Part shown: piece after piece, positions 1 to 64,000 of the stretch
Position numbering within the stretch: the first letter of the stretch is position 1
How the letters are laid out: every line of letters starts with the position of its first letter
Assembly: GCF_041146345.1 (NCBI RefSeq)
Contig: NW_027191407.1
Coordinates: 434,001 to 498,000, forward strand
Source of the DNA: Neodothiora populina
Lineage: Eukaryota
Direction of reading: 5' to 3'
DNA: 64,000 nt
Translations under genes and position numbers: made by a program
The notes under the pieces: generated by a model
Database searches by the model: none
What the model saw: the letters and a program-made list of their open reading frames with translations, nothing else
What the model was told of the DNA's origin: nothing

Positions 1-1145
1 AAAAAGAACAGCTGCATAGCTGCTACCTGTCTGTAGATAAGGTATACAAAAGTGTAAATGTACAAAGCAAAGCGACTCGTGGCCAAAAGGATTCATTGCC
101 TCGTACTCTTGTTGACGAAGCTATTCTTGGCGGCCTTAGGCTCTGACTCGCATTCGGATTCGGATTCGGACACGGACACGGAGAGATATGAGCACCGATC
201 CCGCGAGGAAGCGCATCACGCGGAGAAGATGTGGCGAGTGTTCCGGGCGCCATTTTGGAGAGGTACAAGATCAGAAGAATCTATGGAGAATTAGGGCCAT
301 GTGCAACATGCATGGGTAATATCACGAGCGTGCGAAGAAAGGATTGAGGGAGCAAAATATCGTAAGTCAATCTAGATGCAGCGTAAACGCAGCCAAAAAC
401 AATAGTGCAGCTGTCGAGCACGGCACGTGAGGCCGCGTGGGAAACAAAGCACCTTTACCATAACAAGCAGGGGGCGACGCCGAGTGCGTAGTTTGACTGC
501 TGCCTAGAGGGAAGGAGCGATAAGGCGCAAGCATGGGCCGACAGACCGGTCCATGGGGTTTTTGGGGTTAGCAGCAAGAGACGAAACAATATCTTACAAT
601 CCTCCCAGGCACTGGCCTCTTCTCTTCAGTTTTCACAATTGTCCTCGTTCTCAAATACTGTATTTCATGTGTCCAGCAGAAGTGCCTCGTCTTCGCTGCT
701 CATTCACTTCCAATCCCAACTCCCCGAGCTGATCGATCGGGTTTTATACTATCATACTCCGACACGCCTGCACAGCCACACGCCACTAGCCTCGAGCATC
801 GAAACAACCACTTCACTGTACATTCTCGTACTCGAAACCGGTCAGGTTTTGGACAGTCATACTCAGCGCAGCTCGCTCACTCTGCGACCACTCAGAGCTC
901 GCTGCACTGTGTGACTCACAGCGAGTCACTGCAGCGCTTTCCCTCTCTTGCTGCTGCAATCCACGCAACCCCGACCCCACTCCTCGACCAGCATTGGGGT
1001 GTTGTGTACGGCGATAGTCCAGCAGTTGGCCAGCATTTCCCTGGTGCTAGCAGTCTGTATCTGGACGGACAGAGCCCTCGCTGTCCACTGCCAGATCTGA
1101 CCCTGGTCTTGTTTTAACCGAACAACGTTCTTGCCATCATCGAAC

Positions 1146-4080
1146 ATGACTTCCGCCGCAGCCCCTCCTTCCTTCTCGCACCCGCGCCGTCGCGCTGCAA
1201 GTCCGAGTCTGAATCCGGACTCTTTGATTGACTCACTCGTCAATATGTCGATCCGCAAAGGGGCTACCTTCCATACTCCGACCATCAACGATTCCGATCT
1301 GTTGGACCCCTTTGAATCCAAAACCACGACTTCAGCCCCGATTGCCCCAGCAGTTCTCCGTTCCATGACTGCTCGTTCCACAACCTGCCCCAAAGAACTT
1401 GAAGATCTCCTTGTCGGTGCTGGAGAAAGAAGAGTGGTGGAATTCCTTGCAAAAGTCGACGAGGCTGTCAATAACAAATCGGTGGAGCAACTCGGAAGCG
1501 TCTTGAGTGAGCCCGACGTCCTTCCCGTGCCCGACTTTCTTGTGGAGGGGGCGTCTGTCAACTCTCATCCTGACCATACGGAAGATCAAGCCTATGATAG
1601 CGGCCTAGGCTCGAGTATCAGTTCCGAAGGGACAATTAAAATCGAAGACGAAGACAACAATAGTACGTGTGCCCGTTTGCGTTTTCTGCGACTCCCCTTT
1701 TCATTATTCTTAGAGGTGAACCAAGTGATTGTGGAGGTACTTCCGTACCCTGGAGGCATCACCTGCTTCGCTGGCTCCATTTACCCCCCCCGTGACCATG
1801 TAATTTGCGTACTACGTGATCAGGGAGGGGCAGGCTCCTTCCTCATCTTGTCAATAGAATCCGAGCTAACTATTGTGGTATAGAGGCGAATAAGAAGAGC
1901 CGGAAACTGTCCTGCTCTGGCTCAGCCATTACCAGATCCATCTCTGGAGCTTCGGACAGTCCTCCGAAAGACACTCTCAGTCACTTTGCCATCCAGCAGA
2001 TCCACCGCTTCATCGTCCGACCAATCCTGACCGAGCCAGCTCTGAAGGATTTTCATCTTCTCATTGCTCAAGTTCCACGTCGAATTGGTGATCGACAGAT
2101 CAACAATCTCAGAGATCTTGAGAAAACACTCATCTTCCTTGCGCCAGTAAGTAAAGCAATTGCACAGGGCTATTACTTTGCGCCCGTTGCTTATTCCATT
2201 TGCTATTGTTCAGGACTATTCGCGTTCGCCGGCTGCCTACCTTCAATTTTGCGAGACTTCGATCCATTGTCTCCACGCAACTGTCAACGGCGTACACGAG
2301 TCTGACCAGCGACTACCGACCGATCGTCCATACACTAACCACTATTTTCTCGACCTCGTCCAACAGATCCGAAGATACGCTCAAATCCTTGCAGCTAACA
2401 GGGCTCGCCAGGCCAAAGGCGAACAAGTCGACGATATGGACGTCACACCGTAAGTCTTTTCCGTCAACTCTCTCCTGTTTAATGTCCGAGGTCATTTTGT
2501 TTCATTGAGTGGTTCGAGTCAATCTCACTTAATCCATTGTGGCTGTGTAGCCTTGTATTGGAAGGAACGAAAGCCCAGACGCTAACGACTCGGCTAGAAC
2601 TCCCCTCGAAATCCGTGGCGGGATGACTCAAACAGGCCGCCCTGCCCAATTGGGATACCGCACCGAGGATCAACTTATATCTTTGGCTGATGACCAACCT
2701 CTTCAAGAGGATGCCGTCGCTCCCATCAAACGTCGCATGTCTGAAGACATTGACGACGATGGCGTCCCACGCTCCATGGCCCGCCGCAAGAAGGGCGAGT
2801 TGCCTAAGACTTACACTTGTCCCGTCGGTGGCTGTGACAAGGAGTTCAATCGTCCCTGCGACAGAACCAAGCACCTGAAAACTCACGAGAGACCCCACAA
2901 ATGTCCCGAAGCTGGATGTGACTTCAAGACCAGAGGATTCCCAACCGAGAAGGAACGTGACCGCCACTGGTCCGACAGACATGATCCCGACGCAAGGACT
3001 TGGGACTGTCAGTTCAAGGACTCAGAAAACTGCCCTTACTCCTCCAAGCGTGAGCACAACTTGAAGTCTCACATGGAAAAAGCCCATGGCTGGACTTATG
3101 TTCGCTCCAAGGGTGTCAAGACAAAGTCGTCGGCACCCGCACCCAAGACCAAGGCGAAGGCAAAACCTCGCCAGTCGACATCGACCAACTCGTCGTCGTC
3201 GACTCCATTCACCTACAACGAAACCTCACCCAGTCTGAATGCGAATACCGACTCCCTTACATCCCCTGGTACTGTAGACCCCAGTCCTGTCCAGAGCCTG
3301 CAAGACTTTGAGTTCGACTTCAATCCGGACTTCGCGGGCCACTTCAACACAGACATCTTCAGTGACAACTCACTCATGGTGCCCCAAGTATTCCCTTACA
3401 CACCTTCACTTAGTGATGGTCGTCGCGCATCGCATGTGACATCGTCGTACAGCACCCCAACGATGCCAATGTCCTCGAACATGGGTGGCGACATGACCAT
3501 GATGCATGACATGACTGGTATGGGAAATTATCAGATGAATCCACCTACCCCAGATGACATGGCTTTTGGCATGCCTGATGCCAACGGCGTCATGTCTCGT
3601 GGAGATGTCGCTATTCCTCCAACTCCTGAAGATTTGGAGTTCAGCCACAGTGTGTTCAACAAGTGGAACTTCCAGCAGAGCCCGGCCGTTGTGCCTGGCG
3701 AGGTCGACCTGAACAAATGGGGTCTTCAGCAGAGCCCCGCGATCGCGCCCGGCGATGTCGACCTGCACAACGGCCGCGACTCGGGCTATCTCAACAACAG
3801 CAATTTCGGTCAAAGCTTCCAGGAGCAACTCCACCCCGCGGTTCGAGATGACCCTATGTTCACTAGCATGCAGAACTACAATCTGCAAGCAACTGGTGGA
3901 ACCAACAACACTGCCTTCGAGGGTCAAGATTTTCAGCTGGACGACTACATCTCTAACACTGGTGTAAACGAGCCCCTGTTCACTGACGCTACCGGCTTTG
4001 GTGAGGCAGGCAGCCAGTTCGACGTGAACAGCTCTATCGACTCAAACCCCTTCAGAAAGTTTTTCCCTGAGATCAACTAA
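1146..4080 (+). CDS. sltA: C2H2 zinc-finger transcription factor of the SltA/StzA/ACE1 family; 4 exons (1146-1662, 1884-2146, 2214-2449, 2598-4080)
   Basis: Family motifs IRKGATFH, DSGLGSSI, SAITRS, LRDLEKTLIFLAP, DRPYTNHYFLDLVQQIRRYA and RSMARRKK. Three fingers: CPVGGC..HLKTH, CPEAGC..HWSDRH, CQFKDSENC..HMEKAH. The GT-AG introns join in frame. Confidence 0.9.
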
Positions 4081-4958
4081 GGGTTGAGGACCAACACTTC
4101 TGCCAGGCTCACATCTCGGCCGCGCATCGTGGCATGACCACATAAGAGACTCCTCGCCGTCCAGGCTGAGTAGAGGCTCCCATTTCCTTTTATTTTCTCT
4201 GCAATGTCGTTTTTAATCAGCCAAGACTGGCGTATCAACGGTTACGAATATGGGATGACTTTTCATGACTTCAAAGCTTTCCGACATACCACATAGTTAA
4301 TTCCCGGGACAGGCAACGAGGCAAAAAAACGAAAATCTTATCGGAAAAAAAAGATGGCACATGTAAGATCCTCGAGCTGCCTGTCCCGCCCCGGCGCAGC
4401 CCACAAAAGGAGGATGCTTTTTTCTAATCACGGCGTTCGATTCACGTAGGCTAGCTTAACTTCACTACGCTCTTCAAGATTGCTTTACCCCAGATTATGT
4501 AGCACCAATACAAAACTCCTCATATCATCATAACGTGCTCTTTCTCCATCATTGTCGACCCGGTAGATTGGTTACATTTCCATGCTCCCTCACAAATCTT
4601 GAAGTGCCGGTTCGTAAGTGGCCATGTTGGCTATAATACTTTGCCCAAATCTGTCGCACTCCGCGTAGCTTGTCAAGACTGTCGCTAGGCTTACCAGATC
4701 AAGGTAGGCAGGACTCATGTCCATCGTGATGATGCATTCGTTGGGGAAGGAGGAATATCACGACCATGATCTTACATGCCCTTCTCCTCCACGATCATTT
4801 CCTCACGCCTCTGCCCACCTCGTAGCACTTCCATCGCACAACAACACTGTATTGCGTTCTACTGGGTATCGTAGGGAGCTCTCATTCAACAACCCTCACA
4901 GACGAGCTGTGAATCCAGGCATATCGCTCTCCCTGTACGTCCTAGTAATCCCTCAGAG

Positions 4959-6962
4959 ATGGCGCAGCAGGAGTCACCCCCTCAAGCTGGATTCCAGCGC
5001 AACTTCACCTGGCGACGTTCTTCGAGGGTGTCTCGTACCTTACACCGAGCATCATCCCCAGAACATGTCAGGATCGACTCCCCTACATGGTCACCTCCTC
5101 TCCACCCATGGGGTACTCATGAGCGTCGACAACCATCTCGGATCACCCGTGCCTTCCGTCGACTGTCTGATTTCATGCCGAAGGGACCACTGTCTCTCTT
5201 CGGACATGCTTCTGGTGACGATGATCGATGTGGCCGGACTACGATACGAAGAGGGAGTGCTATCGACCCCCTGGAACACGCCCTTGCTGAGCCCGTGATG
5301 GGTGGGTCTTTTCGGACTGCTAGTCTTGGTCCATATTCCACACTAGATCCTCACACGATGAGCTCTAGCATGCGTTTTGGGAGACATAGTTCTCTGATAC
5401 GGGATGTGCTGAGTACCGAGGAGCGAAGAATACTAGAGCAACACCAAGGAGACGTAGCGCCTTTCGTGACCGTCGCCGCTATCGATCCCGATACATCACT
5501 AGAAGTGACCGTCGATGCAGTTCTTCCCCCATGCGAGGATGCAAGTGAGGACGATGTCTTCCGCTATGCTCCCTTCACTTGGGGAGGATCTGTATCGGAC
5601 GAGGACAGCCTTTCTTATGTACAGGCGCTGCAAGATTGGGCTATGGAAGAACTGGAAGAGGCTCGCATGACTTCTTTGCCTTCGTCATTGTCTGACGTGG
5701 AGATCGATGGATCTCTCGCGCTCGAGCAAATGGATGGATGGTCTTTGTCGGATCGCGAGGACACAAACGGAACTCTGCATCAGACGCAGGTTGAGGATGC
5801 TGAGACTGTCTTGCCTGTAGAAGTGGCAGACGTCAGTGCAGAGCTTGAATCGGCGACTACAGACCATGAAGTTACATGTTCACCCATCAATTCGCCATAC
5901 GACCAAGCACAATCAGCTACCCAGTTATCTTGGTCCGAAATAGATCTGATGTCTACAGATCCCGAGCGTGACAGAATACTCAACAACGAAGACTCCAGCC
6001 CTCTCGATCACTCATATTTCAGCCCCGAAGAAAGCGACCAATACGAAGACGGTCTGTCTAGCCATGTACATTCGCCAAACCCAATCCCCTTTCCACCTTA
6101 CAGGGATCCATACTGGGTGCTAGGCTTGGAATCAGCAGCATACGCCTCAACCTCCAACATATCAGGACTACAGAACGGCTACCTCACCTCAGATGCACGT
6201 GCTGGCGTATGACCGTCCAGCACGATTGACACTCCGTATCAAAACGAAAGGGCAGATCAACCTATGTCCGAGGCGAGAGAAGACGTGTCAGAGCCACAGA
6301 GCGACGAGATGGCTGAAGACGACCACACTTCCGAACCTCGAAAGGATTCCCATTGGCTAAGCGGCGGCAGTCTGAAGCGCTGTGGTGGTCATGTTGCCGC
6401 ACACGCCGGACCACCACCGGTATGGCCAGAGACGTCGTTTGGCACTTCAGCTCCTCTGAAACCCTCATTCGAGGACACTGACGACAGAGATGATGCAGAG
6501 ACTGGCTCTCCGATGGCTGGCAGACCCTCCCTAGAGCAAGCTACCCTTCTACTCCAAGCTGGCGATGCAGCGCTCGTCAAACGCGGCAGGATGCTCTCTT
6601 CCACTATCAACACCTCTGAGACAAGTCCGTCCCGAGGAGACACCAACGATGTATACCAGCAAAGCTACAAAATCATGAATCACAACACCCATGCCGGCTC
6701 TGAGCAAGGTTCCGACGACATGTCCCAGCAAGAAGCAAGCAACACCTGCATTCACTCAGCTTGCGATAGAGCGGTGACACCGCCATCTCCAATGCCAAAG
6801 GTCCGTATCACTTTCCCATCTGACATCACGCTCACCAATGACAGATCCGACCAATTGCTCTCTCACATGAAGATATACGCTCAGAATAACATCTGCAGCG
6901 GACACGAGAAACACTCACCCCCTCACAGTCCTTTTGTCTCTCACGCTCTACTCACCAAGTAA
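4959..6962 (+). CDS. Low-complexity acidic/Ser-rich hypothetical protein interrupted by one in-frame TGA (6210-6212); possible pseudogene
   Basis: ORFs 4959-6212 and 6264-6962 share a frame, with no other stop between them. No recognisable domain. Confidence 0.4.
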
Positions 6963-7392
6963 GCAACCAAGCGTCTACATCAACCTCATTTCCCCATTAC
7001 CAACCCCTTTCCCTCAGCCCCAAATCCCCTCTGAGCCAAACTCAAACCCGAAAGAAAATGAATTTCTCCACCACACCCCCGCAGAAAGGGAACTTCCCTC
7101 CTGCGATACCTTCCCGACAGCCACATGTCCAGGGATCAAATACGCAGAATTCATGGGCTCTTCTTTTGCAGAGGTGCATAAAAGAGTTTGCGTTCGCTCA
7201 GAAGCAGAGATCGTGGCCGGAAGGATAGGGACCGAGAGGTTGAGTGAGCGGGAATGTAAGCGGAGATTGAGGGGAGGGATATGGAGGGCGGAGAGGGGGA
7301 AGAGGCTTAGGGGGTTTTTGGGGAAGGTTTTCTGTGGGTTGAGATTTGGAAAGAGGGAGGCAAAGTGGCGGTTTGCGCTTGATGCAGGGTAG
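6934..7392 (+). other. Possible frameshifted or spliced 3' continuation of the 4959 locus (basic C-terminal segment)
   Basis: 152-codon ORF without an ATG start, overlapping the end of the previous ORF; GTAAGC donor-like site at 6959. Confidence 0.25.
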
Positions 7393-7404
7393 GGGGATGA
7401 AATC

Positions 7405-7419
7405 GGGGGGGGGGGGGGG
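7405..7419 (+). repeat. G15 homopolymer
   Basis: Directly visible run, between two convergent loci. Confidence 0.9.
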
Positions 7420-7605
7420 AGAATCTAAAGTTGGGTGATGTTACGTATGCTTGCGCAGCCATCTAGACGTGGCATAAATATCGAGACTGCAGTGGAAACA
7501 GCGACGATCGAAGCCAGAGATCACAGTTCCTGGCAATTTGATTCTTGAAAAATATGTTTCATTGAGCCGAGATAATCCCCCTTCCAAACCGTGCTGTGAC
7601 CCGCA

Positions 7606-9156
7606 TCATCTCCTAAGTTCAATTTCCCATCGATCCAGATACTCCTCCAAAGCCTCAGGGGAAGCATTAGTGTCCACAAACCCCACATGCCCATCAGGTC
7701 TGACGAGATACAGCGCATGCCTGACGAAGCCCTTGGCCGCGACTTCCCTCGTCCACGGATACTCATGACAGACGATACCGAGTGCATCGACGGCTTTGCG
7801 TAGATCAGGCGACATGCCGCCGTACACGTGGACCTGCCAGTCCAACAGATCCAGCATCGCGTGATTGTCGGTCCCGTCGTCAAACTCTACCCACGGTAGT
7901 CGGTCGCCTGGCTGGATCTTGGCGCTTTTCTTGCCTCCTTGACTTAGTTCGCTGGCGCGGTACTCGATCATGATCTGCGAGACGCGCGAGAATGCTGCGC
8001 GTCGTGATACGGAGAACCAGAGCGCGAATGACAGAATTCGAGGGAGCAGGATGATGCGGACGAACCAGCCCCACCAGCCACGATTTGTGACACCTGACCA
8101 GACCCAGTCCGTGGTATCAACGAGCAAGTGCGCGAACGCCATTCGCTCGGGTTCATAAGTGTCCAGAAGAGCGGGGTTTGCGCGCTTCGTGAGCACCGCT
8201 GCTAGTTTCCATGCTAGATTTGAGACGTCGCCGAGGCCCGTGTTCATGCCTTGTCCGCCAGCGGGACTGTGTAGGTGGCCTGCGTCGCCGGCGATGAAGA
8301 CGCGGCCGCGCCGGAATCTCTCTGCTACTCTGTGGTGTACACGGTATGTGGCGAACCAGCGGACGTGGTCGATTTCGAGCTCTGTGTTGTATTTGACTGC
8401 GGCTTCGACGTGTTCAAATCGCACATCCTCTCTGTCGACGCCGTCTGGCACAACGCCAATCAAGCGCGTCGATCCCATTGCGGGTAGTGGTAGGACTAAA
8501 CAGAAGTCGGTGCCTGTGAAGCAAGGATTCATGCTGAACTCTGCCGCTTTTCCTCTCACGTCTGCGTCTGCGACGAAAAAGCGCTGGTCGTACGTTCCGC
8601 CGGGCATTGCTATACCTGAGAGCTCTCTTACGGTGCTTTTTGACCCGTCACAGCCGACAAGGCAGCTAGCATGGAAAGTCGTCTCCAGTCCATCTGCATC
8701 TTGCGATGTTGCGAAAATACCGCCATCGTCCTCCTCGAGCGCAGTTAGAGTAGTCCGTCTCTCCACATATACACCCATTCCTGCCAGCTGGGCAACCAGC
8801 ACTTTTTCATGTTGGTCTTGGGGGAATGTGAAAGCGAAAGGGAAATAGCTGAGCCCGGCGCCGGCGTTTCGAAAATTCAGGCCACCCACAAGTCTTCCCC
8901 TACGATGAATACCGATACCTTTGATAGTAGACCCATGCGCGAGGGCGTCTCCTGATATACGAAGTTGTCGGTAGTATTCGAGGGTGCGAGCGTGGACTAT
9001 CACTGCTCGAGACGTCTCGCCAGGGCCGGAGGATTTGTCAATGATGCGCACAGGGATACCCAGCTTTGTGAGCCAGAGAGCTAAGAGCAAGCCTGTGGGT
9101 CCTGCGCCTACTATAAGGACAGCCTGGAGACCAGCAGGAGCAGGGGATGAGTCCAT
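7606..9156 (-). CDS. FAD-dependent aromatic monooxygenase (PheA/TfdB, FAD_binding_3 family), intronless
   Basis: Motifs VLIVGAGPTG, LVGCDGSKSTVR and VFIAGDAGHLHSPAGGQGMNTGLGDVSNLAWKL; C-terminal LYLVRPDGHV. First ATG at 9156. Confidence 0.92.
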   Translation of the reverse strand: MDSSPAPAGLQAVLIVGAGPTGLLLALWLTKLGIPVRIIDKSSGPGETSRAVIVHARTLEYYRQLRISGDALAHGSTIKGIGIHRRGRLVGGLNFRNAGAGLSYFPFAFTFPQDQHEKVLVAQLAGMGVYVERRTTLTALEEDDGGIFATSQDADGLETTFHASCLVGCDGSKSTVRELSGIAMPGGTYDQRFFVADADVRGKAAEFSMNPCFTGTDFCLVLPLPAMGSTRLIGVVPDGVDREDVRFEHVEAAVKYNTELEIDHVRWFATYRVHHRVAERFRRGRVFIAGDAGHLHSPAGGQGMNTGLGDVSNLAWKLAAVLTKRANPALLDTYEPERMAFAHLLVDTTDWVWSGVTNRGWWGWFVRIILLPRILSFALWFSVSRRAAFSRVSQIMIEYRASELSQGGKKSAKIQPGDRLPWVEFDDGTDNHAMLDLLDWQVHVYGGMSPDLRKAVDALGIVCHEYPWTREVAAKGFVRHALYLVRPDGHVGFVDTNASPEALEEYLDRWEIELRR

Positions 9157-9810
9157 ATCGTCGCGAGCGTGAAATTTTGCAGCCAAGATCCACCAGCTTC
9201 TTGGTTATTATTATGAGAAGTCGAGGCTCATGTCTACCGAGGTAATTGTCAAGTAACCGACTACAGTCCTATGCTCGTGGCAGCGTACGAGGGCAATGAG
9301 GCGTGACTATATTATACACCGCCGCACTATACAATTATGGGCCGTGCATGAGCAGATCTTAGATTGTGCGCAGATGAATTGGATGGTCGTTATATTGGCT
9401 CAAGGACGCAATGGTAGTGAAAGGAGAACGAGACGATGTTGATGTTCGCTGGACCTCGCAATATGTATACCCATCGCGTTCGTCATATGCAGTTGCTGAC
9501 GTGAATGACACGAGATAGGTCTGCTGGCACTAGTGGTGCGGAAGGGTTGTGTTGGCAAAAGTAGCACCGCCAGTCTGCGGCTCCTCTTACCAAACATCTT
9601 GTGGGATGTGTTGAGACAACCCTGTCATCGGATGGCTCGCGGGTACTTCCCTGCAAAGGGTGCAGCACATGATCTACTAGTCGTCTATGGCGCTACGTGC
9701 ACCGAAGAGAATGCAATGGTTCATGATACCGGGAGTGACCGCGGCAGCAGAAAGTGGCATGACACTTATTCTCTATGATACCTTACCTTAGATAATTACC
9801 TTAACCTCGA

Positions 9811-9838
9811 AAGCACAAGCACAAGCACAAGCACAAGC
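9811..9838 (+). repeat. (AAGCAC)4+ hexamer tandem repeat in the divergent promoter region
   Basis: aagcacaagcacaagcacaagcacaagc. Confidence 0.9.
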
Positions 9839-10046
9839 GAGGCAATGTACCCAAGTACCTCTAAGCGAGCGACATTGTCATGCCAAGAAATCAGCACTAG
9901 CAGCGGCGTCCAATGATAAGCTGTCAAGCAATCCACTGATCATAGAAGAACAACCCGGTTTGCGCTCCTCAAACACAAGGTAGACATTATCGGGATGGAT
10001 ATTCTCATCTTTGGTCAACGATAGTGTCCTGTTCTCACTCATCGCA

Positions 10047-11836
10047 ATGATGCTGCATGTATATCCTTTGGCCGCAGCAGCTGTGCCGTTGTTCATATGG
10101 GCTGGCTATTCTTACTTGTACAAACTCCGCTTTAAGCAATATGAACATCTTCCCAGAACGCCGCCGTCGCTGATCTGGGGCCACCTTGCCACCATCGGAG
10201 ACTTTTACAAGAAGGGAGATGTGCGAAGACATATAGGTGAGTTAGAGTGGTTCAGATCGCGAAACCTTCAGCTCATGGTGGAAGCAAGATTATGTTTTTC
10301 GCCAGATCGGACAGTCGATCGGGTGTCCTCCGATTGTGATTCTCGATATGCGACCATTTTTCTATGTCATGTGCCTAGTGTTTAGTCACGACGTAGCCGA
10401 GCAGATCTCTAGGAGCAGCAAAGAGTTTCCATACAGTACTCCCAAGAGTCCTACTATGGGCGCTCTGACACCTATCATCGGCCCTCACTCAATCATCAGC
10501 TCACAGGGCGAGAAGTGGAAATCGCTTCGAAAGCGATACAATGCTGGCTTTGCCCCCAGTCACTTGATGACTCTGCTCCCTCGCATCGTTGACAAGACAC
10601 AGCTGTTTCTTCGGAATCTGGACGCTCTGGCGAAATCCAGACAGGAGTTCTCGATGGAACCACTGTGTACCAACCTGACCTTTGATATTATCGGAGCTGT
10701 GGTCATGGATGTTGAACTCGACGCTCAGCTGCCGAAAGCACAGCAGAGTGAACTCGTGAAACTCTATCGCCAACTAGTCGACACATACACCATCGCAGGT
10801 GCAGAGGGATTCGTATTCTTCAATCCCTTGAACTACTTCCGTCGTATGCGCCTGAGTAAAGTCGTCGACCGAGCTCTGAAACTTCTGATAAGGGAAAAGT
10901 TTGCAGCAGCATCGACAGTAGCCAGAGATAGGAAAACCCGGAGTGTTTTGACCCTGAGTCTTCAAGACACCCAAGACCTCGATGATCTGGCGTTGTCGCA
11001 GACTGCTGATCAGCTCAAGTCATTTCTTTTTGCAGGACACGACACCACTAGTATCTTGCTTCAATGGATGTTTTACGAACTTTCACGTACACCCTCAGCT
11101 CTGGCCAAGCTTCGGGCAGAACATGACGAAGTTTTTGGGTCCGATACTGATGCCGCGGCTGTAGCAGAAATGCTTCGCTCCAGGGGTGACGAGCTTATTC
11201 CTAGGATGGCGTATACCTCTGCAGTCATCAAGGAAGCACTACGACTCTATCCGCCTGCTGCGACAGCTCGCTTGGTTTCAAGAGGTGGCGGTTTCTTTGT
11301 CAAGCTGCCAGACGGAGGCAAGGCTTGTCTCGACGGAATGGTCTTGTACAACATGCATTTTGCTATTCAACGAGACGAGGGTGTCTTCGGTCCAACTGCT
11401 GATGTATTCATGCCTGAACGTTGGCTGGGCGACGTCGACACGTCTGCGGATGCTGCAGAGAATCCTGTCAACGAGCAATCTACTGGCTCAGGCAAGGCCA
11501 TTCCGCCGTCTTCGTGGCGTGCTTTTGAGCGAGGGCCAAGGAATTGTATCGGACAGGAACTCGCGAATCTAGAGGCCCGAGTTATTCTGTCACTTGTCGT
11601 GAGGCGGTACGACTTTCACAAGACGGGAGCTGGACAGATCAAGAGAAATGCTGACGGCAGCGCGATATTGGACGACGCTACGCAACAATATGAGATCGAA
11701 AGTCCCATGTTCAACGTGAGTTATTTATCGACCAAAGATATCTTTTGCACTATTACTGACACCTCTTTTACAGACCAGGCAGATTACCTCGAAGCCATAT
11801 GATGGTATGATGATGAAGGTGTCTGTGAGAACATGA
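10047..11836 (+). CDS. Cytochrome P450 (StcS/VerA-like group); 3 exons (10047-10236, 10289-11715, 11774-11836)
   Basis: N-terminal TM anchor, I-helix FLFAGHDTTS, EALR, PERW, heme motif FERGPRNCIG; last exon encodes TRQITSKPYDGMMMKV. Confidence 0.92.
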
Positions 11837-13979
11837 TGCAGAGCTGCGAGAGTGCAGCAGAGGTAGTAGTTATGAGCTTTCAGCGTTTCATTTGCTTGCC
11901 TATTCCGGCTGCCTGCAGACAGGACGTGCGGGATCGATGAACGATTTTGCGTTCTTGTGTAACTACTTTTGCAGCGCATTTGATGGGAGCTTGGCTCTGG
12001 CATGGCCTTATTAAATTTTAGACAAGGTCTTGACAGTATTGTACGCTGCAAGTAGCCGTTGGGACTGCGACCACATCAACATCGATGGAGTCAGAGTCAA
12101 TGACACCAGATATATGGCACTTGGGGCATTTTCAAGACAATATATCTGAATAAGCGTTCATTCCGATTCGCTCAGACTCAGCGAGACGACATATGTGAAG
12201 TAAGTGATGGCATCTTTCGAAAGCCATCCTGTAGCTCCATTCCGGAGACCTCTCAGCGACGGAATGCATTCACCCGATAGAGTCATCAAATCGAAACCAT
12301 CCAGCTGTTACAATTTTCCATCCCATCGGACATCATTTTCCCCAAGGCAATGCCCACATGACAGTCCTCGTTCCCGCCAAGCCTATCTTCCATTCGTCAT
12401 GATTGAGTAAACAATCTTCATCGCAATCAAGACGAACTGCAACATCCAAAGATCCGCAGCCGATCGGCTCTCTGATACCGAGAAGGTCCAAAGGACACAG
12501 TACCTGCAGCTCCCTCCCTGTGCTTCTATGCAACTTTATCAAAGTCTCGTGGGATCATCTCTTGTGCATAGCCAAATCGAAGATCACAAGCAACAAGACC
12601 AAGCCTCAATATCATTCAACGCACCGGACCGCACGAGTCTCATAGACTCTCAAGCCATCCAAGGCGAAAGAGCCTACAGTACCTCAGCCAGCATGGAGAG
12701 GATACTCTAATCCGCATGAGGAAGCTCAGAAACCAAGTTAAGGATTGACGATGAATAAGGTACGAGAGAACAAATCAAGCTCGACTCCACAACTTTGTTT
12801 CCTATCAAGCATTCTTCTACAGAGCCGAGGTGTGGTTCTTGTGGGGTAGGAAAGCCGCTAGCTAGATAGATAGACAGGGACTTGAGTGGAGCATAAGGTA
12901 TCTTGCTTGACAAACCGAGGTGGACGCTACACTTACCTTTCGCTTTTGCTTTGCATTGTATTTACTGTCATATCGTATTAATATCGTGCTAGAAGCCACA
13001 TAATCCTTGCCGTACTGCACTGCGGAAAAGAAGAAGGAAAAGGGAAGCGCGTACAAGAGCTGGAAACAGAAGGTGCATGTTTATAGTACCGTACTGTGTA
13101 TCGCTATCGTCCAGAACGCCATGAGATACCATGTTATATGCATGGCGCGCCCCACTGGGTCAATCATTATCATTGTGCCTGGCTTGTGTTTTTCGATATC
13201 TGACTCGACTCGACCTGAACCGACCTGCAGCCAGCAGTGGTACTATAGATATGCAAGAAACCAGACTAAAGTCAAGATTAGACTAGACCAAACTAAGCAG
13301 TCGGATCAGAGCGAGAGTCACAAGCAGCGGAACGCAAGGAGGCGCCTGGCACTTTGCACGTCACATCACCTTGCCCTACCCTGTACATTAACGCAGTCTT
13401 GGAGTGCAATGTGTAGATACACGAAGTGCGTAGACGTGAGGAAAGAACATGCAGAGACCAGTGTCTCAGATCTGTTTTATACATCCGATGCGCAGGCCAG
13501 AACCACAGCAGGATATGGTAGTAGCCCGAGGAAACAGCGGCAAATAGCCCCCCCCGCGGGACCTTGCATACCTGACCCACACGCCTGCCCTTCCGACCTG
13601 CCCTTTCTACTCTTTGTAGAGTAAGGCCCAGTATGCAATGCAATGCAACGCACGACGAAGCTTCTGCTCTGCTCTACTCGGCATGATCGCCATACTCTAC
13701 TACGGCACAATATATTGCAGATCTACATCCACTCCGCCTTGCCGCAGGTCGGATTGTTTATCTGCCTTCTACATGCATCCTCGCGCGGTTCCTTGTTGTC
13801 TGCCATGTTTCTTACCATTCGGGTTGGGTTCCTTGTTTTTGCCCGAGTATTCTTTATTTATCGCGTGATAGTGCTGGAGCATCGACACTGATCTTATCCG
13901 AGGTTTATAGCTGATACATTCACTGTAGATTATGATGTTATGTGATTGACGGTGATCGGTAGTGGTAGTGTACCTACTG

Positions 13980-13986
13980 TATAAAA
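13980..13986 (+). promoter_or_regulatory. TATA box of the tripeptidyl-peptidase gene
   Basis: TATAAAA about 100 nt upstream of ATG 14081, followed by a CT-rich tract. Confidence 0.55.
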
Positions 13987-14080
13987 GGCTAGGTCTGGCA
14001 ACGCATTCGCTGCCTTTTCTCGTCTTCTCTCCCCCCTCTCTTTCTCGACTCACGCAAGAGAGAAAAGAAGATCAGAAGCA

Positions 14081-16286
14081 ATGTTTCTCCCCACACTCTC
14101 CCTCTCCGCAGTGCTCGCCACACTGATCGCTGTTCGAGCTGAACCGATCCCTGTGTATTCCTCTTCTGTTGCTGATGTCAAGCACGAACTCAAACGCACA
14201 CCATTCGCGCTCAAAGACTCGATCGCGGTGCCCAGACAGTGGAAGAACGTGGGTCGTGGACCGGGCGAGCATGTCGTTGAGCTGAAGATTGGACTTAAGC
14301 AGAGGGGCTTTGGGGAGTTGGAGAGGAGGCTTTTTGAAGGTTTGTCCGTTTTTCTTCTCGTTCTCGAGGTTCTTGGTAGCGGGGATGGGGTTTATTCTGA
14401 AGGGTGGTAGGGGGAAGGGGCGGAATTGGTTGGTGTTCATCAGGGACAGAGAATGGAATAAGAGGGAGGCTATAGTAATGGCACTTGACTTCAATGTTTT
14501 CCAGAACCAATCGAGCGACTAAAACTGACATCCAAAAAACCCGCAGTCTCGGACCCAACCCATGAAGCCTACGGCTCCCACCTCAGCGACTCGGAGATCC
14601 ACTCCCTCGTGTCCCCGAGCGACGAAACTCTCTCGCTCGTGCACTCATGGCTATCCACGTCCTCGATCCCGACTTCTTCTCTACGCTACAGCCCGGCGAA
14701 AGACTGGATCACCGTGTCCCTGCCTATAGCTCAGATCGAAGCACTCTTGGACACGGAGTACTCTGTGTTTGAGAAGACGGCCGACGATGGAAACGAGGGA
14801 TTGAGAATCGTCCGCGCCCCGGCATGGAGTCTTCCGATCGAATTGCACGAGCACATCGACACGATCCAGCCCACGACGTCCTTCTTCCGGCCCACGGCCA
14901 TGAAGCAGACTGTCCACCCTCCTACGCGTCTGGGGCCTAATGTCGAGCTGCACAGAGAGTACTTCTCCAACCCGACCGTCGGCGCAGTGTGTAACACCTC
15001 CGGCGTGACTCCGTTGTGTCTGCGCACGCTGTACGGCACGATTAGTTACGAGCCTAGAGCCGCTGGCGCGAATAAAGTCGGGCTGTGTGATTACCTTGGT
15101 GAGAGCAATAATAGGTCTGATATTGAGATTTATCTGCAGAGGTATAGACCGGAGGCTGTCAAGGCTGCCTATGAGTTTCAATTTGATGTTATTGATGGCG
15201 GCGCGGATTATCAAGTGTTGAATGAGACGCAGCTGGAGGCTGAGACCGATGTTGAAGGTTATTTTTTTGATAAGACGAAAGAATAGGGAGAAGGAGAGCT
15301 GACTTCGTGTGACAGGAAACCTGGATGCCGAGACCATCATCGGAATCGACTGGCCTACGCCTCTGACCGCTTACACCACCGGCGGCTCTCCACCTTTCAA
15401 CCCGGACGATTTCACGGCGTCCGACACAAACGAGCCTTACCTCGCATGGGTCAACTATGTCTTGTCTCAGCCTTCCTCCGACGTGCCCCAGACCATCTCG
15501 ACATCCTACGGCGACGACGAGCAGACGGTCCCCGAAGCCTACGCTCGACGTGTGTGCAACGAATTCGCTCAACTAGGCGCAAAGGGCGTGTCTCTGATCT
15601 TTTCGTCCGGCGACTACGGAGTGGGTGCCGACGGCCACTGCTTCTCCAACGACGGCAAGAACACTTCCATGTTCTTGCCTGCGTTCCCTGCGAGTTGCCC
15701 ATATGTCACTGCCGTGGGAGCGACATACCAATTTAACCCTGAAGTTGCAGCCTACGATGGCAGATTCAGGACTCCCTTCACCAGCGGCGGTGGGTTCAGC
15801 AACTACTTCTCTCGGCCCGCTTACCAGAACGGTGTCGTGCCCGCCTACGTCGCCGGTCTCGATGGGGAGTTCTCAGAGTTCTACAACGCAAAGGGTAGAG
15901 CTTACCCTGACGTCGCCGCGCAGGGAGTCAATTTCACCACCATCTGGAACGGCTCGCTGGTTCTGGTCGATGGAACATCTGCCGCGGCGCCTACTTTTGC
16001 AGGCGTCATTTCGCTCGTCAACGATGCACTCATCGCTGCCGGAAGACGTCCTCTGGGTTTCTTGAACCCTTGGCTGTATGGCGGTGGCTACAAGGCCTTT
16101 ACCGACGTCACTAGTGGTAGCTCGGCCGGATGCGCTGGTTTGGGCAGTGGAATGGGGTTCCCTGCCAAATCTGGCTGGGATGCCGTCACGGGCTTCGGTA
16201 CCCCGTATTTCCCCAAGATTATTGAATCGCTGGGTTTGAACTGCAAATGGGGGCACGGTGGTGGCTGGGGTGGGTACTGGCACTGA
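14081..16286 (+). CDS. Secreted tripeptidyl-peptidase / sedolisin (S53); 3 exons (14081-14339, 14547-15257, 15316-16286)
   Basis: Signal peptide; pro-domain VSDPTH..YG; catalytic EGNLD formed across intron 2; ISTSYGDDE, SSGDYG, GRAYPDVAAQG, GTSAAAP, GWDAVTGFGTP. Confidence 0.94.
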
Positions 16287-16442
16287 TGACAAGATGACGA
16301 TGATGAATGTATGGTATTAGTGTCGGTAGAAGACTGCCATGTATGCAAATCTTGTACTATTTCAGCACCTGAAGCGAAATTCTCCCTTGCTTTCGTGCAA
16401 TTCGTGAACATTGTATCCATAAGGGTGGAATCCGAGAGAGGC

Positions 16443-17957
16443 TCAGTAGTAGGCAGGGCTATCCGTGCGGTACTCTGTGCCCGTACCAGGAAAAGCACCG
16501 ACTGGCTCAACAGGCGGATAATCTGCTTCATCGCCACTGTCTGCCTCGGTAGCAGTATAAGCATGCTGAGCTGGATCTGGTGGAGCACGCATACTGGCCA
16601 AGACGTGACCGTCCAGCGCAGGAGGAGTGTAGGTCTTCAGGGTGTGGTACTCTCTGCCAGACGGCATGGCAGCCAGAAGGGGCTCGAATGGTGCAACAAT
16701 CTGGACACTGACAGTGTCGTTTTCTCTGTTCCACTTGCCTTCGAGCCATTCGAGCACTCGTCCTTCCTCCAGTTTGCCAGCGTCCAAGCCCCAGGATTCG
16801 ACATTTCCTCTGGAGATGATCCGATCTTCTCGCTTCTCCGCCCATGACTGCTTCAGGCCCTTGAGTCCTCTGCGTTTCCCACTCTCTGCCTCTTCTGCGG
16901 ATGAAGTGATGAAGCCCAGCTCTTTCCGACCGCCGCGCATCCACGCGATGGCTTCGCCAGTCTTGCCAGCAATCTCGGCGTCGATGCCTAAGAAGCGCGC
17001 TGCTTTGGCTCTGGCTGTTCTCTTAAAGTCGTCGGTGTATTTCAACAGCGAGTCGTCCAGTCTTGCGCCTGCTTGGGCCAGCAGCGCAGATGCTTTGGCG
17101 GCGTGGTCGGCCGAGGCAAGACACAGTCTCGCGAACAGGTGAGCGCGGACTTTGGGTATCGAGGGAGCGCGGATCATCCACTCCTTGCTCTCTTTGTTTC
17201 GGGCTTCGACTACTGCAGCAGCATAAGGATCATCTTTGGAGACGGTGATCAGAGTGGCTTCGGCCAATGCCAGACTCGCGAGGGCGGACTGTGTGGACGG
17301 GAGTATATCTGCCGGAGCAGACGGTGTGACAGAAGGCGAAGGAGAGGTGACTGGTGATGCCGATGTATGCGCTACTTGCGGCACAGGCTGCAGCAGAGCA
17401 GCAGCGAGTGACAGGGAGTAGCTGTGGATGCTGTTCGCGTCGAGGAGGAACTTCATGGCCGTGGCTATGGCGCCCGCCCTGTGCTCCTGTGAAGGTGGAG
17501 GAGATGCAGCATAGAGAGAGAAGAGGAGAGAGCGCGCCTGGAGGACTTGAACATAAGCCAGAGTCTGCAGGACAAAGGCCAGCTCGTCGCGGATCCTGGT
17601 GATTTTGACTCTTTCGGGCTCGCCTCGTCCGGCGCTGCTGCGTGACAGTGTCGGACGCCATTCCAGCTCGAGAGGTCTTGTTTCCTGCATGTCTACTCTT
17701 TCGCCATGTATGGGCTGTTTGTCCACAGCTGCGTCCAGCAACAGCAGGTACGGGATGTAATTGTTCAGGGCGTCTTGGACGGTGGGTAGATTGCTTGCTT
17801 GAGAGGCGGTGGGGAGGCGCTTGTGTTTCTTGAGGGCATCTCGAAGCACAGAGCGATGTGTCGTCGCAGTGAATGGCAGCGATGGATGTGTCGAGGATGC
17901 CAGATATTGGGTCAGAGGAGAAGAACCAATTGTCGGCAGGACAAAGGGAAAGGGCAT
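16443..17957 (-). CDS. palC: pH-response regulator PalC (Bro1-like domain)
   Basis: N-terminus MPFPFVLPT..HPSLP..RSVLRDALKKHKRLP; WMIRAPSIPKVRAHLFARL; MPSGRE; C-terminal YY. ATG at 17957. Confidence 0.92.
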   Translation of the reverse strand: MPFPFVLPTIGSSPLTQYLASSTHPSLPFTATTHRSVLRDALKKHKRLPTASQASNLPTVQDALNNYIPYLLLLDAAVDKQPIHGERVDMQETRPLELEWRPTLSRSSAGRGEPERVKITRIRDELAFVLQTLAYVQVLQARSLLFSLYAASPPPSQEHRAGAIATAMKFLLDANSIHSYSLSLAAALLQPVPQVAHTSASPVTSPSPSVTPSAPADILPSTQSALASLALAEATLITVSKDDPYAAAVVEARNKESKEWMIRAPSIPKVRAHLFARLCLASADHAAKASALLAQAGARLDDSLLKYTDDFKRTARAKAARFLGIDAEIAGKTGEAIAWMRGGRKELGFITSSAEEAESGKRRGLKGLKQSWAEKREDRIISRGNVESWGLDAGKLEEGRVLEWLEGKWNRENDTVSVQIVAPFEPLLAAMPSGREYHTLKTYTPPALDGHVLASMRAPPDPAQHAYTATEADSGDEADYPPVEPVGAFPGTGTEYRTDSPAYY

Positions 17958-18698
17958 CGTGTCACTTGAGAAAAGGTCTGTGGTAAGGAAGGAGCAGCGT
18001 CGTTGTGTCCAAACTAGGTACTGTATGTCAGTGTTTGGGCAGTCGCGGAATAAACGTGATGACGATGCGGGGGAATTCATACAAGTAAGGTACCTTAGGG
18101 ACAGGAACTAAAGATTAACCATATCTCTGTCGACTTGGCAGATTCCCTGAACATACCTTATACAGAATCGCTATACGTGGAGTAATTGTTGCAATGTAAA
18201 GCTAGGAGGCAAGTGATTTGTACACCATCGGGATACAATAATACTACGACATGACGAATGAGAAAGGCACATTCGGTATATCACAGTCACTAGATCTAGG
18301 AGAGTCGGTCCATTGCCAAAATAATCGTACAGTTTCAGTGACCAATACCAGATAAAAATATGCAGCTGATCGCCAGGAACAAGACCCTGCCACGTTCGTC
18401 CTTATCTATATCCTTCCCGACTCGACATCCATGGATTGAACAACAAGAATGACTTGACAATTCACTCCAGACTCGGTGGAGTACCTATCCAGACGCCGGC
18501 AGAATGTCTTGTCAGAATCCGAAACCCCACAGGGCGGAGACGACCTCAGGGTCTCAAGGTACCTTACACACTACGCCTTACCCGTTGGGGAACTGTGCTT
18601 TCGTGCTCGCCATGTCTGCTGTGTTGCACCATAAAACCACCCTCGAACTCTAGGTACTGTAGTCATCTCCAGAATCAACATCGCCCAGAACTTCCGGA

Positions 18699-19947
18699 AT
18701 GTCTTCTGCTGCTTCGGGATCCGCCCGCAAGGTGACTGCTTCAAAGTCGCTGGGCAAAGTCCTCGTCACTGGAGGGTCTGGTGGACTGGCCTCTCAGATC
18801 ATCGCCCAACTCATACAGCGCAATGCCACTGCCCAAATCTCTACTGTAGACCTTCGCGCCCCGGCAGAGCCCATTCAAGGATGTCAGTACCACTCTGGAG
18901 ACCTCACTGACGAGGCTGCAGTGGCCAAAATCTTCGCAGAGGTCAAGCCTGACGTGGTCATCCACACTGCCAGCCCGCGCTTTGATTCTCCACACCCGAT
19001 CATGTACAAGGTCAATGTCGATGGAACCAAGAACCTCCTCAAGATCGCCCAGGAAGCTGGAGTCAAGGCCTTTGTCTACACCAGCAGTGCGAGTGTCATC
19101 AGCGACAACAAGACTGACCTGGTCAATGCCAACGAGGAGTATCCTCTTGTCATAGGCGACACCCAGCCCGAGTACTACACCACTACAAAGGTAACATCTG
19201 TCTTATCTTTGTTCCCATGAAGCCCCTTTGCTGATTTTCTGTCTTTCACAGGCTCTCGCGGAGACAGCAGTCATCGAAGCAAATCGTCCCGCAAGCCACC
19301 CACGCTTCTTGACTTGCGCCATCCGACCCTCAGGCATCTACGGCGTGGGTGATCTCTTGGTCCTTCCTGGCATGCTCCAGGCATACTACAAGGGTCAGAC
19401 CAAGTTCCAGCTCGGCGAGAACACAAACCTCTTCGATTTCACCGACAACCAGAACGTTGCCCACGCGCACCACCTCGCTGCCACTGCCCTCCTCACCACA
19501 CTCGAGCGCGAAGAGCAAGGCCAAGCCAGACCTCTCGAACACGAAAAGGTCGACGGAGAGGCTTTCTTCATCACCAATGACTCTCCCATCTACTTCTGGG
19601 ACTTTACCAGGTCCGTCTGGCGACATGCCGGCGACCAGACCGCCCCGAGCAGCATCTGGCACATCTCCAAGGGCATGGCCTTGTTCATTGCCACCGCCAT
19701 GGAATGGATCTTCTGGCTCTTGAGGCTGGGCGCACCCAACTTGACCAGAACAAAGGTCAATTTCAGCTGCATGACCAGATACTACAACATCGACAAGGCC
19801 AAGCGCAGACTTGGCTACAGACCCGTCATCACCACAGAACAAGGACTACCCCTGGCAGTGGCCGATTGTATTCGCAGAGGCGTTGTTCCTGGTATGCCTG
19901 AGCATCTGAAAGGGTCCGCAGGCGGGGACACGAAGAAGGAAAAGTAG
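18699..19947 (+). CDS. erg26: Sterol-4-alpha-carboxylate 3-dehydrogenase (C-3 sterol dehydrogenase); intron 19191-19251
   Basis: VLVTGGSGGL, VIHTASP, VYTSSASV, YTTTK catalytic motif, CAIRPSGIYG, GEAFFITND, CMTRYYNIDKAKRRLGY. Confidence 0.88.
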
Positions 19948-20328
19948 GCATATCTATGTACACAGCGAGGCGATTATGTAGCTTGTATTTCATACCTTTG
20001 TTCTTGTCATGGTAGACATCTAGCTTCCCACTGGTCACGTTGTTCGAGCCGTCTTGTGCTCTCCCAAGCCGCCTGGCACTCTTGTAGCTGTGACTCGGAA
20101 GAATGTCGGAGCTTCAGCAGCAACCCCGGGTTTGACTCTGGCACCAGTCTTTTGAGTAGGTAGATCTACCCTTCGATACCACTGAATGTTACTGCATCTC
20201 CCATTTTGTTTATATTTGATCTCTTTGCTTAGCAGCTTGCCATCTCTGTTATAAATCATCAACGATTTTCTGTAAAAATGGGTTAATGCGCAGTCTATCT
20301 TGCGCCAACTAATCCAAACACCGCCGTC

Positions 20329-22178
20329 ATGGTTCCGGCTCGGGAACCTCTGTCATATTACGCAGAGTACCTGCCAAATATCAAAAGCGTCACTTTGACA
20401 TTATTCTCTTCACCGCATGACTCTTCTATTGGCCTCAGCCCTGACGGTTGGACTGTACGTGTCACTGGCTCTTCTGGTCAAGTCGTGAATATACCTCTGC
20501 CTGCAAAATGCAGCACCAGCGGATCAGGTATGCGAATACAACAAGACTCACAGCGAACAACGATCCGTCTGCCAGCGGACCCTGATACTACATCTTCACC
20601 GCGAATTGAAGAAACCGTCAATCCATGGACCGCGACTCAATTATCGCAACAAGTCGGACTGAGTTGCAAGTCCTGCGCCAGCGTGATCGTAAAGTCAGGC
20701 ACCATCTCTTCATGGAAGGACTTGCCCAGCGAGGGCTGGGCCGAGATGATGGATCTATGGCATTGTCACAAACCAGACGAACATCATTTGCATGGCCCTC
20801 ATGACGAGCAGGGCTCTGCGAAGGGCTATGCTGCGGGAAGTAAACTCGTCGCTAGGCAAGGCACAGGGTTTGTGGCTACGCTGGGGTTCTTGCTTCATGG
20901 CGGTGATTGTACTGGAGTCAAGGTAAGTCAATGGCTTGTCTTTTGATGCTTCCGTCTCTTTTGTTGTGGCTTTTTTTGCTCTCTCATTTCTTCATCTGCT
21001 GTTGTCTTTGATCCTGGGCAAAAAGAAGGTTTCTTCCCCGGTATTCATCGCTGGTGTCACAGCCAGCCATGTTCGTCCAGATCAGTGGGATTTGAATACC
21101 GATACAATTGCCCTATATTGAGCGACACAAAGGGACAAAGAATCTCATTCGAGTTCTTCCGAGGTGTCGATCGCGGGGCGGTCCTTGACGGAACACTCGT
21201 GGTCGGCTACTTTGTGATGCTCGAAGTTGAAGACTTCTATCGACCTTGCGTCTCAATATTCTCCATTGCCGTCCCGATTGAGCATCTTTTGGGTGCGGTG
21301 GGAGTAACTTTGAGATACACATGCTTTTCTCTAGCTAGCTTTATATGTTGACAATAAATTTGACATTGCATTTCTTTCGCTCCCTCCCTTAACATCCAAT
21401 TCGATGATTTCCCTTTTCGCGTAGCCAAATCAAAAGTAATCCAACAGTCCTCTGATATATGTTCTAGATCACTCAAGAAACCACACAAGGCACATCCCCA
21501 TCACCGTCACTGCATCCAGATCAACTACAATGTTCCTCATGCGGATCCTCTCTGGGCCACACCGACTCTCAAAGTGAAGGGTTGAAACTGCTCAAGCCAT
21601 ATCTTGCTCTATCCTCCTCATCTTCCCCACAACCCTCCCGCATATTCACGACGGAAAAGTGGCTCTCGGCCTACCTACTCTCCCTGATCGAGTCTACTGG
21701 CGTACGCAAGTTCATTCTCCGCCAACGACAGCATACCAATGAGACCACCGATGGACCAACCCGCCGCGACCGCGAGATATGGGTCTTCTCAACAGGACTA
21801 AGCTTCACATCATCATCGACATTCTCTTCATCACTTGTAGCAGAAGCAGAACAAGATACCAAAGTAGCGAGAACAGAGCACCCGAAAGAAGCGCTAAAGA
21901 TTTTCTATCGTACCCATGCTGCCGCGTCCGCCGACGATACTCGGTCACAAAACGACAATGGGTCAGAGTCACTGAAGCGCGAGAACCTGATGGTGGAAGA
22001 ATTGCGCTTGCCCTCCTCGGATCTGGAGGAGCAGCTGTGGGATATACTGGAGAACAGCACGAGGACGATCTTGTTTGGTGATGAAATGGATGCGCAAGGA
22101 GGAAGGCTGGCGAGGTTTGGGCAGTGGCATGTGGGATTGTTGGAGAGGTTTTCTCACGAGCATGGGCTGCAGTTGTGA
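20329..22178 (+). CDS. UBE3D/Ipa1-like protein (ubiquitin-conjugating enzyme E2C-binding, HECT_2 family); intron 20923-21467
   Basis: YAEYLPNI start, CKSC, WKDLPSEGWAEMMDLWHCHKP, second CxxC (CSSCG) after the intron, STGVRKF, C-terminal W-x-VGLLERF. The phase-0 intron joins in frame. Confidence 0.85.
21016..21324 (+). ncRNA. Intronic H/ACA-like guide RNA, putative snR81-related (U2 Psi42 guide)
   Basis: Hairpin GGGCA..UGCCC with pocket arms AAAAGAA (21021-27) and GAUAC (21101-05). H-like box AUAUUG 14 nt from the pocket. Terminal hairpin with ACA (21319-21) 14 nt below its upper stem. Confidence 0.7.
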
Positions 22179-22451
22179 TAAAATAGTCCTGTAAATTACT
22201 ATCTGAAACGAAGGATTGCGCATGACCTTGTCCATGGGCATCGTGGATGAAATGAATATGGAGGAGCGATAAGATAAGATAAGATCGGAGGACTGATCAC
22301 ATGACACGTCCAATCTCCGGGATGCTGGAAAAGTTACGGTCATTATCCCCAAGCATTTCCCATTTGCCATTCGCCTTTTGTGAATTATTGCATCAATCCA
22401 AGAATCACTTTCCCTCAATTCAGTCTTATTGATTGATTCTTCTCCTTGAAC

Positions 22452-23597
22452 ATGTGAGTCTCTATGAACTGACAAATCCAATTGTCAGGCGACGCAGAGC
22501 TGATGGAACGCAAAAAGGTATCTTCTCCGTCGCGCCGCCGTGCGGTCATTCTCTTCGCAGACGACCGCCTTCCTCGCCAAACCTCGCACTCTCGCCACAA
22601 AGACCAGTTCTGGATCTGCTCTCCGGACGCAACAATGGGCCGTCTCCTCGTACCAACGGAGATTCGCCAGTGACGAGGCCTCCCCGGCCAAGGCTTCGAC
22701 CACCGACGAGACCGTTCCCACCAAGCCTTCGCAGGCCGAGCAGACGATTGCCGAGCAGGTCAAGGCTACGGAGCAAAAGGCAGAGTCTAGCATCGGCGAG
22801 GCCAGCTCGACCGTCGCAGAGACTGCACAGAACGCCGCCGAGACCATCAAGGAAACCGCCACTTCGGCCGTCGGGGCCGCACAGGATGCTTTGAGCAGCG
22901 CTGCCGCCGCCGTGGCTCCTAGAACTTCGAGACCTCGCAGAGATGACAGCGGCAAGGAGGGCAAGATTCTTTACGTCGGTAACTTGTTCTTCGAGGCTAG
23001 AGCAAACGATATCGAGAGAGAGTTTTCGAGGTTCGGAAATGTGGTCAACTGCAGACTGGCTACGGATCCCAAGGGTCTGAGCAGAGGGTATGCATTCTTT
23101 CCTTTTGTCTCCCAAACCACTAGCTGATCAGAAAACAAAGATTCGCCTTTGTCGAGTTCTCCGAGGCTAGCGAAGCCGCCGAAGCACAGAAGAACCTCAA
23201 CCAACAGGTCTTCCAAGGCCGCCGCATGGCCGTCCAGCCTCACATCAACCGTGGCGCCGCAGCATCTGGCGAGCGCGCCAGCTCGCAGCGCGCCCCCCGT
23301 CCAGGTCACGACAACCCTCCCTCGAAGACTCTGTTCATCGGCAACATGAGCTTCGAAATGACGGACAAGGACCTCAACGACCTGTTCAAGAACGTGGCCA
23401 ATGTCATTGATGTCAGAGTCGCCATCGACCGAAGGACCGGCCAGCCCAGAGGTTTCGCCCACGCAGACTTTGTCGATGTCGATGCCGCCACCAATGCTCT
23501 GGCCGAGCTTAACAACAAGGAGGTGTTCGGCAGACGGTTGAAGGTCAACTACGGCGTAGAGTCCAAGCATCGCCAGGGAAACGAGGCTCCCTACTAA
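22452..23597 (+). CDS. Two-RRM RNA-binding protein with a mitochondrial-type presequence; exons 22452-22453, 22518-23087, 23141-23597
   Basis: RNP2/RNP1 pairs LYVGNL/RGFAFVEF and LFIGNM/RGFAHADF; Arg/Ser/Ala-rich N-terminus MYLLRRAAVRSFS. Confidence 0.85.
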
Positions 23598-24694
23598 GCT
23601 GTTTGTTTCGGGCGGTTGTAATTGATTGACAACAAGAGAAAAAATGAAAATGAGGGATGGGCGCCTCTGTCTCGTCCCTTCTCGATTCTGTATAGAGAGA
23701 GAAAGAACTTATTTTATTACTCAAAAACTTCATTCTTGTACATTCTGACATTCAATCAAGAGCAAGAAAAGAAAATGAAATTGAAGAGGGGCAGAGGAAG
23801 TCATCGGGTGGGTAGGCGCGCCCATCATTTATCTTCAAGTGTACGATACAGATTTATCAAAATATCTACAGCGGGAGGCTCTCGTGGCCTTTCTCGAGGT
23901 CAAATGTGAAGAAGATCTGATGGAATGGAAGGCAAACAAAAAGTTGTGTTGCGCTGTAAGACATGAGCAGCGACTTGTGAGTAGTGACTCGCAAGTGTGA
24001 ATCGTGACTTGTAAGCTTAGGTAAATGGTGAAACAGGGTTTGGTTTATTCTCAGTCCGTTGAGTATCCGAAAGGCTGTCCAATATGAAAAGTGATATGGT
24101 ATCTGCAACTTATGTACCTACTAGTATGGTTACTCTGGACTTTGTTTCTGAATATCTCATGTAATCTGATAGGGAGCTTATGATATGAGGTGGAGAAGGT
24201 GTTCCTGGTAGGCTAGGCAGGTGCAGTCAGTACCTTCCTTTGAACAACAAATGGTGCGTTGTGAATGATGGTCTGTCGTGGCAGATCCTCCTGCTGCGCT
24301 GTGCAGTCGTTTTACGCGGATGATCAGATTGTCATAGTATTGCACATACATTAAATGTCAAGACCTCGGAAACGGCAAATGTCTATATAGTAAGTACAAG
24401 GTCCAGTAAGTCATGATAAATAAGACAGACAAAGAAGCCTCGGCTTCGGCATGTGCTCTTCCCTTGTCGTCGCTTCGCCGCTCGCCGCGCCCGCGCTGAC
24501 TGAACTGCTACTGCTGCTTGGTCGGACTTAAGTGTGGATCCCATTCCATATACCATCACACTACCTTGTCTCTCTGTCTCTCCTCTTTTCTTCTCCACAC
24601 TTCGTGGGCTGATTGTACATAGCCGCAGTCGAGTTCAGAAGTGTTCTCCTGGTCTCTGTCAAAAAGTTTATTATCATCATCAACTCCTACCATA

Positions 24695-26748
24695 ATGTCG
24701 TTTCTCGGCGGGCCCGAGTGCTCTACAGCGGCGAACCCTCTCAGTCAATTCACGAAACACGTTCAGGATGACAAGTCACTGCAGCGAGACAGACTGGTGG
24801 GCAGAGGAGGGGCGGGCATGGGCGAGAGCATGCGTTCCATGCCCATGGGGGCCGGGCCTCAAGATGCAGTGAGTTCTTTTGTTACTCGGCGCATTCGTAT
24901 TCAAGTTGTGTACTTTGCTGACGACCAAAGAAGATGATGGACGAGTTCATGCAGTCTTCTGCTCAACTGCCTTCGAATCACATGGCAGCCTCGCCTTTTG
25001 CCATGGAACAAATGAGGCGGGACCTGGATCAGGCAACGAGGCAGCACCAGTCCGCCTCGCCACAGAATTGGGCTGGAGAGTTCGACCCGGCCATGCCTGA
25101 GCAGCAAGGACTGGAGAATGCTTTCCAACAGCGACCTTCGAATGCCGGCTTCAGTCCTGCTGACTTTGCGAGATTTCAACAACAATCACCTGTGGCGAGA
25201 TCAAACAGCCCTATGACAGCAGCAAGCCAGACGCAAAACTACAGACCGATGGTGAATTATGGCGGCTTCAGTGGCATGGGCATGGGCATGGGTATGGGCA
25301 TGGGAATGGGCATGCAGTCTCGATTCGCCCCGAGCTACACGTCACCCATGGAGCAGCAAGAAACGCAGACGACGGGCAAAGGCAAAGAGCGAATGGTCGA
25401 GCTAGACGACAAAGAATGGGAGTCTCAATTCGCGAGTCTCGAGCAGACGGACATGACGGAAGCAGAGGCCAACGCAAAGATGGAAGAAGAATTAAACACT
25501 ATGGACAGGTCAGTCGATGAACAAGCAGGCGAGACGGATCATTTTGGCGATTTCGAAAGTATATGGCGCGGAATCCAAGCTGAATCTCAATCCGCCAGAA
25601 ACTTTGTAGCTGATGAACGTTTCGGTCTGGGCGACCAAGACTCCTTCGATCAATGGGACGGCTTCGACGGTCTCAATACACATCGTGATCCGAACCTGGG
25701 CGATTACATTTTCGAAGCCGAAAACCCCTTTGCCTCACTCAAGGATCCCTTTTCCGAAGGCCAGAAGATCATGGCCGAAGGTGGAAACCTATCGCTGGCC
25801 GCCCTGGCATTCGAAGCAGCAGTCCAGAAATCTCCAGACCACACGGAAGCCTGGACAGCCTTAGGCCAAGCCCAAGCACAAAACGAAAAAGAAGCCCCTG
25901 CGATCCGCGCACTGGAACAAGCCCTGCGACTCGACCCATCAAACCTCGAAGCGCTCATGGGTCTGGCAGTAAGCTACACAAACGAAGGCTACGACACGAC
26001 AGCCTACCGCACCCTCGAGCGCTGGCTCTCCGTCAAATACCCTCAACTAGTCTCCTCGGACGACCTCAGCGCCGCCGCCGACGTCGGCTTCACAGACCGC
26101 ACTCTGCTGCACGAGAAAGTAACCGACCTCTACATCGCCGCGGCCCAACTCTCCCCGCACGGCGAACAAATGGACCCAGACGTACAAGTCGGGCTGGGCG
26201 TGCTGTTCTACGGCGCCGAAGAATACGAAAAAGCAGTCGACTGCTTCGGGGCCGCACTCGCATCAACAGAAGAAGGCACGACGAACAAATCCGGCGAGAT
26301 CCACCTGCTCTGGAACCGTCTGGGCGCTACGCTGGCCAACTCGGGCCGCAGCGAAGAGGCCATCGACGCCTACTCGCGCGCCCTCGAGTTCAGACCCAAT
26401 TTCGTGCGCGCAAGGTACAACCTTGGCGTCAGCTGCATCAACATCGGCTGCTACGAGGAAGCCGCAGAGCACCTGATCGAGGCGCTGGCGATGCACAAGG
26501 TCGTCGAGCAGGAGGGGCTCGAGAGAGTGCGCGAGGTCACTGGAGGAGGGACCAACGATCCTTCTTCTGCTGCGGGCGGCATCTCGGACGCCAAACTCGA
26601 GCAGATGATCTTGCAGAACCAGAGCACGAATCTGTACGATACGCTGAGGAGGGTGTTTGCGCAGATGGACAGGAGGGACTTGCAGGAGCTCGTGGGCCCG
26701 GGCATGGATGTCGAGAGGATCAAGAGGGAGTTTGGGCCTGCTCGCTGA
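24695..26748 (+). CDS. pex5: Peroxisomal PTS1 receptor; intron 24869-24933 (or -24930)
   Basis: MSFLGGPECSTAANPL with the conserved Cys; WxxxF motifs; TPR repeats such as LWNRLGATLANSGRSEEAI and RARYNLGVSCINIG. Confidence 0.96.
25273..25314 (+). repeat. (GGNATG)7 coding repeat giving (GM)7 in Pex5
   Basis: Directly visible. Confidence 0.85.
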
Positions 26749-27158
26749 GGTTACCACCCGGGCTTTTTTGACCCTGCTTCTTTCTTTCGAGTGCACACAG
26801 ATGTAAGAGAGGAGACTGGACTGCTCGGTGAATGAATACATGTCCTTTTTCTTTTCTTTCCTCGTCTCCTTGCTTTTGTCACGTGCTTTCCCTGACAATC
26901 CATTTGCTTTTGCTCTGACGGCAACATGTTTTGTCTTCTCTGATCTGGAGGCCTTATGACCTCAATCCGGCAGCAAAGCGATTACAGAGAACATCAAGAA
27001 CAGACTAGGCGAATACGTCAATGCTTTGATAACGAAGCGCGCATGACGGTAGAAGGAAAGATTATGGTGCTTCGAATTGAAGTAGTAGACATTACAGAAT
27101 CGCGGACAGAAGCAACTCGCAGGTCGAGTCGCAAGCAACAGAAGCGCCCCACCGAACC

Positions 27159-27897
27159 TCAAGCAACGAAGCTCTTGGCCTCAAGAATCACAATCTCCTG
27201 CAACGGCCTGTCACCCCCATCCGTCCTCGCCGCCCCAATCTTATCCACAACATCCATGCCGCCCACAACAATTCCAAACACAGTATGTTTGCCATCCAGA
27301 TGCGGCGTCGGCGCCAGCGTGATGAAAAACTGCGATCCGTTCGTGTTGGGCCCGCTGTTGGCCATGCTCAGGATGCCCTTCTGCGTGTGTTTGAGCGCGG
27401 GGTCGAATTCGTCTGCGAATTTGCCGGAAGGGTAGATCGAGGACCCACCGCGCCCGGTGCCGGTCGGGTCGCCGCCTTGGATCATGAAGTTCGGGATGAT
27501 GCGGTGGAAGATCACGTTGTTGTATTTGCCTGTGTCGGCGAGGGTGGCGAAGTTCTTGCACGTCTTTTTGGAGCAGGGAGGTTAGTTTCGACTTCTTGGG
27601 GGCAGATTGGGAAGGGAGGAAAAGTACCTTGGGGGTTTGCTCGCTGAAAAGCGCGATCGTGATGTCGCCGTAGTTGGTCGTCAGCAGGACTCCGGAAGGG
27701 CTGTCTGAGGTTCCCGAGGACGCTGCTGCTGCACCCGCACCTGCTCCACCGGTAGAAGTGGTGGCAGACGAAGCTGGTTGGGACTGAGCCGCAGAAGACG
27801 TCGATGTCGATTGTGCGGTCGAGGTCGAGGTGGGAGTCGTGTGGGAGGTCGACTCGGCCTTGTCGCCGTGCTTGAAGAGCTTCTTGATTTTATCCAT
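27159..27897 (-). CDS. Cyclophilin-type peptidyl-prolyl isomerase (PPIL1-like) with a Ser/Thr/Ala-rich N-terminal extension; intron 27564-27627
   Basis: [63 protein letters not shown]. Confidence 0.93.
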
Positions 27898-29135
27898 TGT
27901 TGCTTTTTTTTTTCTTGGCTAACTACGACGTGGTATGGAGGAAGGAAATAGAAAAGGAGAAATGTAGATGGAAAGGTAAGGTAGGTAGACTAGAAGTTGG
28001 AATGGGTGATGACGAAGGTGAGACGCACAGCAAAGAATAGGTATAAGGTACCTTAAGGTAGCTTCAGCAATCTTACGGTTACAACCTACACAACCAAGGT
28101 AACCAGTACAGCAGCACGAAGGAGGACTAACCCACCTTCTCCTCTCAAACTGTCACAAGAAGGGCGGGCGTACTGCGCGCCAATGCAGTCGAGACAAGAA
28201 CACGAGAGCTTGCTGCTGCAGTGACGACTCGTCACTTCAAAAAGCTTACCTTACCTACCTAGCTATCTACCTTACCCTTACCTTGCTAGCACCTTCACAT
28301 CGCAATCAATGCACAATGAGAAAACCGGTGGGGGTGAGGGTACGTGAGTTCCAGCAACACCCACCTAGGCACAGCAACAAGGAAGAGAGGGGGAGAAAAC
28401 AACACATCGAGACGTCATAACGCTGGCTTTTCGATAAACTCTAAAGCCCGACGAACGCATCTCGAGCGTTCGGTACAGATTCATGGGTGGCCAAAGTAAG
28501 TCTGTTCCAACTTTTTCTTTATGCTCTGCTTTTTCCTCACAAGGTACTGTACAGTAGGGCACGCGTCACAGCTCTCACTCGATCTGTTGCCTTAGACATG
28601 TTTCGCGTTCGGTGCATAGCGTATCATATCGTGTTGTATCCTCTTTGCGAGAGCGGTACCGTACAGCAATCAATGGTGGTCTGCTAATTTCACTTTCTGG
28701 CGATATCTCGCCGGCCCGGCGCGTACTTGCTTGCTTTACTGGCAAAAATCATGTGGAGCACTGTACCTTGATCTGCAAGCGTCAGGGCTCTACTGTATAG
28801 ACACTAGGGTATCTTTCATGATGCTGCTGCTGCTGCTGCTATGCTGCGTCACCTTCACATGCATGCACAAGGTATGTGCCTGTCAGTGAGGGTAAGATCG
28901 ACAGTGGGGGTGGGCAAGCTTGACTCGCGCAGTGGTTAGTCTGGCTGGTTTGGTTTGCCATGCTATGACCTTGGTGAGGGCGCTTATGTATATTGTTCGA
29001 GGTGATTTATGGTCTCATGTAGGAAAGGCAGCATGTGGTGGACACGATCTGATAGGTGTCGTATAGTATACAATGGTGGCCGTACAGACATGATGCAATA
29101 CACAAGGCATACGGATATTCATCATCATTATCCCA

Positions 29136-31904
29136 TCACCACTCCGTTCCCTGTCCGAGCTTGAACAATCCATTCTTCTTCTTGTCCATACTCCATCTCT
29201 CGATCCAAGTCTTCATCTTCTCCCTCGACTTGGCAGACCCGACATTGACAGTCGGAATCACCTTTTCGATCCTCAGAGCACAGCAAAACATCGTCAGCTC
29301 CCTGAAGCTCGAGTGCTCCGAGTACGGCACGCCGAAACAGCTGGCTCGACTCGTGCTGCCCCTCTGCGGCACGAGCTCTTTCATCGAGTAGTGAGACGCC
29401 CAGTTGCTCGAATGCAGCACTGTCTGCACAGATGGCGATTCGACGAAGCGTGAGTTTGGTGGTCGGTATTGCCAGCCACTCGGTCTGAACCCGACGCAGC
29501 GACCGAACGAGTCGGCGTAGTCTAAAAGGTACTCGTCGAGTGTGTCGGCGCGGATCTCGAATAGCGGCGTCATGTGCACTTGAGCCTCGCGAGGGTTTGG
29601 TGTCATGAGTCCTTCGAGCTCGGCATCTTCCAATGCTCGTACGATTCGAGTCTTGGATGGCGGAGCGTAGATTTTCGAGCCCAAGGCGCGAGCGATTCCG
29701 AGACAGATGCGTTCTTTGCCAATAGAATAAGTGCCCACAACGACAAGAAGTCTACTGCGTGACTTTTCGGACCCAAGCTTGCCGTTCTGCATGACTTTGA
29801 CGTCCTCTTTGCTGTCCTCGTCCTCTTCTTGCTTGATCTTGGGTTCGGAGTCCTTTTGGACGAACTTGACCATTCCCTTGCCGGCTCGTGCCCGCTTCAT
29901 CTGCTCCCATCCGTCACTCTCGTCCGGTGTGACTTTGTTCAGGCTGACGCACATGTCGGCGCATGCTTTGATGACCTCGGTCTGGCTCGGAAAGGCGTAC
30001 TTTGGATTCAAGTAAGTGGTGTCCAAGTAACACACATCGATCTTCTGCTGGCGCGTCTTGCCTGTCACTCTGTCGACGATGTCGGGCATGAGCAGCGGGT
30101 TTTCTAAATGCGCGGGACAGGCTCTGAAATCACCACAGTGCAAGACTCGCTGCAACTTGGGCTTGTGGGCCGTGTGGCCCGCCAATGTCTTTTCGTAGAG
30201 ATATAGCGAAGATCCCGGACAGTGGTTTGCGGAGATCATGGTGACGACAACACCATATGTGCCGGGTACCTCGAAGGGCACTTCCCAGTCCAGCGAGACC
30301 ACATACTGCGGATCGACGCGCAGCTGTTGTTTCACCAGGTTCGCAGTCACCTTGCTGCAATAGATTGGTCCGTGAGTCCAGGAGGAAGTCAAGCCTATGT
30401 AGTGGTCGCTGTGGAAGTGACTGAGGAAATAAGCATTGCATCCCTTGACGGCGCCATATCGAAAGGCATCCACACAGATGTTGAAGCCTGGTAGGATCTT
30501 GTAGAAAGGACAGGTGCGCGTATAGGCCGGCTTACCACGAGAAGCGTTCTCGGCGGCGCTGGCGGCTGCCCATGCGGCGTCTTCTGCTTTACCCGACATG
30601 AGCTTGCTGAAAGCGGAGCCACCGGCGGCGCCTTCACCAAGCTCGAACGGACTTTCTTGCCCAGGCCTCGGCGGACGAGGTGGTCGTTTGAACCGGGCGG
30701 CGCCATCTAGTATGGGTGTCGAAGGTTTCTTTTCGGGCAGCGGTGTGGGATTGCCATCGAGACAACTGTTGACGTGCGTCGAAGCGTCCTGCTCCGAAAC
30801 CTGGTCGAGACTTGCATTGCATATTGGACAGGATGCTGCCTCGACCGGAGTGGTGTCCTCGGTCTTGATGGTAATCTCTTCTTGCTCGAAACTCTCGTCC
30901 TCGATGCCTGCCTCTTCCATCTCGAATCGTCGTTGCTGCTCCAGGTACCTCCTCTCGACGAATTCTTCGCCTTGGTCATAGAGGTCGTCGTCAAAGTCAT
31001 CCTCGATTCCCTCGAAATCGGCAAACTGGTCGGTTTCTGTTAATGCTCCTGACGCGCTCGTGGCTTCGCGGGTTAATTGTGGTGGCCTGGGTGACGCTAA
31101 AGTTTCTCGCTGGATATCTACCTCCTCCTTGGGCTCCGGTTTGATGGTTGCATCCGGTGTGTCTTTGGGGGTCGTCTTCGGTATGTCAACTTGAACTTGC
31201 TCAGGTTCATCTTCGCCGTCGCTATCGGAGTCTTCCATGAACGGTCCAGATGGCTTCTTGGTGTGAGATGGTCCAGTAGTAGTATCCTGAGGTGGCGGGG
31301 GTGTGCAGGCATGTGCTCCATCGATTGAGGTGTTCTCCACAGTGGTGTTCGGTGAATCCACCTTTCTCCTCTTGACCGGGACTTCATTCTCATTGAATCT
31401 GTTCTCGCTCTCGCTCTCTTGTCTAGGCAGGGACACCCCGCCATTACTCAAGTCTTCTTCCTCGTCAAGCAGATCAATCGCCGATGAATCACTATGTTTG
31501 ATGCCAGCCTTGGCGTTGCCGTACAGATCCGTCACGAACAACTGATCCTCGTCCGTCTTCTTGAAGAAACTCAAGATACTCGCATTCGGTTTGGCAGGTG
31601 TTTTGTTTTTTGCTCCGATCTGACTCTGGCTCTTTTTGACATTGCCGCTTCCCCGTCCAGCGGATGGAAGTGCACTCTGTCTAGGGGTGCTGGGCTTGCG
31701 GGCTGGCATGACTTTTGCAGTGGCAGCCATTGTGGTCTTGGGAGAAGAGAAATAAGGCGATACTGCCGTTGTCGCTGCGTGTGTTTGTGGTATAGCGGCA
31801 GAAGAGTAGGAAGTGGATCTGGGTGGCGAAGGCGGTCGTCCTACCGATGGAGTGATCCTGGCGTCTGCGGTTCGTTGGGCATTCTCTCTTGGGTTGCGGA
31901 ACAT
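29136..31904 (-). CDS. pso2: DNA interstrand cross-link repair nuclease Pso2/Snm1 (MBL/beta-CASP with UBZ finger)
   Basis: CPIC..HVNSCLD, CPFYK, FLSHFHSDHY, ANHCPGS, LHCGDFR, YLDTTY, VPYSEHSSF. Confidence 0.95.
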   Translation of the reverse strand: MFRNPRENAQRTADARITPSVGRPPSPPRSTSYSSAAIPQTHAATTAVSPYFSSPKTTMAATAKVMPARKPSTPRQSALPSAGRGSGNVKKSQSQIGAKNKTPAKPNASILSFFKKTDEDQLFVTDLYGNAKAGIKHSDSSAIDLLDEEEDLSNGGVSLPRQESESENRFNENEVPVKRRKVDSPNTTVENTSIDGAHACTPPPPQDTTTGPSHTKKPSGPFMEDSDSDGEDEPEQVQVDIPKTTPKDTPDATIKPEPKEEVDIQRETLASPRPPQLTREATSASGALTETDQFADFEGIEDDFDDDLYDQGEEFVERRYLEQQRRFEMEEAGIEDESFEQEEITIKTEDTTPVEAASCPICNASLDQVSEQDASTHVNSCLDGNPTPLPEKKPSTPILDGAARFKRPPRPPRPGQESPFELGEGAAGGSAFSKLMSGKAEDAAWAAASAAENASRGKPAYTRTCPFYKILPGFNICVDAFRYGAVKGCNAYFLSHFHSDHYIGLTSSWTHGPIYCSKVTANLVKQQLRVDPQYVVSLDWEVPFEVPGTYGVVVTMISANHCPGSSLYLYEKTLAGHTAHKPKLQRVLHCGDFRACPAHLENPLLMPDIVDRVTGKTRQQKIDVCYLDTTYLNPKYAFPSQTEVIKACADMCVSLNKVTPDESDGWEQMKRARAGKGMVKFVQKDSEPKIKQEEDEDSKEDVKVMQNGKLGSEKSRSRLLVVVGTYSIGKERICLGIARALGSKIYAPPSKTRIVRALEDAELEGLMTPNPREAQVHMTPLFEIRADTLDEYLLDYADSFGRCVGFRPSGWQYRPPNSRFVESPSVQTVLHSSNWASHYSMKELVPQRGSTSRASCFGVPYSEHSSFRELTMFCCALRIEKVIPTVNVGSAKSREKMKTWIERWSMDKKKNGLFKLGQGTEW

Positions 31905-32500
31905 GGGAGAGAATGTCAGGACATGTTCACTTCATTCAGCTGTTGTTAATGCAGGTCGTACTGTAAATCATAGGATTGAAGTGGCGTGGGACTGTCTTGC
32001 CTACCTCAAAGTAAGAAGTCGCGCATAGTGGTCTCGCGCCGGGGTCCGCCAAGCTTTTCTCCAATCACGAACTACTACCGCCAATTACCTTACTTACCTT
32101 GCCTAGGTACGCAATTGGATTCTTGTAGAAGGGTCTTATGGACAGCTGGGCTCGATGTAATGATCAAGCAGGACTGTCTTGAATCATTACTTGCATGATG
32201 TACTTGTTTGTTCCCACGAACCATAGCCGCAACCTTATGCATTTGACAGGATTCTACGCGAGCGATATGGAGAGATACAGAGAGAAAAGAAACCAGAACA
32301 ATGTGGATTTCATGCCCTTGCTCGCAGCGATACAGTGCTGGCCATCTGTGGCTAGTCTATTCGCCGCAAGTGATTTGAGGGTGATCATAGAAATGCGCGA
32401 GCGCTTCATGCTGATGCTCGGAATCGAATGTCCCAGTCACGGCATGACCTGTTGCCGCTGATCATGTTTGGACATCGTCTCGATTGGAAGATTTCTCTTC

Positions 32501-33218
32501 CTACACCTGCTTAGCTTTGGCAGAAGCCTGTGCTGCTTCTATGGGACTGTCAGTACTGATGAAGTAAAAACAAGAGTGACATCGTGCTACGTACCTCTTC
32601 TCGTGGCGTCCTCGAGCAGCGGCGTGTCTACACTTGCTGCTGAGAGGTGAACGTAGCGGACCACTGATCCTCTGATGAAGACATTCTTGACCGAACTCTG
32701 TGGCACACGTCATGTCAGTACTGTGCTTGTTCCTTCTTCGTTGCGCTCTGTAGATTCCATCTGCGGTCCCCCCAGTCATGCACCACCTCCTCGTCTACCC
32801 CAACACTCTGGCCATACACGATCAAGCAGCACCAAGTGCCGCTTCTAGATGTCGCTCCCGGACACAGCTTTTGCTAACATGTCTCACGTACCAGGTGGGG
32901 GTATTTGATGTCTTCCAGCACGATGATGTCGTCGAGCTTGATGTTCAAGTATTGATCGACGCTCTTCAGCGTGCCGCGGATCGAGATGTCATTTTTCAAC
33001 TCCACCGTTACTTCTGTTACCGCACGTCAGCTATGGTGGTCGACTAATGAGAATCGGCGAGGGGATGTGTTGGGCGCGTACCGGTGTTGACGAGGGTCTT
33101 GAAGAAACTGTGCGGCAGGTCAGTCATTTGGAATTACAGGTCCCCCAACCGTGATCGCCGGAGCTTGTCACAGCTGGAAGTCCGAATGGATCTCATCCAC
33201 ATACCTGAAGAACAACAT
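32501..33218 (-). CDS. lsm2: U6 snRNA-associated Sm-like protein LSm2; 5 exons (33205-33218, 33082-33107, 32892-33013, 32595-32697, 32501-32538)
   Basis: Spliced product MLFFSFFKTLVNTEVTVELKNDISIRGTLKSVDQYLNIKLDD..KYPHLSSVKNVFIRGSVVRYV..LLEDATRREAAQ. The ORF track misses this gene. Confidence 0.93.
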
Positions 33219-34080
33219 GTTGCGCGGCGATGCGCATGAGCTATCCTCAATCAATTGCGCCGTGATGCACTCACGCTCTCCGATTCAGATGGACCCTGGA
33301 TATAGCACGCGGAGGGCAAGGCGGCGGGGCGGAACATCTTGGCAGGTAGCTGACGTCACTCATCTATCCTTCCATAAGGTAATCAAGCTGCGTTCCATCA
33401 TTGTGCAACACATGGAACAGAAGGACAATGTGAGGCTGAGAAGACCAGGTAACAGTCACCCTTGTTGGTATTGAATTTTGTCACGTGAGGTGCATGTCCA
33501 CGACAAATGTATGGCAAGGCAAGGTAGGTATGCATGCATGTATGGAATGAACACCTCGGAGCAGAAGATGTCGACCTCTTGGCAAATTCCGCCGCATTCG
33601 GCCTATCTGTAGATTTACTGCACATGTCCAGTCGTGAGTACAACTGGAATCTGGGCCTCCTTATAAAGCATCTACAATGCTTATCTCTGTCGTCAGCTCC
33701 GGACTCGAATGAGGTCTGCCTGATATTGGACCGTCCTTAGGCCGACATTACAGCAACGCTCTCCGAGAGCCGTAATGTCCTTAGTGTTGCGTAGACTTGT
33801 AGGTTCATCTGACAAGGCAAGGTGCAGCAATATGCTTTGTGAACCCCCGCGGTGCTCGAGGACGAAGAGTGGATGATGTCGTCACTATGAGGGCCATTTC
33901 CATCGCTGCTCCACCTATTTCCTCATCAGCTTCTGCTGTTTCATGTAAGAGGAGGTGATTCCATTCTGGTTCTCTTCCTCTTTCTCCGTAATGCTTCGTC
34001 TGTTCTCCCAAACAACAAGGTCAACCCTCAAAGGCTCCTTCACACCCGATCCCCAGTTTCGCATCCTCCGAAAAGCAGTA

Positions 34081-35153
34081 ATGTCCCGTGGGTTCCAACA
34101 CCTGAAGTAACACAATCTCCATACCATGGACTGACAGATGCACAGACAAAGCATCCCACGACGACGTCAAGGCTGGCAGCCTTTTCGACGTCTCCCATGT
34201 CACAGCCATCGTGACCGGCGGAGGTACCGGCATTGGTCTGATGATCTCGCAGGCCCTCGTTGCCAACGGAGCCAAGGTGTACATCACCGGCAGAAGACAG
34301 GAGGTTCTCGAGAACACGGTCAGCAAGTACAACCTCGGTCCCGGCAGTCTCCACGCTCTTCCCGGAGATGTTTCAGACAAGCAGGATGTTCTGTGCCTGG
34401 CCAAAGAGGTGGACAAGTTGGAGCCCAATGGCATCCACTTGCTTGTGAACAACGCCGGCATTGCCAGAGATGACAACACTTCATACGGTAGGATCTACAT
34501 TCTAGTCATGTCACAACGAAACCACTGACTCTTTTCTCTCTAGCCAAGAACGGCCAGCCCGATATGAGCGACGCCGAAGCCATCAGCAAGCATTTCCTCA
34601 AGACGGAGCCCGAGAACTGGGCAGATACCCTCAAGACAAACGTCACGGCAGGATACTGGACTTCGATGGCCTTTCTGCCTCTTCTCGCAAAAGGCGGCAA
34701 GACCACTCCTGGCTACAGCTCGAGCATTGTCAACGTTTCGTCCATCTCCGGTGCCATGAAGGGCAACTCTGCCGGCCAGTTCTCGTACGCCACCTCCAAG
34801 GCTGCCTTCACCCACTTGAGCAGAATGATGGCCACCGTCTTCGCCGACGTCAAGGTCCGCGTCAACGTCATCGCTCCTGGTGTCTTCCCGTCCGAGATGA
34901 CCACTGGAAGCAGTGACGAGGACAACAAAAGCCAGATCGACATGACGTCCACCAACCCTGCAGGCAGGAAGGGCAAGGACTCCGACATGGCTGCCACCAT
35001 CTTGTTTTTGGCAAGCAAAGGTGGCGTCTTCTACAATGAGCAGATCCTCTACCCGGACGGAGTATGTCATGTTCTTTTCCATTTTCCGACGTTTAATGGG
35101 CAATCACTAACGAATCGTAGGGCAACACTATCACAAACCCCTCCCAGAAGTAG
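34081..35153 (+). CDS. Short-chain dehydrogenase/reductase; 4 exons (34081-34087, 34146-34487, 34544-35061, 35121-35153)
   Basis: VTGGGTGIG, LVNNAG, YATSK, VRVNVIAPGVFPSEMT, PAGRKG, YPDGG. Confidence 0.9.
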
Positions 35154-35585
35154 ACAACCTGCCTCTGTCTCAGATAATGATCACGAACAAAATTCCGTTA
35201 CCATAATGCAAAATATAAACGCTCTTCATAATCTCACAAGGACGGTATTTTACACCGCGCTCATTCCGCTCTGAACAGAGTCTATCAGATCGTCCCAGCT
35301 CGTGGATCTCCTACTTGTCGTCTGATTGAGCATATATAGACAGGCTTGCCTCGAGCTCGCTTGGTGCAGTGACTATGGCCCGCAGACTGACATTCTTGTC
35401 CCAGTTAGGTTTTGGTCAACACATCTTCAAGTGAGACAGCCAACAACTCCATTATAGATCGAACCAGCTACCAATCTGATTATATCCCAAGTACTTCACT
35501 TCCTACTTTTCTTGCACTTCTCGTTTCTACTTCTGTTTTCAGCAGACACGTAGATGGCGCTCCCACATCCGAATCCGGCTTCCTC

Positions 35586-38381
35586 ATGTTTAACCAATCT
35601 CAGGCCGCATTCGGCCTCTCTGCAAACTTACCCAACTCTACCGCAACCAGTGTTGAAACTGGCAACAAAGATGCCGGTTTTCCTTTCTTTACAGCGGCGT
35701 CGCCATCCCGGTTTGCCCTTTCTTCACCTGTCGTAGTCAATCGCCATACTCAAGCTGGCTACCTTCGTGCACAACGCCATATATCCAGCCTCCACACTCG
35801 CGCGATCGATAATACCTTTGGTATCTATCGTACCATCGGAAGTCATTCCCCCGGCAGTATACCATCAGGGACCCTTTTACGACGTCCGCAACCACTTCTT
35901 CGACGGAAGCGTGTCAATATGGCTTTCCAGCACCAGAAAGGTATCGACGAGAAGAATGAAATGCTTCGGGGTCGTCTCTCCGGCGATCATGTGAACGCCC
36001 CGACTCGCAGAGAGAGTGAATCAAACCTCATGGTCACGATACCAGCCATGGTGCTCTCGTTCTTCGCCATCTATCTGTTGCTCAAGGACAAATTTGAGGA
36101 AGAGTATCAGGCGAGAGTCCATCGCCGTGAGATGGACATGGACGTTCCAGCACAGTACATGTACCTGAGGATCGACTTCGTATTGGATCTCATAGGTGAA
36201 ACACTCACCAAGCTACTCTTGCTTCCCTTTAGACTTTGGGGACGCATCTTCCGAGCAATTGGTATCATCAGACCCGAACACATCGTGGCACCGGCCCGAG
36301 GACTCCGCAGGCGTTTTTTAAACGCCACTGAGGAAGCGGGACACCGCGTGCACTACTACTGGGCTCTCTGGACAGACAGCCACGTATATGTCATCTTGCT
36401 CAACTGGTACATGTACTTGACATCGATGACCTTTTTGGTCAAACTTATCATCTACCCTTACTGCCTTTGGCTCTGCTTCGAGGCAGCCGGCTGGATCAAG
36501 AGAGACTTCGATCGAGCAATGGCGCAGGATTACCCTACTTCTCCGGCTGCTCATTACTTCGGCACTCGCCAAGAACTCGTCCCAAGAACGGTCCTGAATG
36601 ACGATTGCACTGTCGATCATTACGGTTACACCGTCTGCTATGATCCGAGCACCTGGAACGTCAACCCTGCCCACACGAGTGACGCGGTGTACACTCCCTG
36701 GCCAGGAAGTGAGGATGCAGTTGTCACTTCCACTACGGATGCCGTCACGACTCACTACGGACAGACGCCTGCTCCCGTACCTGCTGAAGCGGAAATATTT
36801 CCCGAGGTGCGCGCATCAATGGCCGGCAATACGTATGGTGCAACTTCGGACCCTTGGATTTCTTCGAATGAGCCTGACGACTCGAGTTCTGGAAATCCAT
36901 CTCAACCCAATGACCGCGAGCGCAGCCGCTTCAGTCGTCACAGTGAAGTTCCAGCCACTACGCCTCGCAGCCTGGTGATCCACTCAAAGACTACCGAGAA
37001 ACGGACATCACATCTCTCGAGGCAAGATGATGTCGTGGGACCCGATTCGCAATCCCTTGTTGCGCGGGTCCGCGAATCGCTCGGTTTAGGACCTTCGACC
37101 TCTAGCAAATCGATTGCTCGAACGGTCTCTGGATGGCTGTCTGAGTCAGCAGAGGCTACCAAGGCTCACGCTGAGGAGTCACATGTGGATGAGCGAGACT
37201 TCGATGTGCTTACTTCGCCACCAAGCGCAGAACAGTCTTCTGAGCTTGAAGATGAGCGAGACTTTGATACTGCCGCATCCCCGACGGGTGCTGAACGGTC
37301 TCACGAGATCCAAGATTCGCAGATCGATGAGCGATCTGACCATCAGTCTACTTCATCGGCAAGAGCGAGCAGACCCTCTGCACGAATTGAATCAGTCAGA
37401 CCGGTCGAGATACTAAAGGACGAATCGATCCCTAGTGTTCATGCGGGTACTCCTAAAGACAAGGTCTCTGACTCTAGTAGCCCCAGGCCACCTACAGGTG
37501 CACCCAAGAACGCCGTCTCTCGTCCCAGTCATTTGAAGCCTCCTGCTCCAGTAGCTCGTCCTGGGCTTATAGACAGACTATGGGCCCGCATGACGTCGAA
37601 GGATGAATTCAAGACCGAGGAAAGGTATCCAAGCTATTATTCGATCTCCAAGAAAGCTGCAACCCATGACATTCCCCCGAGTCATGAATTGCAGAAAACG
37701 GAAGTCTCAGAGGGAGGCGCATGGAAGTCAGAATGGACGTCATCTCCTGATGACTATGAAGAAAGCCACATTCCGCCTCCTGTCTCTGAGCCGTCGGTAT
37801 TTTCTCATGTCAGGTCAGTCTACGAGGAACAGCATTATTCTGATGAGCCTGCTGAAGATGCAAGGTTGTCACAACAATCTTCGCCTCTCGATCATCATGA
37901 CGAGAGCTCAAGTTCTCCTGAAGTCGCTGGATCCGCCGTACGCCCCGACACCACCTCGGACTATCAGCCACAAGGCGACACGGATGGATCAGAGGATTCA
38001 TGGCATTCAGCAACCACATTTACCTCTTCTCAACAGCACGAAGAAAGCCCAAAGTCTCTCCCAATCCAAGGATCAGCCACCTCTGAGGCAATTCGTGAGC
38101 GATCCACCGACAAAGAAAAGCCAAAGAAGAAAACCCTGATCCAACTCGAACTCGAAACCGAGTCTGAGGTGTGTGATCAATTGAAACGCAAGATGGCGGG
38201 TTCAGATAGTGAATTGGTCGTTGAGTTCGATAGCGAGGCTGTGGTACCCAAGGGATCACCGCTGCCTAAGCCGAAGAGACGTGGTGTGTGGGCTAGGGAT
38301 ATTGATTGTGAGAAGGATCACTGGAAACATTGTCGACAGTGCAAGCAGCTGCACTGTCATGAGGATGAAGCATTGAATTGA
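35586..38381 (+). CDS. Large hypothetical protein with predicted TM segments, a Ser-rich disordered region and a C-terminal Cys/His motif; start uncertain (35586 or 35919)
   Basis: 989-codon open frame; hydrophobic stretches; ends with HWKHCRQCKQLHCH. Confidence 0.65.
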   Translation: MFNQSQAAFGLSANLPNSTATSVETGNKDAGFPFFTAASPSRFALSSPVVVNRHTQAGYLRAQRHISSLHTRAIDNTFGIYRTIGSHSPGSIPSGTLLRRPQPLLRRKRVNMAFQHQKGIDEKNEMLRGRLSGDHVNAPTRRESESNLMVTIPAMVLSFFAIYLLLKDKFEEEYQARVHRREMDMDVPAQYMYLRIDFVLDLIGETLTKLLLLPFRLWGRIFRAIGIIRPEHIVAPARGLRRRFLNATEEAGHRVHYYWALWTDSHVYVILLNWYMYLTSMTFLVKLIIYPYCLWLCFEAAGWIKRDFDRAMAQDYPTSPAAHYFGTRQELVPRTVLNDDCTVDHYGYTVCYDPSTWNVNPAHTSDAVYTPWPGSEDAVVTSTTDAVTTHYGQTPAPVPAEAEIFPEVRASMAGNTYGATSDPWISSNEPDDSSSGNPSQPNDRERSRFSRHSEVPATTPRSLVIHSKTTEKRTSHLSRQDDVVGPDSQSLVARVRESLGLGPSTSSKSIARTVSGWLSESAEATKAHAEESHVDERDFDVLTSPPSAEQSSELEDERDFDTAASPTGAERSHEIQDSQIDERSDHQSTSSARASRPSARIESVRPVEILKDESIPSVHAGTPKDKVSDSSSPRPPTGAPKNAVSRPSHLKPPAPVARPGLIDRLWARMTSKDEFKTEERYPSYYSISKKAATHDIPPSHELQKTEVSEGGAWKSEWTSSPDDYEESHIPPPVSEPSVFSHVRSVYEEQHYSDEPAEDARLSQQSSPLDHHDESSSSPEVAGSAVRPDTTSDYQPQGDTDGSEDSWHSATTFTSSQQHEESPKSLPIQGSATSEAIRERSTDKEKPKKKTLIQLELETESEVCDQLKRKMAGSDSELVVEFDSEAVVPKGSPLPKPKRRGVWARDIDCEKDHWKHCRQCKQLHCHEDEALN

Positions 38382-38792
38382 CCGACGTTGGCGTGAGGTA
38401 ATCTTGGAACTAGTCTATGTGCAGGCGTTGTTGGGGCTTTTGGATGTTGTTTGAGATCTTGCAATAACTACGACATTTCTAATTATTCCTTTTCGTACAG
38501 ATTTCTTCTCACTCGCATGATCAGACTGTGGACTTGTAAGCGGGCGTGTCGCTAACCCTGAAAGTCCGGCTGCTCAGACATGGACGGATTCGGAGTAAGG
38601 AATGCTGCTCGGCATCTTCGCTAGTGCGAATGCAAGCAATACCAATAGTGAACTTTTTTGATCGCTTTGTCTTCAATATGCCATCGCTGCTCTTTGTTGA
38701 GCAACCCTCTTGATGAGGCAGAAACGAGAAATGGATCGCAAGACTAGCCACAAAGATGCTGCTTGGCTTCTTCCACGACGGTGGAAAACACC

Positions 38793-41357
38793 ATGGGATC
38801 CAGAAATATTATCACGCAGGATGAATTATTCGAAAGACTACAGTCAAGATTCCCGCAGCCAGAGTCAGACAGTCCGACACTTGCGAGCGGACAATTCGCA
38901 CTGGATCGAAGGACTGCCAGTAGGCGGGGCTCTCCCCTACACGGACGACATCAGGCAGCGTCGCCACCGTTGACGGATCATGGATCCAGAGTCAGCTCTC
39001 CTTTATCACCTACTTGGAAAGATGGCGCTCGTAGCACTGCTTCTTCTCCAGGTCCTTCTCGACCCGCGGCAGGGGCGCGCAGGGGTCCGCCGCCTGCTTT
39101 GCGTATCAAAAGATCGAGGCCCACCAGCGAGCTGTTCTTGCCAACTCCTACAGATCCGAATAAGCGGATGACCATCTTTAGGCTGCCGTCGACAGTGGCC
39201 CAAGGGACACAAAAGACAATGTCGAATGAGTTGTTCCTGCCCGACCCTTCTGGACCAATAGGAAAGGCTGCCGAGGATGCAGTCGATGAGCCCGCCTCGC
39301 CTGAAGAGCCTCCTCTCTCCCCAATATCTGCAGCCTTGTCCAAGGCCAGATTTTCTCGACTAGATGTCCCCAGCTCTGTCCGGCGCGTTATCAAGAATGT
39401 CAATGTCATTACTGAACATCCTGCTGTCTTTCACGCACTCGGTACTGCTACGCCGATGCTAGCTATGGAGAGAGCAGCGACTGTGCCTCTACCTCGGCAA
39501 CGTCCGCTGAGCTCAGCGACCGTCAAGACTTTCAGATCTGTTCCCATCAGGGTAAGTAGCAACAGAACTGGGGGTGGTCGCTCGGCTACCTATGCGAGAA
39601 GGCCTCTGACGGAGATGCTGAAGAAGCGAGGAGCGCGGTTTTCTGGCATCGACAAGGACTTGGCAGCTACTAAACGTGCCACTGCACTCACCATCAAGCA
39701 GAAGTCAACAAATATTTCGGTTTCAGTTCCTGATTCGCCAGATCAGCCAAAGCAGAACATTCAAGGTAGACCAGCCCCGTCGTTTTTGCCATGGCGCAGG
39801 AAGAGAAAGGGCGAGACGATGAGCATGTTGCTCGACGCTGGCTTTTTCCCGGTCAATGAGTATATCTACAATAAAGATGCTGGAAATCCACAGAAGGGGC
39901 ATATGTCGAAGAAGAGAAAAGCACTGAGCATCATGATCAAAGATCTTCCCGCTTCGCCGTTTTCGATCGTTGGGACGCCCACTGGATTCTATGATCGCGT
40001 ACCCTTGAGTCCACGACGTCACATACGGGCCAGTGGCAGGAGAAGTCTCATGTCCAGGAGGAGGGTGTTAGGGCAGCTCAAATCTCCTGTTACTCCTCTG
40101 GCACCACTGAGTCTTCCCAGTGTGGACTTGACATCAACTTCGCCACTCTCAGTCGAACCTGCAACTCCATCGGGTCCCGCAGGTGCGCTATTCACTCTCA
40201 CCGGACAGCCTGCGTCCCCAATATCCCCACCAGAAATCTCACCTGGTGTTCTGGAAGTTATTCACGAAGACGGCACAGTGTCTGAGGATTTCCAAGATGC
40301 TCCAGTCGACAACGACGATGATCTGGCCCTCATCACAGAGGAACCAGAGGATATCGCCCCTGATGTCCCTATCAGAACAGAGATCCACCTGACTTCCGGT
40401 ACTGTCCTCACCGTCAATCCTCCAGAATTATCCTCATGGACGCAAAGCATTTATATCCCGGGGCCAATCAAGTTGCAGGCGCCTGACATCCTGGCTGTAC
40501 GGAAAGATAGCATTGCGTCTCTTGCTCCATTCCAGTCTGCTGTCGACGATATATACGATCAAGCGCTGAAGGTCCCTCGTCGTGCAAGTGAAAGCCAGGC
40601 GGTCGAAGATGTTTTGGACTGGTACGATGACTGGGGCTTTGGTCTCCCGTCTTTCGCACATGACGCGCTCGCAGGTCGTGATGGAATCGATCCACACGAA
40701 CTCGACGAGAACTCTCTGCCTACTCCTGTCGACAAGGAGACGTCGTCCCACATATCCGGGCTAGAACATCATTTCGCGGACGGAAGAAGAGACGAAAAGC
40801 CTACCATTCCTCCACGCAACCTTCCCTCAGACACAATAGAACCCAGCTCGCACACCTCGGCCCCCTCATCTCACCGTAGAACGTCAAGCGCCGCAACCCC
40901 CCACCATATCTCCATCCTGTCCACTCTGTCTCCAGTATCAGAAAACACGCCAACACCACGCACAACCAACACCACCAGCTCCATCTCGCCGCCGTCGGAA
41001 AACAAAGCAGCAATACCAACTGCCAAACCCGACAGGAAACACTCAACGCCCCAGTGGATTGACTCGGACGACGAGTCCGAAAACAGCGACAACAATGTCT
41101 CCTCGCTGCCCCACTGGTTGCTACCCAGTAGCCACTCGCACTCTGGCGTGCGGGAGATAGCAGGGAGTAGGAAACCAAGTGGTGGAAAGGGAGACGAAAC
41201 GGGTATGATTACGGAAAAGACGAACATCAGCGCTGGAGAGCTCAGTAGTGCAGCGGGACACCGGGCTCAGGGAAAGAAAAGGAAAAGTCATGGCAGGGGT
41301 TTCGGGTACAGGAGGTTTGTGGCCGGGAGTGCTGGGACGAGGTTTCAGCGTTCTTGA
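38793..41357 (+). CDS. Hypothetical Pro/Ser/Arg-rich fungal protein; start uncertain
   Basis: 864-codon open frame. Ordered-looking blocks ETMSMLLDAGFFP and IHLTSGTVLTVNPPELSSW..YIPGPIKL lie within disordered sequence. Confidence 0.7.
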   Translation: MGSRNIITQDELFERLQSRFPQPESDSPTLASGQFALDRRTASRRGSPLHGRHQAASPPLTDHGSRVSSPLSPTWKDGARSTASSPGPSRPAAGARRGPPPALRIKRSRPTSELFLPTPTDPNKRMTIFRLPSTVAQGTQKTMSNELFLPDPSGPIGKAAEDAVDEPASPEEPPLSPISAALSKARFSRLDVPSSVRRVIKNVNVITEHPAVFHALGTATPMLAMERAATVPLPRQRPLSSATVKTFRSVPIRVSSNRTGGGRSATYARRPLTEMLKKRGARFSGIDKDLAATKRATALTIKQKSTNISVSVPDSPDQPKQNIQGRPAPSFLPWRRKRKGETMSMLLDAGFFPVNEYIYNKDAGNPQKGHMSKKRKALSIMIKDLPASPFSIVGTPTGFYDRVPLSPRRHIRASGRRSLMSRRRVLGQLKSPVTPLAPLSLPSVDLTSTSPLSVEPATPSGPAGALFTLTGQPASPISPPEISPGVLEVIHEDGTVSEDFQDAPVDNDDDLALITEEPEDIAPDVPIRTEIHLTSGTVLTVNPPELSSWTQSIYIPGPIKLQAPDILAVRKDSIASLAPFQSAVDDIYDQALKVPRRASESQAVEDVLDWYDDWGFGLPSFAHDALAGRDGIDPHELDENSLPTPVDKETSSHISGLEHHFADGRRDEKPTIPPRNLPSDTIEPSSHTSAPSSHRRTSSAATPHHISILSTLSPVSENTPTPRTTNTTSSISPPSENKAAIPTAKPDRKHSTPQWIDSDDESENSDNNVSSLPHWLLPSSHSHSGVREIAGSRKPSGGKGDETGMITEKTNISAGELSSAAGHRAQGKKRKSHGRGFGYRRFVAGSAGTRFQRS

Positions 41358-42265
41358 TGGGTCAGTGAGTGGGCAGTCACTGGTTTGGATTATGTATAGA
41401 TGGCTTAGAGGCCGCAGTGCAATACATGCAGTGTTTCTCCAATGCCCTGGTCTTATTTCTGATCTTTCTCGTGTAATGTACATATATATGCGCATCATCA
41501 AACTCCGAACAATCGCGCGTGTAAAACAGACAAGTGATCATCTCGCGAAGGACTTGCCATGAGGAATCTCCTTTTCCAGACAGGAAAGAGGTTGAACGCC
41601 CAATACTGTAGCAGCCACGAAGTGTATAGTGAGTACAAAGTGAATGAGTGCAATAAGCGTAGTGAGCAAAGGACAGGGTCGCGTTCCCTCCGCTCTCCGG
41701 CCCCAAATCGATGAAACATCAATCAATGAATGGATCTACACCGTCGTTGGATACGTGCCACCTGGACGCGATGATCCTGATGTATACACATATGCATATA
41801 TGCATATATACATCCCGTACCACAAACACTGACAAACCCCACAATCAGATACCTTGATTTGCGCGGAAAGACACTACACCAGCTACACTGATGTGACATG
41901 CACTACCTCAGGCCATTCACGCACTGAACTCCATTGCGGTGCGGCGAAGACCACGCCCGTAGTCATAGCGTAGCCATAGCATAGCATAGCATCACTGCCT
42001 CCTTCCAGCAAAACGCTCTTCCCGTTCCGCCCTTCTGTTTGCCTTCCCATGAGATACTCGACGCGGCTAAGAGGTGGGTTCGAACCCTAGACACGGTGAG
42101 CGAGTTTCGGCAAGCTATACGTACGGTGCGCATTCGCGCGGTATAGTGTGTGTATACGGGAGCTCTGCGATTCGATTCTTGAGGAGCCTGTGCTGGGAAA
42201 GAGCACCACGCTGACAGGGTTTGGTTTGATGGTTCGTTATGGATCTCTGATGCGGCGGCGCGATT

Positions 42266-42307
42266 GGGGTTTGGGGGGGGTGGGGAGGGGGGGGGGGGGG
42301 GGGGGGG
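42266..42307 (+). repeat. G-tract cluster (potential G-quadruplex)
   Basis: GGGG TTT G8 T GGGG A G21. Confidence 0.8.
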
Positions 42308-42957
42308 TTTGGCGTTTGAACGTTAAAGTCTTCGTCAATCGGGCTTGGTATCGATGGGAAGACATAAGACGCGAGAGGGGATGCGAGAAAGTGATGAGAG
42401 AAGAATAAGCAGGTTCGGAAAGACTACGATATATCCTCGACACCGCGCGTGAAATACCCCAAGTACTTACTAGAAGCGTTTACACAGGCAAAGGACAGAT
42501 GTTGGAAACTTTTTTTTGGAATTCATTCGTTGTTTTTGATCATTTGGAGCATTCCCCATATACCAAGGATTCGTCGGGTGGGTAGACAATAAATACATAA
42601 AGACCGAACATGATCATATCAGTCGAGTTGGACTGCGCCGGAAACGACTTCCTGCAAGACAACATAAAAACCCTGCTCCACTTTGCCTTGCTTAAAAGCA
42701 ACGCTCAAAGAGAAAAAAAAGAGATACAATTTCTGGTATCGTTAACAAAATCTCAAGGACTCAGGTCCGAGAGGGGGTGATTTGAGATAGAAGAATTTCC
42801 ACACAAATAGGAAAAGAAAATCCGGAGAGGGAGGGGGGAACTGATATTTCTCTTTTGCAGAGAAGAAAACTCCGTTTCGCTCGTTGACGCTCGCTCGCTT
42901 CATGACGTTAAGAAAGACCTCGTATCGAATTTCGCTCGGTTTGTGAGGTTGAGACAT

Positions 42958-44579
42958 CTATGAGCGAGATCTCCTCTTCATGCCGACCATGCACTCGAGA
43001 GGCTTGCGCAGGAAACCCTCCTTGGTCTCGAGGGTGTCCTGGTAGAGCTCGAACTCGTAATTGTGGAAGACGGTGCTGACAATGAGTGCGAGCTCCATCT
43101 CAGCGACGTTACGGCCGACACAAGCGCGAGGGCCGTAGCTGAAGGGGATGAATGCGGCCTTTTGACTGTGGAATTAGTTAGCAGTGTTTTTGAATAATAT
43201 AAATAACAGAAAAACTTACGCCTCAGTGACTTTCTCCCATCGCTCGGGTCTGAACTCTTCGGCGTCGGGGCCCCAGATCTCCTTGCTGTGGTGGATGGTG
43301 TAGCTGGGAACACTGAGGACAATGTCGGCAGGGAAGTGACGGCCAAGAACGTTGGCACCACCGGGAGGGACCACGCGAGGAAGACCGAGAGAAGAGGTAG
43401 AGTGAATACGCATGGTCTCCTTGATGACGTTGTCAAGGTATGACAGGTCTCTGACTTGCTCGAACATGGGGACATCTTGGGAAGCAGGAATAGCGGCGTC
43501 GACCTCGGCTTGAAGCTTGGCAACAACCTTGGGGTTCTTGAGACAGTGGAAGAGGATGGCGCATGAGGTGTTGGAAGTGGTGTCAGAACCGGCGATCAGC
43601 TGAGTCAAAGCCTCAGCAGTCAGTTCCTGACGACCAAGCTTGTTTCCGTTCTCGTCCTTACCCTCCTGGAGGCGAGCGAGGAGATCGACACGGCCTTCCT
43701 GGGGGTTCTCCAGTCTTTGCTTGACACGAGCGATAGCGATACCAGCAAGGTTCTCGACAGCCTCGATACCTTTGCTAAAGAAGGGGTCAGGAAGGTACTT
43801 GGCGTAAGGCTTGATCCAAGGCCAGCATCCAATGGCACCAGAGACCTCGCCTCTTCTGTTCAGAACCTCAATGGCAGGAGCGAACCTGGCAGGCTTGTCG
43901 GGAGACTCTCTGACCTCGGCGAAATCCTGGCCCTTCTCGAGCATACCGAAAGGAGCACCGAAAGCAAGATCACCAATGATGTCGAAGGCAGTGTAGTTGA
44001 ACCAGTTCAAGCTGTCGATCTTGGCGTAACCTCCAGAAGCTTCCTTGGACATCTTGTCCCATTGGGTGACCAACATCTCCAGGTTGTGGTGCATGTACTG
44101 TTCAAACTGAAGGATGGACTTGGCGCTGAAGGTGTGGGAGACCGTCTTGCGCTTACGGGTGTGCTCTGCTCTGTCACGAGTGTTGAAGAGACCACGCTGA
44201 ATGCTAACGAAAGCATCATAGTATTCACTGTGGACGGGAGTCTTAGAGCAGGCAACGACTAGATGAGTAAAAAGAAAACTTACCTCTTCAGGAAGCCGGT
44301 GCCGTGACCGTAGATTTGAGGAATGGCAGCAGGGTCGGCAATCGAGACGTGGTGAGGCTGGATACGGACCATCGTACCAAGCTTCTTGTGCTGCTCATCC
44401 ACAGCCAGGTATCGAACACCTTTCCTGGCCTGCCACATCAACCACAGGTTGGTAAAGGCAGCAGGGAAAGGTGCTGGAATGTCTCTGATCGAGGCATTGC
44501 GAATGTAAGGAAGGACATAAAACAGAATGGGGATCGCTAGAAGCGTCCACGGAGTGAGGAGAAGGTCGACAATAGCCAT
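42958..44579 (-). CDS. bphA: Benzoate 4-monooxygenase, CYP53; 3 exons (44284-44579, 43220-44227, 42958-43165)
   Basis: IYGHGTGFLKSEYYDAFVSI, LNRRGEVS, EALTQLIAGSDTTSN, ETMRIHSTSSLGLPR, FSYGPRACVGRN, EGFLRKP. Confidence 0.94.
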
Positions 44580-45508
44580 TTTTCTTTGCTAGAGATCTGA
44601 TGCTGATGGAGGAACAGAGTGAAGGAAAAAAAAGGCTCTTGATCCTATTGACCTAACTTTGACACGCGAGCTGTCTCTGCTTATAATACCTGAGCAAGGG
44701 ACAGCCGATATCTGTTCTGCTCGCTGCCGGTGCTAGATCAGCGGTTGCCCATGCGCGAACCTTCGTCCTTGGTGTGGACCAGTCAAGCCAGAAGAGGAGG
44801 TAATACCCCGCACATCCAGACCCCAGAATTTTGCGGCGCTGGGGAAAAGCCTCTTTTACTTTCCGAGTATCACCCGGCGGCGGAGGAAGCTGGAGATGCA
44901 TCATGGAGATGTGGAACATCTTGCGGAGAATCAGCGGGTGGAGCGGACATGGCGGAAGTTGCGGACGATATCTTGCACAAAGTCGACTTGTGCACTGTAT
45001 AGTCGCGCACAAACGCGCAAACTTGGCAGCCGTGGTTTTTACCAACGCGCCGGCAGACCTATTATTTAATATCGGCTTCATCTAGCCTGGTCAGCATGAC
45101 CATTCCAAGATTTCCACATGCATGCCATTGCTTGCATGGACCCACCCCCTGTTTTAGCTTGTCATCACAAGCGACATCATTGGCACATCTGCAAAACGCA
45201 CGCACAGACGGGTAGAACGAGAAACAACGTGGGGTAATCAATTGTATGGGGCAGGGAGCCGATCATGTGGAGTGCATTTGGTCATAATTGGTAGCTGACT
45301 CGCCAACTGCTTTCTAGTGGTGACAGTGGCCCGGAGTGTGCAACCGACTGTTTTGAGTTTTTGGAAAGCACACTGCTAACGCGTAGAGGCGAACATGTCA
45401 TGGCGATTGCTGCGGCCATCTAAAAAAAAAAGTCCATCGAATAGCTGAATGCATCACCCAAGTACGTGGACATCTTCGTAACACTAGGCAGGTTGGTCAT
45501 GGTCATGC

Positions 45509-47903
45509 TCAAAAAATCACTTCCCGATGGCCCATCGGCATGCTTCTCTTCGTACCCGCGGCAACATACCCGCGAGCTTGGACATCTGCACTCGAGGTGC
45601 CAGCAACCTCCAGCACGCTGATGCTGAGGTTAGGCAGATAGAATGTGAAAGCTCCGGCGGAAGAGGCGGTCAAAATGGTTGAATTTCCTTTTACGATGTC
45701 GCTGCCAATGTCATTGTAGCTGTATGCGCCGGGCGCGGTCAGCACTGTTAGATTGGCTGTGGTCCCTGCGTTTATGCTGTTGAAAGACACCGTCATGGGC
45801 ACATCGCCTGTGCTGTTGTATACAGCTGTCTTGAGTATGTGCGATCCACGGTCATCATTGACTCCTGCCACCCAGTATGCAGGGCCAAAGGCCCCTCCGG
45901 AAGTGGGCAGTGTTTCTGTAATACGAACTTCAGACATCAGTTGCAGCATATGCCAGCTGGTGGAGAGGACGTCTTGTGACGGGTCGGCAGTATATGAAAT
46001 CAAATCCGGGGCCCACTGCCATTTGTTGAGATTCTGAAAAGTGGGTGCCTATGACGGGTCAACAGCTTCCGTCATGGTCGCGACTTGGGGGGCCGGAGAT
46101 CCGACTCACATATGAAGCACCCAGTATATTATCTGCATTGCGCTCAGCACCGATTAGGAAAATTGCTTCTGCCACCGTGCCGATCCAGAACGGAAACGAA
46201 GACCGAGCTTCGTCCCAACTTACTCCAGCTTGACCGGCCTCGTTGGATTGAACTATGGCATATTCACCTACGCAACTCGTGAGCTCTGCCCGATCTCGAT
46301 CATCAAGGATACCATTCGTACCAATGAGAATAGGGTGGCGCCTGTCCATGTTGTCGAAGAAGTCGAACTGTCCAACCATGTGATCTGGACGAGTGTACTT
46401 TGGTCGAGTCAGTATTATTGTCCTTCAGCACATCCAGGGGGCTGTGTATCCTACTTGATGGTAATCTCCAGATGCATTTTCTGAGAATGGATCAACTGCA
46501 ACGGTAGAAGCTATGATTGTAATATCTGGATATGCACCGTGTATTGCGTTGTAGAAGTCCGGAAAACGGTACGACGAGTAAGATCCATTACCTTTGTTGA
46601 GGTTATCCTCGTTGCCAACCTAGGACACTTTAGCACGGATGTCAGTCTTTAGTACGCCCACCATGCTCACCTCAACATATTTGATTGAAAACGGGTCCGG
46701 ATAGCCTAGGGACGCTCTGAGAGCACCGTAAGGAGTATCTGTGGAGCCCATCAAGAACTCCAGTTCATCGAGCGCGTACTGTACGTAGGTTTGAAGAGAC
46801 GTGTTCGAGACTACGGTGTCATCAAGGTACAGTCCAGACCAGACCGCGAGAACCGGTTCAATTTCTAGGTCTTCACACCACCACAGAAACTCGACAAGGC
46901 CAAGACCGTCCGTATTCTCATAGGTCCACGTTCCTGGGCGACCTGGACGATCTTTCAGAGGTCCGATTGTTTGGTTCCTGCTAGACCGTCAACAAGCTCG
47001 ACTGCGGGCCTAAACAACGACTTTGACGTACCAATACCATAGATATGGAGGATGATCACCTTCAATATTGTTGCCGCCAGGCAAACGCAGGAACGACGGA
47101 TTTAAGCCAGCTAGTGCTTCCATGAGGTCAACTCTCATCCCGTTAGGACGGTCCTTGTACGTGGGCGGGAAGAGACTGATCAAATGGAAATCGAGCGAGC
47201 TACCGGACACCGCCGCAGCATCAAACGTGATGATCAAAGAGTTGTTTGAATTTGGCGCAGCTGCGTCAGGAATGAGCGTATAATTATACTCACTCCATTT
47301 ACTGGACGAAGTCCTGGCCGAAATGACGGCACTTCCGAAGGTTTCGTTGGTGATGTCAGAAACCAGAGCTGCTCGAAAGGAACCATTATAGTCTCCCTTG
47401 ACCCAAAAAGACCCGCTGTACTTTTGTACTCGGACATCGATACCCCACCAGCCGCTGACTGCGTGTTAGTCCCTCACTTGATGCTAACATCGAATATACA
47501 TACGAGTTGGCGAAGCCCACTGCCCCGACTGTAGCATTCGAAGCTGCTACTCTCATTGATGTAGGCAATACATCAGAGAGAGGAATTGACAGATTCTGAA
47601 GAGACAGAACCGCCCCATTAACTGGTTTCCATGCTGTCAGGTTTGAAGGGTAGACTGGGCTACCCTGGAAGGCGCGATTGCGGACCAGCTCAGCGTATAT
47701 ACCGCCATCTCCAGAGAAGTTGATGTCCTGGTTTCGAGTTAACATTATCATGACTCGGTCTGGTGCAATGGTCTTCTTGCCTCGAACATGAGGCCATATT
47801 GCAGAGGGCTTGTCACATTGCCTCCATTTGGGGCCACGGTTAGGTTCAATGCACTGACGAAAGCAGCCGATATGGCTACTAAGATCGCAATACTACGAGA
47901 CAT
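45509..47903 (-). CDS. abfA: Secreted GH51 alpha-L-arabinofuranosidase; 8 exons (47781-47903, 47504-47727, 47032-47454, 46671-46977, 46455-46619, 46322-46397, 46110-46267, 45509-46048)
   Basis: Signal peptide; [65 protein letters not shown]. Confidence 0.92.
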
Positions 47904-49209
47904 AGCGGCCTCAGACTTTAGGAATTGACTCCAAATAGTAGGACCATGATCAGAGCATCTTATATCCGACATCAATGTAAAGTTGCCAGGAACTATAACT
48001 ACACATACAGAGGGATTGAGCCGATGCAGGTTATGCGCATCAATCCTACGGGCGCGAAATCCTACGAAAGTCAGGAGCAATGCACAAGAAAGGCTAGCTT
48101 GAAGATGTATGCCTACAAGAACCCAAGGTACAAGAGGTAGCGCCCCGCCTCTGAAATCGTTCGTGGACCAACCAGAGCACAAAGCTATAGATCTCGCATG
48201 GATATCGTGGGGATTATATCCGACTGAATGCAGGTCATGATAGCTAGGACAGCTGATTGACGGAGGATTCCAAACATTTTATGGTCTTGACCCGAAAGAC
48301 GTGTTGGATACCAGTGTCCTGTGACCTTGGTGAGAGTGATATTGGCAGCAGTGCTGATCCATACCAAGTTCCACGCGTGGATTTGAGTCGCTCTCATACT
48401 TATCAGGCTGAATAGGATGTAGAGTATGCATGTTCTAAGTACAGTAATAATCACCTTGTCGAGATCACGGAAGCTGTGTCAGAAGGAAAGACATGACGAA
48501 GATGATAACATATAAACAAAGAATTATCTCTACAAAGTCCTGAGGTTGGCGCGAAAAATCACGCTTGGATGTGCTAAGATGCGAAAAAGAATCGGGCAAT
48601 GCTCGTCATTCGGCACCATCATCGCTGTGTTGGAGGAGCACAAAGATATCTGGGCGGGGATAAGATCAGTATGAGAGAAATCCATATCACCGACCATTTC
48701 CGCAGCTCGGAGCAGGAACGACCGACCAAGCGTCATTTATCATCACAGCAGCAGCTTCTCATGCATCACAAATTGCGTGCCGCATCGCTTCTGCATAGTC
48801 ATATATGAGATGCAATCAGCACGTCTTTTCAGTACATCATGGGGCTCTATATGGGGATGTAAGTTTTCACCGGTCATTTGTTCGGTCATACCTGTTGGGC
48901 GGTCCCGACCATGCTGAATATATTGCTCTGCAGCTTTCCGTCGCGCCTCCGCCTACAAGTACAAATTGATGTGCCAACCCCATCGAACCCACCGGATTAT
49001 GCCATATTGCCACTTGTGAACGGAGGCGACCCCGCATACGTGCATGTTCAATTAATACTTGATAAATAGCAGGGTTCGAGCCACTTACTCCTCATGTCCT
49101 TGACAATCCACCATGCGGCAGGTCTCACCCACGCAGTATGCAGTTTCAACTAGCTAGACACACTCAACCCCTCTTCAACATGTCCATGCAATTTTAGGGC
49201 AAAAGATGT

Positions 49210-50554
49210 CTAATAACCCAATACGCCCCTCATACGGCCTACCTCGGACAGTTCGGCAATGCTTAGTACTGGGTTCCTTGATTGTGCATCCACACGACCC
49301 GAATCGAGAAAGTCCCACAATGCAGTCAAACCCACCGCCGCTGTCAAACGTCAGCAAAGTACGAAGGCTTTGTAGCTTGACCATCAGCGCGAGGTATGAC
49401 GGACTGGTCGACTCACCAGTAAGGAATGAGAGAGCGTAAGACATGACAGTTGCCATGTAGGACGCATCGCCTCCTTCAACAATCCACACAATGCTCAAGG
49501 CTAGCAAGGCAACGAGAATAAACACGGCCACACTCATGACCCGAAACATACTGTAGTCCTCAATCAACTCGATGGCAATGTCTAGCCCTTTGTCACTGGT
49601 CTTTTGCTTATGCAGCCAGTAAACCCATTGCGTGTCGTTTTTTCCCACGTACATGAATGGATTCTCGAATGCCTTCATAAAAGTAGGGGAAAACAAGGCG
49701 TAATTCTGTTCTGCAGTGGCGAATATTCCATCGCCATACTAGATTCGTCGCTTGCAACATCAGTTTCTACTGTTCCATTGCGATGTCGTTTCGAATGTTT
49801 GATCCGAGCCAAAATACCTCACCTGTAAAAGGCGTGCAGTACTGACTGTCTTGAAGCTGAGAATCCGTCGAAATGGTCCTCGGAGGTTGTTCTTATACTT
49901 CCACCGCATGGCCAACATAAAATCCCGATCAGGTACATAAGTCATTTGTTTGATACGACTACTTGATATATTTAGATGTCGAAACCTGGGCTTCATTATT
50001 CGCACGCGTTGCGTCTGGAAGGCCTTTTTGCTGTTGCGGTAGAGGCATATGGTCAGGTAGTCTCTTATCCTGTCATCATGGTCACCGTTGACATGTGTTT
50101 GTGCAGCCAGTGCCAAGTCTTCAGATTTGCCATGAGCTTCGCTCCGTCTCACCACGGGTGGTAAAGCAGGAGAATAATCATCAGGCCGAGGTGGAGGAGA
50201 TGGCGGCGGCGACGGAGACACAGCGCCATGAACCCCAGAGAAAGGTCGACGACCGGGGCGCGCGCTATCGTATCCGTAGCTTACTCGTTCAGGTCTCGCA
50301 TGATGAATTTCTTCTTCGACGATTATTTCTTCCACATACTGCTGGTCGTGCTTTTTGGGTGGTCTATCGTATGTTGCTTCGACTGCGGGTTCTTCATATA
50401 TCCCAGAGTGCGGTCGCGGGCGAGATGGTCGGAATCTCGTCTCTGCCTCCGGGCCGTATGTAGCGTCGTGTCGGCTTTGTGATCTCCTCACTCGAGCCTC
50501 TGTGGACTGCTCTGACCGACGTTTGCCCCGCAAATATGAACTCGAGTAGTCCAT
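49210..50554 (-). CDS. Hypothetical protein with a disordered N-terminus and two C-terminal TM helices; exons 49823-50554, 49417-49738, 49210-49340
   Basis: Two canonical introns join the ORFs in frame; hydrophobic segments VMSVAVFILVALLALSIVWIV and YMATVMSYALSFLTAAVGLTALW. Confidence 0.7.
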
Positions 50555-51122
50555 GGCGAGCCTCGAGCAGTTTTTTGTTTCCTTACCTCAGCAACGCGAC
50601 AGACCTCATGAGAAGAAAATCTCGTATCATCGAGCAATCAAGAAGGTTATTGCGAGGGTGTATGTTGCTATTTGTACAGATGCAGATCAGGCGGGCTGCT
50701 GGCCGCTGCCGCTGCTGCTACTCATTGCCTACATGTAGGTAGGTGGCTGGCTTTAGCGTGGCTGCCTGACGCCTCCTAGTATATTACGCCTCCGAGAAGG
50801 TCGCTACGAACTCTTCGAGTCTATGCTGGGCTCAGGCCCGCCTATCAGATCATGCGAACACCGGATGACAATGTTTTAGATCGGTCTGGAGATACTCATA
50901 CACCTTCTATCTTACTAGGGCGGGCGCTGTGGGGGACATTTCGTAGATATTACATGTCGAGGGGGTGGTGCGCATCGTATAACGTGACTGGACGTAAAGG
51001 AGTGACAAGCACAGACTGAAGAAAAAGCAAAAAGGAAAGGCATGACTATGAAAATCAAACAACAGGGGGACCAAAACACACTCCTCCGACCCAGGTGCGC
51101 AAAAGAGCGTAACGACGAAGAA

Positions 51123-53858
51123 TCAAGCATTCTTCCTCGCCCATCCCTTCAAACACTTCCATCCACTCTGATTCGACCCTTCTTCGAGCACGCGCGAGAT
51201 CTGATCCATGACCTGCGCCTCGCTCTTGCCCATCTCCGCACCGAGCTTGAGCATCCATTCCTCCCACGCTTTGGAGCCCACGAGCCCAGTCATGGCTTGC
51301 ACGTCGGCGGTGCTGCCTGTCAGAGCGGGCTTGTAGAGCTCGACGGAGCCGTTGGGCCCGATGCTCTTCTCCACCTGGAAGAAGTTCATCGTGCCACTGC
51401 CTCGTTGAACGGGCTTGCGTGAAGTGGTAGTGGCTGGGGGAGGGGCATTGGGCCCGAGTGCATCACCGCCGTTGTTGCTCTTGCCTGCGTCGGTCCAGCG
51501 CGGTCGTACGTCGGCCATGGGGAGGACGTACCAGCCGCGGCGGATCATGTCGAAGCCTGCCTTGCGGAGGCGTGGAAGCAGGGAGGTGCTTGCGGTCGGG
51601 TCGTAGCCTCTTGTGCGGAGATTGAATGAGAACTCGACGCTCAGGGCGTGGCCGAGAGGACCGGGGTGAAGTAGCGACGCGTCGGTGGCGGCGAATTCGA
51701 GGTAGCCTCCGGGTTTGAGGATGCGGTGGATCTCGTTCAGGGCAATGTCCCACTCGTCTTCTCCGGCGGGCTGAGGGGAGAGGGGAGAAATGGGCGATTC
51801 GATAGGCATGGCGGCTCGGAGGAGCGTGTGTAGTGTTCGGGCAGATATAACGTCGAAATGACCGCCTGGGAAGGGTAGACTTGTTGGACTCGCTGAGGGT
51901 AAGATGCGGTGGTTGCTAGGCCCTTTGGCGGCCTTGTCTGCGCCTTTAGATTTCTGCGAGATTGGGACTGTATAGACAGTTGCATTGCGGTAATCCAGAG
52001 CGACTTGCCAGCCCCAGCCTCCGGCGACTTGACCACCGTAGTCAAGAATCTTGGGCTCGGGCAATGATTTGACGAGCTTGTCAACAGGACTACTCAACAG
52101 CTTGTCACCAGAAAGTCGCTTCTCTGCATCAATCGCCCACATTGATGGTTTGACCTGGTCAAGTGCTTGCCTCTCACGTTCGGCAGTCGCGATGATGATT
52201 TTTTGCGAGTCATCGTTGATCTGGGTGGGCAGCATGTTCGAGATGGGGCGAACAGGAGAGGGTCGGATGGGAGTAGAGATCTGATAATCCCCTTGCAACT
52301 GCTTGCAATGATTTGTAGTAAGGTGGCTGCGTTGGGTGTGAACGGCTTCCACCCGGGCTTGACGGTGGCGGAATGCGTCGCGTACAGCAGCGACCTTCGC
52401 GATGTGTTGGAAAGCATGATAGAAGACAGGATCGTTGATGAAGTTGGTGCCGCCTTCGCTGGAGCTCTTCTTCGCCTCTGCTAGTATCGCGTTTAAACCG
52501 TCAACAAATCGCACTGATTTCTTAGAGGGTGAGACTGTGTCAAAAATGGTTGCATTTCCTGTGGTGGGCGACGATAGCACGATGGGGGATTCCCCTCCCT
52601 CATCGGAGCCCTGAGTGTTCTGCAAGGCGCGCGACAAGTAGGACTCTTGTGCACGAAGCCAGAGCTTGGTACGGTCGGAGTGCTCGAGACCAATCTGCCT
52701 TAGTGCTTCCTCGTATACACTACGTTCCTGATACGACTGAGACGAATCGATAAGTTCGGTGACTTCTGTGTCTTCGGGCGGTGAAGCGATTAGCACTCTT
52801 GTAGAAGCTTGGCCCGGACGTCTGCGAAGGGAGTTCTGCCGACGCAGATTTGACACTGCCGCGTTGTCTGAGCTAGAAGTGATTCGCCATGGAACCCCGT
52901 AAAAGTCCTCAGCCACGCCTGTCGAGGGTTCCGGAGTCATTCTCCCCCATGTCTGGGCGGCAAAAGGGGCAAGGGAGGAGAAGAATCCGCCTGGAGACGG
53001 AATGCTAAGTGCTGACACAATTTCATCGGGATCAGGTGCGAGGTGTTGGGTATCGAGTAGTGCAAATTCAGGACGCAGCGGCGTATCTTTGACGATTTCT
53101 TGCATTTCTTGAACGGCATCGTCCGAGATTGTGATTACTGGGTCGTTGTTAATGTCATGTTCATTGTCTGAAGATGCCTCGAGTTGATGGAGGATCTCGA
53201 ATGCGTGTGGGTCAAGTTGCATTGGCTGGTCCCACACTTGATCGTCGGGATTCGAACCGGTCTCCAAGTCAGGGGTGGATGGACAACTGTGCGAGGACAG
53301 CTCCTCGGAGGTCAGACTTCCATCAAGCGAGGGTGCTGTACTCGCAGCAGGTGAGTGTGTGGATCTAGCATTGAAGGTAGCCAACGCAGTCGGGGTGATG
53401 GAAATGTTCATCGCTGGAGACAGGCCGACCGTGCAGGGGGATTTGGTTTGTTGCAGCTTCTGAATCGTTGGCCAAGCACTAGGTGATGGGATCACAAGGG
53501 AAGGATATCTGCTGCGATCCCTTGATACTCGAGCCTGTCGCTTGACCGAAGCCGATAGCTTGATTGGTACCTCTTCAACATCATCCTCGCTAACATCATA
53601 GAGGCTGTCGTAACTTGATCCTGATGAGCGATGACTCCACATCGAGGAAACGTCAGAGGTCTGGTCCGAGGCCGGAGTGAAGTTCGGTCCTCCATTTGGC
53701 AGCAAAGAACTACGATGGAGGGATGGAATCGTCAATTTCGTGCGAGAGGCATAAGATGGAAGATTGCTTTGAGGAGTATCTTCGATGAGTGTGAAGCGTG
53801 CCTCGTTTCGAAAAGGTCGAGTCGAGTCGTACATGGCATTGGACAAGTATTGTGCCAT
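51123..53858 (-). CDS. Fungal protein with a long disordered N-terminus and a C-terminal class I SAM-methyltransferase-like domain
   Basis: KILDYGG..WGWQVA, LPFPGGHFDVISARTLH, EIHRILKPGGYLEF, FSFNLRTRGYDP. Confidence 0.85.
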   Translation of the reverse strand: MAQYLSNAMYDSTRPFRNEARFTLIEDTPQSNLPSYASRTKLTIPSLHRSSLLPNGGPNFTPASDQTSDVSSMWSHRSSGSSYDSLYDVSEDDVEEVPIKLSASVKRQARVSRDRSRYPSLVIPSPSAWPTIQKLQQTKSPCTVGLSPAMNISITPTALATFNARSTHSPAASTAPSLDGSLTSEELSSHSCPSTPDLETGSNPDDQVWDQPMQLDPHAFEILHQLEASSDNEHDINNDPVITISDDAVQEMQEIVKDTPLRPEFALLDTQHLAPDPDEIVSALSIPSPGGFFSSLAPFAAQTWGRMTPEPSTGVAEDFYGVPWRITSSSDNAAVSNLRRQNSLRRRPGQASTRVLIASPPEDTEVTELIDSSQSYQERSVYEEALRQIGLEHSDRTKLWLRAQESYLSRALQNTQGSDEGGESPIVLSSPTTGNATIFDTVSPSKKSVRFVDGLNAILAEAKKSSSEGGTNFINDPVFYHAFQHIAKVAAVRDAFRHRQARVEAVHTQRSHLTTNHCKQLQGDYQISTPIRPSPVRPISNMLPTQINDDSQKIIIATAERERQALDQVKPSMWAIDAEKRLSGDKLLSSPVDKLVKSLPEPKILDYGGQVAGGWGWQVALDYRNATVYTVPISQKSKGADKAAKGPSNHRILPSASPTSLPFPGGHFDVISARTLHTLLRAAMPIESPISPLSPQPAGEDEWDIALNEIHRILKPGGYLEFAATDASLLHPGPLGHALSVEFSFNLRTRGYDPTASTSLLPRLRKAGFDMIRRGWYVLPMADVRPRWTDAGKSNNGGDALGPNAPPPATTTSRKPVQRGSGTMNFFQVEKSIGPNGSVELYKPALTGSTADVQAMTGLVGSKAWEEWMLKLGAEMGKSEAQVMDQISRVLEEGSNQSGWKCLKGWARKNA

Positions 53859-54884
53859 CGCTTCTACTTATAATTTTGCTTTTGTTGAGGGGCTTTTCTT
53901 GTTTTATATTGCAAAGTAAAAGTGTTCCAATCTGGAAGATTGTAACAATAGTTGTGAAAATCCGACCAGCGGTAGAGTTATTAAAATTATCTAAGATGAC
54001 AATTCTCGATCAACGAGAATAAACAAGGAAAAGGGACAAGCACAAATAAAGAGAGAGAGAGAGACGTAGACGGACGACAATTTCGAAAGTGCATGGAGGA
54101 GAAGACTTGGAGGTTTATGAGAAGGCTTCTAAGCGCCCTACCCAAAACAGTGCACCCACCGGAGGCGCTGCCACAGAAAAGACATTCTGACCTTGGAAGG
54201 GAGCATTCCGATTTAGGTCAGATCAAGCAGTCAAGATGGTGGACTGGTTGGCCTGCAATCTCAAAATGTGCAGCAAGCTGACGATTCAACAGGCTAGAAT
54301 CTGCAAGCATGCATGGTAGCGAGGAGTGGGCTCTTAGGTGGTTGGCCGATGGGACGGTCGCGTTGGAGCGCGTGCTGCAATGCAAGCGCTTACACAACGT
54401 GAGACCAATCAGGAGAGGTTCTGGTCGTGCTTCCAAATGCATCGCAGATGTCCGAATCCAATAGCCTCGAGGCAATATTGCTAATCCATGGCGATTCTCG
54501 AACATTAGAGCAGTCTCGCGCTCAGACAGGTGACGTACGAAGGTCTGTCATTTGGGATCGAGTCGATATGCGAGGAGGACGAAGGCGCTGCAACGTAATC
54601 ATACAAACCCACCATTCCCACAGGGCTACCTTGCCTTGTTACATCTGCTAGATGCAATAATGCGAGGCCACGGAGAATAGAAGCAGTGAGCGGGCGCTTA
54701 TATCAAAAGTGATGTGGTGGTGCGGAGCGGAGGGTTCCGGCGGCGGCGGGCGGTGACGTCTGATGTTTGGCGGGGCACCCTGTGTCCCTCACGCTACAAT
54801 CCAAACACAGGCCATTTTCTTGCACCGCCCTATTCATCCGACATCTGCAAAAGTCTTTTGTTACTACATTATTACCTGTCCAAA

Positions 54885-55821
54885 ATGGCTCCCCCTGCAA
54901 TTATTGCTCCTTCCATTCTCTCGGCTGACTTTGGTGCGCTGGGTAAAGCGTGCTCTGACACCATCGGACATGGCGCGGATTGGCTACATGTAGACATTAT
55001 GGACGGTCACTTTGTGCCCAACATGACTTTTGGTGCTCCGGTCGTTACTATGATCAGACCGCATGTTGAGAAGCCCAGTGAAGCAATGGGCAAAGGAACC
55101 TTCGACTGCCACATGATGATTGCTGAGGTAGGGACTTGTATTTATCTTTCGTTGTCGTAGACATTCTTCCCGGAGATGTTATCTCTGTGACGAACTTTGC
55201 TTGATAATGATGAATGAAGAAACTCTCGAATAATCATGCAGTGGACGCTGACCATCCCAGTAGCCCAAGAAATGGGTCAAGGACTTCAAAAAGGCCGGAT
55301 GCGATCTTTACTGCTTCCACTACGAGGCGGCCATTTCCTCGACGGCGGCAGAGGAACCTTCGGCTACTTCAGACGAGAAGACCAGCCCCAAGGACTTGAT
55401 CAAGTACATCCACGCGCAAGGGCTACGAGCCGGCATTGCCATCAAGCCCAAGACGCCGGCGAACGTCTTGTTCGAAGTGCTCGACAGCAAGAACCCCGAG
55501 GAAGTGCCCGATGTACGCCGCCAACATGTCCTCGTCTTGTCCCATAACTAACGTACCCACCAGATGGTCCTCGTCATGACAGTCGAGCCAGGCTTCGGCG
55601 GTCAGAAATTCATGCCGGACATGATGCCCAAGGTTCAAGAGCTGAGGAAGCGGTACCCAGAGCTAAATATCGAGGTGGACGGAGGTCTATCGGGAGCGAC
55701 CATCGACACAGCTGCAGACGCCGGCGCCAACGTCATCGTGGCAGGGTCGGCAGTGTTTGGCGCAAAGGACCCGTCAGAGGTCATCGCGAAGCTCAGAGAA
55801 GCTGTCGAGAGCAGACGGTAA
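54885..55821 (+). CDS. rpe1: Ribulose-phosphate 3-epimerase; exons 54885-55127, 55264-55512, 55564-55821
   Basis: [64 protein letters not shown]. Confidence 0.96.
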
Positions 55822-56568
55822 GACTTTGCTTCTGTTTTTGCCTGCAAAAGAAACAAATGGGCTGCATCGTCGTCGTTTCCAAGTTTCTGGGCTCATCAGT
55901 TCTATGCGACCAATAGTGTTGGTGGTAGCCGCCTGTGAGATGGAGGGGGATGGGCGCGAAACGTGGAAAGCACCCCACCTCTCGAGATAGATGGGAACCT
56001 CGACTCGATTCGCGACATGACATTCGAGCTTGGAATTTGCAAGAGCCTTGCGCAATTGGTTACAGGCGCTCATCGAAAGGTCCGAAAGATCAGAAAGTAG
56101 TCAGCAGACAGCATTTTGTCAGTATACTACTCAAAAGACCCCCACGTACCTTGTCCATCAAATAGGATAAATACAATCTTACCCTCTCACACGCACATGT
56201 ATCTCAATTAAAAGACAAGCAAAAAACATAAAAATCTGGATTCACGAAGGATGACCTATCTACCTATCTGAGTATTGGTGTACTAAACTAACTGTCCTGA
56301 TTGACTGATGCTTGACTTTGATGACGTCTCATTCGTGTTGGACCTTGACTGTCGTGTCGTTTGTCGTTCAATCTGTGTATCTCAAAGCAAAGTAAAATCA
56401 AAATGAAGGGAAAACGTGTATAGGAAAGAGGTGGAAGGAGCAGGGGGCGACCAGACTGATTTGCTTCCAATTCATTGACGGCGGTGAGGGTCATCAGTCG
56501 CCCTCTCTTTCACCGTCAGGAAACAAAACCCAGCCTCATCTCATCCCCCTTCCGTCACCGGACCCTCA

Positions 56569-58584
56569 TCAAAGTCCCAAGCAAGCTCCGCTGGCATTGC
56601 CCACAGCACAGGCGAATTCATCATAGCTGCCTCTTCCGACCTCGAGCAAAACCCTAGCTCCACAGCCGCATTTGCAGCCCTTGTTGTGCCTATTGAGACC
56701 CGTGATGACGCCGCTGACATGGTACAACAGGACTGGCTTCTCTTGCGAAAAGTGGTGACGAGTAGCGTAATGATCGGGTTTGCCAGGGATGTGGACATCA
56801 TCTGCGCTTTTTGGGGATGTACGTGCACCCAAAACAGCTGAGGACAACGACGAGCCTCTGGTGCTGATGTGAGCCGCTGCCAGCCATGTTATGGGTGGTT
56901 GGGACACCAGCATACGTAATGCCGAACACGGTTCTACAAAAGGGCAAGTGTGGCGGATTGCGTTGTACGAGATCGAAAGCACACGAGCCGCACTTGGATC
57001 GGTATTTTCGATGTTTGGTGGTGGGCAACCGCGGGTCGACATGATGCCGTTGTCCCTGAACATTATGATGGACCCAGCAAGAGCCTTTTCGACAGGATTG
57101 GGCACTTCGTTGGTTGTCAGCTCGTTGGGCTGGAAGTAGAGTCCCAGGGTGTTTTTGCGGTAGTCGAAAGTTGGGCTGAACTGATCGTAGTTCAGGGTCG
57201 AAGTCTTGAAGATTTTCGCCAGCAGGGGATTGAGTCTGGGCTGAGTGTTTGGGTCTTCATCCGGCTCCAGGAAGCAATGCTTCCGAACGCGGGACGAATT
57301 CTCGTACATCTCACGAGTCGCCTTGTTGAGTCGTTGGAGCAGTACAGCATCTTGAACGGGAAGATGGAGAAAAATCCTCTCGTTCAGGTCGTAGTTGTCG
57401 AAGACTGCCTCAGCGGAACGACCTGCGTCGGGATCCGAAGAGGTACTGCTACTGGGGAGCTCCGTCGAGGCGTTACGGGGAGCTATTCTGATACCAATAG
57501 GCATGATATGAAGTGGCTTGGGCCTCAAACTACGGGTTGGGGTGACCGGCACCCCCTCCGCAGGGGTGACGTTCATGGTGCGTGTTTTCTTGACACCACT
57601 GGCATGGTTTTGATGCGAATCGACCGCGTGGCAAGCGTCAAAGGTGGCCTCGAGCGCTGAGAACGCTTGACGTTGGAAGGGGTTGACGATTGCGTTCTCT
57701 GGGTGCTTCTGGTGACGAAAGTCATCATGGACAGCCTGGAGCTCAGGACGCTTCTGGTATGGAGCGATGCCATGATCAGCCTCAAACCTTGCTGGCTCGC
57801 GACTCTGGTAAATACGAAGGTCATTTCTGATCTCCGAGAGCTGCTGGTGAGGATGATCATGCTCTACGATCATGGAACTAGCGTTGCTAGACATTTCGAC
57901 AGTGGCGCCGGTTGCCCAACTCAACTGGGCCTCTCTGATGCCGAGAGTGCCATGTTCGTTGGACTGTTTGTGATGTCCATGATCTGCGCTTACCTGGCGC
58001 ATGAACGAATCGGCTTTGGCGTTGTCAGGGGCTTCGCGGTGCTGAGGAGATTCATGCGACAAGGCGGCATTGCGCTTGTTGCTAATGTAGCCGTTTCTCA
58101 AAATGTTCACGACTTTGGTGAGATGTTCCAAGAAAGTGGCTGTGTTCTTCTCCTGTTCTGAAAGGAGGCGGATCTCTTCTCTAGCAACGACTAGTTCTTG
58201 ACGCAAAGCGTTGATGAGAGCGTTTTCTTTTGGATGAAGAAGCTGTTCTTTGACATCACGCATCCCCTCTTCCAGGGCATTGATGCGAAGATTGACGTTG
58301 TCAGTGGGTTCCTCTTCCAAGGCATTGTCGGGAGGCATTGAGCCGTAGTGAATGTGAAGAACTTGATCTTCTACGACTGACTGAAGTCTGTATTCCAGCG
58401 GGCGCTGTTTTCTGCCACGGAAGATGTTGCTCGTCGTGATCGCTTCGTTCAGTTCCTTACCACATGTGAATGCATAAGAGGTTGCATCCGGATCAGAATT
58501 GGGATTGAAACATTTGTATTCGATTACCATCTTCACTTGAGAACCTGGTGGTCCGTGCGCATGGCACGGTAATGCTGGAAACAT
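56569..58584 (-). CDS. Hypothetical protein with a coiled coil and an internal F-box-like motif
   Basis: 671-codon ORF; AVFDNYDLNERIFLHLPVQDAVLLQRLNK..VRKHCFL, followed by LNPLL and MLVSQPP, as in fungal F-box-like families. Confidence 0.65.
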   Translation of the reverse strand: MFPALPCHAHGPPGSQVKMVIEYKCFNPNSDPDATSYAFTCGKELNEAITTSNIFRGRKQRPLEYRLQSVVEDQVLHIHYGSMPPDNALEEEPTDNVNLRINALEEGMRDVKEQLLHPKENALINALRQELVVAREEIRLLSEQEKNTATFLEHLTKVVNILRNGYISNKRNAALSHESPQHREAPDNAKADSFMRQVSADHGHHKQSNEHGTLGIREAQLSWATGATVEMSSNASSMIVEHDHPHQQLSEIRNDLRIYQSREPARFEADHGIAPYQKRPELQAVHDDFRHQKHPENAIVNPFQRQAFSALEATFDACHAVDSHQNHASGVKKTRTMNVTPAEGVPVTPTRSLRPKPLHIMPIGIRIAPRNASTELPSSSTSSDPDAGRSAEAVFDNYDLNERIFLHLPVQDAVLLQRLNKATREMYENSSRVRKHCFLEPDEDPNTQPRLNPLLAKIFKTSTLNYDQFSPTFDYRKNTLGLYFQPNELTTNEVPNPVEKALAGSIIMFRDNGIMSTRGCPPPNIENTDPSAARVLSISYNAIRHTCPFVEPCSALRMLVSQPPITWLAAAHISTRGSSLSSAVLGARTSPKSADDVHIPGKPDHYATRHHFSQEKPVLLYHVSGVITGLNRHNKGCKCGCGARVLLEVGRGSYDEFACAVGNASGACLGL

Positions 58585-59139
58585 GACTGGGCGGATAGCG
58601 TGGATGGAGCAAGGAGACTAGATAATCCGATATGAGCTAAAGGGAGCGCTAGGGGAAGAGATGGAAAGGGGAGGTGGAGTTGCGAGGTGGAGGAACATGT
58701 TGCGCGCATGTCGAACTGGCTGCCTAAGGCGGTCAATGCTCGTGGTGAGGAGACGAGAGAAACGGTATACACACTTTGCACCCTGCCTTTTTCACCCTAC
58801 CTCATCTAGAATGGGTACCAGGAATCGAGGTTTCAAGATAAAAATGAGACGAGAAGAAAGGCATGAGATATGGCAAAGGGGCAAAAAGAAAGACAAAGAA
58901 AAAGAGTTTCTCAAACCTCGAGCAAAACTTGCCCCCCTCATGGGGCAAGAAACCGATTGTACTGAGCCATGCTGATGTGTAGAAGCATCCCACAAGGTGG
59001 CCGGCAACCCACTCCTCAGTGAATGGTGCATGAGGTATAGAACTAGAGTCTGAGGCTTATCGAACATGTCCCTACTTGGACCATGTGAGGAAGCTTGCCG
59101 CTGCTCAAAGTGCGTTCTAGGTGACAGTCGAGACCGATG

Positions 59140-59221
59140 GGGCAAGCCGCGGCTCGAACCAGGAACCTCATGCCATACAACCAGGTTTTTCTAGGACGAT
59201 TGCCACTACACCAACAGAGCC
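59140..59221 (-). pseudogene. Degenerate tRNA-like element (A box and B box)
   Basis: Minus strand TGGTGTAGTGG ... GGTTCGAGCC at tRNA-like spacing; the acceptor and T stems do not pair. Confidence 0.3.
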
Positions 59222-60690
59222 GGTATAGTGGCGCCTACCCATACAATAATTTCCGGAGCATATGAGGATTACTTTTAGGCCAACCCGGATTCGGGAAGAA
59301 TGGTTTTCGCAGATGCTTTGATTCTCGTAAGATTCTCCACATCAACGAAATCGCCTTGAGATGGGTTGGGTCTTTCGAAGTCCAAAATGCCTTTCCTTGG
59401 CCGTGATGACGGAGGGGTATGCGACGGTGACGACGGGCTATGTCAGGGCTGAACTTGCATCCTGGGTTTCATCATCGAGCAATGGACCTGCGAAGCTGGA
59501 GAGGCAGTTCATCATGGTTTCTTCGTGTGCTCGTCATGAGGATGCAATCTTGTCAATTTGATCGGTCATCCAATTCCAGCTGCATCGAGTCGCCAAAAGT
59601 ATGCTGAATAGCAGCTGTGATGGTCCCTAGCATATTTGAAGGCTCTACATCGTACTAGAGATTCACTGAGTGTTGTCGAGGTGTGGCAGGACCAGACTCG
59701 ACAGTATTGGGCAGAAATCGAAGGACCGAGTGAGGCATAGAGAAGACGAAACAGAGACTGAGGTCGGACTCGGCAGACAATTCCTTCTGAAGCCAGCCAA
59801 GGCAGGTGCAGTAGTCCATTCCTGGCAGCACATAATTATGGCGTTCAGCTGCCGTCTCGTTCATCTTTCACTTTAATCAAACTGGCTTCATTGGCACGTG
59901 ATGCTAAGAGGCATAAAATGAACATTACCATCAAAAAGGTAACACAGCAAAAATAGCAAGGGAATTTACAGCAGGGCAGAAAGACGGCGGTGCAGACTGA
60001 GTTGGCGGGCCGACACCGCTCGACCCGTAGTGATCAAATGGCTACCTGATTAACCTCCGTTGCGAACCTCGAATTGACGGATCGAGATATTGTCAAGGCA
60101 GAGGGACGCACAGGGCAAGGCACGGATAACCGTCGAAGCAATGTATGACGGAGGACGGGTACGAGTACAACAGCAGGGCAATTTAGTGGCAGTAGACTGT
60201 GGCAGAGTAGAGCGTACCTAGTTAGTGGTGTAGCCAATCTGTAGAAGCAGTCGAGCGTGTGTCTCAGTCTCAGTCTCAGTCTCAGGGCGATTCTCCAAAC
60301 CCCAGCCAAGTCTGTTGTACAGTCTGTATACTGAATCAGATACGCTCCTCTGTGCCCAATTCAAAGGCAATAATCTCATGATAACCAGGCGTATCCACCG
60401 TCGCCCAACATATTTCTCATCTGTCCTGCTTGAATTCAAGACTGCTCTCGGTCAGATCAAGCTCTCCACGATTGTCAACCACGCGTCTCTCTATTGATCA
60501 CCTAGCCTACGTCTTCTCTCTTTCTATTCCATCGGGCCCGCTTTGGCATTCAGCGCGCGGCGTGGGCGACTTCGTGGCTTATCGTCTACAACCACCCAAG
60601 CGGCCTCCTAAATACCCAACCGTCTGAGCAGTCTCTCGAGGACAATCATTCAGTCCTGACTCCGGCAGTGCTCGGGTTGCAATCGCTGCC

Positions 60691-61014
60691 ATGGCCTTCC
60701 TCGGCATCTACAAGGCCGTCTACGACTACACGCCGCAGGGCGATGGAGAACTCGACATCAAGGAGGGAGATGTGCTCTTCGTGCTCGAGAAGAGCACCGA
60801 GGACGACTGGTGGAAGGCAAAGAAGAAGGCCGCCAGCGACGAGGAGGACGAGCCCGAGGGGTTGATACCGTCTAATTACATTGAGGAGGTAGGTCTGCAT
60901 GTGTACAGCTATAGCTGCTGCTTCCATCATCTCTGTTGTTTCTCATCATTATCATCGTCATTTCCATCGTGGTCATCCTCATTACCATCGCCATCATTGT
61001 CGTCAACATCATCC

Positions 61015-61053
<39 letters not shown>

Positions 61054-64000
61054 TCATCTTCTTCAACAAATGACATATCCCGATCATCATAATGCACCGA
61101 CAGTACTGACACAGCAACACAGGCCCATCCGCTCTATCGCGCCAAGGCATTATACGACTACACGAAGCAAACGGACGAGGAGCTGTCGTTCCCCGAAGAG
61201 GCTCAGATCGATGTATACGACATTTCCGACCCGGACTGGACGTTGGTCGGACTGAATGGCGAGTATGGCTTTGCGCCTGCCATCTACATCGAGCAGCAGT
61301 CAGCCGCCGCCCACAGCCAACATGCTCATGCTGCTGCACCGGAGATGCCCACTCGGCCACAGACAACAGCAGCCTCGCCAGAGCCAGACGAGGAATGGGC
61401 CAACGACACTCCCCCCGAGAGCCCCAGAGCCAACCCTGCCGCCGCCCTCGCTGGCATCATCGCACAACGGACGGGTCAGTCTTCGGCCACAGCGAACCCG
61501 TCGGCAATCGAGCGCAGTCTGCCCTCTCCGCCGCTACCGACCAGGCCACAATACACTCCAGAAGAAGAAGACGAGCCGCCAACCCCCAGCCTACCTCAGC
61601 GTCCCCAGTCGCAACAGTTCGCTCCTCCTCCGGCTCGATCAAGCTCCTACGCTCCTGCTCCTGCTCCTGCTCCTGCTCCTTCTCGCGTATCTGAGCCAGC
61701 CGGCGTGGTCGCCTCGCCGCCATACAATCGTGCCGTGGCCTTCGAAGACGACGACCAGGCATTACGGAACCCCGGCGGCTTCCACATGTACAACATCTCC
61801 GAGATGGTTTCTCACATGGGCAAGAACAAGAAGATGCCCACCACGCTCGGCATCAACATCGCGAGAGGCATCATCATGATCGCCCCCGCCAAGGCCAGAG
61901 ACGGACCCTCGCAGGAATGGACTGCGGAGAAGCTCACCCACTACTCGATCGAGGGCAAGCACGTCTTTGTCGAGCTGGTGAGACCGAGCAAGAGCGTTGA
62001 TTTACATGCTGGAGCAAAGGACACGGCGCACGAGATTGTCGCTGCCCTGGGCGAGATCGCCGGGTCGTATCGCGCCGAAGGTCTGCGTGAGGTCCTCGCT
62101 GCTGGCGCCAACGGCACCGGGTCGAGCGGCCAGAAGACGGGCAAGATGCTGTACGAGTTCATGGCACAGGGCGACGACGAGGTCACCGTCGCCGTCGACG
62201 ACGAAGTCTTTATTCTCGACGACACCAAGAGCGACGAGTGGTGGATGGTGCGCCGCCTCAAGAACGGCAAGGAGGGCGTCGTGCCCAGCAGTTATGTCGA
62301 AGTCACGGGAAGCGTGCCTCTGCCCGCCAGCAGTGCCGGCCTGAACAGTGCCAGATCGACCGTGGAACAGAACCGGCTGGAGGAGCAGAGACTTGCCAAG
62401 GAGGCTGTGAGATCCAGCAAGACCGACTCCAAAGCATCAGAGGTAGGCCCAGGGATTCCTTTGCCAGAGAGGCGCAGTAGTTTGGCAAGAGATAATAACA
62501 GTCGCTCTGAGCAGAGAGGCAAACGTGATTCCAAGGACAAGAGTGACAAGCCGAGTGGGTTTTTTTATCTTTATTTTCTGATTCGTGTCACACGCTTACT
62601 TACACCTCTTTTCTTTAGAACCCAATGCGGCAAGAGTCCGCACGTGGACCGACCGATCGGGCTCATTCAAGGTCGAAGCAGAGTTCATCGGCCTCAAGGA
62701 CGGCAAGATTCATCTGCACAAGCAGAATGGAGTCAAGATCGCCGTTCCTGTGCAGAAGATGGCAATCGAAGATCTCGAGTATGTCGAGAGGGCGACCGGA
62801 GTCTCACTCGACGACGACAAGCCTCTGTCCGACATCAAGCGAAGAAGCACGACCAGCAAGAAGGAAAAGTCCCAGCGCTCCGACGCTCAGGCTGGTGCTA
62901 AGATTGAGCAGCCTCCTGGATATGACTGGTTCGACTTTTTCCTGGCAGCAGGCTGTAACCCGCAGATTTGTGAACGATACGCCCATGCCTTTTCTCGCGA
63001 CCAGATGGGCGAGGAGGTGCTCCCCGACGTGGATGCTCAGTTGCTGCGCACGCTTGGCTTAAAGGAAGGTGATATTCTGCGTGTCATGAAGTACCTCGAC
63101 AACAAATTCCAGAGGAACAAGACTGTCGAGGCTAGCGGTGAGACAAACGGAGAGGGCGGTTTGTTCTCTGGTCCTGGTGGGGCTCTTCGCAACAACACAA
63201 GGAAAGGCAGACCCGCTCCTGCTGTGCAGACCAACGATGTGGTTGACCCTGATGCCTTCAAACAAGCGACCGAGGGATCGCCCTCGAAATCTGTTCCTGC
63301 AGATGCCACCGCCACTCCTTTGACCTCAGCACCTGCCAGAGAACCCACCGTGTCAGGCTTCGACGATGATGCTTGGAACGTGAAGCCATCGAAATCACCA
63401 GTCTCTGCAGCTCCACCAGCACCTCCGGCTCCAGCCGCCGCTCCTGCACCTACCCCTGAGCCGCCGAAGCCAGAGCCGCCTAAGCTCACTCCTGGCATGT
63501 CTGAGTTGTCTCTTCTCAGTCCTGCGCTCCAACCTGCGCCAGCGCCTCAGGCGGCTCCCCAGCCCGCAGCGCAAGCACCACAGCCGCCTCAAGCTCCTCC
63601 TGGAGCCGATCCCGCTTTCTTCGATAAGCTCGCGCAAGCCACTCCCCTCCAGCAACAACTGACCGGAGCATCGCGTCAACGACCAATGCCTCCCATGCAG
63701 ACGGGCAATTCGTTGATCGCTCCACCGCCCGCTCGTGCAGCGTCTGCGCCTGGATTCCAGCAGCAGCAAGCGTCCGGTTTCGCCCCTCCACCATTGCAGC
63801 CACAAATGACAGGCTATCAAGCACCATCCGGACAGAGCCTGAATGACATCCGTCTGCAGCAGCAGTTCAACCAGCAACAGCAACAGCAGCAAGCAATGAT
63901 GCCGCAAATGACCGGTTACTCTCAACAACAGAACGGCATGATGCCACAGCAGACTGGCTTCCAGCCGCAACAGCAACAGCAACAGCCTGGCTTCATGATG
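60691..64000 (+). CDS. sla1: Endocytic adaptor Sla1, 3'-truncated by the window; introns 60889-61122 and 62555-62618
   Basis: Three SH3 domains (AVYDY..DDWW..PSNY; ALYDY..PDW..APAIY; MLYEF..DEWW..VPSSY), SHD1 RTWTDRSGSFKVEA, SHD2/SAM YDWFDFFL..LGLKEGDILR, C-terminal QMTG/QQTG repeats. Confidence 0.96.
61018..61050 (+). repeat. (TCG)11 microsatellite within a TCA/TCG-rich tract in sla1 intron 1
   Basis: Directly visible. Confidence 0.9.

Follow-up and report, generated by a model that had tools for sequence, protein, structure and literature searches.

Uridine 42 of the yeast U2 snRNA corresponds to U41 in vertebrates. Both yeast and vertebrates carry a modification at this uridine, and the reaction is H/ACA-guided in several phyla (PMC6049503, PMC5733568). 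The route to such modifications varies from lineage to lineage. The RNA predicted here shares with the 5′ hairpin of yeast snR81 the U2 U42 target, the 5′ guide strand AAAAGAA, the GAUAC start of the 3′ guide strand and a pocket in which U42-G43 stays unpaired (PMC6049503, PMC8096250). The same U2 uridine is served by H/ACA guides in vertebrates (SCARNA4/ACA26), non-eutherians (SCARNA15) and C. elegans (C50C3.14), and SCARNA4 restores Psi42 in snr81-deleted yeast (PMC5733568); these RNAs belong to other phyla, and the likeness to ours noted here is one of target. Schizosaccharomyces pombe pugU2-43/44 is likewise a fungal H/ACA guide for the branch-site region of U2. It was discovered through a search for a conserved 3′ pocket strand, and one nucleotide is bulged from its upper stem, but it acts on uridines 43/44 through its 3′ hairpin and is encoded downstream of RPC10 rather than in an intron (PMC5473140). 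Within the Pezizomycotina, the H/ACA RNAs of Neurospora crassa are also mostly longer than 160 nt and in some cases intronic. The available part of that survey predicts no guide for snRNA pseudouridines, and CGAUAC occurs in 0 of the 20 sequences printed in its supplement file 2, where a line break could hide one (PMC2780460). A fungal snoRNAome survey reports snR81 (HACA_26) in Saccharomyces only in its available text, and its supplements may list the RNA under another name (PMC5824354). Our literature search found no U2 pseudouridylation guide for filamentous Ascomycota.

We analyzed a window of 64,000 nt from Neodothiora populina (contig NW_027191407.1, positions 434,001 to 498,000 of assembly GCF_041146345.1), to which all coordinates refer. 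An intron in this window is the likely source of a box H/ACA guide RNA some 307 nt long, whose first hairpin (HP1) has a pocket predicted for U2 U42.

The host intron and its predicted U2 pocket

A sequence-only reading of the window had placed the candidate in a 545-nt intron of an IPA1/UBE3D gene. Both the intron and the gene were borne out by the Pfam HECT_2 profile, which exon 1 matches at positions 1-194 and exon 2 at positions 200-356. Because the profile continues across the two exons, both assignments, of intron and of gene family, are correct. The hairpin stems and pocket arms that had been proposed are also all present in the sequence, as listed here with the other features of the locus.

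20329-20922, + strand: exon 1 of the HECT_2 (IPA1/UBE3D family) gene
20923-21467, + strand: host intron, 545 nt, phase 0, starting GTAAGT and ending TTCTAG
21016-21113, + strand: HP1, the 5′ hairpin with the predicted U2 pocket (fold, covariance model, RNAalifold consensus)
21016-21021, + strand: HP1 lower stem, 5′ strand GGGCAA, partner of 21108-21113
21021-21027, + strand: 5′ guide strand AAAAGAA, predicted to pair with U2 U44-U50
21028-21033, + strand: HP1 upper stem, 5′ strand GGUUUC, partner of 21094-21100 with one U unpaired or mismatched
21034-21093, + strand: HP1 apical part, with conserved UCAGUGG at 21082-21088 (motif seen in alignments)
21094-21100, + strand: HP1 upper stem, 3′ strand GAAUACC (RNAalifold consensus, covariation, model alignment)
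21101-21107, + strand: 3′ guide strand GAUAC(AA), of which GAUAC is predicted to pair with U2 G37-C41
21108-21113, + strand: HP1 lower stem, 3′ strand UUGCCC (RNAalifold consensus, covariation)
21115-21121, + strand: hinge box AUAUUGA, an H-box variant with G at position 6, 14 nt after G21101
21122-21249, + strand: middle domain, a long stem-loop comprising HP2 and a small hairpin (minimum free energy folds)
21250-21316, + strand: terminal hairpin HP3, stem GUCUCAA 21250-21256 / UUGAGAU 21310-21316 (folds, alignment)
21317-21319, + strand: ACA box, directly after the 7-bp terminal stem
21468-22178, + strand: exon 2 of the HECT_2 (IPA1/UBE3D family) gene

As the target we used the yeast U2 sequence, which is presumably conserved in these fungi; the U2 of the window's species and of its relatives may differ, and our search recovered no U2 gene in the window or in any of 125 loci. 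The two HP1 strands are perfectly complementary by Watson-Crick pairs, one to UUCUUUU and the other to GUAUC, the segments flanking U42-G43 in the published snR81 substrate (PMC8096250 Table S2). Against this yeast substrate, the proposal that the arms pair with U2 and leave U42-G43 unpaired was therefore correct. The pairing amounts to 7+5 = 12 bp in the window, with 5 contiguous pairs on the 3′ strand, compared to 7+7 bp in snR81 (PMC6049503), and to 10-12 bp (5-7+5) in the relatives. A21021 is common to the lower stem and the 5′ guide strand, and the last U2 pair requires its release. A guide needs a minimum of 8 bp with its target (PMC6049503), and the pairs adjoining the target weigh most (PMC6049503, PMC5733568). 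The match of HP1 with U2 spans at least 8 bp and includes both target-flanking pairs, G21101 being predicted to face U2 C41 next to U42.

Arm complementarity to U2 is, by itself, common: both strands of the window contain 60 arm pairs of at least 10 bp, 12 of them with at least 12 bp. HP1 is, however, the only one with adjoining upper and lower stems. Among 100 dinucleotide shuffles of the window, arms of at least 12 bp together with both stems appeared in none, and arms of at least 10 bp with both stems in 10.

The pocket could also serve another substrate, such as a similar rRNA site, the U2 match then being secondary. Two conserved A's that follow GAUAC are consistent with such a substrate, for they do not extend the U2 pairing contiguously (the first would face A36). 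Yet no pocket-type match, not even of 4+4 bp, was found in 18S model positions 584-1831, 5.8S or LSU 1-700, and the U2 match combines 10-12 bp and both target-flanking pairs with a widely modified uridine (PMC6049503, PMC5733568). We consider a different substrate very unlikely and U2 U42 the predicted target.

Conservation of the hairpin at orthologous loci

Relatives of the locus were drawn from metagenomes, in which 373 pattern matches yielded 178 confirmed loci; the best 80 of these 178 were kept. Their host proteins are 32-49% identical to that of the window. The nearest named proteins of the loci are from the Dothideomycetes Alternaria (92-99%), Friedmanniomyces (91-99%) and Aureobasidium (63-75%), and for other loci from a Leotiomycete (Hyaloscypha, 43-73%) or from Sordariomycetes (about 45-50%). 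At the same position of the gene, 57 of the best 80 loci have a gap the size of an intron (252-453 nt); in the remaining 23, no exon 2 was recovered.

We built a covariance model of HP1 plus the box from 55 orthologues, excluding the window. The model matched the window at 21017-21112 (22.1 bits, E 6.8e-4), the best match in 128 kb, and had exactly one match, always on the strand of the gene, in 78 of the best 80 loci. The two loci without a match both end just after exon 1. A second match in the window (3109-3155, E 0.012) was rejected as chance, as it lies inside a 509-codon ORF and has neither an upper stem nor a 3′ strand. Conservation reaches 90% or more, or is complete, in the guide strands (A)AAGAA and GAUACAA (56 sequences in the case of AAGAA). 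Persistence of AAGAA..GAUAC in orthologous introns, which the sequence-only reading had set as a test of its proposal, was thus confirmed. The alignments (A2 and A3) also reveal an apical motif, YCANUGG.

Both HP1 stems carry compensatory substitutions above the level of shuffled alignments, the covariation that had been suggested as a check. Over the 11 stem pairs, 90.9% of the cells are paired, compared to 72.9 ± 1.0% in shuffles (0/500 reach the observed value) and 28.6-50.0% when the pairs are slid. Changes on both sides of a pair affect 119 cells versus 40 ± 6 in shuffles. They involve 4 of the 6 pairs of the lower stem (alignment A2 columns 5-10/101-108), one of which occurs as AU 19, GC 18, UA 8 and CG 5 times, and all 5 pairs of the upper stem (columns 17-21/89-93). 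The G-U pairs in the stems determine the strand. Furthermore, an unconstrained RNAalifold consensus recovered the same pocket and stems as originally proposed. HP1 is a real hairpin, not a chance match.

Hinge box, downstream hairpins and divergence of the window's copy

A box AUAUUG 14 nt from the pocket had been noted; it is present at 21115-21120 and is better read as part of the 7-mer AUAUUGA. The window's box departs from ANANNA because of the G at position 6. Its A's at positions 1, 3 and 7 (A21115, A21117 and A21121) are invariant in 56/56 aligned sequences. Of the boxes found, 60 in all, 40 conform to ANANNA and 20 have, like the window, G at position 6 and A at position 7. The distance of 14 nt between pocket and box falls in the range of 14-16 nt typical of H/ACA guides. 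It recurs in 48 of 65 scorable sequences and is 13-16 nt in 11 more; in the other 6 the script misplaced the pocket or the box was not found.

Downstream of the box, the RNA has an extra hairpin and a terminal hairpin with ACA. It follows the hairpin-hinge-hairpin-tail order of H/ACA RNAs, with three hairpins rather than the canonical two. The HP2 of orthologues has the apical sequence UAYCC-UCUUC...GAU-GGRUUAC, in which AYCC and GGRU covary by eye; the orthologue alignment contains no conserved pocket in the middle domain. Of 55 full-length orthologues, 54 have an ACA at the corresponding position, at a distance of 198-243 nt from the start of HP1, and the other (L001) has AUA there. As the ACA closes the terminal hairpin, the predicted RNA is about 307 nt long and extends on the + strand from about 21016 to a predicted 3′ end at about 21322, in agreement with the earlier estimate of ~310 nt. 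The predicted end follows from the rule that the ACA of this class stands three nt from the 3′ end; the RNA of the relatives would be about 220-240 nt long. If it behaves like other intronic H/ACA RNAs, exonucleases would trim it out of the spliced pre-mRNA of the IPA1/UBE3D-type gene, and Cbf5, Nop10, Gar1 and Nhp2 would bind it. The sequence of HP1 shows a pseudouridylation pocket whose two strands pair with U2 around U42-G43, and Cbf5 would isomerize U42.

Given that the IPA1-type family of the host gene is linked to mRNA 3′ processing, the structure could instead be a conserved cis-acting element controlling the splicing or expression of its gene, with no stable trans-acting RNA produced. 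Such an element would not be expected to carry the signature of H/ACA guides, which is present here in the conserved single strands flanked by covarying stems, the box spaced at 14 nt and the ACA after the terminal stem. This makes a cis-acting role extremely improbable compared with that of a guide RNA.

HP3 is complementary to a site in 18S rRNA in about half of the relatives, though not in the window, where the pocket strands have diverged and lack the UUUCAC/GAUUA of most orthologues. RNAalifold returned no structure for the HP3 sub-alignment. Counted from the 3′ end of 18S, the matching site is about 281 nt upstream, a position that led us to reject yeast 18S Psi1415 (snR83) as the HP3 target. 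The available part of a yeast modification table lists no Psi at this site (PMC5699541). N. crassa ACA8 (18S-Psi1509) was rejected as a counterpart of HP3 for its different guide strands. A scan of viral contigs for the 18S motif gave 38 unrelated matches, and a primer holding the motif is printed without its locus (PMC10211490).

By its sequence, the window's copy is the most divergent of the family. Its HP1 has the lowest model score (22.1 versus 27-74 bits) and an apical part about 50 nt longer than in orthologues. The arms are separated by 73 nt, versus 32-57 nt in orthologues whose pocket was correctly placed by the script, and the model alignment assigns 52 nt to the apical part versus 23 in the model. 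Its upper stem contains one U-U mismatch or bulge. The upper stem originally proposed (GGUUUC/GAAUACC) is that of the RNAalifold consensus, covaries, and is the register in which the model aligns the window (with 2 non-standard pairs), but it is not in the minimum free energy fold of the window's naked RNA. The latter forms another upper stem, CGGUAUUCA/UGAAUACCG, at -34.0 kcal/mol, which would put AAGAA 12 nt away from the upper stem; the consensus register, at -29.5 kcal/mol, lies 4.5 kcal/mol higher.

The low score, the apical insertion, the competing stem and the loss of the HP3 pocket strands found in most relatives could all reflect a copy that, in a family of genuine U2 guides, is in decay or has become inactive, with a pocket that can no longer form. 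Still, once the two pocket strands are constrained to stay unpaired, the consensus register has a slight advantage in stability (-29.5 versus -28.4 kcal/mol), and guides with bulged or imperfect upper stems are active (PMC5473140, PMC5733568). Moreover, the window retains both guide strands, the lower stem, the three invariant hinge-box A's and the ACA, despite a host protein that shares only about 40% identity with any relative, and the HP1 elements have been kept in an intron that is otherwise unalignable. On balance, an inactive copy appears unlikely, and we favor a guide RNA in the window as well.

Relation to snR81

snR81 is an independent gene, in contrast to the intronic RNA of the window. 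It has two hairpins, the 3′ one with a pocket for 25S Psi1051/1052, whereas the intronic RNA has three and no conserved 25S pocket. The yeast strand for this pocket, UUACAUAUU, was not conserved in the HP2 or HP3 alignments, and a permissive scan for the 25S site that accepted G-U pairs found only dispersed matches lacking the geometry, in 47 of 56 sequences. The label 'snR81-like' given to the RNA by the sequence-only reading is therefore apt for the pocket and target of the 5′ hairpin and fails for the rest of the molecule. A match to an H/ACA model of Rfam, suggested as a further check, did not materialize. No Rfam family matched the window at gathering score, and no H/ACA family matched the intron even at E up to 10; the only match of the intron at E ≤ 10, the C/D family snoR101 (13.8 bits, E 4.9), was taken as chance. 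With neither a 25S pocket of the snR81 type nor an Rfam match, we read the RNA as an undescribed Pezizomycotina H/ACA guide that would work like the snR81 5′ hairpin.

HP1 may nonetheless be homologous to that hairpin. Judged by eye only, the 5′ template of snR81 shares with HP1 a GGG../..CCC lower stem, its hinge AAGAGCAA resembles the AGAUCAA or AGAGCAA of the family and its apical AUCAAGUGG resembles the family's UCARUGG (PMC8096250 Table S1). A more far-reaching reading treats HP1 and the 5′ hairpin of snR81 as true orthologues and the U2-Psi42 guide as ancestral to the Ascomycota rather than an invention of Saccharomyces. Its original home would be the IPA1/UBE3D-type intron, kept in the Pezizomycotina, and the budding-yeast lineage would have freed the guide from the intron and given it a new 3′ hairpin. 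The animal guides SCARNA4/ACA26, SCARNA15 and C50C3.14 are Cajal-body RNAs with CAB boxes. In the ancestral reading, the UCUUC..GAU (HP2), nGAG (HP3) and UCARUGG (HP1) loops would be localization signals of the CAB type that direct a single RNA to U2 as well as to 18S substrates. Taken jointly with these details, this scenario is tentative and, in our view, rather doubtful.

As an undescribed guide, the RNA adds to a known RNA class and involves no new mechanism. It provides a candidate U2 pseudouridylation guide across at least the Dothideomycetes, extending by nearest proteins to Leotiomycete- and Sordariomycete-like lineages, and our covariance model can be used to annotate it in fungal genomes. 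An intron-borne RNA also explains the many database proteins of the family whose sequence continues into the intron. Over a divergence that has left the host proteins about 40% identical, the guide has not parted from its host intron.

The host intron and its first hairpin

The sequence-only reading had proposed an intronic H/ACA guide hairpin to U2 Psi42 within a 545-nt intron of the IPA1/UBE3D gene. Both the splice ends and the Pfam profile HECT_2 (PF09814, UBE3D/Ipa1 family), which spans the two exons (profile positions up to 194 in exon 1 and from 200 in exon 2), bear out the intron and its host. The features of the window are as follows:

20923-21467, + strand: host intron, 545 nt, GTAAGT start and TTCTAG end
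21016-21113, + strand: hairpin 1 (HP1), lower stem GGGCAA/UUGCCC, upper stem GGUUUC/GAAuACC, 5' strand AAAAGAA and 3' strand GAUAC
21122-21249: middle hairpin, conserved apex UAYCC-UCUUC...GAU-GGRUUAC in the alignment of relatives
21317-21319, + strand: ACA, after the 7-bp stem GUCUCAA/UUGAGAU

HP1 folds and matches its original description, with the stems and pocket arms in place and, just after them, the box AUAUUG, whose first base lies 14 nt past the G of GAUAC. The minimum-energy fold (-34.0 kcal/mol) builds the upper stem's 5' side from the adjacent GGUAUUCA, versus -29.5 kcal/mol for the register first proposed; with both pocket strands constrained open, the latter is slightly favoured (-29.5 vs. 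-28.4 kcal/mol). U2-complementary arm pairs of at least 10 bp number 60 in the window against a shuffle mean of 22, an excess due to coding sequence rich in GAAGAA. Among these 60, the HP1 pair alone has arms that abut an upper as well as a lower stem, and arms of at least 12 bp plus both stems occurred in 0 of 100 dinucleotide shuffles of the window. Thus, the hairpin is unusual, and the question of chance is not settled by shuffles alone.

Conservation and covariation in orthologous introns

The relatives recovered with the exon-1 protein share no more than 32-43% identity with it; those that are named are mainly Dothideomycetes. Metagenome contigs scanned with the resulting protein alignment matched the pattern 373 times, with 178 relatives confirmed and the best 80 kept as orthologous loci (L001-L080). 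By tblastn with both exons, 57 of the 80 loci have a 252-453 nt gap at the same intron position; exon 2 was undetected in the other 23, many of them cut short. Nearly all gap sequences read GGGnnn-(A)AAGAA-GG[stem]...[stem]CC-GAUACAA-nnnCCC-(A/U)AGAUCAA. A simple anchor pattern is present in 64 of 68 distinct sequences (window counted), the four misses being two sequences in which the intron is represented by just 26 and 78 nt and two one-base variants (L056 and L078). We aligned the whole element from the window and 55 distinct full-length relatives (A2), and HP1 plus box separately (A3). One test set for the earlier interpretation was whether AAGAA..GAUAC is kept in orthologous introns; in both alignments AAGAA and GAUACAA, the guide strands, show either no variation or conservation of at least 90%.

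Unconstrained RNAalifold on A2 returned 11 pairs, six making up the lower stem and five the start of the upper stem, in a consensus that keeps AAGAA and GAUACAA single-stranded. Standard pairs fill 90.9% of stem cells versus 72.9 +/- 1.0% after column shuffling (0/500 as high), and sliding the 3' partners by 1-3 columns lowers paired cells to 28.6-50.0%. Two-sided changes affect 119 cells versus 40 +/- 6 in shuffles, with compensatory change at 9 of the 11 pairs; many loci are closely related, and the model builder put the effective sequence number at 14.3. By these pair counts both HP1 stems covary. Frequent G-U pairs place the RNA on the strand of its host gene.

A covariance model of HP1 and box (R1), trained on the 55 relatives of A3 with the window excluded, was run with filters off on both window strands. 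Its best match is 21017-21112 (+; 22.1 bits, rough E 6.8e-4), where the window follows the consensus register apart from two pairs that are non-standard and 52 inserted nt. R1 also matches 78 of the 80 loci, loci outside the training set included, once each and always on the + strand (27-74 bits); the misses, L013 and L055, are truncated. By sequence, then, the window copy is a family member, but the most divergent one, and might be less effective. A second window match at 3109-3155 (+; 17.3 bits, E 0.012) is a lower-stem-plus-box look-alike that has neither upper stem nor 3' strand and lies inside a 509-codon ORF (2551-4080); we take it as chance.

Many predicted database proteins turn to nonsense in the alignment right at the end of exon 1, indicating intron read-through there (P0004, P0012, P0013, P0016, P0018, P0021-P0024, P0029, P0031, P0049 and P0062; about 140 codons in P0022). 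Such run-on proteins probably arose where gene prediction went astray at the long intron with its snoRNA. P0052, a Periconia prediction, fuses a sterol-4-alpha-carboxylate 3-dehydrogenase with the HECT_2 protein; the ORF just upstream in the window (19195-19947, +) resembles its dehydrogenase part, so the two genes adjoin in other Dothideomycetes as well.

The predicted U2 pocket and its likeness to snR81

Given the well-known conservation of this region, the U2 of these fungi probably equals yeast U2 at the paired positions. Against the U2 substrate used in vitro for snR81 (PMC8096250, supplement Table S2), the S. cerevisiae H/ACA RNA whose 5' hairpin guides U2 Psi42, the window strands form 7 bp (U44-U50) and 5 bp (G37-C41) and leave U42-G43 free, just as the arms had been read. 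The yeast snR81-U2 pairing is given as 7+7 (PMC6049503); guides are described as needing at least 8 bp, with target-adjacent pairs mattering most (PMC6049503; PMC5733568), and both target-flanking pairs are present in the window HP1. Among possible rival targets, the recovered eukaryotic rDNA fragments (18S model positions 584-1831, 5.8S and the first 700 nt of LSU) contain not even a 4+4 match to the HP1 strands. The conservation, covariation, geometry and complementarity of HP1 are matters of observation. Three loci whose nearest protein is from Friedmanniomyces (91-99%), namely L041, L043 and L051, carry UAUAC instead of GAUAC and so lose the target-adjacent pair; their model scores are low (43-44 bits), and guiding of U2 may have weakened there or shifted to another target.

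HP1 equals the snR81 5' hairpin in pocket and predicted function. By eye, it also has in common with the printed yeast template (PMC8096250 Table S1) the lower-stem ends, the hinge AAGAGCAA and the apical AUCAAGUGG; in the H5 template AUCAAGUGG sits at a place comparable to the YCA(A/G/U)UGG conserved on the 3' side of the HP1 apex (A3 columns about 44-52; UCAGUGG at 21082-21088 in the window). These features hint at possible homology. Unlike snR81, however, the RNA family has three hairpins and an intronic gene, no counterpart of the 3' pocket for 25S U1051/1052, and no matching Rfam model. "snR81-like" therefore holds for the HP1 pocket and target and fails for the rest, and we describe an RNA that would work like the snR81 5' hairpin without filing it as snR81. 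The boldest reading, an ancestral, intron-hosted form of snR81, we consider rather unlikely.

The same uridine is served in other phyla by SCARNA4, non-eutherian SCARNA15 and C. elegans C50C3.14 (PMC5733568), and an S. pombe guide targets neighbouring U2 uridines (PMC5473140). The available portion of PMC5824354 records snR81 in Saccharomyces only; supplements might carry the RNA under another name. For N. crassa, the accessible text of PMC2780460 predicts no snRNA pseudouridylation guide, and CGAUAC is absent from its 20 printed H/ACA sequences, where a line break could hide one. The literature searched held no report of a U2-Psi guide in filamentous Ascomycota.

The remainder of the RNA and a second candidate target

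Downstream of HP1 the relatives have in common the hinge box, a middle hairpin and a terminal hairpin (HP3) followed by ACA. Of the 65 sequences that could be scored, 48 have the box starting 14 nt past the first 3'-guide base and 11 more at 13-16 nt; in the remaining 6 the script misplaced the pocket or the box went undetected. It is canonical ANANNA in 40 of 60 boxes found and has G at position 6 and A at 7 in the other 20, the window's included, while A's 1, 3 and 7 are invariant across A2. The G that had been called deviant is real; the box itself is a normal family variant. The middle hairpin showed no conserved pocket in the relatives' alignment; by eye, AYCC/GGRU covary at its apex. The ACA directly follows HP3, 198-243 nt from the HP1 start in relatives (AUA in L001), and its window position predicts an RNA of ~307 nt, close to the ~310 nt first estimated.

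Most relatives carry HP3 pocket strands UUUCAC and GAUUA 12-16 nt upstream of the ACA, and the predicted target is their complement, UAAUC-UN-GUGAAAC, with whose second half a yeast 18S probe primer starts (10.1101/2021.06.28.449823). A pattern built from the guide complements and this primer retrieved seven short contigs (L119-L125) from bacterial assemblies. By Rfam all are eukaryotic rRNA, SSU in each, with 18S/5.8S/LSU rDNA; filed under bacterial species, they are contaminants of those assemblies. Six of the seven SSU contigs carry GGUAAUC-UU-GUGAAACUCC, and about 30 of 56 family members form at least 10 bp with the 18S site GGUAAUC-U-U-GUGAAAC. The target uridine in L122 lies about 281 nt upstream of the 18S 3' end, a position for which we rejected its assignment as Psi1415; the portion of the yeast modification table consulted (PMC5699541) lists no pseudouridine at the site. 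The window (21250-21316), L001 and L012 have lost the strands for it (compare, e.g., L059:3199-3432 and L046:2648-2873). A crude pattern count places nGAG in the HP3 terminal loop of 29 of the 56 sequences (UGAG in 11, the window's at 21279-21282 included), and just AGA in 16; the likeness of nGAG to the CAB box found in Cajal-body RNAs is faint, a lead only.

The hairpin first noticed in the window is confirmed, and its interpretation is supported: the intron would host a conserved box H/ACA RNA with a U2-Psi42-type guide as its first hairpin. We infer that the RNA accumulates, binds its proteins and directs U2 modification. It adds a member to an established class, the box H/ACA guides.
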